Positions 1-64,000 of a stretch of 64,000 bases of DNA are shown in pieces. The notes under the pieces were generated by a model. That model did not search any database. It was not told the origin of the DNA and was given only the letters and a program-made list of their open reading frames with translations. The translations under genes and the position numbers were made by a program. This stretch comes from Heterodontus francisci (taxonomy: Eukaryota), in NCBI RefSeq assembly GCF_036365525.1, contig NC_090377.1, positions 122,688,007-122,752,006 of the forward strand. Direction: 5' to 3'. How positions within the stretch are numbered: the stretch's first letter is position 1; every line of letters begins with the position of its first letter.

Positions 1-1727
1 CCTTGTAACCCTCTAGAGCACTGTCTGATCCTTGCTTCCTCAACCTTAAGTAAGCTTCCTTCTTCCTCTTGACTAGCTGTTCCACATCTCTTGTCATCCA
101 AGGTTCTTTCACCCTACCGTCCCTTCCCTGCCTCATCGGGACAAACCTATCCAGCAGTCGCAGCAAGTGCTCCCTAAACAACCTCCACATTTCTGTCGTG
201 CATTTCCCTGAGAACATCTGTTCCCAATTTATGCTCCCCAGTTCCTGCCTAATAGCATTGTAATTCCCCCTCCCCCAATTAAATATTTTCCCATCCCGTC
301 TGCTCCTGTCCCTCTCCATGACTATAGTAAAGGTCAGGGAGTCGTGATCACTATCACCGAAATGCTCTCCCACCGAGAGATCTGCCACCTGGCCTGGTTC
401 GTTGCCAAGCACCAAGTCCAACATAGTCTCCCCTCTAGTCGGCCTATCTACATATTGAGTCAGGAAACCTTCCTGGACACACCTGACAAAAACTGCTCCA
501 TCCAAACTATTTGCACTAAGGAGGTTCCAATCAATAGTAGGGAAGTTGAAGTCACCCATGACAACAACCCTGTTACTTCTGCACCTTTCCAAAATTTGCC
601 TCCCAATCTGTTCCTCCACGTCTCTGCTGCTATTGAGGGGTCGATAGAAAACTCCCAACAAAGTAACTGCTCCTTTCCTGTTTCTGACTTCCACCCATAA
701 TGACTCAGTAGACAAACCCTCCTCGACGACCTCCCTTTCTGCAGCTGTGATACTATCCCTGATTAACAATGCCACTCCCCCACCTCTTTTACCTCCCTCC
801 CTATTCCTTTTGAAACTTCTAAACCCTGGAACATCCAACATCCATTCCTGCCCCTGTGATATCCACGTCTCCGTAATGGCCACAACATTGTAGCTCCAAG
901 TACTGATCCACGCTCTAAGTTCATCACCCTTATTCCTGACACTTCTTGCGTTAAAATAAACACACTTCAACCCATCATACTGGCTGCAACTTTGCCCTGT
1001 CAACTGTCTAACCTTCCTCACAGACTCTCTGCACTCTGTATCTGCCTGTTCAACAGCTACCCCATCCACTGATCCGTGGCTCCGGTTCCCATCCCCCTGC
1101 CAAACTAGTTTAAACCCTCCCGAAGAGCTCTAGCAAACCTCCCGCCCGGGATATTGGTGCCCCTCCAGTTCAAATGCAACCCGTCCTTCTTGTGCAAGTC
1201 CCACCTTCCCCACAAGGTATCCCAATGATCCACGTATCTGAATCCCTCCCTCCTACACCAGTTCTGTAGCCACGTGTTCAGCTGCACTCGCTCCCTGTTT
1301 CTAGCCTCACTAGCACGTGGCACCGGTAACAATCCTGAGATTACTACTCTGCTTGTCCTGCCTTTCAGCTTCCAACCTACCCTATATTCGCTTTTCAGGT
1401 CCTCATCCCTTTTCCTAGCTATGTCATTGGTACTGATATGTACCACGACCTCTGGCTGCTCCCCCTCCCCCTTAAGAATCCTAGAAACACGATCCGAGAC
1501 ATCCCTGACCCTGGCACCCGGGAGGCAACATACCATACGGGAGTCTGGTTCGCAACCACAGAATCTCCTGTCTGTTCCTCTAACCATTGAATCTCCCATC
1601 ACTATCGCTCTCCTATTCTCCCCCCTTCCCTTCTGAGCCACTGAGCCAGGCTCAGTGCCAGAGACCTGGCCACTGTGGCTTTCCTCTGGTAGGTCGTCCC
1701 CTACAATCGTATCCAAAACGGTATACG
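1..1727 (-). mobile_element. CR1 LINE, 5' part: ORF1 SGNH-esterase domain and start of ORF2 (AP endonuclease); runs off the left edge
   Basis: ORF 1105-1935 contains GDSMVRG..CLPGARV..VVVHISTND..DGLHLN (CR1 ORF1 esterase). The minus strand at ~340-560 reads VMGDFNFP and SDHDS (APE motifs). Confidence 0.9.
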
Positions 1728-1772
1728 TTTTTGGCTTCCCATTTCCAATTTCTCTCGTTTGTCTGTGGGTAA

Positions 1773-2700
1773 AATTCCAGATGCTAGCACCCAAATTTCT
1801 GTTATGGCCAGGTGAGAAAGAGGTCTTAGGGTTCCCTTTTAGCCTTTGTCTGGTCTTACTGTAACAGGGTTTTATTTTTAAACACACTATTTTTTTAAAC
1901 TCCCCTTTGGTGAATCCATGTTCACCGCTTTCCAATTATAAGGCAAAGAAACCAGCACAAACAGGCTTTCTTAGCTTTAAAGAAGAAAAGTTGAAATTTA
2001 GTAAACTTAAAACTTAAACTTTAATTTGGTTAATGCCTATGGATACATGCCGCACCCCACACTAGCATGCATATGTGATACACACATGCAAATAGAGACA
2101 GAAAAGAGCAGAAGAAAAATAAAGTGGAAAGGTTTGAGGTAATATCTGGAGAGTTGTTTTTAAGGTTCTTCGAGCTCACTGTAGAGTCCTTGATTGTAGG
2201 TAGATCTTTCTTTTCATTGGGGCCCAGTATTCTTCTTAAACCTTGTTCGCTGTAGGAGACTTTTCTCTCTTGGGGTTCATGTATCTTCAGTGGATTTAGA
2301 GGCTTATGATAAAGAGATGGGAGCAGACAGGAGAGATCTTCTCAGTTCAGGAGCAAACAGCTTTTTGCCTAAACTGTTTGTACAAATTCAAAAAACACAG
2401 GTTAGTCATATGACTAGCTGTTTGACCATGTCTGTTTGTGTATTCGGCCATCTTAGCAGTCAACCTGGAATGTGAGCTTCCCCACCTTCAATGTCTGGTG
2501 ATCAAAAGTACATTGTGAGTTGAATGTCAGGGAATGGCTGCTTTGTCCTTCCAAACACTGCCTGTTAATATGCAAATCTCTTTTCCAGCCACGGCTGATC
2601 TGTTCAATAAGTCCTTTCTTAACTTCAGTAACAGTTTAAAATCATGTTCATGACAAAATTAATGTGCCTCGTTCTTGGCAGGTGGGGGCCTAGCATGACA
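1773..2700 (-). mobile_element. ~900-bp LTR (1800-2700) plus degenerate primer-binding site; probable 5' LTR of a Gypsy/ERV-type element
   Basis: TG...CA termini (TGTTATGG...GCATGACA) and homology to 52719-53758. On the minus strand the LTR is followed by TGGGTGCTAGCATCTGGA, resembling the tRNA-Pro PBS TGGGGGCTCGTCCGGGA; AATAAA on the minus strand at ~1872. Confidence 0.75.
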
Positions 2701-2944
2701 AGAGGTTTACGAAGGGTAGAACATGAGAGACTGGGCAGGAGTGTGATGGAATAGTCAAGTCTAGGGTAGCAAAGGCATGGAAGAGGGTTTCAGCAGCAGA
2801 TGAATTGAGGCAGGAGTGGAGTCACACAGAGTATACCTGTGAACTTTAACTTTTTTGTGCATTTGTTTGTAAAATGGTGAGACAAAGAGCAGAATGCGCA
2901 AGTGTGGACATCAGATTTCAATACTATTAACATGTGGAGATACT

Positions 2945-3325
2945 AGAAAGACAGAGATTGCTTTCCTTGGAGCAGAGAACGTTAAGGGGAGTTTTAATAG
3001 AGGTGCTGAAAATTATGAAGGTTATTGACAGAGTAGATCGGGAAAAACTGTTTCCACTGGCAGTAGGGTCTGTAACCAGAGGATGCAAATAATTGGCACA
3101 AGAACCAGAGAGAAATGAATTGTTACGATCTGGAATTCACTGCCTGAAAGGGTGGTGGTAGCAGATTCAGTAGTAACTTTCAAAAGGGAATCAGATAAAT
3201 ACTTGAAAAGGAAAATATTACATGGCTATGGGGAAAGATCAGGGGAGTAGGACTAATTGGATAGCTCTTTCATAGAGCCAGCACAGGGCACAGTGGGCCC
3301 AATGGCTTCCTGTGCCATTAGATTC
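2945..3325 (+). mobile_element. CR1 LINE 3' end fragment
   Basis: Decayed LEQRxLRGxLIEVxKIM ORF2 C-terminus followed by a CR1-type 3' UTR. Confidence 0.75.
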
Positions 3326-4029
3326 TATCTCTGTAAAACAACCGAGCAGCATTGATATTATATGGTATGTAGCATTCTACTTGGCAGCCAGCACTTAATC
3401 CTGATGATTAATTCCCATTTGCACACCTCCCTTTGATCATTTTTATTGTCTGTGAAAGGCGAAGGAACCTGTCATGTATTTACTTGCCAAAGGGAATTGA
3501 TATAATAAAAACTATCCCCTTAATCCGTTGGTTCAGCTTCAGGACAGGCCAGTTGCTTGTAGCAAAAGCTCAGAGTTTGGAAGTAATTTACAGCCATATT
3601 TTTTTCTCTTGTTATTACGACAGATGACAACACTGAGCTGACACTGAGGAGGCACGATTTACTGCTGAGTCCCCAGTGAGTCACTGACCCAGATAAATCA
3701 GGCTCGGCAAAAATGCTTCATTTTATGGGTGAGATACTCCACTGAAAAGTATTACATTTCCTCAAACGCCAGCCAACTGCATCAATAGTACACCAAAAGA
3801 GATCTGAGCTCCTGGGATATTGGATTCATAATAAAAAGAGAGATTTATGTATATTGTATTTTGATAGAGAAGGATGGTAAATGAAATTCTGAATCCTTAT
3901 CTCTTCTCAACAGCGCAGCAACTTTATCCAGTAATTTACTGAACCATGCAAAGTCTGAATGTCCCAGGCTCAACCCCCAGTCTGTGCCGAGTTAACTGAT
4001 TTCATCAGAAAAAAAAAAGACTTGTATTT

Positions 4030-5900
4030 CAACAACAACTTGCCTTTATATAATGCCTTTAACATATTTAACATCCCAAGGTACTTCATAAGGACATATT
4101 AGGACAGGTGACCAAAAGCTTGATCAAAGATATAGGTTTTAAGGAGCATCTTAAAGGAGGGGAGAGTGGTAGAGAGGTAAAGAGATTTAGGGATTTTAGA
4201 GCCTAGGCAGTTGGTGGAGCAAAGGAAATTGGGGATGCACAGGAGGAATTGGAGGAACATAAATATCTTGGAGTGTTGTGGGCTGAAGGAGATTACAGAG
4301 ACAAGGAGGCAGGAGGCCATGGAGGGATTTGAAAACAAGGATGAGAATTTTAAATCCAAGGCATTATGGACTGGGAGCCAATGTGGGTCAATGAGCACAG
4401 GGATGATGGGTGAACGGCACTTGGCAGTTTTGGATGAGCTCATTTGCAGAGGGCAGTAGGTGCGAGGCCTGCCAGGGGAGCATTGAGAGGTAAAATAGGC
4501 ATGACTGAGGGTTTCAACAACAGATAAACCGGGGAAGGGGCGGAGATGGGTGATGTTACGGACGTAGTATTAGGCAGTTTTAGTGATAGAGAGGATATCG
4601 AGTCGAAAGCTCAGCTCAGGGTCAAATGGGATGTCAAGGTTGTGAATGGTCTGGTTCAGCCTCAGACAGTTGCCAGGGAGATGAGTGGAGTCAGTGGCTA
4701 GGGGACGGAGTTCGTGACTGGGACTGAAGAGAATGGCTTCGGTCATCCCAATATTTATTTGGAGGAAATTTCTGTTCATGCAATACTGGATGTCGGGCAA
4801 GTGGCATGACAAATTTGAAGCAATGGCGGGGTCGAGTGAGGTGGTGGTGAGGTAGAGCTGGGTGTTGTCAACATACATATGGAACTTGATGCATTTTTGC
4901 ATGATGTCGCTGAAGTGTAGCAGGTTGATGAGAAAATGGAGCGGTCTACGCATAGATCCTTGGGGGACTCTGAAGTAATGGTGTGGGAGCAGGAAGAGAA
5001 GCCTCTGCAGGTGACTCTCTGGCTATTGCCGGATACATAAGACACAGCTAGATGGTAGAGGAGGGATCTTGGAGAAGGATGGTGTGGTCAGATGCGTCAA
5101 AGGCTGCAGACAGTTTGAGAACGATCACACAGGATGTCATTTGTGACTTTGATTTGTGCTGTTTCAGTGTTGCAGCAGGGGCAGAAACCTGATTGCGGAG
5201 TTGAAGGAATAATGGGCATGGATTTGGGAGGCAACAGCATGTTCAAGGATTTTGGAGCTAAAGAGAGGTTGGAGATGGGGTGGTAGGTTGCAAAGATCTA
5301 GGATGGGTGTTTTGAAGAAGGTTTGATAATGACAAATTTGAAGGGGAGGGGGAGAGTACCTGAATAGAGAGAACTGTTTACAATATCAACTATCATGGGG
5401 GACAGGGAGGGAAGTTAGATAGTCAGCAGTTAGTGGGAAAAGGATCAGGGGAGCAGGAGGTGAGTCTCATGTGTTACATTTTAGGTAGCCTGGCGGTGAA
5501 GCATAGCACTGGAGCCAATCTTTACACACTTTATAAGTTTTTATTTACACATTACAAACATGCACCTCCAAATCCAACCAACGCAGTTTCAGTCCGTTCC
5601 TATATATATAGAAGCACAAGTGAATACAATTACACACCCATTTAATATAGTTATCAAGTTGGATAAGATGAGCTCAGAGAGGGCATGAGGGGAGATAGGA
5701 GAGAAACTGGAAAAAGATGCAAGTTCAGGGCTAGAGTGAGGGGAACCTTAGAGGAAGTTTGGTTCGATGGGTGAGGGGAAGGGAGAGAAGCAGCAAAGGC
5801 ATTTGAACGGATGGCCTCAATCTTAGTGACGAAGAAGTGCATGAGCTCCTTGCACTTGTTGGAGGTGAGGGTGGAGGAGACAGGGGAGAGGGGTTCAAGA
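4030..5900 (-). mobile_element. L2 LINE, decayed RT and 3' end
   Basis: ORF 4570-4953 FHMYVDNTQLY (YADD motif) ..MNRNFLQIN..TEAILF; ORF 4099-4443 has PVLxxxHWLPV and FKxLLKTYxF; (CAA)n tail at ~4030. Confidence 0.85.
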
Positions 5901-6139
5901 AGAGGTATTATAGACGGTTTGGGATGTCCTGAGGTAATGAAAAGTGCTAAATATATTGTATTCTGATTGAGAAGAAAGACTTATGCATGTTGTAATTTGA
6001 TACAGAAGGATGGTAAATGAAATTCTGAATCCTGATCTCTCCTTCACAGCTTCGCAAATTTATCCAGTGATTTACTGAACCATGAAAAGTATTAACATCC
6101 CAGCTTCCATTCCCCGTCTGTGCCAAGTTACCTGATGCA

Positions 6140-6540
6140 ACGTCTTTCATAACCTCAGGATGTCCCAAAGCGCTCTACAGCCAATTAAATACTTTTTGGA
6201 AGTGTAGTCACTGTCGTAATGCAGGAAATTTGGCAACCTATTTGTGCACAACACGGTCACAGAATCAGCATTGTGACGATGATCAGATAATCTGTTTTAG
6301 GATTTAGTTGAGCTTTAAAAATTGGCCAAGTCACAGTTGCGAACTCCCCCGCTCTTCTTCAAAATCGTGATTTGGACCTATTCCGTCCACCTGAGAGGGC
6401 AGATGAGGCCTCCGTTTAACGTTTAATCTGTAAGACAACACCTTTGCAGTGAACACTCATTACTCCACTGAAGTCAGCCTAGATTATGTGCTCAAGTCCC
6501 TGGAGTGAGGCTCAAACCCTCAACCTTCTGATTCAGAGAC
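6140..6540 (-). mobile_element. SacSINE1-like DeuSINE
   Basis: Reverse complement of the Deu-domain SINE seen at 7540-7950 and many other places in the window. Confidence 0.75.
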
Positions 6541-6850
6541 ACTACAACTCTCTGAGATCCTTTAATATGGCCTCGGGCATCTACCACTTCCTTTGCCCCA
6601 CCATTGCCAGTCATTCCTTTAGCCGTCTAGGCCCTACGCATGGAATTCCAGTTGACAAACCTCTTTGTCTCTCTATCTCCTTTAAAAAGCTGCTTAAAAA
6701 CTACCACTTTAAGTATGCATTTGGTCACCTGTCCTGAAGTCTCCTTCTTTGGCTCAGTGTCAATTTTTGTCTGATTGCACTCCTGTAAAATGTCTTGGGT
6801 GATTTTGCTACGTTAAAGAGCTATATAAATACAAATTGTTTGTTATTGCT
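6540..6850 (+). mobile_element. L2 3' end fragment
   Basis: FKKLLKNYHFKYAFG-type C-terminus and GCTATATAAATACAAATTGTT tail. Confidence 0.7.
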
Positions 6851-7539
6851 GTACTCTATCATAACTCATTAATTTTATCAACAGCATTCAAATTTGGATT
6901 TCTGTTTCCTGAGTTTCTTTCTCCTACTCCCTCCATACTTCCTTCTCTCCCTTCCTTTCCTGCATATGCCAACTTGCACTTCAGTACAGTTTCACAAGCT
7001 CCAGCAACCCTCTGTTACCTGGTCCTCGTTTTATATATGTGAGCCTCCCTAGAGGAACATCAGCAAGCCATTCAAGCACTGCAGCCTTTGCAGGCTGAGA
7101 CTGATCCTGCTCTGGGTGTAGGGGAAGTGAGTTAGCATTCGGACAGTGTTGTTACCAGACTCGGTGGGAGTTATGTGTAGTTTTTTTGTATTTTTGCAAT
7201 GGGCAATTGGAGAACTGGAATTTTTCTCAACCAGGACCCCATTCTGACCCTCAGTGCTCCCAACTCTGAGAAAGAAGCTCTGATCGATTGCGTTCATTAG
7301 GTGGCAGTGTCTTCACAATAATGCTTTTGGATCACACATCAGCCACTTAAACCCCTTTCATACTGAAACACAGGCAACTCTGACTTACACTGGAATTTCA
7401 GTCCTGAATTGTGAGTAATGCCACTAGTGGGTAACCCAGAAGCAAACTGTTGTGGGTTCTGCAGATTTCTCTTTATGGTTAGTGTGCCGTGATCTTGAAT
7501 AGTACAGGCACGCTATAGGTTGGTTATCCAGGCTGGTTC

Positions 7540-7950
7540 AGGTGTCAGCTGTGGCACGGTAGTATCATTCTCAGCTCTGATTTAGAAGGTTGAGGGTTCA
7601 AAATACCACTTAGGGAGTGCTGCACTGTTGGAGGTGCTGTTTCTCAGATGAGATGTTAAACCGACACCCTGTATGCCCACTCAGATGCACATAAAAGGTC
7701 CCATGTCACTACTTCAAAGAAGAGCAGGGGAGTTCTCCCCTGCGTCCTGGCCATTACTTGTACCTCAAGCAACATCACTAAAAAAACAGTTTATCTGGTC
7801 CTTATCACATTGCTGCTTGTGGGATCTTGCTGCCCAAAGATTGGCTGCCACATTTCCTACATTATAACAGTCACTTCACTTCAAAAGTCATTCATTGGCT
7901 GTGAAGTGCTTTGGGATGTCCTGAGGTTATATAAATGCAAGCTTTGCTTC
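7540..7950 (+). mobile_element. SacSINE1-like DeuSINE
   Basis: tRNA-like head, Deu core (GATGAGATGTTAAACCGA...AAAAGGTCCCATG...GAAGAGCAGGGGAGTTCTCCC) and L2-like tail TATATAAATGCAAG. Confidence 0.8.
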
Positions 7951-8096
7951 CTTTCTCTCATTTGTTGAAATGAAGCGATGTACTACATATTTTATTCACG
8001 AGAGAGTTAAAGGCTATATTATTATTTTTTTATAAAGAGGTTTGGTCACAATTTCTTTTAATCATGTACTCAGGATACCTAAACTTTAATAAGGTG

Positions 8097-8468
8097 TCAT
8101 AGTCATAGAGATACAGCACTGAAACAGGCCCTTCGGCCCACGCCGACCATCAACCACCCATTTATACTAATCCTACATTAATCCCATTTTTTCCCTCTCA
8201 CATCTTCCCTCAATTCTCCTACCACCTACCTACCTCTCACATCTTCCCTCAATTCTCCTACCACCTACCTACACTAGGGGCAATTTTTTACAATGACCAA
8301 TTTACCTGCAAGTCTTTGGCACATGGAAGGAAACTGGAGCACCCAGAGGAAACCCACACAGTCACAGGGAGAACTTGCAAACTCCGCACAGGCAGTACCC
8401 AGAACTGAACCTGTGTCGCTAGAGCTGTGAGGCAGTGGTGCTAACCACTGCGCCACTGTGCCGCCCCA
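8097..8468 (-). mobile_element. HE1-type V-SINE with an internal 39-bp tandem duplication (8195-8272)
   Basis: Reverse complement of the SINE at 19086-19436: tRNA-derived head, V-domain, CR1-like tail. Confidence 0.85.
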
Positions 8469-9361
8469 AAGGAATGTAAGAATTTATTGATGGAGGGAAA
8501 CTAAATTTTCAATAGATTTTTTTTTTGATACATAACATCACAAATTTCCAGAAAGATCTGTATCAAGTCAGCTGGGAGACAACTGTTATATATTATACAG
8601 ACTGCATAGAATCTATAGCACAGTCATAGGCTATAAGGCTCAACTGGTCTATGCTAGTGTTTATTCCCCATGTGAGCCTCCTCCGACCCCTCTTCATTTC
8701 ACCCTATCAACAAATCCTTCTATTCCTTTCTCCCTCACGTACTTAGCTAGCTTCTCCTAAAATGCATCCATGTTATTCACCTCAGCTACTCCTTGTGGTC
8801 ATGACTTCCACATTCTAACTACTCTCTGGGTAAGGAAGTTTCTCTTGAATTCCCTATTGGATTGAATGTTGGTTATTTATCATTCTTACACTGGAGAAGG
8901 AAAAAAGTTCAGCCATGGACACTATTCCTGATTGATATCCTGAGATTTCTGTTGGAACATGCCTTTATAAGAACATCACAAGATAATTACTGACTGGATG
9001 GCCATTCAGCATATCATACTTCTTTCAGTCAAAAGGCCCACTAAATTCTACAATTAAAGTTGTTGGTTCCAGAGTTTTTTGCCTCCAATATCCTATGTGG
9101 GAGCCCATTTCATGTATGGATCAGTCATTGTGTGTGAAAAAGAATTTTCTGAAACTAGTCCTAAATTTTCTTTTTACCAGTTTGAACCTGTGACCCCTTG
9201 TTCTACTCTTGCAAGTCCCATTGACCCATTACCTCTGTGCTTGCTGACCTACATTAGCTCCAGTTCCTCCTATGCCCGATTTTAAAATCAAGTCCCTTCA
9301 TGGCCTCACCCCTTCCTATCTCTGCAACATTCTCCTGCCCTAAACCCCTCCCCCCCCAGAA

Positions 9362-9950
9362 TCAGGTCAGAGGCTGGGTATTCTGAGGTGAGTAATTCAC
9401 CTCCTAATTCCCCAAAGCCTGCCCACCATCTACAAGGCACAAGTCAGGAGTGTGATGGAATATGCTCCACTTGCTTGGATGAGTGCAGCTCCAGCAGCAC
9501 TCAAGAAGCCCAACATCATCCAGGTCAAAGAAGCCCACTTGATTGGTATTGCACCTTAAATATTCACTGCTTCCCAACTTTGGCTACAGTGTGTACCAGC
9601 TACAAGATGCATTGCAGCATCTCACAAAGGTTCCTTCAACAATACCTTCCAAACCCGTGACCTCTACCACCTAGAAGGATAAGGGAACAAGCGCATAGGA
9701 ACACCACCACTTGCAAGCTCCCCTACAAGTCACACACTATCCCTATTTGGAAATATATCCGTTACTTCTCTGCCACTGGGTCAAAATCCTGGAACTCCCC
9801 ACCTAACAGCACTGTGGGTGTACCTAACCACATGGATTGCAACCGCTCAAGAAGGCGGTTCACCAACACCTTCCCAAGGGAAATTAGGGATGGGCAATAA
9901 ATTCTGGCCTTGCCAGTGATGCTCACATCCCATGAACAAATAAAAAAAAG
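9362..9950 (+). mobile_element. Jockey/CR1-group LINE 3' end, inserted in an L2 fragment (L2 continues 9955-10250)
   Basis: Homologous to 32120-32720; ends GGGCAATAAA...CACATCCCATGAACAAATAAAAAAAA. Confidence 0.8.
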
Positions 9951-12283
9951 TGTCTGTGCTTCTCCAATTCTGGCCTTTTGTGCATCCCCAATTATAATCA
10001 TGCCACATTGGCAGCTGTGCTTTCAGCTGCCTACGCCCTAAGCTCTGGAATTCCCTCCCTACACCTCTCCACCTCTCCTCCTTCATAACACTCCTTAAAA
10101 CCTATCTCTTTGACCAAGTTTTTGATTACCGGTCCTAAAATCTCCCGAGGTGGCTCGGTGTCAAATTTTGTTTGAGAACACTCCAGTGAAGCGCCATGGG
10201 ATGTTTTACTATGTTAAAGGCACAATAGGAAGACAAGTTGTTGTTGTAGTTTAATATAGATTTCTGTATTAGTCTTTCCACATCGCTCACGAGTGTTTTT
10301 TGGTAAAGATCATCAGCAAGATGAATTTCACCCTGACGTGCATAAATGTGACATTTTGGCTTATCCATTATGATCAGCGGTGCAGTTAAGTCTTAACTTT
10401 TCATTAATTACAGGTCAGTCTGCTGAAGTCATTTCAGATGCTCAAGAATGTCAGGCTGTGGATCAAATAAGACAAAAGAAAAGTTAAAATCCTCTGAGGA
10501 GCAATTTCAGCTAAATGCAATTTACTTCTTCACAGAACCCCCCTTGCCTTAGAGAAATGAAAGGTAATTATGAACCTTGATAACTCTTTAGACTGACAAT
10601 GAAGTACTCCTATTTCTTTTGTTCTTGACTATGATTTATAGGTTACTCATTCCCAGCAGCTGAAGTTTTGTTGCTTTTATTCTTGGGGGATTTTCAACGG
10701 GGACAGGGGGAAATGTGCTGGGAAGTTTTGTCCTGATTTCCCCTCTAAAGCTGTGACCTTTGCCCCTGTGCCTGTCTCAAACCATTGAAATCCAGTAGAA
10801 TAATAACTGGACTTTTCTCCATGGCACTGAGTACCCATTTCCTGCCATGCAAAATTCGCAGTACAGTCTATGCTTTTTATTATAATATGTGAAATTGTGG
10901 CAATTTTGTTTACACATTTCAATCTTCTGTTAACTGTCTCAGGAGGGCTTGGAATGGTGCAGTTTGGTGACGTGTTCCGTCTGACTGCAATTGATCAGAT
11001 GCAGGTCTAAGCATGCCTTTCTGCTCAGGAGGGAAAATTCTTGGTTTTGCAGAATGTATAGGGTTTCTATAATTTGTCTCCCTCTACATTGGAGAGTTGC
11101 TTGAAGCTTACCCTTCACTTTCAGTTGGGTCCTGCCTGGATTTCTTCTAATCCAAGGCTTCTCTTCAGCCTGTAGAATGGCTCTGTTTTGTCTTCGGACT
11201 TCCGCCTGTCGTACGATCTGAATTGCCTTCTCGCATGTAAGGTCATCTTTCAACTGTAAGAGATCGGGAAAAGACTCTTCAGCTCTTCCGACAACTATTC
11301 AGATCTGCCTTTAATTCTCCATAGTCACATCCCTCAGCCAAACTGTACAGATCATTTATAAAAGAATCTACAGATTAGCCTATCTTCAGGATTTGCTTGT
11401 TAAATTTTGCTCACTCCAGAATTTTGTTACTGTGTAAATTGAAATATTTGTCGAAGGCTGGTAACATCCTCAAATTTATCAGATGCCTCGTTTATGCTTC
11501 ACAATTGCATCATCTGCATATGCACCTGTAGAGTATAAGAGGGTATTAACTTGTTCTGCTTCTGATTTAGAATGAAACAGGGAAGCAATCCTAAATTGGA
11601 GGAATCTATTTCTCCATAAAGTCCAACTTTGTTCCTGATTGGGTCCTTCCTGATTGTGGAAGCTTTCAGGCATTCTAAATTTTGAATACATTCTGTTTTC
11701 TTGGCTTTGTTAGGATTTTTTAGGGTGTTTCCCTTTCTTTTTAAAATGTATTGGCTTTAATGGAGGTGTTAATGCTCTTTCTAGGGGTTTCCCACACTTT
11801 CCGGGAATTCCTGTGCTCTCTCTCTGCGGTCTGGCTGAGTAATGGCTGCCGACTCCACCCGACTCCCAACTCGCCTTTTCGCTCAAGATCAACCTCGCTC
11901 CCCAATTTTTTCACACAGTGCGCTGTTGTCCACAATGGCCCCTTTTTAAAAATCTCTCACCCAATCCTGAAACGTCACCCGGCACTGTGAGTGGGAATCC
12001 GATTGCTGGACCTGGTGTTTCGTGGCAGACCATCGCGCTGCTGTTGCACAGTCTGAATGCCTGTACAGCTGCAGTTCTGGAGCTCTTTGCAGTCCCCTGA
12101 TGAGATCTGCTGTTCTCTTGGCACTGCTTCATGAGGTAAGGTGTTCTCCATACTTTCTGGTCGTTCTAACCGGTGCCACCATATTGTGTGTTGTTGTAGC
12201 AGGAGTAGCGTAGTTAGGGCATTCTTGATAAGGTCTCGGAGTCTGGATAAGGTCAACTAATAACTCTTATATTATTTACACAT

Positions 12284-13498
12284 ACCCCACTCCTGCGCCG
12301 TGGCAGTCACCCGAGCCATTTTCCGCTTCGTCTGGGGATCTAAAATGGACCGAGTCCGGAGGGACACGATGTTCAAATCTCTGGACATGGGCGGGAAAAA
12401 TGTACCTAACGTGGCCCTCATCCTGATGACCACCTTCGTGTGCGGCTGCATCAAGCTATGTGTAGATCCCCAGTACGCAAACTCCAAGTGTCACTACGTG
12501 CTGAGGTTCTATCTGTCCCCGGTGTTGCGAAGGATGGGCCTGGTCACATTGCCGCGGAACGCACCATGCAGTTGGGCGGCGCCGTACCACCTATCCTTCG
12601 TGGAGCAGTTTCTGCGGAAAAACACCTTTGACCACCAATCCATCAGGCAGTGGTTTGCACGGAATGTCCTCAAGGCCCTACGGGAAAAGGAAACGGTGGA
12701 TCCTGTCGGATGGTTCCCCGAGCAGACCGTCAAAGTCATTTGGCGGAATGCCTCATCACCAGAACTTTCAAGCAAGCACCAAGACGTAGCTTGGCTGGTG
12801 GTGAGAAGGGCCCTCCCCGTCAGATCCTTCATGCACACCCGAAGTCTCGCCCCCTCCGCACAGTGCCCCCGCGTTGGCTGTGGTGGGGAAGAGACGGTCG
12901 CCCACCTCCTCCTGCAAAGCAGGTGTGGAAAGAGATGCAGTGGTTTTTGTCAAGGTTCATCCCAAGCAGCTCTGTAACACAGGAGTCTGTGCTCTACGGG
13001 CTGTTCCCAGGGACGCACACCGAGACAATCATCAACTGCTGCTGGAGGACTATCAATTCGGTGAAAGACGCCCTTTGGTTTGCCCGAAACCTGCTGGTCT
13101 TCCAGCGCAAAGAGTTGTCCACCACCGAATGTTGCAGACTGGCACATTCCAAGGTCCAGGACTACGTGCTGAGGGACGCACTAAAGCTTGGGGCAGCCGC
13201 AGCAAAGGCTCAATGGGGAAAGACCACAGTGTAAGGTTCCCCCACCAAGCTGGACTGAGGGGCTGGAACCACGGGAAGCCCCTCGAACTGTATCGTTAAT
13301 ATTCTCAATTGCTGTAAATGTAAAACTGTAATTGACATGACAATTGTGAAACGGAAGGGTTGGGAAGAAACTCATGACATTATTGAAAGAAACTGATCTC
13401 TTTTGCAATGTTTGTATTTTTTCGTGCTGTTTGGAAACTGTTTGGCAATGTAATTTTTACAGAGTTTTATGAATAAAGTATATTTTGGAAAAAAAAAA
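12284..13498 (+). mobile_element. Tx1 (L1-clade) LINE, 5'-truncated, copy 1
   Basis: ORF2 C-terminus IFRFVWGSKMDRV..GG..VPN and zf-RVT (CPRxGCGGEETVAHLL); AATAAA, poly(A), TSD ATTATTTACACAT. Confidence 0.9.
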
Positions 13499-13512
13499 TA
13501 TTATTTACACAT

Positions 13513-14050
13513 CCCAAGCAGCTCTGTAACACAGGAGTCTGTGCTCTTCGTGCTGTTCCCAGGGACGCACACCAAGACAAACATCAACTGCTGCTGGAGG
13601 ACTATCAATTCGGTGAAAGACGCCCTTTGGTTTGCCCGAAACCTGCTGGTCTTCCAGCGCAAAGAGTTTTCCACCACCGAATGTTGCAGACTGGCACATT
13701 CCAAGGTCCAGGACTACGTGCTGAGGGACGCACTAAAGCTTGGGGCAGCCGCAGCAAAGGCTCAATGGGGAAAGACCACAGTGTAAGGTCCCCCCACCAA
13801 GCTGAACTGAGGATCCATGGGAAACCCCTCGAACTGTATCGGGAAAATTCTGTGTGCTGTAAATGTAAAAATGTAATTGGCATGACAATGAAATGGAAGG
13901 GTTGTGAGGCAACTCAAAATTGTATGGAAGGAAACTGATCACCTTTGCACTGTTTGTATTTTTTGACTTGATGCTGTTTTAAACTGTTTGGAAATGTATT
14001 TTTCACAGATTTTTATGAATAAAGTATATTTTGGAAATTTAAAAAAAAAA
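13513..14050 (+). mobile_element. Tx1 LINE, 5'-truncated, copy 2 (tandem to copy 1)
   Basis: Nearly identical ORF2 end to 12958-13234, diverged 3' UTR, poly(A), flanked by ATTATTTACACAT. Confidence 0.9.
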
Positions 14051-14759
14051 TTATTTACACATCATTATCTACACTCTGCTCAAACCTCTCTAGCTAGCAT
14101 CCTTCGTGCTGCTACTCTCATCTTCCAAAGCCCATTACCATGTGACTGTAACATCATCATCGCTACAGTGTGAGGAGTTCCTCTCACTGTTTCCGACATT
14201 AATTGTTTCAGGTCCTTAGACTACAGTGAGTACAGACCAATATTTAATTACCTAATCAATATGACCAAAAAAATGGGCTTAGAAATGGGGCTGATTTTGA
14301 CTTTCTGCGGTAACGTAAAGCGGCTTATGACGATTAGACAGCCTGTTTTACAACTCTCCTGCTTTAGTTCCAAAGTTAAAATCTACGCCATTGAGTTCTT
14401 GTTAGAAGCATTTTTGAAGCTGTGAAGTACTGAGTGGCTTCGGGCTCAGAACTTTGACCTGTTTCTAATTTGCCTATGTGAGCTGGATTCTGTAACTCAA
14501 TGCAAAATGGTCAAATCTGCAGCTGATACCAAACTAGAAGGGACTTGAAGCTGGCAACTCAAAAATTGAAGGATGATTTGGACAAGACCTGAAACAGCAA
14601 ATCAAATGAGGTAAAAAAAGGGGAAAATATTTCACATGGAACGAAAGAAAATGGAAAGAATTGAATTTACCTGCATTTCTATGGCACCTTTCACACCCTC
14701 AGTATATCTCAAAGCACTTTAAAGTCAATTATGTAGTTCTGAAGTGTAGTCATTGTCAG

Positions 14760-15515
14760 CAACATAGGAGCAGAAGTAGGTCATTCAGCACATCGAGCCT
14801 GCTCCGCCATTCAGTACGATCATGGCTGATCATCCACTTCAATTCCTTTTTCCCACACCAGCCTCATATCCCTTTATGCCATTTATATTTAGAAATCTGT
14901 CAATCTCTACTTTAAACATTTTCAGTGACTGAGCTTCCATGGCCCTCTGGGGTAGAGATTTCCAAAGATTCACAACCCTCTTAGTTAAGAAATTTCTCCT
15001 CATCTTGGTCCGAGTGGCTTCCCCCTTATTTTGAAATTGTGTCCTCTGGTTCTAGACTCCCCAACCAGGGGAAACATCTTAGCTGCATCTACCAAGTATT
15101 TTGTAAGTTTCAATGAGATCACCTCTCATTCTTCGAAACTCCAGAGAATACAGGCCCAGTTTCCCCAGTCTCTCTTCATAGGACAGTCCTGCCATCCGGG
15201 AACAAGTCTGGTGAACCTTCATTGTACTCCCTCTATGGCAATAATATCCTTCCTAAAATAAGGGGACCAAATCTGCACACAGTACTCCAGGTGCGGCCTA
15301 ACCAAGGTTCTATACAATTGAAGCAAGACTTCACTACTTCTGTACTCAAATCCTCTTGCGATAAAGGCCAACATACCATTAGCCTTCCTGATTGCTGGCT
15401 GCACCTGCATGTTAACTTTCAGAGACTTATGGACAAGGACACCCGGGTCTCTATGTACATCTACACTTTCTAATCTCTTACCATTTAAGAAATACTCTGC
15501 ACATTTGTTCCTCCG
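14760..15515 (-). mobile_element. CR1 LINE 3' end inserted into a DeuSINE (SINE halves ~14660-14757 and ~15518-15600)
   Basis: ORF 15219-15578 has KANGMLAFIARG..LYRTLVRPHLEYCVQxWSP; CR1 3' UTR near 14760. Confidence 0.85.
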
Positions 15516-15799
15516 ACCTGTTGTAATATAAAAAACACACCAGCCAATTTGTGCACAGCAAACTCCCACAAACAGCAATGAGATAAATAACCAAATAATT
15601 GGGGAGAACTTAGTTTCCAGAGAGCCTCTGAAAGTTCAAAAATAACATCCATTATGCCCACATGCACTTCCGACATGAAATGCACTGGACACCATATTTG
15701 TAAAGGGATTTGCACGCACATGCCAAATGACTGCCGAAACCATGCAGAGTAGACAAATCATGATGTTCATCTGTGTGCAACGCTGACTTGACACCAGCA

Positions 15800-16757
15800 C
15801 AGGGACTGGATCCCATGTAAAACCCCTTGGGTTGTATGCACCAGAGAATGTTTGACATGAAACATTGTAAATGTAACCTGTAATCGCAAGTGTAGTTGAG
15901 GCACCTCATGTACTGATTTGAAAGAAACTGATCTTTATTGCACTTCATGTAATGTCAAATTTAAAATGTTCTGTATTTTTTTTTACCGATTTTATGTCAT
16001 TTGGTAGAACGCCTCATCACCAGAATTTTCAAACAAGCACCAAGACATAGCTTGGCTGATGGTGAGAAAGGACCTCCCTGTCAGATCCTTCTTGCATGCC
16101 CGGAGTCTCACCCCCTCTGCACTCTGCCCTCGAGGTGGCTGTGGTGGGGAAGAGACTGTTGCCCAACTCCTTCTGGAATGTGTCTTCGCAAAGCAGGTGT
16201 GGAAAGAGATGCAGTGGTTTTTGTCGAGGTTCATCCCAAGCAGCTCTGTAACACAGCAGTCTGTGCTCTACGGGCTGTTCCCAGGGACACACACCGAGAT
16301 AAACATCAACTGCTGCTGGAGGACCATCAATTCGGTAAAAGACGCTCTTTGGTCTGCCAGAAACTTACTGGTCTTCCAGCGTAGACTTGTCCAGAGTCGA
16401 GTGTTACAGACTGGCACATTCTAAGGCTACGTGCTGAGGGACGCACTAAAGCTTGGGGCAGCCACTGCAAAGGCTCAATGGGGAATGACCACTGTGTAAG
16501 GTCCTCCCGCCATAGTGAACTGAGGGGCTGGACCCATGGGAAACCCCTCGGGCTGTATACACCAAATATGGGTTGGCTGTAAAATGTACATGGCATACAA
16601 AATGGGATGGAAGGGTTGTGAGGCAACTCACTCCTGTATTGAAGAAAACTGATTTCCTTTGCACTTTTAGAAATGTCATCTTGGTGCTGTTTTGAACTGG
16701 TTTGTAATGTATTTTTGTTACAGATTTTTATGAATAAAGTATATTTTTGGAAAAAAA
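15800..16757 (+). mobile_element. Tx1 3'-UTR relic (15800-15996) followed by Tx1 copy (15997-16757)
   Basis: ORF 16059-16424 is homologous to the Tx1 zf-RVT region; ends AATAAAGTATATTTTTGG(A)n. The upstream segment matches the same 3' UTR but stops just before AATAAA. Confidence 0.85.
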
Positions 16758-16899
16758 GATAAAATTAGATAACATCAAAATTAGTTATATGGGATAAAGA
16801 TTATAAACTTTATAGGAATAAGGATAGGGATTGTGAAATTTACAAGTGCAGAGGCTTAAAACTCCATATATCGTTTCAGTGGTTTGACAACTCTTGCTG

Positions 16900-17590
16900 G
16901 GGAATCTGCATCTCAGCTGTTGCTATTTTTTCTGAAGTTTCTCCCTCTCTGCATTCAGTTTCTGTTGCTCTGCCTTCAACCTGCTAATATACTCTGTTGC
17001 TTTTCTCAGGATGCCCACTTTTTGAGGCCTTGTTACTCTTGGAAAGTTCCGGCACCTCATCTTGAAGAGCCAACAGAAAATGCTCCACCTCATTCTTCCT
17101 CAGCCTCTTCATGACATTGCGTGTCCTTCGCCTCTCCTCATCATCTGTGTGTGAAGGTCTGGGGATTCAAGGTCGAGGATTTGTTCGGGAAAGAGTACTT
17201 GGTCTCATGGAGGTACCTGTCCGTTCTGGCTCGTTGTGGTGCTGGTGGTTCTCTAGAGAGCAGAAGTGAAGGCGCAGCATAGGATTGCTGAATTTCCAGA
17301 CTGCACCGTTTGATGCTGGCCAGAGTCTGAAAGCGGGTTCCGGTCCTTGGAGATTTTCCCTCACTGCCAGCCTTTGCTTCTCAATGGTTACAACGGCAAT
17401 CCCTTTTCTGAATCACTGGAGCGTGAAGAAACACTGCCTTTTGACAAAGAGTTTTCACCATCCAAATTTGGATCTTCATTCTCCTGGTGTGGCATCTCTG
17501 AGAAGAGGCTGATACTGTCCAAACCAGAACCACTGAGATCCTGCAAGAACTGTGACTCAATCTCAGATATCAAGGGGCTGGACACAGGGA
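16900..17590 (-). pseudogene. myc: Intronless, 5'-truncated Myc-family (bHLH-Zip) pseudogene embedded in Gypsy pol
   Basis: Manual minus-strand translation gives, in order: QFLQDLS, SSDSE/IAVVTIEKQR (MBIIIb EEIDVVTVEKR), IKRCSLEIQQSYAAPS (MBIV), PPAPQRARTD (NLS-like), DDEERRRTRNVMKRLRKNEVEHFLLALQDEVPELSKSNKASK/VGILRKATEYISRLKAEQQKLNAEREKLQKK*QQLR. About 4 frameshifts and 1 stop; the paralog is uncertain. Confidence 0.92.
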
Positions 17591-18879
17591 GATGCAGTAT
17601 GGCATCACCTTTGGAGTCTCCTGTGGCCTCAAACCTGTCTGGGTACATTTGTTGCAAAACCTGGACTGACTCAATATGGTTGTATCTTTGATTTCCAACA
17701 ACCCCAGTACATATCCTGCAAGATTCGAACTGGTAGGATATTTGCACTAGCTCTGGTGTCAATCTTGACCCTGAGTGTGTGGTTTCCAGCTTTCTTTGGG
17801 CACATGATGTTAATGGTAGCAAAAGCTTCCAGTTGTTTGGCTTTATCAACAACAATGTGTCAGGTTCACAATGTGAGAAGCCTGTTCGTCTTCTGGCTGA
17901 GAATTGCTCCACTCTGAGTCTTGCTTCAGGTCTGTTTCGTTGTGGACTTCGTGTATTGGCTTGCATAGGCGGGCCCAGTGTCCTTTTGCACCGCACGCCT
18001 TGCACAGATCTTGAAATGCAGGACAACTTTGCGGTGATTGGGACAAACCACACTTACCACGCAGCTTGCTTGCTTTTTGCGATCTGGTTATTGTGCCAAT
18101 ACTGTTGGCTGCAACTACTGCTTGCTGATGCTGTTGTCCAGCTACAATGCCTTCATATTTCCTGCCATCTTCTAGCAGCGCATCAATGCTGTGACCTTTC
18201 TTTTTCCCCAAGAGGTCTTTCTGAAACGCTTCAATGGCTGTTGAGACAATCACCAGTTCCATTAATCACTCCGACAGCTCAGTTACTGAAAAATCGCAAT
18301 TGTTGCCCTTACTATGGCATCTACTGATGAACTGATCTATTGATTCCTGTGACTGTTGCCTGTAGGACATCAATTTCAGGGGGTGAATTCTGAAATTCAC
18401 TCTTATTTGGAGTTGATCTTCTAGAACTTTCCATATCTTTGTGGGATCTTTCTGGTCCTCTTCAGATAAGCCAGAGTTACTGATTCTGTATAATCCCTTA
18501 TTTCCAACTGCTATTAGTATTTTTACAGCCTGCTTCTCTCATTATACAATCACTTGTTCTGTGAAACATAACTGCATTCTTTGTTTAAAAAGTTTCAACT
18601 CGGATAGGATATCAATGGCCTTCCAGTTCATGCTGGGAAATTTGGTATCACCTTTCTGCTGTTCCTTTGCTTTCTGCTCTATATTTAACTTTGTTCTTTT
18701 CACTCTGCACTGTTTCCCCTTTAAGAAATTCTCTGTTATTTAGACTAGCTGCTTGGAATGGAGAGGAGCAAGTGTTTGGCAGTGTTCTCTTAAGTGCTTG
18801 CAGTACTTAAGCCTGTCTGTTTACAGAGCTGTTCAATAGGCAATTCAATTGCTTTTTTTAGAGTTTGTTTATGTTCTTC

Positions 18880-19060
18880 ACGCTCGAGTGGTTTAATTTT
18901 TTTGAGCTGTGGCTGAGTAAATGGAGACTCTTCTTCCTGCTCGAATGGTTTAATGATTTTTTTAAACTTTGGCTGCTTGAATGGAGACTCGTCTTCATGC
19001 TCGAGTGGTTTAATGACTTTTTTAAACTTTTGCTGCATGAATGGAGATTCTGCAGTGTTC
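18880..19060 (-). repeat. ~60-bp tandem repeat x3 in the Gypsy leader, encoding 20-aa units
   Basis: ORF 18790-19095 repeats ESPFxQxKFKKxIKPxExE three times. Confidence 0.8.
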
Positions 19061-19085
19061 AGAAGTTTCCCATGCTTTTTGTTAT

Positions 19086-19436
19086 GGGGCGGCACAGTGG
19101 CGCAGTGGTTAGCACTGCAGCCTCACAGCTCCAGCGACCCGGGTTCAATTCTGGGTACTGCCTGTGTGGAGTTTGCAAGTTCTCCCTGTGTCTGCGTGGG
19201 TTTCCTCCGGGTGCTCCGGTTTCCTCCCACATGCCAAAGACTTGCAGGTTGATAGGTAAATTGGCCATTAGCAATTGCCCCTAGTATAGGTAGGTGGTAG
19301 GGTAATATAGGGACAGGTGGGGATGTGGTAGGAATATGGAATTAGTGTAGGATTAGTATAAATGGGTGGTTGATGGTCGGCACAGACTCGAAGGGCCTGT
19401 TTCAGTGCTATATCTCTAAACTAAACTAAACTAAAC
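19086..19436 (+). mobile_element. HE1-type V-SINE inserted in the Gypsy leader
   Basis: A box TGGCGCAGTGG, B box GGTTCAATTC, V-domain GGGTTTCCTCCGGGTGCTCCGGTTTCCTCCCAC, tail (CTAAA)n. Confidence 0.9.
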
Positions 19437-20056
19437 CTCCTGTAATGTCGCCGACCTCGATCAGCCTGGGCGAGGAATCAGATCCTCCCTGTGTTTTTTT
19501 TTCATGGAGCCTTTGAAAAAAATCAACTTTTTAAGCACTTCAAAGCTTGTTTTTTTTTTAAACCAGTATCCCTCGACTGTCGGCACGATGACTCACTCGA
19601 TCACAGGAATTTGCTTGCAGCCTGTCATTCTGAAATCTGTCTTCTACAGCTGGAGGTAAGTTCTTTTTTCTTTCCACTTTTTGGGCCAGTATCTCTTTTG
19701 AACTTTCTTTCTTTTGTCTGTAGCAGGGGTCATTTTCAAAGCTATTTTACCTGTGGTCTTCAAGCTTAGCTCTTGTGTTTTCACCACAGCTGCCACCATA
19801 TAATGAGTTCTTTATGTTGTCTGATGCAACATAAATGAGACACGTGGAGCTTAGTTTGCTGAAGATCTCTAACAGGTTTATTAACAGCTCAACTATTATA
19901 TACAGTACAGAGCAAACTATTTACAGAACCTTCGTCTGAGCGTTACAGTTGCAGAGTGACTCTGGCTTCGAGTCACATGACTACATCCTGGTACTTAGCT
20001 CATTAGCATACTGAGATCTTAAAGGGACATCACTCTTAAGGCAATCATACAATTAG

Positions 20057-20140
20057 GCGGGAGAGAGAGATAGAGAGAGAGGGGGAGACAGAGAGAGAGA
20101 GGGGGGCGAGAGAGACGCAGAGATGGGGAGAGAGGGAAAA
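20057..20140. repeat. Imperfect (GA)n microsatellite
   Basis: Directly visible purine-rich GA repeat. Confidence 0.85.
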
Positions 20141-20443
20141 GAAAGACATATGGACATCTATCCAGAATACTCTGCATCGCTATATCAAGTGTGCAGGCAG
20201 AGACTGACTGTTTTTGCTTGCAAAAACAATGTAGGTATCTCACTAAATCAGTGTTCAACATAGTGACGAGAATGTAAGGCAATAAATTAGTCTTCTAATT
20301 TAAAGCTTCTTCACGAAAATGCCCATTTATTGACTTGCTAGGAAGGTAATTTATTAATGCCTTTCTGAAATTTTCTCACCGGCCCCCTATGTAGGACAAA
20401 AACTGTAGTGTGGCCCCGCCACATGAAAAGGTTGGACACCCCT
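20140..20443. mobile_element. One end of a hAT-Charlie-like DNA transposon
   Basis: Ends AAAAGGTTGGACACCCCTG (reverse complement CAGGGGTGTCCAACC) with subterminal GGCCCC motifs; partner TIR not found. Confidence 0.55.
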
Positions 20444-21695
20444 GATATAGTGCCTTTAATATAGCAAAACGTCCCAAAGCACTTCACATGAGCATTATCA
20501 AACAAAATTTGATATTGAGTGACATAAGGAGCTATTAGGGTAAATGACCAAAAGTTTGGTCAAAGAGGCAGGTTTTAGGGACCATCTTAAATGAGGAAAG
20601 TGAGGATATAGAGAGGCGGAGAGGTTCCGGGAGAAAATTCCAGATCATAGGGCCTTAGCAATTGAAAGCCGGGTCACCAATGGTGGAATGATTAAAATCA
20701 GGAATGCTCAAGAAACCAGAATTGGAGGAGTGGAAATATTTCGGAGCTTACAGAGATAGGGTCATGGAGGGATTTGAAAACAAGGAGTGGTATTTAATGG
20801 AGGCGATGGGGGTCTCACCTGGTGGCTGAAGAGCCGGCGAGATCCCCGTGTAGCCTTGTTTCCGGAAGGTCCACCGCATTACATGCCAATCAGGCACTTA
20901 ACTGGGCAGCAGTGGGCCTTCCCCAGGATCAGGACCACAGGGACAGAAGTCCCGCCTGCTGAAAACTGCCAGCCAGTCAGAGGCTGCCTGATCTTTCACT
21001 CAGCAGTGCTACCTGGGAGGTGGTGGCTGCTGCAGTAATGCACACATCCGAGGCCCAGGATTGTCGATGGACCCAGGCCACTGGTGAGTGATAGCGGGAG
21101 GGGTTTCATGGGATGGGGATTGCAGGGGAGTGGATTGTGAGGGGGTTGGCAGCAAAGGCAGGGTTTTGGCTCTCAGTGAGCTTCCACCTCCTTCCCGATG
21201 CTGGGTCCCTTGATCAGACACTAAGTGCCTTTGAATGAAGCACCCTGGCCCGGGAGCCAGCAAGCAACCCACAGGGCTTTGCTTGTTGTGCTCCCCACAT
21301 GGTGACAGGCCTGCCCATTGCTGGGCTAATACCAGCAGCGGTGGGAAAAGGCCCTTAATTGGGCATTAATTGCCCACTTAATGGCCTCAATTGGTGGCCT
21401 GGTGGAAAGGCCGTCCACAGGCCTTCCCGCCATGGATTTAATTGGAGTGGAAGCAGAAAAGCAGCGGGGTCCCCATCTGCCACCATCCCGCCAAATAAAA
21501 TGCTCTCCCCACCTTCAAACCCACCACAGGGGAGAGATTAAAATCCAGCCCAAGGAAGAAAATTTTAAAATTGAGATGTTTCTTAACTGAGAGCCAGATC
21601 TGTGAGCACAGGCATGGTGGGTGTACAGGATTTGGTGCGAGTTAGGAATTGGGCAACAGAATTTTGGACGATCACAAGTTTATGGAGGGTTGAAA
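20444..21695 (-). mobile_element. L2 3' end, split by a Harbinger-type element at 20784-21551
   Basis: Collinear with L2 at 4045-4450 on both sides of the insertion. Confidence 0.75.
20784..21551. mobile_element. Non-autonomous PIF/Harbinger-type element
   Basis: Imperfect TIRs GGAGTGGTATTTAAT / ATTAAAATCCAGCCC resembling the TIR of the Harbinger at 27584; short AA/CAA duplication; interrupts L2. Confidence 0.65.
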
Positions 21696-21974
21696 ATACT
21701 CCCAGCACCTATTCCAGCCACAATATACCTCCCTTTAAGAGGTGCAGCGCTGCCTTTAAGTAGCACTAGACACTCGCAGTATCAGACCCCCTACTGATGT
21801 GTGCAGCTAATGAACAGTGCTGGTAGCACTGGCTGCACGTAGCAATCACTTAAACAGCAGGCAGCACAAATTTGACATTCTACCTGCAATGCAGTGAATA
21901 TGCACAGGTTAATTGCACATCACAATTCCTTGTGTCTATTTTCAAGGGTAATCCAATTTAACCCCCAAATTTGA

Positions 21975-22195
21975 TCTAATGATGTTGATTGAGGGATAAA
22001 TATTGGCCAGGGCATTGGGAGGAGCTCCCCTGCTCTTATTCAAAATACTGCTATAGGATCTTAGTTGTCCGCCTGAGACAGCACACAGGGCCCTTGGTTT
22101 AATGTCTCATCCAGAGACAGCACCTCTGATAGTGTAGCATTCCCTCAGTACTGCACTGGAGCGTCAGCCTGGATTATGCGCTCATGTCTCTGAAC
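21975..22195 (-). mobile_element. DeuSINE fragment
   Basis: Reverse complement of the Deu core. Confidence 0.7.
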
Positions 22196-23139
22196 TCAAT
22201 GGGGAGATGACTTGTGTACCTCATGCATGTCATTGAAATGGCTTTGGAAGAAACTGAAGGATAACTAGGAGTCTTAATAGATTAGTTGCCAAACATGGCC
22301 AACTGATGCAGAGCAGCAGTCAACAAAGCTAAATAGAGTGTTGAGCTACATGACTACGATGGCACCACTTTTCTAATTGAAAGTCTGTACACATGATGGA
22401 AGAGATGAACGTGCCCACACTCCCTATTTGCTGGAAAGTCTCAACGTGTTGACACAATGGGTAACTCAAACAATTAATTCCTGACCGGGTTGGGTTACTT
22501 TTCATTCCTGACCCGTGATCTTGCCTGCCTCAGACCACAGACGTTTGGTTCAGTTTGAGTTGAGATTCAATTCATTAAAAAAACACAGAAAATACGTTAC
22601 ATCAGAGGGATGAGAGTGGGGGGAGGAAAATGCCTGCCCTGACCTTGATTTTTTGGGGTTAAACCTGAGCAACAAGTCATTAAGTTGTTTTGGCATTGTC
22701 AAAAAATAACTGCAGAGCATGGTGACTGCCGACTCATTAGCACTCAGTCAGAAGGCTCTTGGAATTCAACGCCTGGCTCAATTTTCTCAGTTGCATTTGT
22801 TAAAAGTTAATGGAAAACCAAAATCAATACAATGTTTTTAAAGGCAGAAAATAAACAGTGGCTGGAAACTGCTCCCTCGGGCAAAGAAAGACATTGCAAT
22901 TTACAGTTGGAGGGGATTGTTTCACATTGAAATTTAGTTCTATCACAGAGCGTGACTAATAATTTACAAGTGACAATAACCTATAGAGCACTGCTATCTC
23001 CTCAGTGTTCTGGACAAATCTTCTAGAAGGTTTTTTGAAGCTTTTCAATTATTTTTGTATTTTGGGAAAAGGATTGTTATACGTTTTTGCGCTCGTCAAC
23101 AGCAGTGTTGGGGAATGGATCACTTTTGTTCCCCTTTAA

Positions 23140-23560
23140 GTCAGAGGTCATAGTTTAAATTCCACACCAGACATCGGAACACAAAAGTACAGGCTGGCAC
23201 AGCTAGTGCAGCACCAAGGAAGTGTTGCAATGTCAGAGGTGCCATCATTTGGATGAGACATTAGACTGAGGCCCTGTCTGACTGCTTGGGTAAACGTAAG
23301 GCGTCCCAGGGCATCCTTAGGAAGAAGAGCAAGTGAGCTCTCTCTGGTGTCCCTGGCCAATATTTATCCCTCAACCTACATCACTAAATTAGATTTTCTG
23401 GTCATATCATTTATTGTTTGTGGGATCTTGCTGTGTGCAGGTTGGTTGCCATGGTTCCTGCATTTCAGCAGGGATTACACTTCAAAAGTATTTCAATGGC
23501 TCTAAAGTGCTTTGGAATGTCCTGAGATTGTGGAAGTGTGCTATAAGTGTGAGCCTTTCT
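23140..23560 (+). mobile_element. SacSINE1-like DeuSINE
   Basis: Head, Deu core and tail collinear with 7540-7950. Confidence 0.8.
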
Positions 23561-24224
23561 TTCTCATTATACACACGCCAGCATCAAATTCTCCCAGAGT
23601 TGCATAAAAACACTCAGACTGCAGAATGGTCCAAAAACACAACCTTGGAAAGGACACCCTCTTCTCTACCCATGCCAATTTTGCCATTTCCCACACCAAG
23701 TAACATTATGGACCTCTCTGAGCAACTCTGACAGCTTGAGGCTATCTCGTCCTGATCACAAGGTAGTTTTGTTGACGAATGCCCACTAGGATCTTGGTCG
23801 GGACTTGTCCAAACTCAGTGTGCTTGCAGCTAATGGCGAGAGGAGAATTTCATCCAACCTGTCTGGGCTCTATTCAATCTTAGGCGACAGAGAGGAAAGC
23901 ATGTCTCTCTGTAGTTTGCTTCAAATTCTAATAATACTTTTTTTAAACAAAAAAGCATCATTTAAAATCAATGTTGCTATACTTTCTTTTGGTTTCCAAC
24001 ATGCAGAACTCTTCTTATACCAGTGCTGAGTTGGGTGACATGAAGCATACAACAACTGTCTGGAGTGGCTTCCCCTCTGAACAGAAACTTTAATCTGTCC
24101 CTGGGTACTACTAATCTTCCAAATTCCAATAAATCTGCACAGCTGAGTGATTGAGGATGTTTACCTCAAGACAGGAGACTGTCTCCGGCCGTTTAGCAAA
24201 AATAAACGACCAGGTCATCTGTCT

Positions 24225-24405
24225 TATGTGTTGATTGAGGGATAAATATTGACCAGGATACCGGGGAAAACTCCCCTGCTTTTCTTTGAAATAGGACCGT
24301 GGGATCTTTTACGTCCATCTGAGAGGGCAGACGGGGCCTTGGTTTAACGTCTCATCACAAAGATAGTGCCTCTGACAGTGCAGCACCCCTCAGTACTGAA
24401 CTGAA
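24225..24405 (-). mobile_element. DeuSINE fragment
   Basis: Deu core GTTGAGGGATAAATATTG...GGTTTAACGTCTCATC. Confidence 0.7.
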
Positions 24406-24884
24406 GGAATAGATTTTTGACAGTATAGTCACTAGCCTTTCTATTTGACCACAAAGCGTTCATTAGTATTAGTTCTTCCACAGCAAGAATTCCAGAACAT
24501 CAACAACTTGAGAGGCTACCTGTCAAGTACCAAGACAAATTGCACCTTCCCTACAAGTGAGAAGTATGACCAGGGCCACAGTTTAAACACAGCAAGTGAG
24601 TTCAGACAAAGGACAGAGAATTGGACAGTTCCTTGAAAAAGTAGGGTATGTATTAAAGGGTTGGGGAGTGAGCACAAGAATGGGATTAGACCAGGTAACA
24701 CGTGAAGAAAAACACTAGACCAGATTTGATAAGTTGATTTGCCTTTCTCTGTGCTGTAAATCCCCTATTTTAACCCAACCCACCCGCAGGATGTTACAGC
24801 ATTCTCAATTTTATGTTCCACTGAGGATTAGATTAAGATTGGTGCTGTCGTGGGTCAGTGCAGCCCCGTCTCTTGGTAGAAAAA

Positions 24885-25320
24885 AAGACTTGCATTTATA
24901 AAGCAATTATCACGACCCCAAGACATTCCGAAGTGCAGTATAGCCAATGAAGTGCTTTTGAAGTGTAGTCACTGTTGTAATGTAGGAAATGCAGCAGCCA
25001 ATTTACACACAGCAAGTTTCCACAAATAGCAAAGTGATAATGATCTATTTTTTAGTAAAGTTGGTTGAAAGAAAAATATTGGTCAGGGAGAATGCCCTTG
25101 TTCTTCAAAATAGTGCCATGGGACCTTTTACATCCATCAGAGAGGGCAAATGGTGCATCTGTTTTAACTTACCTCCATCTTAGCTCCAACAATACAGCAC
25201 TCCTTCAGTACTGAAGTGTGTCCCTACAGAACCTTAGATTAACTGCTCAAGTCTTTGGAGTTGGGTTTGAACCCACGTCTTTCTGGCGCAGAGGCAAGAG
25301 TGCTATCACTGTCTGAGTGG
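24885..25320 (-). mobile_element. SacSINE1-like DeuSINE
   Basis: Tail AAAGACTTGCATTTATA through to the tRNA-like head GGGTTTGAACCCAC. Confidence 0.8.
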
Positions 25321-25330
25321 AGGTTGGAGT

Positions 25331-25756
25331 TAAAGGCCTGCTCAGGTCGGGAAAAAGAACCCGACCCAAACCCGACTGATCCACAGCAGACCCGAGCCCG
25401 ACCCGGCCCGAGTCCCTCCAATTTAGCCCCGAGCCCAACCTGATCCGAGCCCGAGCCAACCATCCCTTTACTTACCTTCCGACTGGGAAGCTCCACGAAG
25501 CTGCAGCGCATGCGTAATGATGTCATAGTGACGTCACTCGCTCACTGCACAGACTCAGTTTCGTCCTGGACTCTGCCTACCGGCAGAGCATTTACTTTGT
25601 GTGTCTGGCCTGACCCGACCCAACCCAAGCCTGACCCGGACTTGGCCCGACCTGACCCAAGCCCGAAAGCCGGATCCGGAAGAGGGGCCCAACCCGAACC
25701 GAACCCGACACATGTCATCGGGTCCCGTCGGGTTCAGGTCGGGTAGCAGGCCTTTA
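25331..25756. mobile_element. hAT MITE (426 bp) with CCCGA subterminal repeats
   Basis: TIR TAAAGGCCTGCT/AGCAGGCCTTTA; perfect 8-bp TSD GTTGGAGT (25323-25330, 25757-25764). Confidence 0.9.
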
Positions 25757-26534
25757 GTTGGAGTGTGGCTTTAATACACGAGCTGTGTCTTACTCAGTTA
25801 CAAAATCCTATACAGGACATATTTTGACACCATGCTGCTTCTCATGAATAATTGCCAAATCAAGTGAAACCTGTTGGAGATCACAGCTACATATGTTGCG
25901 GAATTGTCTGATGATGCAACCCTTTGGATTGAATCCCCAGAGACACCATCAAAGAATGATAGATAAGACCATTTCCAGATGGCCCAGGCTGTGCGTACAG
26001 AAGGATAGTATCTAAAGGCACAGCCACTAGACAAGTAGAGAGTCCAATTTTAACTTTCCTTCTGGCAACAGAGAGGCAGATATCGACAGAAGGATACTCG
26101 TAATCTTTACCTAATGACAAATGTTTCAGATGAATGTTAGGGAATGTCAGTGCAGGGAAACAAAACATTTCTTCATCCTTGGCACTCATCATACACTCTC
26201 GTGTCAGGTTTAATGCAGGCTTGCTGTGGGGAAAAGCTCCTGCTGCGATGATGGCTGTCATCAGTTTATAACAGTTTACATTTACAGGTCAATTAGAAAT
26301 GTATCATAATTCCTGCCACCATCCCAACCCTCCACACTCTCTCACACTTTATATAATATGTGCGTCCCATCCAAAGCTGGCTCAGATGTACACAGAAATT
26401 GTTTGAGAGATGTTTTAAGGACAACAAGTGAGGCCAAAGTTCAGTGGATTTTTTTTTTGCCAATTTAAAAAATGTATTTCCTCAGATGACTGTAAGAAAT
26501 GCCTCAGCTGATAAACTTTTATATGTGAAGGTAT

Positions 26535-26995
26535 CTGTTGCAGCTGCAACAACATTCAAGAAACTTGACCCTGTCCAGGATAATCTGCTTGATCGGAAGC
26601 CCATCCACCACCTTAAACATTCACTTCCTCCACCACCGGTGTACTGTGGCTGCAGGGTGTACTATCTAAGTCTTTGTTGTCAGCACCTCCCAAACTTATG
26701 ACCTTCACCACCTAAGACGACGAAGGCAGCAGGTACGTGGGAACACTACCTCCTCCAAGTTCCCCTTCAAGTCACATGGCATCCCAACTTGGACATATGT
26801 TGCCATTTCTTCATTGTCACTGGGTCAAAATCCTGGAACTGCCACTGTGACAGCACTGCTGAAGCACCTTCACCACATGAACTGCAGCGGCTTAGGAAGG
26901 CTCACCAGCAACTTCTCATGGGGGAACAAGGAAGGAGCAATAACTATCGGCCGTGCCAATGGCACCCACATCCCAAGAATGAAAATTTTTAAAAA
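26535..26995 (+). mobile_element. Jockey/CR1-group LINE 3' end fragment
   Basis: Homologous to 32245-32720. Confidence 0.75.
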
Positions 26996-28989
26996 TTGTT
27001 TTTATTTGCTTTTTTCCCTCTCCTGGTTGATTGCACGAATGGGTTGATGGTGCACTTAAACTGTACTGCATCTGAATAGGATAGATGAATAGGTCAGTTG
27101 GCCTTTCATTTCCTTTTATATTTATCTACAATGACTGATCCTATAAGTAGACCATATCTGGCAAATTTGAAATCTGCACCTTTTTCACTTTTCGATCCTC
27201 CAGGGTAACAACAATTTGTATTTATATAGCGCCTTTAATGTAGTAAAACATCTCGAAGCTTTTCACAGGAGCATTATCAAACAAAACTTGTTAATGAGCC
27301 GCAAAAGGAGATATTCGGACAGATGACGTAAAGCTTGGTCGAAAAGTAGGTTTTAAGAATCGTCTTTAAGGAGGAGAGAGCGGTAGAAAGGCGGAGAAAT
27401 TTAGGGAAGGAATTCTGGGGCTTAGGGCCAAGGCTGAAATCACGGCCATCAATCATAGAGTGATTAAACTTAGGATGTGTCAGAAGCCAGAATTGGAGGA
27501 GCGCAGAGATCTTGGAGGATTGTAGGGGTGGAGGAGGTTACAGAGATACAGACGGGCAAGGCTCAGGAGGGAATGCAAACAAAGGGTGGAATTTTATGGA
27601 CTGTGCAAGGGTGGATTTGGTGGCATGCAGGGGTATTCATTTAGGTGGGAGGTGTTCTTTTGGATTCCTGACAGCGGTATATTTTAGTGAAATTAAGTCA
27701 GCGGCGGGTTTGCGGCATTCCGGGGTCCTCCCAGCATGGTGGTGGGTTGCAGCTTTGCATTCATTTAAATAACATGAATACTCATTACCATACGCAAAAT
27801 TACAATTCAGTCCTACCTTCCAGATTAAGTGAATGGTGAGCATTATTTCCGTGCCAGCCGGTTTACGATTGTTTTACTGTGGCGTACAGCTGTCGGATTT
27901 GTCCAGTTGAGTCTCAGGTCTGCACTGTTCTCTCCTTAACTCATCCGCTAAACTAACACCAGCATTGGAATGGATATTTGCCTCCAGGCTCGGCACCAGC
28001 AGGGGTGAATCTTCTCAGGGGATGGCGGCGAAGGCAGGGGGGTGGGGGGGGGGGGGAGGGGTTACATGGAGGATCAGGGCAGGGTACTCTGAGAGGGAAG
28101 GCTGGTGCTGATCGCATGCATGGAGGATGAGGACAGGGTACTCGGGGAGGGAAGGGTGGGGTTGCAGGAGCAGGGGAGAGTGAGTGGAGCGTCCATGGGG
28201 TGGCATGGTTGCTGTTGATGCTGAAGCTCCATGTTGTCGGCTGCGGGAGTGGTGGGTGGATTTAGGCAAAGGCCTAAAGGGAGGGATGAGTGCTGTCAAT
28301 GTCGGGGAGCTGTGGGGCAAATTGAGGGTACCGGGGTAGCAAAGGGAACGGTCATTGTCAATGGGGGCAAATGGATTCTGTAGAGAGAAAATCAAGACTA
28401 ATGTGTGGGTACCTGACTGCTTCATATGGAGCGGAATGGGACTCAGCAATAATGGTCAGTTCAATGTGAGGAAGTTCAAGGGTAAGAATCGGCATGTCGA
28501 TAGTAACGGGAGTAGGAACTGGGGGAGGGATGGCATGAAAACATTGATAATTAGACTGTGCACAGTAATGGGGGAGGCTCAATGGTAATAGAGGGAGGAG
28601 TAACGGTAACATTGAGTAGGTCAAGGATGATGGGTTCAGGCTGGAAGGTTGCAGGAGGAGTTGGAAGTAGGGGAGACTTGCCCTGAGTTCCATGCGCACC
28701 ATTTTTTCCAACGATAATGGGAACCATGTGGACAATCAAGGATTGCAAGGAGAGTGGGGAGAGACAAACTATAGCAGGTGTGTCTTGTACCTGGTTGCAA
28801 TTTGAAGGAAGATATGAGGGAGCAGATCATTTCCTTGATGTTTCAGCTCACTGGCAACAGAGGGATGAATCGCCACACTCCGCTTATTTATTGTTCAGAA
28901 AAGACACAGCAACATGGATCTCATACACCCAATTTGTCAAGTACCATGGGAAGAAGAGCAAAAGGAGAGACTCAGGAGGTCTTTTTTGC

Positions 28990-30095
28990 CTCAACCCATG
29001 ATGCCTGAGCACCAGTAACAGGCAGAACAGGAAGGTGAGGGTGCTCTGAATGATGACATTCAGGAACGGCCTTATCAAAAACGGGCACTGGCATGTCAAC
29101 GCATCCTCAGGACAAGGACAAATTACCCACAAATGTCAGGGAGGCAATGCCAGAGACACCTATGGATGTCAAGTGAAATGGTCACAGAAATTTGTAGGAT
29201 CCTGCGGCATGACCTGCTGCCACTCGGCTTCGGTAGGAATCCAGTGCCAGTTGCCCTCATGGTGACTGCTGCACTCAATTCTTTTGTTCGCAGCACCTTC
29301 CAGGGATCCATGGGCGACATATGTGGCATCTCGCAGTCTGCGACCCACAGGTGCATCAAAGAGGTGGCCAATGCCCTTTATTGACATGCGAATGAGGACA
29401 GCCAGGCAGCAAGGTCTGCGGCCTGTGGTATCATTGCTGAGTTCCCTATGGTGCAAGGAATGATCGACTGTACTCATGTGGTCATTAGAGCTCCCTGGAA
29501 CCAGCATGCTGTCTTTGTGAATCGCAAAGGCTTCCACTCTTTAAACGTTCAATTGGTTTGCAACCACAGGAGTAGAATCATGCATGTTTCCCAGGGAGCT
29601 GTCATGACTCACCTATTTTGAGGAACTCCCAGATGCCAGCAGTTTTTGATGAACCAGCCAAAGTGTACCGCTGGATCTTGGGTGATAAGGGTTACTCCCT
29701 TTGTACATGGTTGCGTCATCCCCAAAGCGTTGCTGAAGCGAGGTGCAATCTCGCTCATGCATCCACCAGAGTCATCATTGAGCACATCATTGGCATGCTG
29801 AAAATGCGATTCCACTGCCTTGACCAGTCTGGAGGGGTTCTTTAGTACACGCACAGAGGGTGTCACGAATAATCGTTGTCTGCTGTGCCTTGCACAACCT
29901 TGTAATTAGACAGGGCAACATTCTGCAGGCAGAGGAACAGGAGGATCACCAGTCCTCCTCAAATGAGGATTACTTTGAAGAGTGTGAGGAGGAGGACATC
30001 AATCCAATGATGTTGTCATCGAGATGAGGGCCATGGAGAGATATGCAAGGGACATTATGGAGAATCTAATTGATACACACTTCGGCCAACAATAA
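28990..30095 (+). pseudogene. Harbinger DDE transposase (HARBI1-like), disrupted
   Basis: GISQSATHRCIKEV, FPMVQGMIDCTHV, NRKGFHSLNVQLVC, FPGSCHDSxIL, LGDKGY, TRVIIEHxIGMLKMRF, CCALHN; stops and frameshifts. Confidence 0.9.
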
Positions 30096-30619
30096 GCCAC
30101 ATCATCAAGGAACGTTGGTAGGAGAAACATAACAGTTCCCCACAGAAATTCCCTTTTGCATGAGGTCTTATTCATTGCTGCAATCTTAATGAAGCGTTGC
30201 TGCACTTTCATGTGATTGGCATTTTAAATCATCTATGGGCCATGAAGACTGCGACTACAAGCAGCATTAAGTTATGACCGCAGAAACTCAAAAGAATGGC
30301 ATGGCAGTAGTGGAAAAAGTTAATAATCATCAATAGAACACCAGCCATCATTGAAGACTGAACATTCAAATTTAAAGGAGAAATGGACACTAGCCATTTT
30401 CTGAGATGCTTTGCAACATTAATGCGTTCCTGCCACAGGCCACCAAAAAACATCTCTGTTTCCATCTGAAACCAAACAAAAGATTGACAGTGGATTACAT
30501 TTTAAATGAAGTAAAAATGTATCAAAAATGTTTAGTATTATCACAATATATACATCAGCCATGCCACCTTTTGTGCTCAAAACTGTTTCAATTTTCTTTT
30601 TCTACCACTAGGTCTAGGT

Positions 30620-33600
30620 GCTACCCCAACATTAACAGCTGAGATGGAGGCAGTCTGCTCAGTGCGCTGCCCTGCTGCTTTGGATGACCATGGTGGTCAT
30701 CCTCTGGAGGAACGGAATCTTGCTGGCTCCATCTTACCATGAGTCTGCAGCAATGGTGCTTGAGTATCCCCCATGTGCTCACCTGCTGGAGATAAGGTCG
30801 GGGGTGGAGGGGAGGACGAAACACTGCTTACCCTGGGGTTGTCCTGAGAGAACATGTGCTCCTCCTCCATCTGTGTGCACGATGGCACCTGCTTGTCACC
30901 CTGTGGGGAAGGGTCATCTGGAGGGAGGTTCAGGTTCCTCGTCCCCCTCTCGCATCGACTCTGCTGCATGGAGCCCACAGCAACAGCGATAGAGTACAGG
31001 TCAGGTCACATATGGTTCGAGTGCTCAACCAGACTTGCCACAGAGCTCACTAAGCTCTCAACCGAGGAAGCCATATGCTCATATGCCTGGGATATGGAAG
31101 ACGTTATGGCTTGCATGGACTCCTCCATGGCACGTGCAAAGTCATGCATGACCGCAGGCATCTCTGTCATATTTTCTTCATGGCTTTGCTGCACATCCAG
31201 CAGCCTTCTCATAGCAACAAACAGAGGATCATCATGAGCATGGGGCTGAGCAGGGACCTTGTGCTCAGCAGTCCTCCAATTGACAGGAAATCCTGTGGAA
31301 AATTGCCCAGGTATGTCCTGCACACAAAAGGCAGGACAAGTCCAACCCGGCTAATTACCGCCCCATCAGTCCACTTTCAATCATCAATAAAGTGGTGGAA
31401 AATGTCGTTGACAGTGCCATTAAGTGGCACTTGCTTAGCAATAACCTGCTCAGTGACGCTCAGTTCGGGTTCCGCCAGGGCCACTCAGCTCCTGACCTCA
31501 TTACAGCCTTGGTTCAAACATGGACAAAAGAGCTGAACGCCAGAGGTGAGGGGAGAGTGACTGCCCTTGACATCAAGGCAGCATTTGACCGAGGATGGCA
31601 TCAAGGAGCCCTAGCAAAATGGAGTCAATAGGAATCAGGGGGAAAACTCTCCGCTGGTTGGAGTCATACCTAGCGCAAAGGAAGATGGTTGTGGTTGTTG
31701 GAGGTCAATCATCTCAGTTCCATGACATCACTGCAGAAGTTCCTCAGGGTAGTGTCCTAGGCCCAACCATCTTCAGCTGCATCATCGATGACCTTCCTTC
31801 AATCATAAGGTCAGAAGTAGGGATGTTCGCTGATGATTGCACAATGTTCAGCACCATTCTCAACTCCTCAGATACTGAAGCAGTCCGTGTAGAAATGCAG
31901 CAAGACATGGACAACATCCAGGCTTGGGCTGATAAGTGGCAAGTAACATTCATGCCACACAAGTGCCAGGCAATGACCATCTACCACAAGAGAGTATCTC
32001 ACCAGCTCCCCTTGACATTCAATGGCATTACGATCTCTGAATCCCCCACTATCAAAATCCTCGGTGTTACCATAGACCAGAAACTGAACTGGAGTAGCCA
32101 GATAAATACCATGGCTACAAGAGCACGTCATAGGCTAGGAATCCTGTGGCGAGTAACTCATCTCCTGATTCCCCAAAGCATGTCCACCATCTACAAGGCA
32201 CAAGTCAGGAGTGTGATAGAATACTGTCCGCTTGCCTGGGTGGGTGCAGCTCCAACAACACTCAAGAAGCTCGAAACTATTCAGGGTAAGCAGCCCGCTT
32301 GATTGGCACCCCGTCCACAAACATTCACTCCCTCCACCACCAACGCATAGTGGCAGCAGGGTGTACCATCTACAAGATGCACTGCAGCAATGCACCAAGG
32401 CTCCATAGACAGCACCTTCCAAACCCGCGACCTCTACCACCTAGAAGGACAAGGGCAGCGGATACATGGGAACACCACCACCTGCAAGTTCCCCTCCAAG
32501 CCACACACCATCCTGACTTGGAACTTTATTGCTGTTCCTTCACTGTCACTGGGTCAAAATCCTGGAACTCCCTTCCTAACACCACTGTGGGTGTACCTAC
32601 CCTACATGGACTGCAGCGGTTCAAGAAGGCAGCTCACCTTCTTAAGGGCAATTAGGAATGGGCAATAAATGCTGGCCTAGCCAGCGACGTCCACATCCCA
32701 TGAATGAATTTTTTTTAAAAAGATCCGGTTGGCACATGCTCCCTCAGCTGCTGGGACATGTCTATGTCACGACCACCAGCTTATGACCCAGATTCTAATC
32801 TTAAACTCCCTGCGGACCGTGTGGATGTATCTGCGCTGGTGGAGGTGGAAGAAGATGGTGCACCCTCTGATGCATTGGCTTCTTCCTCCTCCCCAGAGGA
32901 AGAGTCTTGGGCCAGGAGGTGTTCTGCTACCCGAATGCGGCCACCTACAGTGGAGACACAAACAGAGGCATTTTAAGCATCTGATGCACATGTGTTCACA
33001 CAATTTCCTTTGGTGTCCACCACATATGACTGCAAGAGTGGAGATGACACTTCATCCTGCCTTGACGTCTCTGAATGACCTGCCTCCCTCCTCTCTCACG
33101 ATTTCTGACACCTCCTCTTCAGCCGTGGTCAGCAACCTGATGTCAGGGACATCACCTCCCATTTTAGCATGCTCTCGCTGGTTGTGGCTGTGTTTATCCT
33201 GCAGGAGACAGTGCAGAATTAATGACATGGCAAAAGATGCATCACAACCATTGCATACATGCATCAACATCACTCTTTCTGCAGTGGCTTTTGCATGACA
33301 CATCTAAGCACATAAACAAAGCCAATCTTCAACTTGGTGCACAACTTTTTAGTGAATGGCACCAAGGCTGCTCATGCATTCCACTGCATTCCTTGTGTAT
33401 TCTTGGCCTTAAAGACACAGAGCCACGGAGGAAAACAATGGAGCTGCTTCACTAAGACCGCTTCCCTCGCCGATCTGAGCAAGTCATTAATGTGCTTGCG
33501 GCACTGCACCCAGGCTGTCTGTGTGTCACCCTACGGTTTGAGACCTTCTCCACTACCTCCTTCCAGCTGCCTTGGTCAGGCGGAAGGGTCTTTGGATTCC

Positions 33601-33705
33601 ATCTGCAGGGAAGAGGACCTCCCGCTTTCCCCTGATGGCCTGGAGGAGAACCTGCAGGGAGGCATCACTGAACCGTGGAACTGGTCTCTGCCTACGGGCT
33701 GACAT
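30620..33705 (-). pseudogene. Harbinger Myb/SANT-like DNA-binding protein gene, disrupted and interrupted by a LINE
   Basis: The minus strand from ~33705 reads MSARRQRPVPRFSDASLQVLLQAIRGKREVLFP; HNQRE..GGDVPDIRLLT at ~33130-33190; coiled-coil-like C-terminal part in ORF 31006-31323. Exon structure not resolved. Confidence 0.7.
31294..32721 (+). mobile_element. Jockey/CR1-group LINE (RT and 3' UTR) inserted in Harbinger
   Basis: NYRPIS, QFGFRQGHS, ALDIKAAFD, VPQGSVLGP, MFADD, ILGVTIDQKLNW; A/T-rich tail at ~32705-32721. Confidence 0.9.
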
Positions 33706-35709
33706 CTGACTCACTTTTGATGCAGGGAAAAATAAATGATCTGAAGTTGGTGGTGACTTTCATAACATAAGGAAGGCAAAAATATTTTGAATTAAGTAAA
33801 GGTTAACCATTTAGGTTAATCTGAAGATACTTACATGAAAGGAATGCTGATGATCCTTGAGGCTGCAAGCACAGAATGATTTATATCTATGGCGATTGCA
33901 GTGACGGCGGGTTCCACTAATGAAAGGCCACCCCGTCACATGATCCCATGTGTCTCCTGTGCCCATCGCTGCACAGCTCATTTACATAAAAAATGAATTG
34001 GGAATTGCCAACTTCCGGTCCCACCGTCGGGAACGCCGCAGCAATCATAAAATTCCACCCAACGATAAGAATTTTAAAATCAAGGTGTTGCCCGACTGGA
34101 CTACAATGTAGGTCAGCGAGCACAGGGGTGATGGATGAAAGTGATTCCTGGGGATTAGCAATTATCCAGATTATGGTACCACTACTGGTTTATGGGTAGC
34201 ACATGCTGCTCTCCCACATTTGCTTTGGATTGATGCAAACAAGAAAACTACTGGCAGTAAAAGACCAGACTGTCCCACATTCATGATGGTTGGAGCATCA
34301 TGGATTAGTTACTTCCTACTAACGCCCTCCCACCCCCACAACACCTCCCCTATCCAACCAGCCATGTAATCTCCAGGGAGAGGGAAATAAACAAAGAATA
34401 AGGACCAAAAGGGAAAAATACTCTGGAAAATTCCTCTCCGACCCCCCGCCCCCCCCCCCCCCCCCCACCGCACCCAAAGCCAATTGAAACCAGGCCAAGA
34501 GATCACACGGACCAAATGCTATCTATAAAGATACTTACCTTCTATATGAAGCAATCTCTGCCCCAGTTAGGAACTGATCCAGTTCCCTCTTGCAACTAGG
34601 CATCAACTGGGCAAAACCACTAAAGAATTTGCACAATGGGCCCAGTTTTTATTCATTTAATTTCTTTGAAGAAGGAAAGCAGAAAATTTTGAAATGCACC
34701 ACCAAAAAAAAATGAAATAGAATCACACTTTCTCGCTTCAGGTCAGTTCACAGTCACCTCCACGCGGGCCTGTTAGCTTTAACACACAGCCCCTGTTAAA
34801 CCATATTGTGCCCGAATGTTACACAATGATGAAAGGCATTAAAAAAAAAATTTAACTGCACTTGGCACTTCTACCTAATTAACTAACCTTGGTTTCCTTA
34901 TGAAGAAGGACAAGCTTCCCCCGCCAACCTTTGAATCTGAGAAAACAGTTATCTTCCCATGACCGTTATGTGGACAAATACTGCTTTTTTTTTTCTTTTA
35001 CATGTATACTGAGAATCAGATTGCATAATTTTGTGATGGCATCCCAGCAAAGGGACTACCTTGTAAAGGTCTGTGATGATTACTCTGGAGGGTGGACATT
35101 TGTATGGGCAATCTGTGCATCATCCTAAGTGTAATCAGACCAGCAAGGTCCAGGGGTTTGACCTGCAAGGCATGCCTTTAGGATATGTATAAGCGTGGAG
35201 TACTGTTTTCTTACTTTGCGGCTCTCCAGGGTGTGCTGTAAAACAAAAATCAATGAACAGTTCATCAAGAAAAATGAATCTCGTATGTTTTGCAAACAAA
35301 CAGGCCCTACTCTTAAGTGAAATATCTTTTCAAGGACCATTGCTATATTGTAAGGGAGAGAGAAGGTGAAAAATTTTAGCTGCAATCAGCTTGAGCTTTT
35401 AATGATAACGATGGTTGTAGCACGCATGTACTTGGCCTTCATGTGTGAGTGATATACAGTTAAAACAGGCATATTTTAAGATGAAGTAGATGGTAAAATG
35501 TAATCTCAGCAAAGGTGCAGTTATTTAAGGTGACCCAATAGCACATTAGGCCAGTACCCCCTCAGGCTGTGTCACAAGGCTCTCAGTGTTGACTGTCCCA
35601 CTAGGAAGAAGTGCTCCATGGTTTCCTAAGGGAGTAGAAGCAAACTTAGATGCAAGGCACCTGAGGCCATTCTGTGTTGTTGGATTCAGAAACTCAATTG
35701 CAAGTCAAT

Positions 35710-35918
35710 CAGCAGTTCTGGCAGCATCTGTGGAAAGAGAAACAGAGTTAACGTTTCAGGTCTGTGACCTTTCATCAAACTCTGATAAAAGGTCACTGAC
35801 CTGAAAAGTTAACTCTGTTTCCCTCTCCACAGATGCTGCCAGAACTGCTGAGTATTTCCAGCACTTCCTGTTTTTATTTCAGATTTTCAGCATCTGCGGT
35901 ATTTTGCTTTTATTATTG
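35710..35918. mobile_element. Palindromic Penelope-terminus-derived short element
   Basis: Two inverted copies of the Penelope end seen at 45410-45503; approximate TSD TGCAAGTcAaTCAG / TGCAAGTtAgTCAG. Confidence 0.75.
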
Positions 35919-36029
35919 TGCAAGTTAGTCAGACTTGATACCAAACTAGGAGGGGCAGTGGAATCAAATAAGGCAATTCAGAAATTGCAGAATTTGTGGA
36001 AAATATATGTGAGGAAAACAATGGCAAGT

Positions 36030-37135
36030 GCGTTGAGAGTGACTGCCCTTGACATCAAGGCAACATTTCACAGAGTGTAGCATCAAGGAACCTACCAAAA
36101 TTGAAGTCAATGGGAATGAGGGGGAAAACTCTCCATTGGTTGGAGTCATAACTAGCACAAAGGAAGATGGTTGTGGTTGTTGTAGGCCAATCATAGCCCC
36201 AGGACATCACTGCAGGAGTTCCTCAGGGTAGCGTCCTAGGTCCAACCATCTTCAGCTGCTTCATCAATGACCTTCCATCCATCATAAGGTCAGAAGTGGG
36301 GATGTTAAATGATAATTGCGCAGTGTTCAGTACCATTCAAAACTCATCAGACACTGAAGCAGCCCGTTCCTGCATGCAGGAAGACCTGGACAACATTCAG
36401 GCTTGGGCTGATAAGTGGCATTTAACATTTCTGCCTTACTAATGCCAGGTAATGACCATCTCCAACAAGAGAGAATCTAATCATCTCCACTTGAAGTTTA
36501 ACACCATTACCATCGCTGAATCCCCCATCATCAACATCCTGGGGGTTACCATTGACCAGAAGTTCAACTGGACCATCCATATAAATACTGTGGCTACAAG
36601 AGCAGGTCAGAGGCTGGGAATTTTGCAGCGAATAATTCACCTCCTGATTCCCCAAAGCCTGTCCACCATCTACAATGCACAAGTCAGAAGTATAATGGAA
36701 TATTCTCCACTTGCCTGAATGAGTGCAGCTACAACAACACTCAAGAGGTCAACACCACTCGGACAAGGGGGCCCGATTGGCACCCCATCCAGGACCTTAG
36801 ACATTCAGTCCCTCCATCACTGGCGCACAGTGGCAACTGTGTGTACCATCTACAAGATGCACTGCATCAACTTGCCAAGGCTCCTTCAACTGCACCTTCC
36901 AAGTCCATGACCTCTACTACATGGAAGGACAAAGGCAGCGGACGTTCCTTCAATGTCACTGGGTCAAAATCCTGGAACTCCCTCCCTAAGAGCTCTGTGG
37001 GTGTATATACATCGCACGGACTGCAGCGGTTCAAGAAGGTGGCTCACCAGCACCTTCTCAAGGGCAAATAGGGATGGGCAACAAATGCTGGCTATGCCAG
37101 CGACACTTACATCCCATGAAAGAATACAAGAAAAG
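36030..37135 (+). mobile_element. Jockey/CR1-group LINE fragment (RT and 3' UTR)
   Basis: Collinear with 31555-32720; frameshifted. Confidence 0.85.
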
Positions 37136-38254
37136 ATTACATTTAACACAGCCAATGAATGCTGATCAGCAATCAACAAAGCTAATAGAATGTTGATTTA
37201 TATAAAATAACAACAACTTGTAAAATGACCCAAAGAGCTTCACAGGAGAGTAATCAAACAAAAATTGATATCAAGCCAAAAAAAGGAGTACTAGGGCAGG
37301 GAACCAAAAGCTTGGTAAAAGAGGTAAGTCTTAAGGAGGATCTTAAAGAAGAAGAGAGAGGCGGAAAGGTTTAGGAAGGATATTCTGGAGCTTGGGGCCT
37401 AATCGGCTGTCGGCATGACTGCCAATAATGAGGCAAAGGAAGTAGGGGATGCACAAGAGGCTAGAGTTATAGCCAAAATAATGGAATATAGATCAGTTCA
37501 CACCTTGAAAACTGCATCCAGGTCTAGTCACCCAGAGACAAGGGAGGCATTCAGTCACTGAAAGCAGTGAAGAGTCAGAAGGCTAATCCCGAGTTTTAGG
37601 GGCCTGAATTCTGAAAAAGGGCAGGGAAAAACATGAACTTTTCTGATGGAAAGTAACCAGTGTTAATTCAAGCCTAATATCCATAAGTTCTTCTTTACAA
37701 AGAGCATTCAACATTTGGAATGGATACAGCATTCTTTCTGAATGGAGCAAATGGCCTTCCTCACCCATAATTAGCATGTGGTCGACTCAATCTAATAGCA
37801 CTAATAAGGACATACAGCTTCCTCTCTGACCAATTCCTTAACCAAATCCGGCTTTTGCTATGATTACCCACCACATTAAGCTTGTGTAGTAGATTTTCAT
37901 GCAGAACTTGATGAAAAACTTTTTTGCAACCTAGGTGCACTCACATAAAGGCATAACCCCAGCAGCGTTGCAACTCAGGAGAAAGATCATTCAACGAAAT
38001 TGTGCTTTTTTCATTTTCTTTGAATACTTTCATTTATTAGCAAGAAGAATATTGAAGATGGGGAAGATAAGGCTGATTCACTAACAGCCAAGATTAATCT
38101 AATCAGGCAACAAAGAGACCAGTTCCTTTCCAATTGGCTGTGGGAAAGCAGTGTGCTGGGCAGTTTGATCAATAGCGGTCCGTGGCAGGAGGTCATGTGA
38201 TGAAACCTCCAGGAATGCACCCAAATGGAGTTGGCAGCCCTATTCCCCTGGCCA

Positions 38255-39265
38255 ATTTGGAATTTAATAATATAATAGAATTCAACATAGCGTTTGAAAG
38301 GGAGAAATGCGAAGCAGCTACTAAGATTCTGGATTTAGGTAAGGCTGACTTCAATGCGATGAGGCAGAGATCGTTCACAGTAAACTGGGCAAGTCTGTTA
38401 AGTCTGTAAAAAAAAAAATGCAAGTCTTAATGGGCAAAACATCAGAAGATCAGTGGAAGGTGTGCAATAAAGAATTTAATATGATACGGAACCAGTTTAT
38501 ACTCCTAAGGGGCAAAAGCTCTGCTTGCCAAAAAAAAAGCCATGGATGACTAAAGAGGTAAGAGACAACATAAAGGTAAAAGAAAAAGCATGCAAAAATG
38601 CCAGAAAAAGCACAGAGCCTGGCAAATGGAAAAGATACAAAGAACAGCAGCGAGTGACGAAACAATAGTAAGAGTTACAAAAAGGAAGTATGAAAAGAAA
38701 CTTACAAGGGATATCAAAAGAGAGTGGTCAGGAGCTCCTTAAGAAGGATATATTGACCTTGGAGGGAGTGCAGCATAGGTTTACCAGGATGATACCAGCA
38801 CTCCGAGTTAAATTACAAGGAGAGAATACACAATTTAGCGTTGTATTCCCTGGAATTTAGAAGCCTAAGGGGTGATTTGATCAAAATTTTCAAAATATTA
38901 AAGGGAACAGATAAGTTAGATAGAGAGAAACTATTTCTCTTGGTTGGGAAGGGTTGGGGTGGTGCAGTCTAGGACTTAGGAACATGTTTTAAAATTAGAG
39001 CCAGACCTTTCAGGAGTGAAGTCAGGAAACACTTCTACACGTATAGGGTGGTCGAAGTTTGGAACTCGCTTCAGCAAACAGTAATTGATGCGAGATGAAT
39101 TGTTAATTTTCAATCTGAGATTGATAGATTTTTGTTAAGCAAAGGTATTAAGGTATATGGGGCAAAGGGGATATGGTGTTAGGTCACAGATCAGCTATGG
39201 TCTCATTGAACAGCAGAGCAGGCTTGAAGGGCTAAATGGCCTCCTCCTGTTCCTATGTTCCTATA
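38255..39265 (+). mobile_element. CR1 LINE, internally deleted ORF2 plus 3' end
   Basis: LDLGKADF, PWMTKEV, LEFRSLRGDLIKIFKI motifs; tail TTCCTATGTTCCTAT. Confidence 0.8.
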
Positions 39266-40199
39266 CCACTTCTTCAAAAAGATAAAGGTTGGACAGTCAG
39301 CCCCGGTATCCATTATTCCACATGGAACAACTTCACATAATAATTATTCTCCCTATAATTCACTCTTACATGTTCATTATTCTCCCTCTGCTCCAGATTT
39401 GCAATAATAGGGTGTTAAATAAAAGTAGTCACTGAAAGGCAATTACATTCTGATAGTCTCTCTGTGAAGTATTGTTGATAATCTGAGCTCAGGGACCTGA
39501 ACAGCAGAGCTGCATTTGCGGCGATCAGATATTCAGTTAGAGCGGGGAATTCAGGAAATGATGAAAAGTGGTTGTTAATTGTAGTATATGGAAAGGAGTT
39601 GGAGGACTATGGCATGTACATAAGGATTTGCAGTCTGTTCTGTTTGAAGAACAGATAACCTACCTTAAAATGGGTTGGAGTGTTTGAGGAAAACAGAGGA
39701 GAAAGGGTCATGAACAGGTCAATAGATAAATATGTTATGCTGGTAGATAGTGAAAATCAATGTAGTCAGCAACATATAGAATCTTGAAAGGTTGCAAAAT
39801 GGTTGACATGGATACAATAGAGATGGGGTAGAGGAGCAATGTACGATTTCTACATCGAATCGGAAACTGATTTAAAATGTTGGCAGATGATGAAGCAGAG
39901 GGAACACCTGACCTGTGGAGGTGAAGAGGAAGAGACAGGGGTTTGATTTTCATTTTCACTGCCTAGATGGGAATCTGCTGGAACAGATTGCTTATCCTTT
40001 ATGGAAACCAGCTAATTTGCATTATATTCAAATCAGTGGTATGAATCAGTGTTCCCCATTCTTCCACCAGTAGAAATACGCTTTCACTCTTTATCCAGAG
40101 TAAAGTTTGCAGGTTTCACGCACTCCTTTACTGGCTGCTTCTCTCTCAGCACTGCTCCCATTCACCATGTTGCTGCTTCTCCCGGCTCTGCACAAAATA

Positions 40200-40560
40200 C
40201 ATGTCCCCATGCCCACCCATAACCCAGTCTCCATCTCTGCTCCCTACTTAAGCCTCAATCTCCCCAGACTCCATCTTTGTCTCTCCCCAACTCCCTCAAT
40301 CCCCAGTCTCCCTAGCCACTCAAATCCCTGATCCCCAGTCCTCCATTTCCCTCTCTCCTCTGTGCTTGAACCACAATCTCCAGCTCCCAGTTGCCTTCTC
40401 TCCACTCTGCTAAAACCCCAAAACCCCTGACTCCCTGTTCCCAGTCTTCCTCTCTCCTCTCTACTCAAAGCCTAAATTTCTCAATCCCCCAGTCCCCAGT
40501 CTCTCACAATCCCCCATTCCTGATCCATTTCCCTAGCCTCTCTTTCTCCCCGTCCTCGAT
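40200..40560. repeat. C/T-rich low-complexity degenerate repeat
   Basis: Recurring CAATCTCCCCAGTC-like units. Confidence 0.55.
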
Positions 40561-40769
40561 TTACCACTGAGAACACCAGCTGATCCTGTCTTGCTGCAGG
40601 GGTGCAGGAGGTGTGGGTGGTGATGACAGCACCTAGGCTGAGGTTTTCTGTAGTGGTGGCCGATGATCTCACGGAGCAGGTTGTAATTCTTTCCCTAAAG
40701 CTCTCCACCTCCTTCTCTCCTAAACCCACATCATTGACCGAGTTTTTGGTCCCCTGACCTCTCAATCTG

Positions 40770-41060
40770 CCTTTCAGATGAAACTTAAACCAAGGCCCCT
40801 TGTGTACTCTCAGGGGAATATGGCAGTTCCTATCACAGTATTCGAAGAAGAGCAGGGCAGCCTTCCAGTGTTGTGGCCAACATTTCTCCCTCAACTGACA
40901 TCATTAAAAGGAGATTATCTGATTATTATCTCATTGCTGCTTATGGAATCTTGCTGTGCACACATTGGCTGCTGTGTTTCATTACATTATAACAGTGACT
41001 ACACTTCAAAAGTACTTCTTTGGCTGTAAAGGACTTAAGATATCCTATCGTGAAAGTTAC
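40770..41060 (+). mobile_element. DeuSINE
   Basis: Deu core and tail. Confidence 0.75.
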
Positions 41061-42044
41061 TGTTATCTTTCTTTCATTCTTTCTATCTATCCTGTCTCTC
41101 TCTCTATCTATCTGTTTTTCCATCTCACTAACTCTGTCTGTCTCTCTCTCCCTGTCTCAGTCATTGTCTTCAGGAGGGGATCATTTCCTGTTCTTCACAA
41201 GAGGGAGTTTTAAAACAAAACATAAAAGGAGTTAGGAGAGGCATATAGCATTGAGTGTTTATCTGTAGGACCCTTTAAGACAAAAAATGAACCGACAAAA
41301 AGGGAGGGGACAAAACTCCTGAAATGTAGCTTACAGTAATAATGTGTAGTCTTGGACACTTGATGATAATTCAAGGTAGCGGGGGGAAATTCCCTCAGAG
41401 ACTAATCCTCTCAGAGTCTTGTCTGGTGACAGCAAGGGCACAAATCGATCAGACATAGCTTCTAATAATAGATTATTAATAGCATTACGAGTGAGGTTAA
41501 TCCAATCCTGTGTGAGTAAACTGGGCAGTCCCCAGACACTGATCCTACCATCAGTTAATGAGCGGATTGCCCTTTCCACTGATGAGGCAGTGTGTGAGAT
41601 TATGCGATGCCATGCCTGAGGCAGATGTTTGATGGCATTGCTTCCCCTGTACTGTACATTATTTCGATAATGTAATAAATCACAGACACAGATTCCACAC
41701 AAGAGCTTTAATGTTCAGCAAGACTTAACATTACTACTTGATCAGGTATTGTCATTCTGAGCTTGCCGCAGAGGAGGGAGTCAATGACATAAATAGCATA
41801 CCTTCTATAAATTATTTATAATTCATCCACTTTCCTTCTGTTCAGATACAAATATTTTATTCAATTATAAAGTGCACCAGTGAGATTTCTTCCCATTAAT
41901 CAGCTGCTACTGATTTCTCAATAAAGTTGGTGGTGACCACATTCACAATCATTAGTCCTACATTGCAAACACTATTGAGTATTAGTATTGAGTATTGGCT
42001 TCCCAGATGGCAAATCAATAAATAGTCGAGGCATACAGACAAGT

Positions 42045-42530
42045 TAAAGTCCCACTCCAGAGACTTGAGCACTAAAACCTAAGAGGACACTCCAATGCAG
42101 TACTGAAGGAGTCAGAAAGACTATTTATTGAATAAGACTTTAAACCGAGTCCCCATCTGCTCTCTTAACAACACCTACACTTCAAAAAAGTATTCATTTG
42201 TCTGTAAAGTGCTTTGGGACATTCTGAGGTTGTGAAAGGTGCTATATAAATGCAAGTCTGTCTGTCTGACATAGAAGATCCTATGGCACTATTTCGAAGA
42301 AGTGCAGAGGAGTTCTCCCTGGTGTCCTGGCCAATATTTATTCCTCAACTAACATAAAGAGATGATCTGGTCATTATCACATTGCTGTTTGTGGGAAATT
42401 GCTGTGCACAAATTGTATGCTACATTACCACAGTGATCACACTAAAAAAGTATTTTATTGGCTGTAAAACATTTTGGGACATCCTAAGATCATAAAAGGT
42501 GCTATATAAATGCACTATATATAAATGAAG
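42045..42530 (+). mobile_element. DeuSINE with an extra internal tail segment (~42170-42265)
   Basis: The tail sequence CTTCAAAAAAGTA...GCTATATAAATGCA occurs twice. Confidence 0.75.
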
Positions 42531-42570
42531 TCTTCACTTTTTTTTAGGGATGCTATAATTGGTCTAAATA

Positions 42571-45503
42571 CCAAAATAAAGGCAAAATACTGCGGATGCT
42601 GTAAATCTGAAATAAGAACAAGAAATGCTGGGAATACTCAGCAGGTCTGGCAGCATCTGTGGCGAGAGAAGCAGAGTTAACGTTTCAGGTCAGTGACCCT
42701 TCTTCAGAACTGGCAAATATTAGAAATGCAAAAGGTTTTAAGTGAGTAAAGCGAGGGTGGGGCAAGAGATAACAAAGGAGAAGGTGTAGATAGGACAAGG
42801 TCACAGAATAGCTGACCAGAAGGTCGTGGAGCAAAGGCAAACAATATGTTAATGGTGTGTTGAATGACAAAACATTAGTACAGTTAGGACTGAAAATTGA
42901 ACAGCCGCAAGTACAAACATGAAAAAAAACAGTGGGTAAGCAAACTGAACAAACTAAGATGAAATAAATTAAATAAACACAAAAAATATTTTAAAAGGAA
43001 AAAGAAAAAAATAACTAAAAATAAAAGTAAAATGGGGGGCCCGTCAAGCTCTGAAATTATTGAACTTAATGTTCAGTCTGGCAGGCTGTAGTGTGCCTAA
43101 TCGGTAAATGAAATGCTGTTCCTTGAGCTTGTGTTGATGTTCACTGGAACACTGCAGCAATCCCAGGACAGAGATGTGAGAATGAGAGCAGGGGGGAGTG
43201 TTGAAATGGCAAGCAACCAGAAGCTCGGGGTCCTGCTTGCGGACTGAGCGGAGGTGTTCCGCAAAGCGGTCACCCAGCCTGCGTTTGGCCTCCCCAATGT
43301 AGAGGAGACCACATTGTGAGCAGCGAATACAGTATACTACATTGAAAGAAGTACAAGTAAATCGCTGCTTCACCTGAAAGGAATGTTTGGGGCCTGGGAT
43401 AGTGAAGAAAGAGGAGGTAAATAGGCAGGTATTACACCTCCTGCGATTGCAGGGGAAGGTGCCATGGGAAGGGGACGAGGTGGTGGGGGTAATAGAGGAG
43501 TGAACCAGGGTGTCACAGAGGGAACAATCTCTTCGGAATGCTGACAGGGGAAGGGAGGAGAAGATGCATTTGGTAGTAGCATCATGCTGGAAGTGGTGGA
43601 AATGGCGGAGGATGATCCTTTGGATATGGAGGCTGATGGGGTGGAAAGTGAGGACACGGGGAACCCTGTTACGGTTCTGGGAGGGAGGGGAAGGGGTGAG
43701 GGTAGAAGTGCAGGAAATGGGCCGGACACGGTTGAGGGCCCTGTCAACCACTGTGGGGGGGGGGAGAATCCTTGGTTGAGGAAAAAGGAAGACATATCAG
43801 AAGCACTGTCGTGGAAGGTAGCATCATCAGAGCAGATGCATCGGAGACGGAGAAACTGGGAGAATGGAATGGAGTCCTTGCAGGAGGCAGGGGGTGAAGA
43901 AGTGTAGTCGAGGTAGTTGTGGGAGTCGGTGGGCTTATAATGGATATTAGTAGACAGCCTATCCCCAGAGAGGGAGACAGAGACGTCGAGGAAGGGAAGG
44001 GAAGTGTCGGAGATGGACCATGTAAATGTGAGAGGTGGAAATTAGAACGTCCAATGGACATCCAATCTCTCGACACCTTCATCTCCCACCAGGACGGTTT
44101 GAGGGCTCTCCGCTTCTTCCTTGAACAGAGGCCCAACCAGTCCCCATCCACCACCACCTTCCTCCGCCTGGCTGAACTTGTTCTCACATTGAACAACTTC
44201 TCCTTCAACTCCATTCACTTCCTTCAAGTAAAAGGTGTTGCTAAGGGTACCCGTATGGATCCTAGTTATGCCTGTCTTTTTGTGGGATATGTCAAACATT
44301 CCATGTTCCAGTCCTACGCTGGCCCCCTACCTCAACTCTTTTTCTGGTGCATTGATGACTGTATCGGTGCAGTTTCCTGCTCCCGCCCCGAACTGGAAAA
44401 CTTTATCAACTTTGCTTCTAATTTCCACCCTACTCTCACCTTTACATTATCCCCTTGTCCTCACTTTCCACCCCACCAGCCTCCATATCCAAAGGATCAT
44501 CCTCCGCCATTTCCGCCACCTCCAGCGTGATGCCACTACCAAATGCATCTTCCCCTCCCTTCCCCTGTCAGCATTTTGAAGGGATTGTTCCCTCCGTGAT
44601 ACCCTGGTCCATTCCTCCATACCCCCACCACCTCGTCCCCTTCCCATGGCACCTTCCCCTGCAATCGCAGGAGGTGTAATACCTGCCCATTTACCTCCTC
44701 TCTCCTCACTATCCCAGGCCCCAAACACTCCTTTCAGGTGAAGCAGCGATTTACTTGTACTTCTTTCAATGTAGTATACTGTATTTGCTGCTCACAATGT
44801 GGTCTCCTCTACACTGGGAAGATCAAACGCAGACTGGGTGACCGTTTTGCGGAACACCTCCGCTCAGTCCGCAAGCAGGACCCCGAGCTTCCGGTTGCTT
44901 GCCATTTCAACATTCCCCACTGCTCTCATGCTCAAATTTCTGTCCTGGGATTGCTGCAGTATTCCAGTGAACATCAACACAAGCTCAAGGAACGCATTTC
45001 ATTTACCAATTAGGCACACTACAGCCTGCCAGACTGAACATTGAGTTCAATAATTTCAGAGCATGACTGGCCCCCCATTTTACTTTTATTTTTAGTTATT
45101 TTTTCTTTTTCCTTTCTTATATTTTTTTTGTGTTTATTTAATTTATTTCATCTTAGTTTGTTCAGTTTGCTTATCCACTGTTTTTTTTCATGTTTGTACT
45201 TGCGGCTATTCAATTTTCAGTCCGTTAACACCCTATCTGTACTAATGCTTTGTCATTCAACACACCATTAACATATTGTTTGCCTTTGCTCCAGGACCTT
45301 CTGGTCAGCTATTCTGTGACCTTGTCCTATCTACACCTTCTCCTTTGTTATCTCTTGCCCCACCCCCACTTTACTTGCTTATAACCTTTTACATTTCTAA
45401 TATTTGCCAGTTCTGAAGAAGGGTCACTGACCTGAAACTCTGCTTCGCTCTCCACAGATGCTGCCAGACCTGCTGAGTATTTCCAGCATTTCTTGTTTTT
45501 ATT
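42571..45503. mobile_element. Penelope-like element (RT + GIY-YIG), two inverted partial copies in one insertion
   Basis: GIY-YIG NVVYCIRCSQCGLLYIGE..RLGDRFAEH on both strands; RT FLQVKGVAKGTRM..YACLF..IDD; 13-bp TSD ATTGGTCTAAATA (42558-42570, 45504-45516). Confidence 0.92.
42679..42707 (-). ncRNA. Minimal hammerhead ribozyme core in the Penelope terminal repeat
   Basis: The minus strand reads CTGAAGA-AGGGTCACTGACCT-GAAACGTT (CUGANGA / stem II / GAAA). A second copy is at 45413-45438 (+). Confidence 0.7.
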
Positions 45504-46111
45504 ATTGGTCTAAATAGCCTTGCTTATAGATTGGAAAATAAACCAAAGTGTGTGGACTATGGGCAAGGACCATGTGGTTGATTAGCCGATCAAACTCACC
45601 GTCAAGACGTGTGTAAATTATAATTACTTGATTGCAAGCAGAGACCTTTGTGGAGACTAATAGCTGAGCTTTTGTTTTCTGGTATAAGAAAACTATTGAG
45701 GCACCCTGTAACTGATTCAGTGTCTGCAGCTCACCACGTCAACTGCTGCCTTCCATTGAGCTTTCCAAGTTCTAATTGTCACTGGCACTCTTACCCTCAC
45801 CCTTGTCACTGGCTGGCATCCTATCCTTGGCCCTTTTCACTCTTTGGCTTCCTTTCCTTGGCCGCTGTCACAGTTGGCATCTGATCCAAGATGTTCTGCT
45901 TCAGTAACAGATGGTCGCTATGGATGTACACACTAGGCATACACAAATAATTACCACTAAATAATGTTTTCACCAAGCCCAACCACTGAATGATCCAGCA
46001 AATAAAGCAACTGTAATCAAGGCCAAGTGATGTAAATGGCCAATTTGGTCTGACTCTAAAATAAATCAACTTGTAATATAGAGAATATTTGATGTAGACT
46101 TGCTCTCTACT

Positions 46112-46310
46112 ATAAAAGCAAAATACTGCGGATTCTGGAAATCTGAAATAAAAACAAGAAATGCTGGAACCATTCAGCAGGTCTGGCAGCATCTGTGGAA
46201 AGAGAAGCAGAGTTCCGAAGAAGGGTCACTGACCCAAAACGTTAACTCTGCTTCTCTTTCCACAGATGCTGCCAGACCTGCTGAGTGGTTCCAGCATTTC
46301 TTAATTTTAT
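46112..46310. mobile_element. Palindromic Penelope-terminus-derived short element
   Basis: Inverted Penelope ends; TSD TTGCTCTCTA(c/t)TA at ~46100 and ~46310. Confidence 0.8.
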
Positions 46311-47249
46311 TGCTCTCTATTAAGTTGATTAAGAAATAGTTGGACCAGCTCTACTGGATATTTGGAGATCTTGTCAAGTTGGCAATCCGTGATGCACATT
46401 CTCTTGTCCTTCTCCTGCTCTGATTCTTCAGGTACTGAGTAAGCCTATGTACTGAGGGTCCTCTGCTCTGGGATTGGGATGGTAAGACCTCGGTCCAGAA
46501 GAGCTAAAGGCAAGAGGTACATTCAATTTGGGTGTAGAGCTGTGCCGCACTCCCAGAATCATAGAATCATAGATGCATAGAATCATACAACACAAAAGGA
46601 GGCCATTCTACCCATCATGCTAATGCTGGCTCTTTGAAAAGGTATCCAGTTAGCCCCACTCCCCTTCTCTTTCCTCATTGCCCTGCAAATTTCTCCTTTT
46701 TAAGCATATATCCAATTTCCTTTTGTAAGTTATCACTCAATCGGCATCCTTTCAGGCTTCCATTTCAGAGCGTAACAAATCGGTGCAATTTTTTTTTCCT
46801 TATCTCGCCATGGTTCTTTTGCCAGTCTTCCAGGTGGAATTTTGCTTTATTAGATTGTTTGAACTGGCTCTTGCTGTATGTAAGGAAGGACAATGAAAGG
46901 ATCAACCTCCATGCCTCTGGCTCTCCGTCTCTGCTTAGTGGGTTGCCTGATTCTTATTCTCAAATGCTACATAGGCTTCATGTGTCTTCTGTGTTATGGA
47001 ATTCAAAAAAAGAAAGGAAGATTTGCATTTATGTAGCAACTTTCACCACTTCAGGTCATCCCAAAAGCTTTTCAGCTATTGAAGTACTCTTGAAGTGTAG
47101 TCACTGTTGTAACGTAGGTAACCCGGCAGCCAATTTTTACACAGCAAGGTCCCGCAAATAGCTATGCGATAAATGACCAAATAATCAGTTTTATTGATGT
47201 TGGTGAAGGGCCAAATATTGGCCAGGCCACTGGGGAGAACTCGCCTGAA

Positions 47250-48645
47250 AGTTAGCAAATATAACAGCCCTTTTCAAGAAAGGAGGGAGAGATAAAACTG
47301 GGAACTACAGGCCAGTTAGCCTGACATCAGTCATCGGGAAAATGCTGGAATCTATTTTTGAGGAAGTATTAACAATGCTCTTGGAAAATCATAATATGAT
47401 CAGAGTCAACATGGTTTTATGAAAGGGAATTAGTGCTTAATAAATTGATTAGAGATTTGTGAAGATGTTACTAGTAAAATAGATAAAGGGGAGCCAGTAG
47501 ATGTAGTATACTTGGATTTCCAAAGGCATTCACACAAAGGTCAATACATAAGATAAGGGCTCATGGATTTGAGGATAATATATTCGCATGGAAGGAGGAT
47601 TGGTTAACAGACAGGAAGCAGAGAGTAGGGATAAACAGAGCATTTTCAAGTTGGCAAGCTGTAACAAAGTGGAGTGCCGCAAGGATCAGTGCTACAATCT
47701 ATATCAATGACTTAGATGGAAAAACCGAGAGTAATGGATCCAAGTTTGTTGATGATACAAAGCTAGTTGGGAATGTAAGCTGTGAGGAGGACACAAAGAG
47801 GTTGCAAAACAATATAGGCAGGTTAAGTAAGTGAGCAACAAGGTGGCAGATAGAGTATACTGTACGGAAGTGTGAGGTTATTCACTTTGATGAGAATAGA
47901 AAAGCAGATTTTTTTTTAACAGGCATGAAACTTCTATATGTTGTTGTTCAGAGAGACTGGGGTGTAGTTGTACAAATAACACAGAAAGTTTGCATGCAGG
48001 TACATGAAATGATTAGGAAGGCAAATGACATGTTGGCCTTTATTACAAGGGTATTGGAGTACAAAAATAAGGAAGTCTTGCTACAATTGTATAGGGCTTT
48101 GGTCAGATCACATCTGGAGTTCTGTGTGCAGTTTCAGTCTCCATATTTAAGAAAGGATATAATGGAGGTGGTACAGCTAGATTGCTTCCTGGGATGAGAG
48201 GGTTGTCCTACGATGAGTAAATTGGGTCCATATTCTCTGGAGTTTAGAAGAATGCGAGATGATCTCATTGAAACATACAGGATTCTGAAGGGGCTTGACA
48301 GGTAGGCACTGAGAGGTTGTTTCACCTGGCTGGGGAATCTAGAACATGGGAGCACAGTCTCAGGATAAGGGGTCAATCATTTAGGATTGAGATGAGGAGA
48401 AATTTCTTCACTCAAAGGGTTGTGACTCTTTGGAATTCTCTACCCAAGAGGGTTGTGGACGCTCCATTGTTGAGTATATTTGAGGCTGAGACAGGCAGAT
48501 ATCTGGTCTGTCAGGGAATAAAGGGATCTGGGGAGTGGTCAGGAAAGTGAAGTTGAGGCAGAAGATCAGCCATGATCATACTGAATAGCGAAGGAGGCTC
48601 AAGGGGCCGTATGGTCTAATCCTACTCCTATTTCTTATGTTATGT
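47250..48645 (+). mobile_element. CR1 LINE RT and 3' end, inserted in a minus-strand DeuSINE (halves ~47005-47245 and ~48646-48875)
   Basis: GNYRPVSLTS, QHGFMKG, YLDFQ, GVPQGSV, FVDDTK, LYRALVRSHLEFC motifs; tail CTTATGTTATGTT. Confidence 0.85.
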
Positions 48646-49579
48646 TCCCCTGCTCTTCTTTGAAATATTGCTATGGGATCTTTTGCGTCCACCTGCAAGG
48701 CCAGATGAGGCCTCAATTTAATGTCTTATCCAAAGGACGGTACCTCCAATTGTGCAGCACTTCCTCAGTAATGTACTGGAGTGTCAGCCTGGATTACATG
48801 CTCAAATTACCGGAATGGAACTTGAACCCATAACCTTCTGACTCAGAGAGGAGAGTGCTGCCACTGAGCCTTGACTGATACCTCAGTGGGTAACCTAGTT
48901 TTCAACCTCAAGTGCTGCACATGCTTCCTGTGTTTTCTTTGTTATGAAATAACAAGTTGGAAATGCCTGTTTTCACGAATTGCTTTGGATAGATCATATG
49001 GAAGGAGTCAATTCTGTTGATTAATCTTTGTATTAGAGAACATTGTAACAATAAAATGAACAGTCTCCTTTGCATGACGGTGTCATCATGTGACTCATGT
49101 ACTCTCTACTATTTTTAATAGTACTTTACTGTCCATATGGCAAATTTAAAGATTTAGTAGGATAGTCTTTCGATAACCAGCACCCAACATGCCAACCAAA
49201 CCAAATGCTTAACTGGACGACGTGATCAACCCTTCCTCTATCCCCCTTTGTCCATAAAAGTTATTCATGTCACTGTCAACTGACAACATTGAGGCTTCTG
49301 CATTGCACCAATTTGCTTTCTCTGGAGTGAATCTATCTTAACTTAATATTTCAGATGTAACATTTCTGAATTTGTTACTAGCCCAAGAATAATAATTATT
49401 TATAACCATAAATTTGTTTGCTGATAAAATGATAGTTCGATATGTGTGAATCAGATACACAACCCCTCATAGCCAACAATGCAAGTACCTTTATTGCTGT
49501 TTGTCTAACTATTTACTGAACCACAGTGTGTTATTCTTAGATGGAGTAGGCTTGAGCTGTGTGCCATTTTTAAGAAAGA

Positions 49580-49995
49580 TGGGCTTGCATTTATACAGTA
49601 ACTTTCAGGATGTCCCAAGACACATTTTACGGTTAATGAAGTAGCTTTGAAGTGTAGTCAATGTTGAAATGTAGGAAATACAGAAGCCAAATTGCACACA
49701 GCAAACTCCCGTAAACAGCAGTATTTTAATGAACCAAACATCTACTTTCAGTGATATCAGTTGGCCAGGACACTGCTCTTCTTCAAAATAATGCTGTGGG
49801 ATCTTTCATGTCCACCTGAGAGAGTAGACCAGGCCTCAGTTTAACTACTCATACAAAAAATGGCACCTCCGACAGTGCAGGATTCCCTCAATACTGCCCT
49901 GGAGCGTCAGCCTAAATTTGGTGCTCAAAACTCTGGAATGTGACTAGAACCTACAACCTTTTAACTCTGAAGCAGAAGTGCTTCCCACCAAGCCA
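49580..49995 (-). mobile_element. DeuSINE
   Basis: Tail, Deu core and head on the minus strand. Confidence 0.75.
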
Positions 49996-51404
49996 CAGCA
50001 TTAACAGCATCTTATAAAAATTCCTTCCACATCTCAAAAATATCGATAGCTACACATTACGCCAGAGAATCAAGTAACAGTTCTGATCTTTAGGAATGAA
50101 TGGAATTGAAGGAACGCAGTGCTTCAAAGTGCTACCAGGTTTTAAGCCAGAACACAAAGCCTCAAGAGGTGTTGACAGAAGTGACTGGACCACCCACCTT
50201 AGAGCCATAGTCTGCTCTCTATCTTTGGCCACGCAGGTGCTGAAAGATTGGTATCAGACATTGCTCCCCAGCTGTGCAGGTGGCCAGGAATTAGCCTGCA
50301 GCTCATTGCACTTGCCCACGACCACCCTTAGCATTGTCACATCTTTCCTCTTCTGCTGTGCTAATCACACCATTGTGCCTGAACCGGATTAGCTGGGAGA
50401 AAAGAATTGAGATGTGGGGTAGCGGGTGGCTTCAGTGACATTTTGGAAATTAACCGGAGCATTAAGGAGAGCGAAGATGTGATGACTGAGAGAGTGGATA
50501 ATCATCAGTCTTGTCAAACTATTAGCAGCTGTTCACCTCAGGGGCAAGCAGGCTTTCTCTCTCCTCCCTCACTCCCTCTTTCATGTACCACCAGGCTCAT
50601 TAACGCTATAGGGGCAGCAGCAGGTTCCATCTCTCATGACAACCACTTCTGACAACTTGTTCTGAGAGAGGCAAAGAAAAGAGAAATCGTTTTGTTTATT
50701 TTTTTTTTAAATATGCTCCTGCCTAGCTTTGATGTTCAAATGTCTCTCAAAAGTGTCCCATCATTATGCTGTTGCAGAGCTGAGAAATTTTTAAAAAACC
50801 TTTATTCAAGTTTCTTCAGATTTCTGGACATTGGTTGTATGGCTGGTGGCTAACTGTAAACAGTTATCAGACTCATAATGAAGCTCAACACAAACTTGAG
50901 GAATGTCATCTCATCTTTTAATTGGGCACTTTACAACCTTCAGGTCTCAACACTGAATTCAACAACTTTAGATCACAACCACCATTCCCATTTTCTCAGA
51001 CAGCAGGTGCTGGTAATGGTTCTGCTGTAACCATCAACAGTGCATTTGGATCCAATTTTTGTTGTACATAGAATTACAAAGTATTTACAACACAGAAACA
51101 GGCCATTTGGCCCAAGTGGTCTGTGCCTTCTTCCACCTCACTTCATCTCATCATATCATTCTGTCTCTATCTCCCTCTTGTACTTAGCGAGCTTCTCCAT
51201 AAAGGCAACTACTCTTTGTCCTGGACAGTTTCAGTTTCTCACCACTCTGGGGAAAGAAGTTTCCCCTGAATTCTCCATTGGATTTATTAGTGATTGGACT
51301 CCCCCATAAGTGGAAACATTCAACATCTACAATATCAAACAAATTTATAATTTTAAAGACCTCTGTCAGGTCACCTCTTTGCTTTTCTAGAGAAAAGAGT
51401 CTAC

Positions 51405-51800
51405 TTATTGGCCCTCCTCCAACTCCCCCATTTCCTGGTTCCCTCCCCCAGTTCCCCAAATTTATTGGCCACTCCCCCCAATTCCCCCATTTACTGGTGT
51501 CCTCCTGCAATCCTGCATTTACTGGCACCTTCCCCCAATTCCCCCATTTACATGCCCTTCCCCCATTTACTGGCCCCTCCCCTAATTCCCCCATTTACTG
51601 CTCCCTCCCATTCTCCCATTTACTGGTGCCCTCCTCCAATTCCCCAATTTAATGCCCCCTCCTCCAATTCCCCATTTACCAACCCCGTCCCCCAATTCTC
51701 CATTTACTGCCCCCCTCCCCTAATTACTAACCCTCCCCAATTTACAGGTACCTCACTCAAATTCCCCAATTTACCAGTGCCTTCTCTTATTTACTGGTGA
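51405..51800. repeat. C-rich minisatellite (~25-32-bp degenerate unit CCCCAATTCCCCCATTTACTGG)
   Basis: More than ten visible copies of the unit. Confidence 0.85.
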
Positions 51801-52378
51801 CCTCTCCCAGTTGTCCCTTTACTTTACTTGTCCCATTAGCACCTGTTTTTACCTTACACCCATCTCTTTTGTTATCCCAATCTCAGACCTTCCCCATTGT
51901 TATTTCCTTCCTGGATTAAGAGGTGACCTAATAGATGTTTTCAACATGATGAGAGGTTTCGATTGAGTAGTGGAGAAAAATTATTCCCTCTGGTGAGAGG
52001 CTACTCTGTTTTTGCTTAAAAACTGTTAAATCTCTAACCTCCCTTTTCTGATGAAAGGTCGTTGACCTAAAGCTTTAACTCTGTTTTTCTCTGCACAGAT
52101 GTTGCCTGAATTGCTGAGTGTTTCCAGCATTTTATGTTTTGATTTCATAATGAGACTTGTTTGGAATCTGAGTCATTCCCATTCCTATTAAAAGCTTGGC
52201 CCTTCAGCAGGGCTGCTTCTCCAGTCTTTTCTAAGATTAGTTCTTAGCTGTGTGTCCTGGCTGTCCAGCTGTGTCCTCAGCAACCAAACAATGCATTAAT
52301 TACAAGACCCATTCGATATGAACAATGATGGACAGGAAAAGACCCTCTTGTCCATCCAGCCGGTCCCATACAATTGCA

Positions 52379-53119
52379 ATGCCCTCTGCATCACAATTCA
52401 CACACTTCCTATTCCACCCAAAACCATGTGACCTCCTGGAAACGGCAAGAAAGTAGAAAAAAACTCAGGCCAATTTGAATCATAGAATTTTACAGCATTG
52501 GAGGACGTTCAGACCATCATGCTGTGCTAGCTCTTTGAAGGAGCAGTCGTGCTTAGTCCCATATGCCCACTTTGTGTTTGTAAACCTGTAAGTTCCGCAT
52601 CCTCAAGTACATGCCCAAATCCCTTTCAAAATTATTTATGGAATCAGCTTCCATCTCCCTCTCAGATAAAGTGTTCCACAGCCGTCAACTCTGTAAGTGA
52701 AAAGAATTCTCTTCATATTGTTACGACCAGGTGAGAAAGGTGTCTAAAGGTCCCTTTCAGCCTTCACCTGGTCGTAACAATATGAAGAGAATTCTTTTCA
52801 CTTACAGAGTTGACGGCTGTGGAACACTTTATCTGAGAGGGAGATGGAAGCTGATTCCATAAATAATTTTGAAAGGGATTTGGGCATGTACTTGAGGATG
52901 CGGAACTTACAGGTTTACAAACACAAAGTGGGCATATGGGACTAAGCACGACTGCTCCTTCAAAGAGCTAGCACAGCATGATGGTCTGAACGTCCTCCAA
53001 TGCTGTAAAATTCTATGATTCAAATTGGCCTGAGTTTTTTTATACTTTCTTGCCGTTTCCAGGAGGTCACATGGTTTTGGGTGGAATAGGAAGTGTGTGA
53101 ATTGTGATGCAGAGGGCAT
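52379..53119. repeat. Near-perfect inverted repeat: 356-bp arms (52379-52734, 52764-53119), 29-bp spacer
   Basis: Arms are reverse complements, with one mismatch noticed (52456/53042); the same 61-aa ORF appears on both strands in the ORF track. Confidence 0.95.
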
Positions 53120-53758
53120 GTACACATATGCAAATAGAGACAGAAAAGAGCAGGAGGAAAATAAAGTGGAAACATCTGAGGCAATATCTGAAAAGTTTCT
53201 GTTACGGTTCTTTGAGCTCACTGTAGAGTCCTTGGTTGTAGGTAGATCTTGCTTTTCGTTGGGGCCCAGTATTCGTCTTAAACCTTGTTCGCTGTAGGAG
53301 ACTTTTCTCTCTTGGGGTTCACGTGTCTTCAGTGGATTCAGAGACTTGTGAGAAAGAGATGGGAGCAGACAGGAGAGATCTTCTCAGTCCAGGAGCAAAC
53401 AGTCTTTCTGAGTTCAAACTCTCTGTGGCTAGTTCAAAAGACCCTGGAACAGCCAATTAGTCATGTGACCAGCTGGTCCAAATAGTCCTGGCCCCTGTGG
53501 ATTGCATCACACCAGCAGGCCCTGGAATGTGCTTCCCCACCCCCTCATTGTCCGGTGATCAACATCCATTGTGGGTTGAATGTGTCAGGAAATGGTCCTT
53601 CGTCCTTTCAAACACCATCAGTTAATATGCAAATGTCTTTTCCGGCCACGGCTGATCTGTTTAACAAGTCATTTCCTCACTCCAGTGACAGTTTAAAACC
53701 AATGTTCATGACAAACTTAATGTGCCTCATTCTTGGCAGGTGGCGGCCTCGCATGACA
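52719..53758 (-). mobile_element. Solo LTR (same family as 1800-2700), rearranged by the inverted duplication
   Basis: TGTTACGA...GCATGACA termini; 4-bp TSD ATAT (52715-52718, 53759-53762). Confidence 0.85.
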
Positions 53759-55534
53759 ATATTCCCTTTACATCTTTTGCGATGATTTTGAATCTATGAC
53801 CTCTAGTTATTAATGCACTCACCAGAGGGAATAATTTTTTTCTATTTATTCCATCAAAACCTCTATTAGATCCCCTTTTATGTTACAAGGAAAATAATCC
53901 TAACATTTTTTAATCATTTAAAAAAATTGAAAAGACTAATGGACCCAAAGGTGACCCTTGGGGAAGCACCACAACAAACCACCTCTTAGTCTGGAAAGCA
54001 CACATCCTTCACCACCCTCTGCTTCCTGTCACTGAGCCAATTCTGTTTCCATACCACCACTTTCACCTTAACTCTATGGACTTCCATCTTCTTAATAAGC
54101 CTCCTGTGTGACACTTTGTCCAGTGCCATCCCATATATATATCCACTGCACAATTAGGGGGAAAACATCCGGGAAATTCTTCTCCAACCCCCTCAAGCAA
54201 TCAAAGCTAATGTGAGAGATCACTCATGGAGCAAGTGTTATCTGTATAGCCACTTTCCTTCTAAATTATGTGATCTCTGTCCCCATCAAGAGCTTGGAGG
54301 CATGCAGAGAGTCAGCATCCACCAGCCCAGCAGGCAATGCATTCCAAAGACTCACTATCCCAGAGGCTAATGCTTAGCAGGAAGAGATCAGTGAGAGCAT
54401 TCTACTTGAGGGTTCCCAAAGTTAATTACTCAGTACACCAAGCAACCAAAAAATATCGGCAAGCCTTGTTTGTTCAGTTTTTGTGGGCGTTAATGTAGTG
54501 GAGATACAGATCAGCCATGAACTAATTGAATGGCGGAACAGGTTTGAAGGGCTGAATGTCCTCCCGTTCCTAAGCCATGGTGAACATTCATGGATATCTC
54601 TAGATGTAGAGAGCCTGTGGAGTTCTGCACCCCTGAAGCACAATGAGCTCGATACAGAAAGATTAATAATTGCCAATTGATAATCTTGAAGTGATTGCAT
54701 TATAACAGGCAGTTGATTATCGCAAAACAACAGAGTCAGTATATTTTACAGTAGACCAATCAATTTTTAAAAATTAAAGAATTGATTTCACATCACAGCA
54801 ATACTTCTTAACAAATCTATCCTTGTAAAATGCCTTAAAGGAGCAATGACATACATGCAGGTTTCATTATTTGATGGTCATGTTTGTGGTTTCTTCAGCT
54901 GTAGTTAATCATTGTAAATATTCTATGGGCTGATGTCTTCCTCTACTAAATTAGACACCCCATTGCTCAAAGAGTTCGCTGCCTTAACATATTTACAGCT
55001 GCATATAGAGAACAAATTAAAACCACAAACTCGCCCCGCCTCCAACTCATTGGCTGACACACCAGTGTCAATATTCACTTTATATATTAATACCTGGAAG
55101 GGTTCTGAGACTCAAAGGCTGCACGCACTGGGGTTACATAACTGTGAGGATAATTGGCCTAGTTCCCATTGGCCTTTGAATGTAGACGTGAATGTTAATG
55201 TGCATTCCAGACCTGCATTGTGATTGTTCTAGGGGCTGTTCAAGGCACAGCTCTCCCTGGTATTACAATATGGCTGCATAATGATTAATCCTTGTTAATA
55301 ATTCAGTCCTGCTTTGGGCTTGACAAATATTTTTTTCTTAAACCATAATTTGCCTGTGCGTTGGGAGATTGCAAGGTAAATAATGGAAAGCATACAAACT
55401 CATCTGTTATTAGACTTTTCTCCTAGTCAGTGGTGTCAGCTCTAAGGATCCCCATGTCTCATCTAGGATGCCTGGAAGACTGGGCTGAAAGGTACAGGAG
55501 ATTTGCAGAACTCTATGCTTTGAATGTGGGTTTA

Positions 55535-55930
55535 AAAATTTAAAAATGCTGATCCTTGTTTTCAAATCCCTCCTTGGCCTTGCTTCTCCCTATCTCTGTA
55601 ATCTCCTCCAGCGCTACAACCCTCCACAATCTCTGCACACCTCCAATTCTGGCCTCTTGCACATCCTTGATTTTAATCGCTCTACCATTGCCAGCTGTGC
55701 CTTCAGCTGTCTAGGCCCCAAGCTATGTAATTTCCTCCCTAAACATTTTCACCTCTCAACCTCTCTTTTCCTCCTTGAAGACACTCTTGAAAACCTGCCT
55801 CTACCACCTGTCCTAATATCCCTTTATATGGCTTGCTATCAAATTTTGTGTGATAAAGTTCCTGTGAAGCACCTTGGGATATTTTATTAAATTAAAGGCA
55901 CTACATAAATACAAATTGTTATTGTTGTTG
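55535..55930 (+). mobile_element. L2 3' end fragment
   Basis: ILVFKSLxGLAxPYL..AFS..GPKLxNxLP; (TTG)n tail. Confidence 0.8.
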
Positions 55931-56339
55931 CATATGAATTCAGTCCAATCCAGACTAATGAGATTACAATCTCCTCTCTCATGGCTATTTAGTTCTAAAG
56001 TGAAATTAATTTGGATAGCATCAATTTAGCTCTTGATGGGAGTAAATGCACAGAATAAAACTACCCATAATTTGGTGCTAATTTGGTCGTCTGATTTAAT
56101 AATTTGCTCTTCTGAGGCCCCTAAGTGGGTTTATCCAGTAAGTAGCTGCACAGACCAGCACAGACATCAGTTTGTTGCCAGGTCTGTGTTGAGTTAACTG
56201 ATCTCAGTTGAGGTTGGTGTAGGGATGCTACAGATGGCATCAGCATCCTTGTGCTAGGGAATAGAAAATTGTTCTCGATATGTGCTGTGAACATCTGGTG
56301 AGGGAAGCTCTTCCAAATCTCTGCCCCTCTTATCCTGAC

Positions 56340-56780
56340 TCACAACAAGTTCTGTTCACCATCGCCCCTGTGCTCGCTGAATGACATCAGCTCCTAGTAG
56401 GCAAAGCCTCAGGTTAAAAAATTCTCATCCTCATATTCAAATCACTCCATAGCTTTACCCTTGTCTATCTTTGTAAGCACCTCCAGACCTGCAACCCTCA
56501 GATCGCTACATTCCTCCAATTCTGGCCTCTTGTGCACTCCCCACTTCCTTCACTTCACCATTGGTAGCCGTGTCTTCAGTTGCCAAGGCCCTAAACTCTG
56601 GAATTCCCTCCCTAAAACTCTTTGCCTCTCTATTTCTCTCTCCTTCTTTAGGAGACCACTTAAAACCTGTCACTTCAACCAATCGTTTGGTCACATTAAT
56701 AATGTCTCCTTTGTCTGATAACGCTTCTGTGAAGCCATTGTGACATTTTACTGCATTAAAGGCACTATGTAAATGCAAGC
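56340..56780 (+). mobile_element. L2 3' end fragment
   Basis: GSRVFSCQGPKLWNSLP and tail GCACTATGTAAATGCAAG. Confidence 0.75.
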
Positions 56781-57369
56781 TGGTCAGGATATTTTCACTA
56801 CTTTTACCTGGTGCAAGATACAATTATAATAAGAATGTAAGCAAGACCCCGAGGATTGGTGATATGGAAAATGTGAATGTCACACTGACGCAGTAGAGTG
56901 AGTCTTTCTGAGGTTTGGATTCAGGCGTCTTGTTGGAACAGTGTAGGGAAAAATAGAATTTGCTTTTATATAGCACCTTAGCACATCTCTTGGGACAATT
57001 CAAAGCCTTTCGCATATGAGTTAACCTGACAATCAGTCACGGCTGTCAGGGAGCTTTACTTTTCATCTCTGCTGTGTGCATTAACTGATTTGGAGTGCTT
57101 GATGTTGACCGTTGGTACCTGAAATGGAAAGTGTTGTATTCCCCATGCGCTTAAATTTCAATGCCTCCCAAAATAAGTGACTTATAAATACAGCTGCAAT
57201 TGTGTTTATTCTTGAGCAGAAAAGCATGAATGATGCCTGGTCTTAGAACAAAATCACACATGGAATGATTAACTCCACAGAAAATCAGAAAAGGTGAATC
57301 CAATTTAGCACTTATAAAAAGAATTGACATTTAGTCTGTGAAGGGAGCCAGTCCCGGGTATATAATGTA

Positions 57370-57715
57370 GAAAGTACTGAGAGAGTGCTACCATTTATCA
57401 GATGAGACTTTAAACCGAAGCACTGCCTGTTCTCTCAGGTGGATGTAAAAGATCCCATGGCACTATTTTGAAGAACAGCAGTGGAGATCTCCCCAGTGTC
57501 AATATTTACTCCTCAACCAATATCATTAAAAAGAAATTATCTGGTCATTATCTCATTGCTGTTCGTGGGAGCTTGCTGTGCACAATTTGGCTGCTGTATT
57601 TCCTATATTACATCAGTGACTACACTTCAAAAGTAATTAATTGGCTGTGAAGCATTTTGGGATGTCCTGAGGTTGTGAAAGGCACTATATAAATAAAGTC
57701 CTTTCTTCTTTCTTT
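57370..57715 (+). mobile_element. DeuSINE
   Basis: Deu core and tail. Confidence 0.8.
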
Positions 57716-57929
57716 ATGTTAGATTAGATAGATGCTGTAGAGTTTGCTCAATTTATCTTCTGGGATGAGGAGGGGCAAAGCACTGGCAAATCGTCTGCAA
57801 TAGATTAAATACATTTGGCTAGGATCCATGACAGATTGTACAAGGTCCATGAAAGATGTAGGCCGGTGGGCTGAATGGCCTTTTCTTGTTCTGCGTATTG
57901 CGTTGTCACGGGTCATTTCACTTCAGACA

Positions 57930-58745
57930 ACATAGGAACAGGAGGAGGCCATTCAATCCCTTGAGCCGGTTGCCCCCTTCCGTTAGGTCATGACTGATCT
58001 GTACCTCAACTCCATTTACCCACTTTTGCTCCCTATCCTTTGATACCATTACCCAATAAAAATATATCAACCTCAGTCTCGAAAATCTCAATTGACCCCC
58101 CAGCGTACAGAGCTTTTATGGGGGAGAGAGTTCCAGATTTTCACTCTCCTTTTTTAAGATGATGTTCCCATGCTCTACATTTCCCCACCAGAGGAAATAT
58201 CTACTACATCAAATCCCTTCGTCATTTTAAAGATCCCGATTAGATCACCCCTTAATCTTCCATGTTTATGGGAAAACAAGCCTAGTCTGTGTAACCAGTC
58301 CTTACAATTTTGCCCTTTAAGCCCTGATTAATCTGCGCTGTACCCTTTCCAAGCTAATGTAGTCTTCTTGAGGTGCAATGCCCAGAACTGAACACAGTAC
58401 TTCAGATGGGGTCTAACTAAGGCTCTGCACAACTGAAGCCTTTGTATTCCAGCAGCCTTGTGATCAAGGGCGACATTGCACTAGGCTTTTTGATTACTTT
58501 TTGTACCTGTGCACTAGTTTTTAGTTATCGGTCTGCACAGACTCTCTAATCCTTTTGCTTCTCCACAGCTTCTAGTCACTCACTATTAAGAAAATATTTA
58601 GATTTTTCTTTCTTAGATCAAAAGGGGACGCCCTCACACTTTCCTACGTTGAACTCTATCTGTCACCGCTTTGCCCACACCTAATCTGCCTGACACATTG
58701 TAACTACCTGCTCCCATCTATGCAACTTGCAAGCTGCTGCATTGG
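57930..58745 (-). mobile_element. CR1 LINE 3' end, decayed
   Basis: AACATAGGAACAGGAGGAGGCCATTC tail; the minus strand reads LVRPHLKYCVQFWA. Confidence 0.75.
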
Positions 58746-58935
58746 TGATTTACCAGCAAGTAGTAGTGATGCAACATCTAAGAAAGACAATGGCAACTCT
58801 CAGTTTAGGACTAAAATGGGACAATATCACACACCTACCATTTTCGTACGGGTGCTGACCAGCTTTGCAATCATACAACAACTTGCATTTATATAGTGCT
58901 GCTAATGTTGTAAGACATCCTGAGGCACTTCACAG

Positions 58936-59266
58936 TAAAGACCCGCTACCCGACCCGAAACCGACAGGACCCGACGACATGTGTTGGGTTCGGGTTGGGT
59001 CGGGTCGCGCTTCTGGGTCCAGCATTCGGGTTCGGGTCCGGTCCGAGCGGACATGCTCTCTCACGACCTCAGGCAAATGACTCTAATGTTAACTTACTTT
59101 TTGGACTTTAAAGGTGGTTTTGTTACAGTTATTTTAAGCTTGTGCGGGTCGGGTTGGGTCGGGCGCGGGAAAAAATGGAAGGACTCGGGTCGGGTCGGGC
59201 TCGGGCTCGGATAGGATCCTGTCGGGCTCGGGTTGGGTCTCATTTGCAGACCCGAGCAGGCCTTTA
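58936..59266. mobile_element. hAT MITE (331 bp), relative of 25331-25756 in the opposite orientation, inserted in an L2 tail (~58875-59580)
   Basis: TIR TAAAGACCCGCT/AGCAGGCCTTTA; 8-bp TSD CTTCACAG (58928-58935, 59267-59274); TCGGG repeats. Confidence 0.9.
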
Positions 59267-60799
59267 CTTCACAGGCGTGGACTCAAGCCAAATTTGACAC
59301 CGAGCCACATGCGGAGATATTAGCACAGGGAACCAAAAGCTTGGTCAAAGAGGTAAGTTTTAAAGTGCATGTTAAAGAAGCAGAGAGAGAGCTTTCGGGA
59401 GGAAATTCCAGAACTTAAGGCCTAGAATGCTGAAGGTATGGTCGCCAATGGTGAAGCAATTAAAATTCGGGGTATGCAAGAGGCCAAAATTGGAGGAACA
59501 CTGAGACCTCAAAGGGTTATAAGGCTGGAGAAGGTTTCAGAGATAGGGAGAAAGGAGCCATGAAGGTTAATTTTGAATATTCCTTGCAAGTAGACGCAAT
59601 ACAGGAAGGTAATAATAATTCATCGAGACTGAAGGATGGAATTTCGCTTGGAATCCATGTGAAATGAGTAGGAGCCGAGACAATTGCTGAGGAAAGAGGT
59701 GTGGCATGATCAAAAATGAGAAGGGAAACTGATAACAATGAAGGTGAACAAGGTAAAAGAGACAGAGTTTTGATGAGAGCTCATCAACTTTAAACATCAA
59801 CACTGTTTCTCTCTCCACTGCAGCTGACTGACCTGCTTAAGTGAGCTCCAGCACTTTTTGTGCTTATTTCAGATTTCCAGCATCCGCAATATTTTACTTT
59901 GCTTTTCATCGTTGCTGTGTGCCACTAGGCGTCAGGCTTGTACTGTGCATATCAATGGTTGCATCAAGCTGTGGGGAGTCTGAAAGGAACATGGAGAGAA
60001 AACAGAAATCTTAAACAATATCGTTAAGGAACATGAATTTTTAAAGTGCTGGTGAAGATGGGTGCTTCAAAAATGCACTTAAAATCACTGACAATTATCA
60101 TTTATCTTCCAAAGAGGGCTGAAGAAAATGATTGCGGCTGTCTGTGTGTGCCTGTCTGTCTGTTTTGATGAGGGGATGATTCTGGCTGTGATTGTGTGTG
60201 TGTTTTAGTGAGAAGCTGTATTAGGGTTTTCACCGTGACAGCCTTGCCCACCCCGAAATTGACACTGGTTGCGGGTTGAAACTTGTAACTGCTGATAGAA
60301 TAGCCATTTAAAAAAATATTGCATTATAATTTCCAAACAAAGTTGAAATATTTGCTATGAACTTTACGGTATTAAGATATTATAAATTCGATTAAAAATA
60401 CATATGCTGTTGTACCTGCTGTAAGTTTAATACTAATTATGGTCTTATTTAACAGGCACAAGTGAGGAGGATTGTATTGCAGAAAGAGGCTCGCGAGTAC
60501 AGCAGGCACATATTGTGCAATCTGTGTGCATGTCCTACTGCATCATACAGCTTCTGCTGCCTCAAAAGTTCTATGTGGCCATTTTTGGGACAAATCAATG
60601 ATCGCAGCCCCCAGTCAAACAAGAAGTTGCATTACACAAGACCCTGGGGTACAGTTCCATGGGCTCTCATCACCCTCTCGTACCCTGCACAAGTGACCAC
60701 ATGTAAGTGCAGACAGTACATGTTGACAGACTATTTTAACTGGAGGATATCAGAGGTGATCTAAATCGTGTGCTCTTTCAACTTGCACGGGGGTTCACT

Positions 60800-61182
60800 C
60801 CTTGGGTTATCAACCCTCCAGGGTTGCCATGGAGCCTACAGGAATTGAAGATTGATCTCCAGGACACTGGAGGGAGCAAAAACCTGGGAGAAAAAACATT
60901 GGGACGTTAAAAAAAAAGTTGTGCACTTTTAAAAAATATTCTTTGAACACTTGCGCTTACTAGTTATAAAAGGATCTTTGGAGATGGGGAGAAAGGGACG
61001 TTTGACTGAAGTTGGGAATCATTCAGTCAGTTAATGAAGAGTCTGTTTTCTTCTCAATTGGCTGTGTGAAGGTGAGGTCTGTGAGGATAGACATGTTGGG
61101 TGACCAATGTCGAGACTGGGGTGGTGAGAGGTCATGTGATGAAACCTTCAGGAATATGTCCAACCAGAGGTGGAAACCCTAT
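60800..61182. mobile_element. Probable old hAT-type non-autonomous element
   Basis: AGGGTTGCCA / TGGAAACCCTA-like ends; the right end is shared with ~38120-38243. Confidence 0.45.
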
Positions 61183-61699
61183 TCCACCAGCTGTGTTCAT
61201 TGGACTGTGATCAGGTGTGGGAACTGGGGCTGATTTCTTTATTACATTTCCCCACCGTTGGCTTAGACCAACTTTGGCACGCAAACCCGGATCAGCTAAC
61301 TCAGCACAGAGTAAGGAACAGGTTTGGACCGTCTGCTCTTTAAGGGTTTAAGACCGACCCCATTCTGTGAATTTATTCACGAAACATTGGGAAAACCACA
61401 GCTGAAGAGAGGTTGCGGGGGTTGGTGGTAGGGAGATCACTGGGACCCATACTTCATAATAGTTACGACGGCAACAGGTTCAGTTTGAGTCCACCCAAAA
61501 TGGTGGCCAATTTTTAGCTTGCCACCATCTTTATAATCCAATGTTTCCAAGATCTGATCTTCGTACAAGAAGACCTTCGCAGCAATCACACCAAAGTTTC
61601 CAAAGGAACAAAATGCCCGCTGAAATCCTTTATTCATTATTTGTCATTTTGATATCATGGCAAGCCTGAATCTGTGCAGGGAATGGATGGGCTATGTTT

Positions 61700-62120
61700 G
61701 AAAGAAAGACTTGCATTTATAAAGTGCCTTTCATGAGCTCAGAAGATCCCAAAGCATTTTACAGACAATGAAGTGCAGTCACTGTTGTAATGTAGGAAAC
61801 ACAGCAGCCAATTTGCACACGGCAAGGTCCCATAAACAGCAACACGATAACTACTAGATGATCTGTTTTCATGATGTTGGTTGAGTATTGACCAAGAGAA
61901 CTCCACAGCTCTTCTTCAAAATAATGCCAGGGGGCTCTTTAATGTCTATCTGAGGGGGCAAAAAAGGTCTGATCTAAAGTCTCACCCAAAAGGTGGCATC
62001 ACTGACAGTGCAGCACCCTCTCAGTATTGCACTATGCTCAAGTCTTTGGAGTGGAGCTTGAGCCCACAACCTTCTGACTCTGAGGCAAAGGCACCAGTCA
62101 CTGAGCCATGGCTGACACAT
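61700..62120 (-). mobile_element. DeuSINE
   Basis: Tail AAAGAAAGACTTGCATTTATA, Deu core, tRNA-like head. Confidence 0.8.
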
Positions 62121-62719
62121 GCTTGACTTGCTAACTCATCAATAATGTGCCTCTCACACGGTCCCTTTAAAAACACACACGTAGAAACCTACTGTTGATG
62201 CTTCCAATTTTAAAACTCCTTTAAGTAAGTATATAAAAAATCAAGAACATGCCTTCAAAGACCAGGGCAACTTGTCAGAGTAATGCGTCAATTCAGTGAG
62301 AACAATTAAAAAGTGTAATTTGAATACATTACAATATGACTGAGCTAATATATTGCAGATTGAGCTAATCGTTGCTTTGGCTAATTTATATCATTTAGGC
62401 CCCTGTAGTGTCTCCATAAGGAAGATAATGATGGGGTCAGTCTGCCTGTTACACATACATCGGGGTTAGTGCTAATTGAGCTGTCAGCCATTTTTCATCC
62501 TGAATTATGATAGAATTCCATTAACTCCAAACCCTGGAAGAAAACGGCACCTGCCAATTGGGACCAAAAAGAAACAAAGAGGAATTAAACATGCAACTTG
62601 CTACTGGAGAGCCCGGGTGTCTGCAATTACGGGGGATTAGCAAGTGCTTTCTGTCTGTCTGCAAGAGTGTCAGTCTTTTTTTAAGAGTGGAGGCTGAATT
62701 GGTCAGACATAAAGATAAG

Positions 62720-63025
62720 AAAAAAAGACTTGCATTTATACAGCACCTTTCACGACCTCAGCATACCCTACACGGTTGAGGGAGAAATGTTGGACAGAAC
62801 ACTGGAGAGAACTTCCCTAGCTTTAGTCCAAAATAGTACCATGGGACATTCTGCAGCCATCAGATGGCTCGGTTTAACATCGCATTGTAAAGGGAAGCGC
62901 CTCGAACAGCGTAGCACTCCCTCAGTACTGTACTGGGAGTGTGAGCCTGGATTTTACACTCAAGCCTCTGGAGCAGGTGAACCCATGATATTCTGACTCA
63001 GAAGCACGTGGGCTATCAACTGACT
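62720..63025 (-). mobile_element. DeuSINE, internally deleted
   Basis: Tail and head present, part of the core missing. Confidence 0.7.
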
Positions 63026-64000
63026 TCACTTTCTGTGGTGAGTTTAATAGGCAACCATTGGACAAATACAACAAATTCCTAAAAAAAAAAGGCTAAGAGT
63101 GAGATGGCGTTTTCGCAAAGCTGACAGTGGAGCGGCACAACTCAGACAGTAACTTGTGGACATTCACAATTAATCATACATCTGCCCCTCGCCTGAGGTT
63201 GCTGTGCCATTTACCCATAGATAATGGCAGGTGCCATTGACCTTGCCATTATAGTGACTGAACATTCTGGTCCTAACATCTAATGCTATACAGTATTAGT
63301 GAGGGATTTTACAGAGTGTAACACAACTGTAAACCCATAGGATTGCATAGAATTACATGCAGACAGATAATTATCACTTGCAACTTCTAAAGACTACTTC
63401 TAAAGCCCAAGGCTGAGCTGCAGTGCTAAACAATTGTGACATTAATGAGCTATGAACTGAGAATCCACAATGGTAAAAGGAAATCACTTAGGGAGTGAGT
63501 GCTAATATCTGCAACACACAAAAAAGAAAAATAGATCCCAAATCACTTTCTCATAGATTTTAACTGAGGAAGAGTTTGATCTTTTCAAGTCGCTACTGCA
63601 ACAATTGTATCCATATAGCACCTTCAAAAAACACTGTGAGGTATTTCACATGGGCGGAAGACAATAAAGGACCAGATGCTGAGCTATGGTGCAAGAGTTG
63701 GGAGAGGAGACTGAAACTATGTTGAAAAGATGGGGTTTGAGAAGGTTATTAAAGATGGAGAGGTGGAAGCATTTAGGGAAGAAAATGCATAAGGCGTGAT
63801 TTTACGCAAGATGGACATTCCACATTGGATTCAGAAGGTGTGATGAACAAATCCCAACATTTTGGGGAGTAATTTTAACCTAGCTTGCCAGGAATCCCAT
63901 GGGATCGGGTGAAAATCTGGTTCTAAACTCCACCCAATATCACTGCCCGTTGACTCCAATGGCAAGAGAAATCGAGCGAGATATAAAACCGTGTGGCACC

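What the first reader, a model, noticed from the sequence alone, without database searches (positions are those of the whole stretch)
16760..20051. Gypsy LTR retrotransposon that appears to have transduced a Myc proto-oncogene (v-myc-like architecture)
Seen, on the minus strand in order: LTR, PBS, gag (zinc knuckle), protease N-half, pre-RT linker (MYPDRFEATGxxKGDAILHL), then with no stop and in the same frame a Myc-family sequence (PVSSPLISEIESQFLQDLS...SSDSE, MBIIIb, MBIV, NLS-like, bHLH-Zip), then ARVVKPLKRYMEF* and an AT-rich 3' UTR. RT, RNase H and integrase core are absent; the myc part is co-oriented and has no visible myc 3' UTR, poly(A) or TSD. Established: RxxKPPxRY-type motifs end many Ty3/Gypsy pol proteins, and acutely transforming retroviruses such as MC29 arose by replacing pol with spliced myc through RT template switching. 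Inference: a Gypsy particle co-packaged myc mRNA and recombined it in at both ends, giving a non-autonomous myc-carrying retrotransposon. It is now decayed; if the same junctions recur elsewhere, this is a mobile myc family. I know of no description of this but cannot search.
Basis: partly seen in the sequence, partly recalled or inferred. Interest (0 to 1): 0.95.

Follow-up and report, generated by a model that had tools for sequence, protein, structure and literature searches.

The report
Shark retrotransposon family carrying truncated myc
A shark retrotransposon swapped its replication enzymes for the back two-thirds of a spliced host myc-family mRNA and spread to over a thousand now-dead copies, a rare natural record of oncogene-style gene capture, although the cargo lacks Myc's activation domain and mostly lost its DNA-reading residues.

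Summary
The window holds one decayed copy of a non-autonomous Ty3/Gypsy family that replaced RT, RNase H and the integrase core with codons 121-357 of the host mych gene. The intron is removed exactly, and both junctions sit in microhomologies (7 and 6 nt) shared with the autonomous parent, in frame. Genome-wide 27-nt patterns find 240 original 5' junctions, 621 spliced exon junctions, 1,229 non-host bHLH copies and 971 parent junctions (controls 0). Copies have paired LTRs, a PPT and 5-bp TSDs, with LTR divergence about 0.13 and a star-like tree: one old burst. Contigs from two other organism labels also carry it. It is not v-myc-like in function. MBI and MBII were never captured, and the E-box Glu survives in only 5 of 100 listed copies. 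Copies decay neutrally. Seven of nine internal junctions are in frame, and the shorter derivatives kept the bHLH-Zip. The cargo was probably translated and detoxified (0.5); it may have been a drifting passenger (0.3) or a useful Max sponge (0.2). The capture mechanism is known; I found no description of this family.

The parts
19799..20054 (-). 5' LTR (~255 bp; family LTRs are TG...CA, this copy's first bases are altered next to a CT microsatellite)
   Evidence: 72-91% match to LTRs found just after the UTR in 26 of 29 other copies; ends mapped
19782..19798 (-). Primer-binding site (tRNA-Leu type by recall; not tested)
   Evidence: Directly follows the 5' LTR here and in the fetched 5' LTRs of other copies
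19088..19436 (.). Later SINE-like insertion into the leader / gag N-terminal region
   Evidence: Absent at this place in other copies but present elsewhere in them and in the window
17850..18631 (-). gag (broken by stops), CCHC zinc knuckle at about 18004-17960, ~110-bp deletion at 17960/17966
   Evidence: Pfam zf-CCHC E 0.002; 82-88% identical to gag of other copies and of the parent; gap against L006
17676..17849 (-). Protease N-half; the C-terminal ~231 bp are deleted at about 17676 in this copy
   Evidence: the family's protease region is 46% identical to Gag-Pol P0121
17589..17675 (-). Protease-RT linker and first RT residues of the parent; ends at the 5' capture junction. A 15-nt in-frame deletion here removed the 7-nt microhomology seen in other copies
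   Evidence: Parent copies align to the window down to 17589 and then continue into RT; junction view
17408..17588 (-). Captured mych exon-2 3' part (from host codon ~124); begins downstream of MBI and MBII
   Evidence: 80% identity to host L043:5622-5848; host protein P0001 alignment
16903..17407 (-). Captured mych exon 3 (MBIIIb, MBIV, basic region, HLH-zipper), joined to exon 2 without the intron. This copy has 4 frameshifts and 1 stop over the whole Myc part, and lacks the E-box His and Glu
   Evidence: 86% identity to host L043:3392-3919 against 61-63% to c-myc and N-myc; splice junction; Pfam HLH; breaks
16856..16908 (-). 3' capture junction (6-nt microhomology at 16903-16908, one base changed here) and remnant of the integrase C-terminal tail with the pol stop; subfamily 169-nt deletion at about 16897
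   Evidence: Parent tails L076 and L077; deletion sizes
16751..16855 (-). Element 3' UTR, cut ~45 bp before the PPT / 3' LTR
   Evidence: 80-85% match to the UTR preceding PPT and LTR in other copies
16008..16757 (+). 3' end of a LINE inserted at the cut point; not part of the element
   Evidence: Pfam zf-RVT E 3.8e-9; repeated at 12914-13845

Best explanation
SHOWN (about 0.95): A Ty3/Gypsy retrotransposon with a single gag-pol frame captured spliced mych mRNA. Reverse transcriptase jumped from the element RNA to the mRNA and back at two short identities, 7 nt at the RT start and 6 nt just after the integrase core. RT, RNase H and the integrase core were replaced by Mych residues 121-357, with both LTRs, PBS, PPT, gag and protease kept and the frame open. 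The chimera was copied in trans by the autonomous parent during one burst, threw off several internally deleted subfamilies, and reached a copy number similar to the parent's. All copies examined have decayed neutrally since insertion. INFERRED (about 0.5 among three readings of the cargo): The Myc fragment was translated as part of the Gag-protease polyprotein, which is why junctions stayed in frame. Without its activation domain but still able to bind E-boxes with Max, it would act as a dominant-negative and harm early-embryo or germ cells. Master copies that lost the DNA-reading Glu and His were tolerated and produced most of the family.
For: Source gene: copies are 78-91% identical to mych exons against 59-68% to c-myc and N-myc. 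Intron removed at the host GT-AG sites; the spliced junction is found 621 times, control 0. Parent: 22 of 29 protease hits have the parent-type junction (21 continue into RT) and 7 continue into mych; RVT_1 and RT_RNaseH pass Pfam cut-offs. The 3' junction was seen in parent tails L076 and L077. Mobility: 240 / 621 / 1,229 / 971 matches. PPT and 3' LTR. TSDs of 4-5 of 5 bases in all 5 myc-type elements whose two outer ends were fully readable. Burst: LTR K2P mean 0.126 (n=11, 0.082-0.164), parent 0.134; star tree with myc and RT types intermixed, tips 0.067. Neutral decay: singleton omega 1.01 and 1.27, stops at 0.8-1.0 of the synonymous rate. Cargo: 7 of 9 internal junctions in frame, P 0.008 at 1/3. 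The Glu codon is kept in 5 of the first 100 of 512 matches, His plus Glu in 3 (my hand tally). Glu is kept in 8 of 33 long-form copies and 0 of 8 shortened ones. Two of five majority-altered residues fall in the His/Glu/Arg triad, P about 0.001 post hoc. Loss of that Glu abolishes DNA binding in MYC (PMC7226237, passage). Zebrafish mych is broadly expressed in the blastoderm after MBT (PMC3958507, passages), a route to co-packaging.
Against: No protein or stranded RNA evidence that the fusion was made; the RNA runs are guesses held as contigs. Variants shared among copies are mostly non-synonymous (8+ carriers: 8 N, 1 S; only the 4-7 class is skewed to synonymous, omega 0.44), so masters show no clear purifying selection on the Myc sequence. 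The triad test was chosen after seeing the data; P rises to 0.009 with eight target codons and to 0.028 with all 24 variable sites. One widespread tail deletion and one sampled 5' junction are out of frame. Open frames could be kept for RNA stability alone. The protease tree does not show the myc type as one clade (15 changes, shuffles 16.9; p-AU 0.062), so single origin rests on the shared junctions, not on the tree.
Confidence: 0.9

Rival explanations
1. Neutral passenger. The mych piece is stuffer RNA; non-autonomous elements need only LTRs, PBS, PPT and packaging signals. In-frame junctions reflect escape from nonsense-mediated decay or codon-periodic microhomology, and the triad changes drifted up with a few lucky masters.
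For: Shared variants are as non-synonymous as neutral ones. Shorter derivatives outnumber the original (240 < 621 < 1,229), as expected from selection for short genomes. Open frames of about 240 codons are expected in about 2% of copies by chance (2 of 44 seen, Poisson 0.021).
Against: Two of five majority changes fall in a three-residue triad, and the Glu-bearing form is confined to the long early type. The sampled derivatives lose the 5' part but keep the bHLH-Zip (3 of 5; no protease-to-tail joint among the 15 of 72 joints shown).
Confidence: 0.3
2. Useful cargo. A DNA-binding-dead, activation-less bHLH-Zip released by the element's protease acted as a Max sponge (Id- or Omomyc-like). It relieved MAX/MGA-PRC1.6 repression in pluripotent or germline cells and so helped the element's expression.
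For: The most numerous derivatives trim towards protease fused in frame to bHLH-Zip. Common HLH-zipper changes are mostly conservative (Val to Ile/Leu at 330, Leu to Met/Ile at 354). MAX/MGA-PRC1.6 represses germline genes in mouse ES cells (PMC10123117, passages). A Myc bHLH-Zip alone can be dominant-negative (Omomyc; PMC7226237, passage).
Against: No significant purifying signal in the zipper from 43 copies, and Leu347 is Pro in 6 of 41. No evidence that PRC1.6 silences Gypsy elements in sharks. A sponge would help the parent equally. No cleavage site was shown.
Confidence: 0.2
3. A transforming, v-myc-like transducing virus analogous to MC29.
For: Gag-linked, in-frame, intron-less myc replacing pol, and helper-dependent spread.
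Against: MBI and MBII lie upstream of the capture point. The E-box Glu is lost in 95 of 100 listed copies. There is no env between the integrase tail and the PPT in parent L076.
Confidence: 0.02
4. LINE-made processed pseudogene inserted into a Gypsy element and trimmed by deletion.
For: The genome is LINE-rich, and a LINE tail abuts the window copy.
Against: No mych 3' UTR, poly(A) or insert TSD. The parent sequence is replaced rather than interrupted, and both ends lie in parent/host microhomologies.
Confidence: 0.02

Closest known systems
LTR-mediated retrocopies by microsimilarity-dependent template switching (Tan et al. 2016, PMC5131818; passages read)
   Same: Internal ORF replaced by partial mRNA, microsimilarity at both switch points (median 6 bp there; 7 and 6 here), both LTRs kept, further rounds of retroposition possible.
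   Different: The passages describe single or few insertions; here more than 1,200 copies with several subfamilies, in-frame fusion to gag-protease, and a Myc-family cargo.
CrocERV29 (KIT-ligand) and CrocERV31 (nectin3) gene captures in crocodilians (Chong et al. 2014, PMC4299795; passages read)
   Same: Ancient vertebrate LTR element lineages carrying a host mRNA, multi-copy, shared between species.
   Different: Those are retroviral ERVs with 9 and 6 copies, near-complete ORFs and purifying selection. This is a Ty3/Gypsy, two orders of magnitude more copies, with a truncated cargo fused into pol and neutral decay.
Avian MC29 gag-myc transducing retrovirus (architecture recalled; only reference titles seen)
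   Same: Spliced myc-family sequence in frame with gag in place of pol; needs a helper.
   Different: MC29 keeps the transactivation domain, is enveloped and transforms (recalled). This element lacks MBI/MBII and env and mostly lacks the E-box residues; its donor is mych.
Maize Bs1 and human HERV-K/FAM8A1 captures (as cited within PMC5131818)
   Same: Host gene fragments inside LTR elements.
   Different: Different hosts and cargo; FAM8A1 is described there as a single untranscribed pseudogene.
Omomyc / Id-like dominant-negative bHLH(-Zip) proteins (PMC7226237 passage; Id recalled)
   Same: Dimerisation domain without activation domain.
   Different: Only a resemblance; binding to Max was not tested.

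Membership tests
Ty3/Gypsy (Metaviridae) LTR retrotransposon, parent family | pol order protease-RT-RNase H-integrase | tested here: met
   RT follows the protease directly, with RVT_1 and RT_RNaseH over cut-off in L051. The integrase-core end and tail follow in L076 and L077 by tblastn to P0121; Pfam alone gave no hit on the 170-aa L077 piece.
Ty3/Gypsy (Metaviridae) LTR retrotransposon, parent family | TG...CA LTRs, PBS, PPT, 4-6 bp TSD | tested here: met
   PPT before the 3' LTR; 5-bp TSD in 5 myc-type elements and 1 parent
Ty3/Gypsy (Metaviridae) LTR retrotransposon, parent family | RT phylogeny placing it in a named clade (Mag-like by recall) | not tested
   No named references were available; the nearest proteins, P0121 and P0122, are unnamed
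LTR-mediated retrocopy (template switch) | Intron-less host mRNA piece replacing the internal ORF | tested here: met
LTR-mediated retrocopy (template switch) | Microsimilarity at both switch points; no poly(A) or insert TSD | tested here: met
   7 nt and 6 nt shared by parent, host and chimera
Non-autonomous LTR family | Same junctions at many dispersed sites, each with its own TSD; no RT or integrase | tested here: met
Acutely transforming (v-myc) retrovirus | Intact transactivation domain (MBI, MBII) | tested here: not met
   Capture begins at P0001 residue 121, after both boxes
Acutely transforming (v-myc) retrovirus | Intact E-box-reading His/Glu/Arg triad | tested here: not met
   His plus Glu in 3 of 100 listed and 5 of 43 sampled copies
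Acutely transforming (v-myc) retrovirus | Retroviral helper with env | tested here: not met
   No room for env between the integrase tail and the PPT in parent L076; one parent followed to its 3' LTR
Acutely transforming (v-myc) retrovirus | Transforms cells | not testable with these tools
   Needs bench work
Domesticated retrogene | Purifying selection on inserted copies | tested here: not met
   Singleton omega 1.0-1.3, stops at the neutral rate, mean 3.9 breaks per copy in 44 copies; a single conserved copy among more than 1,200 is not excluded
mych (myelocytomatosis oncogene homolog) as donor | Closest host paralogue | tested here: met
   three two-exon host myc genes found; the donor exon is 100% identical to P0001, named mych

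The most novel reading that the evidence does not exclude
The captured fragment was working cargo. A Gypsy element evolved, by in-frame trimming and loss of the DNA-reading residues, a Max-sequestering bHLH-zipper that lifted MAX-dependent repression in the early embryo or germline. This would be a retrotransposon-encoded anti-silencing factor taken from a host proto-oncogene family.
Probability: 0.2. Interest if true: 0.95.

Novelty: new variant of a known kind. Interest (0 to 1): 0.8.

Why it matters
It shows that the route by which retroviruses pick up oncogenes also ran in a vertebrate Ty3/Gypsy element, in the germline, with a myc-family gene. The product then spread about as widely as its parent. 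More than a thousand dated copies record what happens to such cargo: the activation domain was never taken, the DNA-reading residues were lost early, and the dimerisation domain was kept. That makes the question of whether retrotransposons gain from, tolerate or purge captured host genes testable on one family. In practice, at least three copies are annotated by NCBI as myc or N-myc-like genes (P0006, P0123, P0124), which inflates myc counts and will confound RNA-seq mapping to mych in this lineage.

Tried and rejected
Most are the best-scoring hits, biased to long, well-kept copies. Pfam on single window frames found Myc only weakly (HLH E 8e-4 and 0.03, no Myc_N). 5' LTR fetches: 3 of 15 windows missed the LTR. 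Of the 11 myc-type pairs, 6 lacked a fully readable outer end, so no TSD call was made. Parent tail fetches: 2 of 5 missed and 1 had the junction deleted. One strand label (L059) was mistyped and corrected. L007 was dropped from the selection counts as a near-duplicate of L006. 14 of 43 myc loci were left out of the tree for incomplete protease. The tree could not show or reject one clade. Splitting the stem divergence (dN 0.027, dS 0.141) between host and element was not possible without outgroup DNA: inconclusive. Expression: no RNA holder listed. Three runs guessed to be RNA lay 631-812 contigs each, but contigs cannot show strand or level and intronic read-through would look the same, so this is not counted as evidence. 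The species behind organisms B and C are coded and were not pursued. Protein searches found the fusion only under one species label; weak evidence of absence elsewhere, since decayed copies are rarely annotated. No structure or complex job was run: Myc-Max is a textbook pair and would pass by likeness. PBS tRNA identity and the Mag-clade label are recalled, not tested. Literature searches for this family found no description. The library lacks most subscription journals, Repbase and Dfam could not be searched, and no supplements were opened. Earlier-findings look-ups by place and by sequence were empty.
Full report
1. OBSERVATION. The minus strand of 16751-20054 reads LTR, PBS, gag with a zinc knuckle, protease N-half, linker, a Myc-family segment, a short pol tail and a UTR. 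The frame claims are not. Only the linker and the exon-2 part share a frame; the Myc part has 4 frameshifts and 1 stop, and the tail peptide is out of frame with the zipper in this copy. Relative to other copies, the window copy also lacks about 110 bp after the knuckle, about 231 bp of protease, and 15 nt at the 5' junction. It lacks the PPT and 3' LTR too, cut by a LINE at 16750.

2. IT IS A FAMILY. The window is G000:C7:122688007-122752006 of a 6.0-Gb genome. The Myc segment gave 2,921 candidates; all 39 non-self hits among the 40 scored were 82-86% identical over most of the length. In 26 of 29 fetched loci an LTR matching the window's 5' LTR follows the UTR, preceded by a polypurine tract in the 10 examined. 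Genome-wide 27-nt patterns with up to 3 mismatches (reversed controls all 0) found 240 original 5' junctions, 621 spliced exon junctions, 1,230 bHLH sites including the host gene and 971 parent RT junctions. On fetched loci these patterns detect 26, 29 and 32 of 44 myc copies, and 13 of the 22 parent loci that hold the RT start, with no cross-detection. Rough totals are therefore about 1,700 myc-bearing copies and about 1,600 parent copies.

3. DONOR AND SPLICING. A Myc_N search found three two-exon host genes. Copies match the C16 gene at 78-91% and the other two at 59-68%. That gene's exon is identical to P0001, named 'myelocytomatosis oncogene homolog' (mych) under the label Heterodontus francisci. 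Exons 2 and 3 are joined at the host splice sites with the 1.7-kb intron gone in all 37 copies aligned. The captured part is residues 121-357 of 366. MBI and MBII lie upstream and were not taken; MBIIIb, MBIV and the bHLH-zipper were.

4. PARENT AND JUNCTIONS. Of 29 non-self protease hits, 22 have the parent-type junction (21 run into RT) and 7 run into mych. RT and RNase H pass Pfam cut-offs, and the order protease-RT-RNase H-integrase matches Gag-Pol P0121. At the 5' junction parent, host and chimera share 7 nt (GGATGCA), in the same frame. At the 3' junction they share 6 nt (CAAATT) just after the integrase core, again in frame. This is the double template-switch signature of Tan et al. 2016 (PMC5131818, passages; median 6 bp). 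There is no mych UTR, poly(A) or insert TSD.

5. MOBILITY AND AGE. Of 15 upstream windows fetched, 12 held a 5' LTR. All 5 myc-type elements with both outer ends fully readable have a 5-bp TSD (one 5/5, four 4/5), as does one parent. LTR-LTR K2P is 0.126 on average (n=11, 0.082-0.164) and 0.134 for the parent. A 51-row protease tree is a star: tips 0.067, myc and RT types intermixed, one-clade test p-AU 0.062. Parent and chimera therefore spread together. Of 15 residues private to the host among six sharks, copies share 9 with the host and carry the other-shark residue at 4 (2 ambiguous). Capture thus fell on this lineage after its split from the other sharks compared. With the 203 Ma figure used in PMC3692497 (passages) that suggests very roughly 60-100 Ma; this is my inference under a constant rate. 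Laid on copy L068, contigs of organism B bridge protease to Myc and show the window-type 3' junction. DNA contigs of organism C span the spliced junction and the 3' junction. The family predates the split of the three organism labels.

6. SUBFAMILIES. Junction types among 43 copies were 13 with the long tail, 6 with a 96-nt tail deletion, 13 with a 169-nt tail deletion (window type), 8 with a shortened 5' side and 3 unassigned. Five loci taken from the bHLH list showed further protease-to-exon-3 deletions in 3 of 5. One of these recurs in all 40 scored hits and in organisms A and B. Seven of nine internal junctions are in frame (P 0.008 at one third). The two exceptions are the tail deletion after the zipper and one copy with 10 extra bases lost. 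The counts 240 < 621 < 1,229 show that later, shorter forms dominate and kept the bHLH-zipper.

7. SELECTION. After insertion, decay is neutral: singleton omega 1.01 for transitions and 1.27 for transversions, stops at 0.8-1.0 of the synonymous rate, and 3.9 breaks per copy, with 2 of 44 unbroken against a Poisson expectation of 2%. Shared variants give mixed signals (omega 0.44 at 4-7 carriers; 8 N to 1 S at 8 or more), so there is no clear purifying selection in masters. One pattern stands out. In the first 100 of 512 exact basic-region matches, the Glu codon is kept in 5. The His position shows the CpG-decay profile of an Arg codon (CGC 42, CAC 30, TGC 20, other 8), and both residues survive in 3 (my hand tally). 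Glu is kept in 8 of 33 long-form copies and in none of 8 shortened ones. Only five positions are altered in a majority of copies relative to all sharks, and two are in the His/Glu/Arg triad: P about 0.001, post hoc, rising to 0.009-0.028 under looser choices. The host basic region aligns exactly with human MYC in 1NKP. The triad reads the E-box, and loss of the Glu abolishes binding (PMC7226237, passage).

8. MECHANISM. Shown: co-option of spliced mych mRNA at two microhomologies, replacement of RT, RNase H and the integrase core, spread in trans in one burst, and neutral decay. Inferred: co-packaging in early embryonic cells, since zebrafish mych is broadly expressed after MBT under Pou5f1 (PMC3958507, passages), and translation of the cargo within the single gag-pol frame. 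For the cargo's role I put 0.5 on translated-and-detoxified, 0.3 on drifting passenger and 0.2 on useful Max sponge. The last draws on MAX/MGA-PRC1.6 repression in mouse ES cells (PMC10123117, passages) and is otherwise untested. A transforming v-myc analogue and a LINE-made pseudogene are each about 0.02.

9. COMPARISON AND NOVELTY. The mechanism is known (PMC5131818). Multi-copy vertebrate captures are known in crocodilian ERVs, with 9 and 6 copies under purifying selection (PMC4299795, passages). An earlier unchecked note of this scan describes a single KMT2D capture in another shark genome (e1-8025847; not tested here). It works like an MC29-type transduction in architecture (MC29 recalled) but fails membership on the activation domain, the DNA-contact triad and env. 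Seven paper searches found no description of a myc-carrying Gypsy family. Subscription journals, Repbase, Dfam and supplements were not seen. Among the top 150 of 1.84 billion representatives, the only fusions I identified were annotated copies under one species label. Verdict: a new variant of a known kind, notable for cargo, scale and the loss of DNA-reading residues. Interest 0.8.

10. LIMITS. Only 100 loci could be fetched, mostly best hits. Copy totals are extrapolations. Branch-wise selection tests on all copies, outgroup mych DNA and stranded RNA are missing. The sequence of the founding element was not reconstructed, so the order of events rests on junction sharing and allele counts.

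Noticed in passing
P0006, P0123, P0124: Three NCBI gene models named myc- or N-myc-like are element copies (protease fused to Mych), one for each of three junction types; P0124 has at least four accession numbers. All lack the E-box Glu.
   Followed up: partly
G000 genome-wide: The Myc_N search showed three two-exon host genes (c-myc-like on C5, N-myc-like on C3, mych on C16); no L-myc-like gene appeared among the 119 of 1,624 candidates scored.
   Followed up: no
L042: This myc-carrying copy keeps the parent-length integrase tail (228 nt where 10 others have 5): either the earliest form or a recombinant with the parent.
   Followed up: partly
window 42600-45500: About 1.06-kb inverted repeat (93%) around ORF remnants resembling a Penelope-like element (resemblance recalled).
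   Followed up: no
window 52379-53119: 356-nt perfect inverted repeat with a 29-nt spacer, next to a repeat shared with 2079-2420; a very recent foldback or an assembly artefact.
   Followed up: no
window 18840-19090: The gag N-terminal region has 57-60-nt tandem units coding a repeated acidic/basic peptide; unit number varies among copies.
   Followed up: no
L019: Tandem arrangement with three LTRs in 3.7 kb (UTR-LTR, element, LTR, then another 5' LTR with leader).
   Followed up: no
window 12264-13845 and 16008-16757: Several fragments of the same zf-RVT LINE family, 79-98% alike; one cuts the element's 3' end.
   Followed up: partly

Follow-up and report, generated by a model that had tools for sequence, protein, structure and literature searches.

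The window, the whole 64,000-nucleotide stretch of Heterodontus francisci DNA analyzed here, carries the following order on its minus strand from position 20054 downward: first the LTR and a leader that a short repeat entered later, then a disrupted gag with its CCHC knuckle and a piece resembling a protease, and finally the Myc-like stretch (17590 to 16903), another 150 bases, and the end of an opposed LINE. The features, compared with other copies of the same element and with an autonomous relative (the helper), are as follows.

19799 to 20054, minus strand: 5′ LTR of ~255 bp, also seen past the myc part of other copies and at each end of the helper.
19787 to 19798, minus strand: primer-binding-site-like motif directly 3′ of the LTR, found at the equivalent position behind the 5′ LTR in several copies.
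18632 to 19786, minus strand: leader, with a later short interspersed repeat at ~19091 to 19436, where alignments to other copies and to the helper break; the insert recurs elsewhere in the window.
17860 to 18631, minus strand: gag with a CCHC zinc knuckle at 17963 to 18004, broken, 86% identical to the helper; ~116 bp are missing near 17960, judged by the spacing in other copies.
17595 to 17859, minus strand: aspartic-protease-like region, recognized from its sequence (active-site-like motif near 17760), and linker to the reverse transcriptase (RT) start, 80 to 83% identical to the helper; ~227 bp are missing near 17677.
17408 to 17590, minus strand: captured mych, 3′ part of exon 2 downstream of MBII, 85% identical to the host gene over 183 nt.
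16903 to 17407, minus strand: captured mych, exon 3 to ~8 codons short of the stop, with an EIDVV-type acidic box, an HNYAAP-type box, and a bHLH-zipper (17136 to 16903), 86% identical to the host gene over 530 nt.
16751 to 16902, minus strand: 3′ region of helper origin, shortened in the integrase tail by a subfamily deletion and ending ~45 nt short of the polypurine tract; assigned by 88% identity to the helper 3′ region and by junction type.
15965 to 16750, plus strand: 3′ end of a later LINE in opposite orientation (repeat families D1, D11, and D19), which truncates the window copy.

In a Pfam scan, the window gag gave zf-CCHC matches with E values of 9e-4 and 2e-3, both under the cut-off, and the protease piece and the middle gag piece matched no family. 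The helper runs on into RT at the point where the protease-like region and linker of the window end. Only the 5′ LTR of the window copy is present; the polypurine tract and a second LTR match are absent elsewhere in the window. The myc part contains four frameshifting indels and one TAG, so this copy is dead, as the original prediction held. Three related LINE 3′ ends of the zf-RVT type lie at 12735 to 14064 and 15965 to 16750, two of them in tandem, 552 nt apart and 98% identical, and a related LINE copy at 12264 to 12974 matches zf-RVT.

A search of the 6.0-Gb genome placed the parent gene on contig C16 at 100.0 Mb, where its exons 2 and 3 are separated by a GT..AG intron of ~1.7 kb. Positions 17590 to 17408 of the window (minus strand) correspond to the last 183 nt of host exon 2 (85%) and positions 17407 to 16903 to host exon 3 (86%), and the two pieces abut exactly at the intron site. 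The likeness is not due to chance, because the two matches have E values of 0 and 1e-53 and a 16-base word of the host gene is matched exactly at 407 genomic places (one of which should be the host gene itself) compared to 0 for its reversed control. Exons 2 and 3 are likewise joined in 117 of 117 copies that span the splice site and in 20 of 20 copies of a second sample, which bears out both the intronless join and the mRNA origin proposed from the window sequence. The window match begins ~13 codons past the MBII-like DCMW motif of the host, and MBI and MBII are therefore missing, again as predicted. Both boxes are absent in all 118 copies compared, which start at or after host nt 345 (the few alignments that extend into bases upstream of it do so by chance) and end before the stop. 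The common 5′ start is host nt 345, which a secondary in-frame deletion of 129 nt moves to 382; the 3′ end is also common, and the captured segment amounts to approximately mych codons 116 to 352.

Exon 3 of the gene on C16 is 100% identical to a Heterodontus francisci protein named "myelocytomatosis oncogene homolog." In a tree of 33 rows built from the exon 3 region, with the window copy entered with X at its breaks, the window copy and four database-predicted copies form one clade (97/92) that is sister to host mych (98/92). These copies and the host gene belong to a mych clade of 18 rows (100/99) drawn from sharks, rays, coelacanth, and ray-finned fish, with MYC, MYCN, and MYCL outside it; in a topology test of the MYCL alternative only, grouping with MYCL was rejected (p-AU of 1e-6). 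This placement identifies the cargo, on phylogenetic grounds, as mych taken from the horn-shark lineage, the parentage that had been proposed tentatively from residues in the bHLH. Those residues fared unevenly as markers: KASKV comes from the host gene and persists in 101 of 114 copies, but NVM is private to the window copy (1 of 115), the host reading NVL and 112 of 115 copies keeping the L, so its likeness to teleost mych is coincidental. Horizontal capture from the mych of another shark was ruled out, since the tree sets the copies beside the host's own gene. A Myc_N search of the genome returned three intact host genes and >100 partial matches. In a whole-genome search that used the N-terminal region of MYC and scored 50 of 50 candidates, only MYC on C5, MYCN on C3, and mych on C16 carried MBI and MBII; MYCL gave no match in that search and may be lost, diverged, or missed. 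On the tree, mych forms a fourth Myc lineage of vertebrates, with members in sharks, rays, coelacanth, and ray-finned fish.

The captured fragment is one of many, a copy number that the original prediction missed, as it did the helper. A DNA search found, besides the window itself, 40 of 40 scored places at 80 to 85% identity. We aligned 139 loci and kept 118 that were distinct and covered >350 nt; 98 of the 118 came from best-hit lists, and all are better preserved than the average copy. The 16-base word is intact in 73 of these 118 well-preserved copies, which sets the copy number at at least ~650, and a second word is intact in 8 of 20 copies picked via the first, which gives ~1,000 copies with a wide error. 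The second sample consisted of 20 short stretches, namely, 20 of the first 28 places on C1, the other 8 being already in earlier search lists. The family thus comprises roughly 650 to 1,000 or more copies. A figure of thousands, taken from first-look candidate counts of 2,897 to 4,895, was dropped, since such counts are not copy numbers. At least seven copies sit in protein databases as genes of Heterodontus francisci, which bears on annotation: P0006 and P0121 to P0126, named myc-like or N-myc-like, all represent the element, protease-linker sequence opens several of them, and 7 of 7 read K at the basic-region Glu. At one locus (L100, positions 255 to 389), a copy is immediately preceded by a rearranged, partly inverted piece that belongs to a different myc-bearing copy.

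Twenty longer stretches defined the element that carries the fragment. Its order is LTR, primer site, gag, protease, mych, short integrase tail, purine tract, and LTR, ~3.3 to 3.7 kb without later insertions. Paired LTRs of ~250 bp with TG..CA ends were found in 16 myc copies and 6 helper copies, with an exact 5-bp target duplication in 3 of the 16 and 1 of the 6, and the primer site behind the 5′ LTR and the polypurine tract ahead of the 3′ LTR recur across copies. Among the 29 best gag matches, 5 carry mych within 1.5 kb and others enter RT from the same point (eight junctions compared). The helper, found through a DNA search of the same genome, has the LTR, gag, and protease in common with the myc element and adds RT, RNase H, and integrase; one helper copy, L105, shows the Ty3/gypsy order protease-RT-RNase H-integrase. 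Its RT_RNaseH (E value of 2e-16) and Integrase_H2C2 (3e-9) domains were recognized, with an rve match under the cut-off (1e-5); the RT pieces gave no Pfam match and match solved caulimovirus and Ty3 RTs (2e-8 to 3e-5). L105 leaves no room for env: its integrase core piece lies ~570 nt from the 3′ LTR. By domain order and LTR features, carrier and helper are Ty3/gypsy LTR retrotransposons, and the myc element is, by its gene content, nonautonomous. Other internally deleted family copies without myc, in which gag is followed by the 3′ LTR, were seen at L075, L092, L096, L107, and L111, and several nonautonomous derivatives may exist.

The junctions suggest how the two sequences were joined. The helper and host mych have a 7-base word in common at the 5′ switch, where both code for Asp-Ala, and a 6-base word in common at the 3′ switch in the integrase tail, followed by an 8-base word at equal spacing; a double template switch probably formed the chimera. 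Modal spacings between landmarks are multiples of three (231 nt from gag start to middle gag, 354 nt from knuckle to protease, and 456 or 327 nt from protease to myc), and the spacing from middle gag to knuckle is without a clear mode (4 of 19 in frame). The in-frame fusion that had been proposed agrees with these modes, and the element most likely encoded a single Gag-protease-Mych polyprotein in which Mych replaced RT and from which the protease may have freed it. The 95 protease-side residues of P0006 found no match among longer proteins in a protein search, which is a weak test.

To order the subfamilies, we used nested shared changes. Type I (n = 51) and type II (n = 58), the latter with a further 3′ deletion, leave 9 copies unclassed, and the 129-nt in-frame deletion across the 5′ junction is common to many type II copies. 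The host bHLH aligns to c-Myc in 1NKP, and the altered residues correspond to c-Myc H359 and E363, the two base-contacting E-box readers. The host Glu (E363) is kept in 19 of 114 copies, comprising 17 of 51 in type I versus 2 of 58 in type II; of 18 readable copies in the second sample, 3 retain it, and these 3 belong to type I. CpG decay as the cause of E>K was ruled out; the preceding codon ends in G in most copies. The His (H359) is kept in most type I copies. The type II codon reads TGC in 22 copies, CAC in 17, and CGC in 14, which is the decay pattern of one CGC, and the His change is therefore common to type II. The original prediction had taken H>R and E>K as decay of the window copy; both are present there, but they belong to the family, and the subfamily pattern indicates that they arose stepwise while the element spread.

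Further changes mark the latest subfamily, in which a basic lysine in a motif that we take to be NLS-like is changed in 85% of copies and a zipper heptad leucine has become proline in 15 of 33; the zipper leucines are mostly kept early, and type II copies are without the last zipper heptad. The position of the NLS in Myc is given in PMC7226237. The backbone-contacting arginines are kept in 103 to 108 of 113 to 117 copies. Among 18 subfamily-diagnostic myc variants, 9 are synonymous, 9 are nonsynonymous, and none is a stop; private changes are 71% nonsynonymous or stop, and the diagnostic variants depart from that expectation at a P value of 0.044. In the same 42 copies, third positions account for 10 of 16 diagnostic sites in myc versus 9 of 23 in gag-protease (Fisher P value of 0.20); the third-position excess in myc gave P values of 0.05 and 0.016, and gag-protease showed no such constraint. 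Of 25 near-fixed differences from the host gene, 15 are synonymous, and comparison with five other sharks assigned 5 of the other 10 to the host lineage. These figures lend modest support to an open, constrained frame during the spread.

The spread is old. Pairwise identity among the copies is 86% and their identity to the host gene 88% (n = 45), and their tree is near-star, with tips of 0.073, a stem to the host gene of 0.045, and short internal branches. LTR pairs diverge by 0.123 in 14 myc copies versus 0.119 in 6 helper copies; the values are nearly equal, and the myc element and the helper therefore spread together. The neutral rate in sharks is roughly 0.5 to 1 per billion years per site, a figure on which the dating hangs and which would put the spread roughly many tens of millions of years ago or more. 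The myc part is now free of stops and frameshifts in 4 of 118 copies. Contigs under two other organism labels (B and C) hold the protease-side-to-myc joint of the secondary-deletion subfamily (X5, with 93 bases on the short side, and X8, with 38), and the type II joint is also present under label B; the family is therefore not confined to one species label. Protein searches returned extra mych-derived copies from Heterodontus francisci only, which is weak evidence for lineage restriction. Among sequencing runs labelled as RNA, none contained the stretch.

A spliced fragment of host mych was thus captured by an LTR element and amplified in this genome. In the horn-shark lineage, a Ty3/gypsy element at work in germline cells or early embryos would have packaged spliced host mych mRNA, and reverse transcriptase would have switched template twice at the short common words now seen at the junctions, so that mych codons ~116 to 352 replaced RT, RNase H, and most of integrase in frame with gag-protease. 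The chimera, having retained its LTRs, primer site, and polypurine tract, would then have been mobilized in trans by the autonomous relative and so have reached about a thousand places, a number and a common age that the copies themselves record. Zebrafish mych is zygotic, switched on just after the mid-blastula transition via Pou5f1, and antiapoptotic (PMC2323570; PMC3958507).

As to function, defusing of a harmful cargo is the reading that we favor, with somewhat better than even confidence. The product would have been one Gag-protease-Mych polyprotein without the transactivation and degron boxes, probably a burden and not a tool, since a stable transactivation-less Myc fragment in embryos would be expected to disturb Myc/Max targets. 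A double mutant of c-Myc at H359 and E363 binds Max, does not recognize the E-box, and slows growth if overexpressed, as stated in 10.1101/2020.05.04.076190. The best-spreading lineages changed, in order, the base-reading Glu, the base-reading His, and then the NLS-like basic lysine and the zipper leucine, with the frame kept open; this order is the pattern found in the copies, and selection against toxicity would account for it. Activity ceased long ago, and the copies have since decayed neutrally. Several points count against defusing. The selection signal rests on only 18 variants, the missing constraint in gag-protease is odd if the polyprotein mattered, in-frame junctions are favored anyway where microhomology reflects similar codons, the subfamily order comes from nested shared changes in a near-star tree with short internal branches, and the 118 copies are a better-preserved sample than the family at large.

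Three other accounts were weighed. That the copies arose from mych as ordinary processed pseudogenes or through DNA duplication, and came to lie beside LTR fragments later, is extremely improbable: intron loss is predicted by it, and nothing further, whereas the common junctions to gag-protease and to the integrase tail, the paired LTRs, and the target duplications are not; the two-sided junctions refute it, and the host 3′ UTR and poly(A) are absent in 45 of 45 copies compared. Unlikely, on the present evidence, is a fragment that served as neutral stuffer, in which the element, being shorter and having its cis signals intact, was simply copied efficiently, the frame remained open by chance or because premature stops destabilize RNA, and the changes at functional residues coincided in a small sample. 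Such an account draws on the internally deleted copies without myc (e.g., L075, L096, L107, and L111), on the fact that only 5 of 29 top gag matches carry myc within 1.5 kb, on the lack of constraint in gag-protease, on statistics that are marginal with small numbers, and on the secondary retroposition of LTR-borne retrocopies without function known from PMC5131818. The synonymous excess and the early change of both base readers, however, are unpredicted by it.

Slightly less probable still, and in our view doubtful, is a fragment useful to the element, as a Max-sequestering dominant negative, protease released or Gag fused, or as a nuclear or chromatin tether, with the loss of E-box reading having tuned that role. 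The frame was held through three junction events, the third-position excess is seen in myc and not in gag-protease, and the backbone-contacting arginines were kept while both base readers changed; that both readers should be among 9 random amino acid changes has a chance of ~0.001, for sites chosen after the data were seen. Against these observations stand the damage in the latest subfamily (proline at the heptad leucine and the changed NLS-like lysine), the loss of the last zipper heptad in type II, and the fact that damage is greatest in the commonest subfamily, the secondary deletion marking the start of 11 of 20 copies. The late proline argues against Max binding having been required. In its fullest form, which we hold equally doubtful, the retrotransposon domesticated the fragment, keeping the frame, removing E-box reading, and leaving the contacts with generic DNA, the WDR5 box, and Max, so that a natural modulator like Omomyc or the HEA mutant, or a chromatin tether, aided spread to a copy number of the order of the helper's and temporarily altered the Myc/Max dosage of shark embryos. 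Dominant-negative action is plausible for the early subfamilies; the late zipper-leucine and basic-lysine changes would fit progressive defusing better than a selected dominant negative.

The route of capture has precedents. LTR-mediated retroposition through microsimilarity-dependent template switching, with a median microsimilarity of 6 bp, is described by Tan et al. (2016; PMC5131818). Like the retrocopies presented there (maize Bs1 and HERV-K/FAM8A1), the shark element has a partial spliced mRNA in place of internal open reading frames, microsimilarity of ~6 bp at both switches, and both LTRs, and it went through further rounds of copying as a nonautonomous element. Unlike them, with their few copies (one to five for Bs1), it reached ~650 to 1,000 or more copies with subfamilies. 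The shark cargo also differs from those retrocopies in belonging to the Myc family, in lying in frame with gag-protease, and in having lost DNA-reading residues stepwise during the spread.

Acutely transforming retroviruses of the MC29 type have a gag-myc architecture, and transforming v-myc keeps MBI and MBII. The origin of v-myc is covered in PMC7226237. As in those viruses, an intronless myc replaces replication genes, is fused to gag, and depends on a helper; unlike them, the shark carrier is an env-less Ty3/gypsy element that is ancient and fixed in the germline, and its cargo is mych and not MYC. The shark cargo also differs from transforming v-myc in having no MBI or MBII, for which reason it is predicted to be nontransforming, and in a basic region no longer intact for E-box reading, as the fate of the Glu illustrates. 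The same two residues are altered as in Myc-HEA (H359A/E363A), with the difference that the natural shark substitutions are to basic residues and not to alanine, and the bHLH-zipper without a transactivation domain resembles Omomyc in outline; for both comparisons, the shark cargo is known from sequence only. The parent gene is, by name and tree, the orthologue of zebrafish mych (Hong et al. 2008, PMC2323570; PMC3958507), whose early-embryo expression, described in these papers for zebrafish and not shark, marks a time window in which a capture could be inherited.

A literature search, with subscription journals and repeat databases outside its scope, found no description of the element or of a germline-amplified captured myc at such a scale. 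The known cases of oncogene capture are those of somatic retroviruses, which are lost when their host dies. In the shark, the capture of a myc-family fragment became heritable and its copies multiplied about a thousandfold, giving a fossil parallel to the myc pickup by cancer-causing retroviruses. The mechanism of capture was already known; the element stands apart in its mych cargo, fused in frame to gag within a Ty3/gypsy retrotransposon, in its copy number, and in how contact residues were lost one step at a time. The dated subfamily series may record a proto-oncogene fragment under germline selection, in which DNA-reading and dimerization residues were lost step by step, and the question of passenger, poison, or tool becomes testable from sequence alone.

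Several other features were seen in the window. A 276-codon frame at 1105 to 1935 (minus strand) matches GDSL/SGNH esterases (E value of 3e-9), is related to a repeat in the host mych flank, and is presumably typical of the first open reading frame in CR1/L2-type LINEs. At 11520 to 11780 (minus strand), another gag-like frame starts behind a primer-site-like motif, marking a second, unrelated LTR element. Nested inverted repeats of 207 to 374 nt, 90 to 96% complementary, surround a weak GIY-YIG match (E value of 0.002) at 42682 to 45438, probably a Penelope-like element in inverted arrangement. A perfect 356-nt inverted repeat with a 29-nt spacer at 52379 to 53119 is either a very recent inversion or an assembly artifact.
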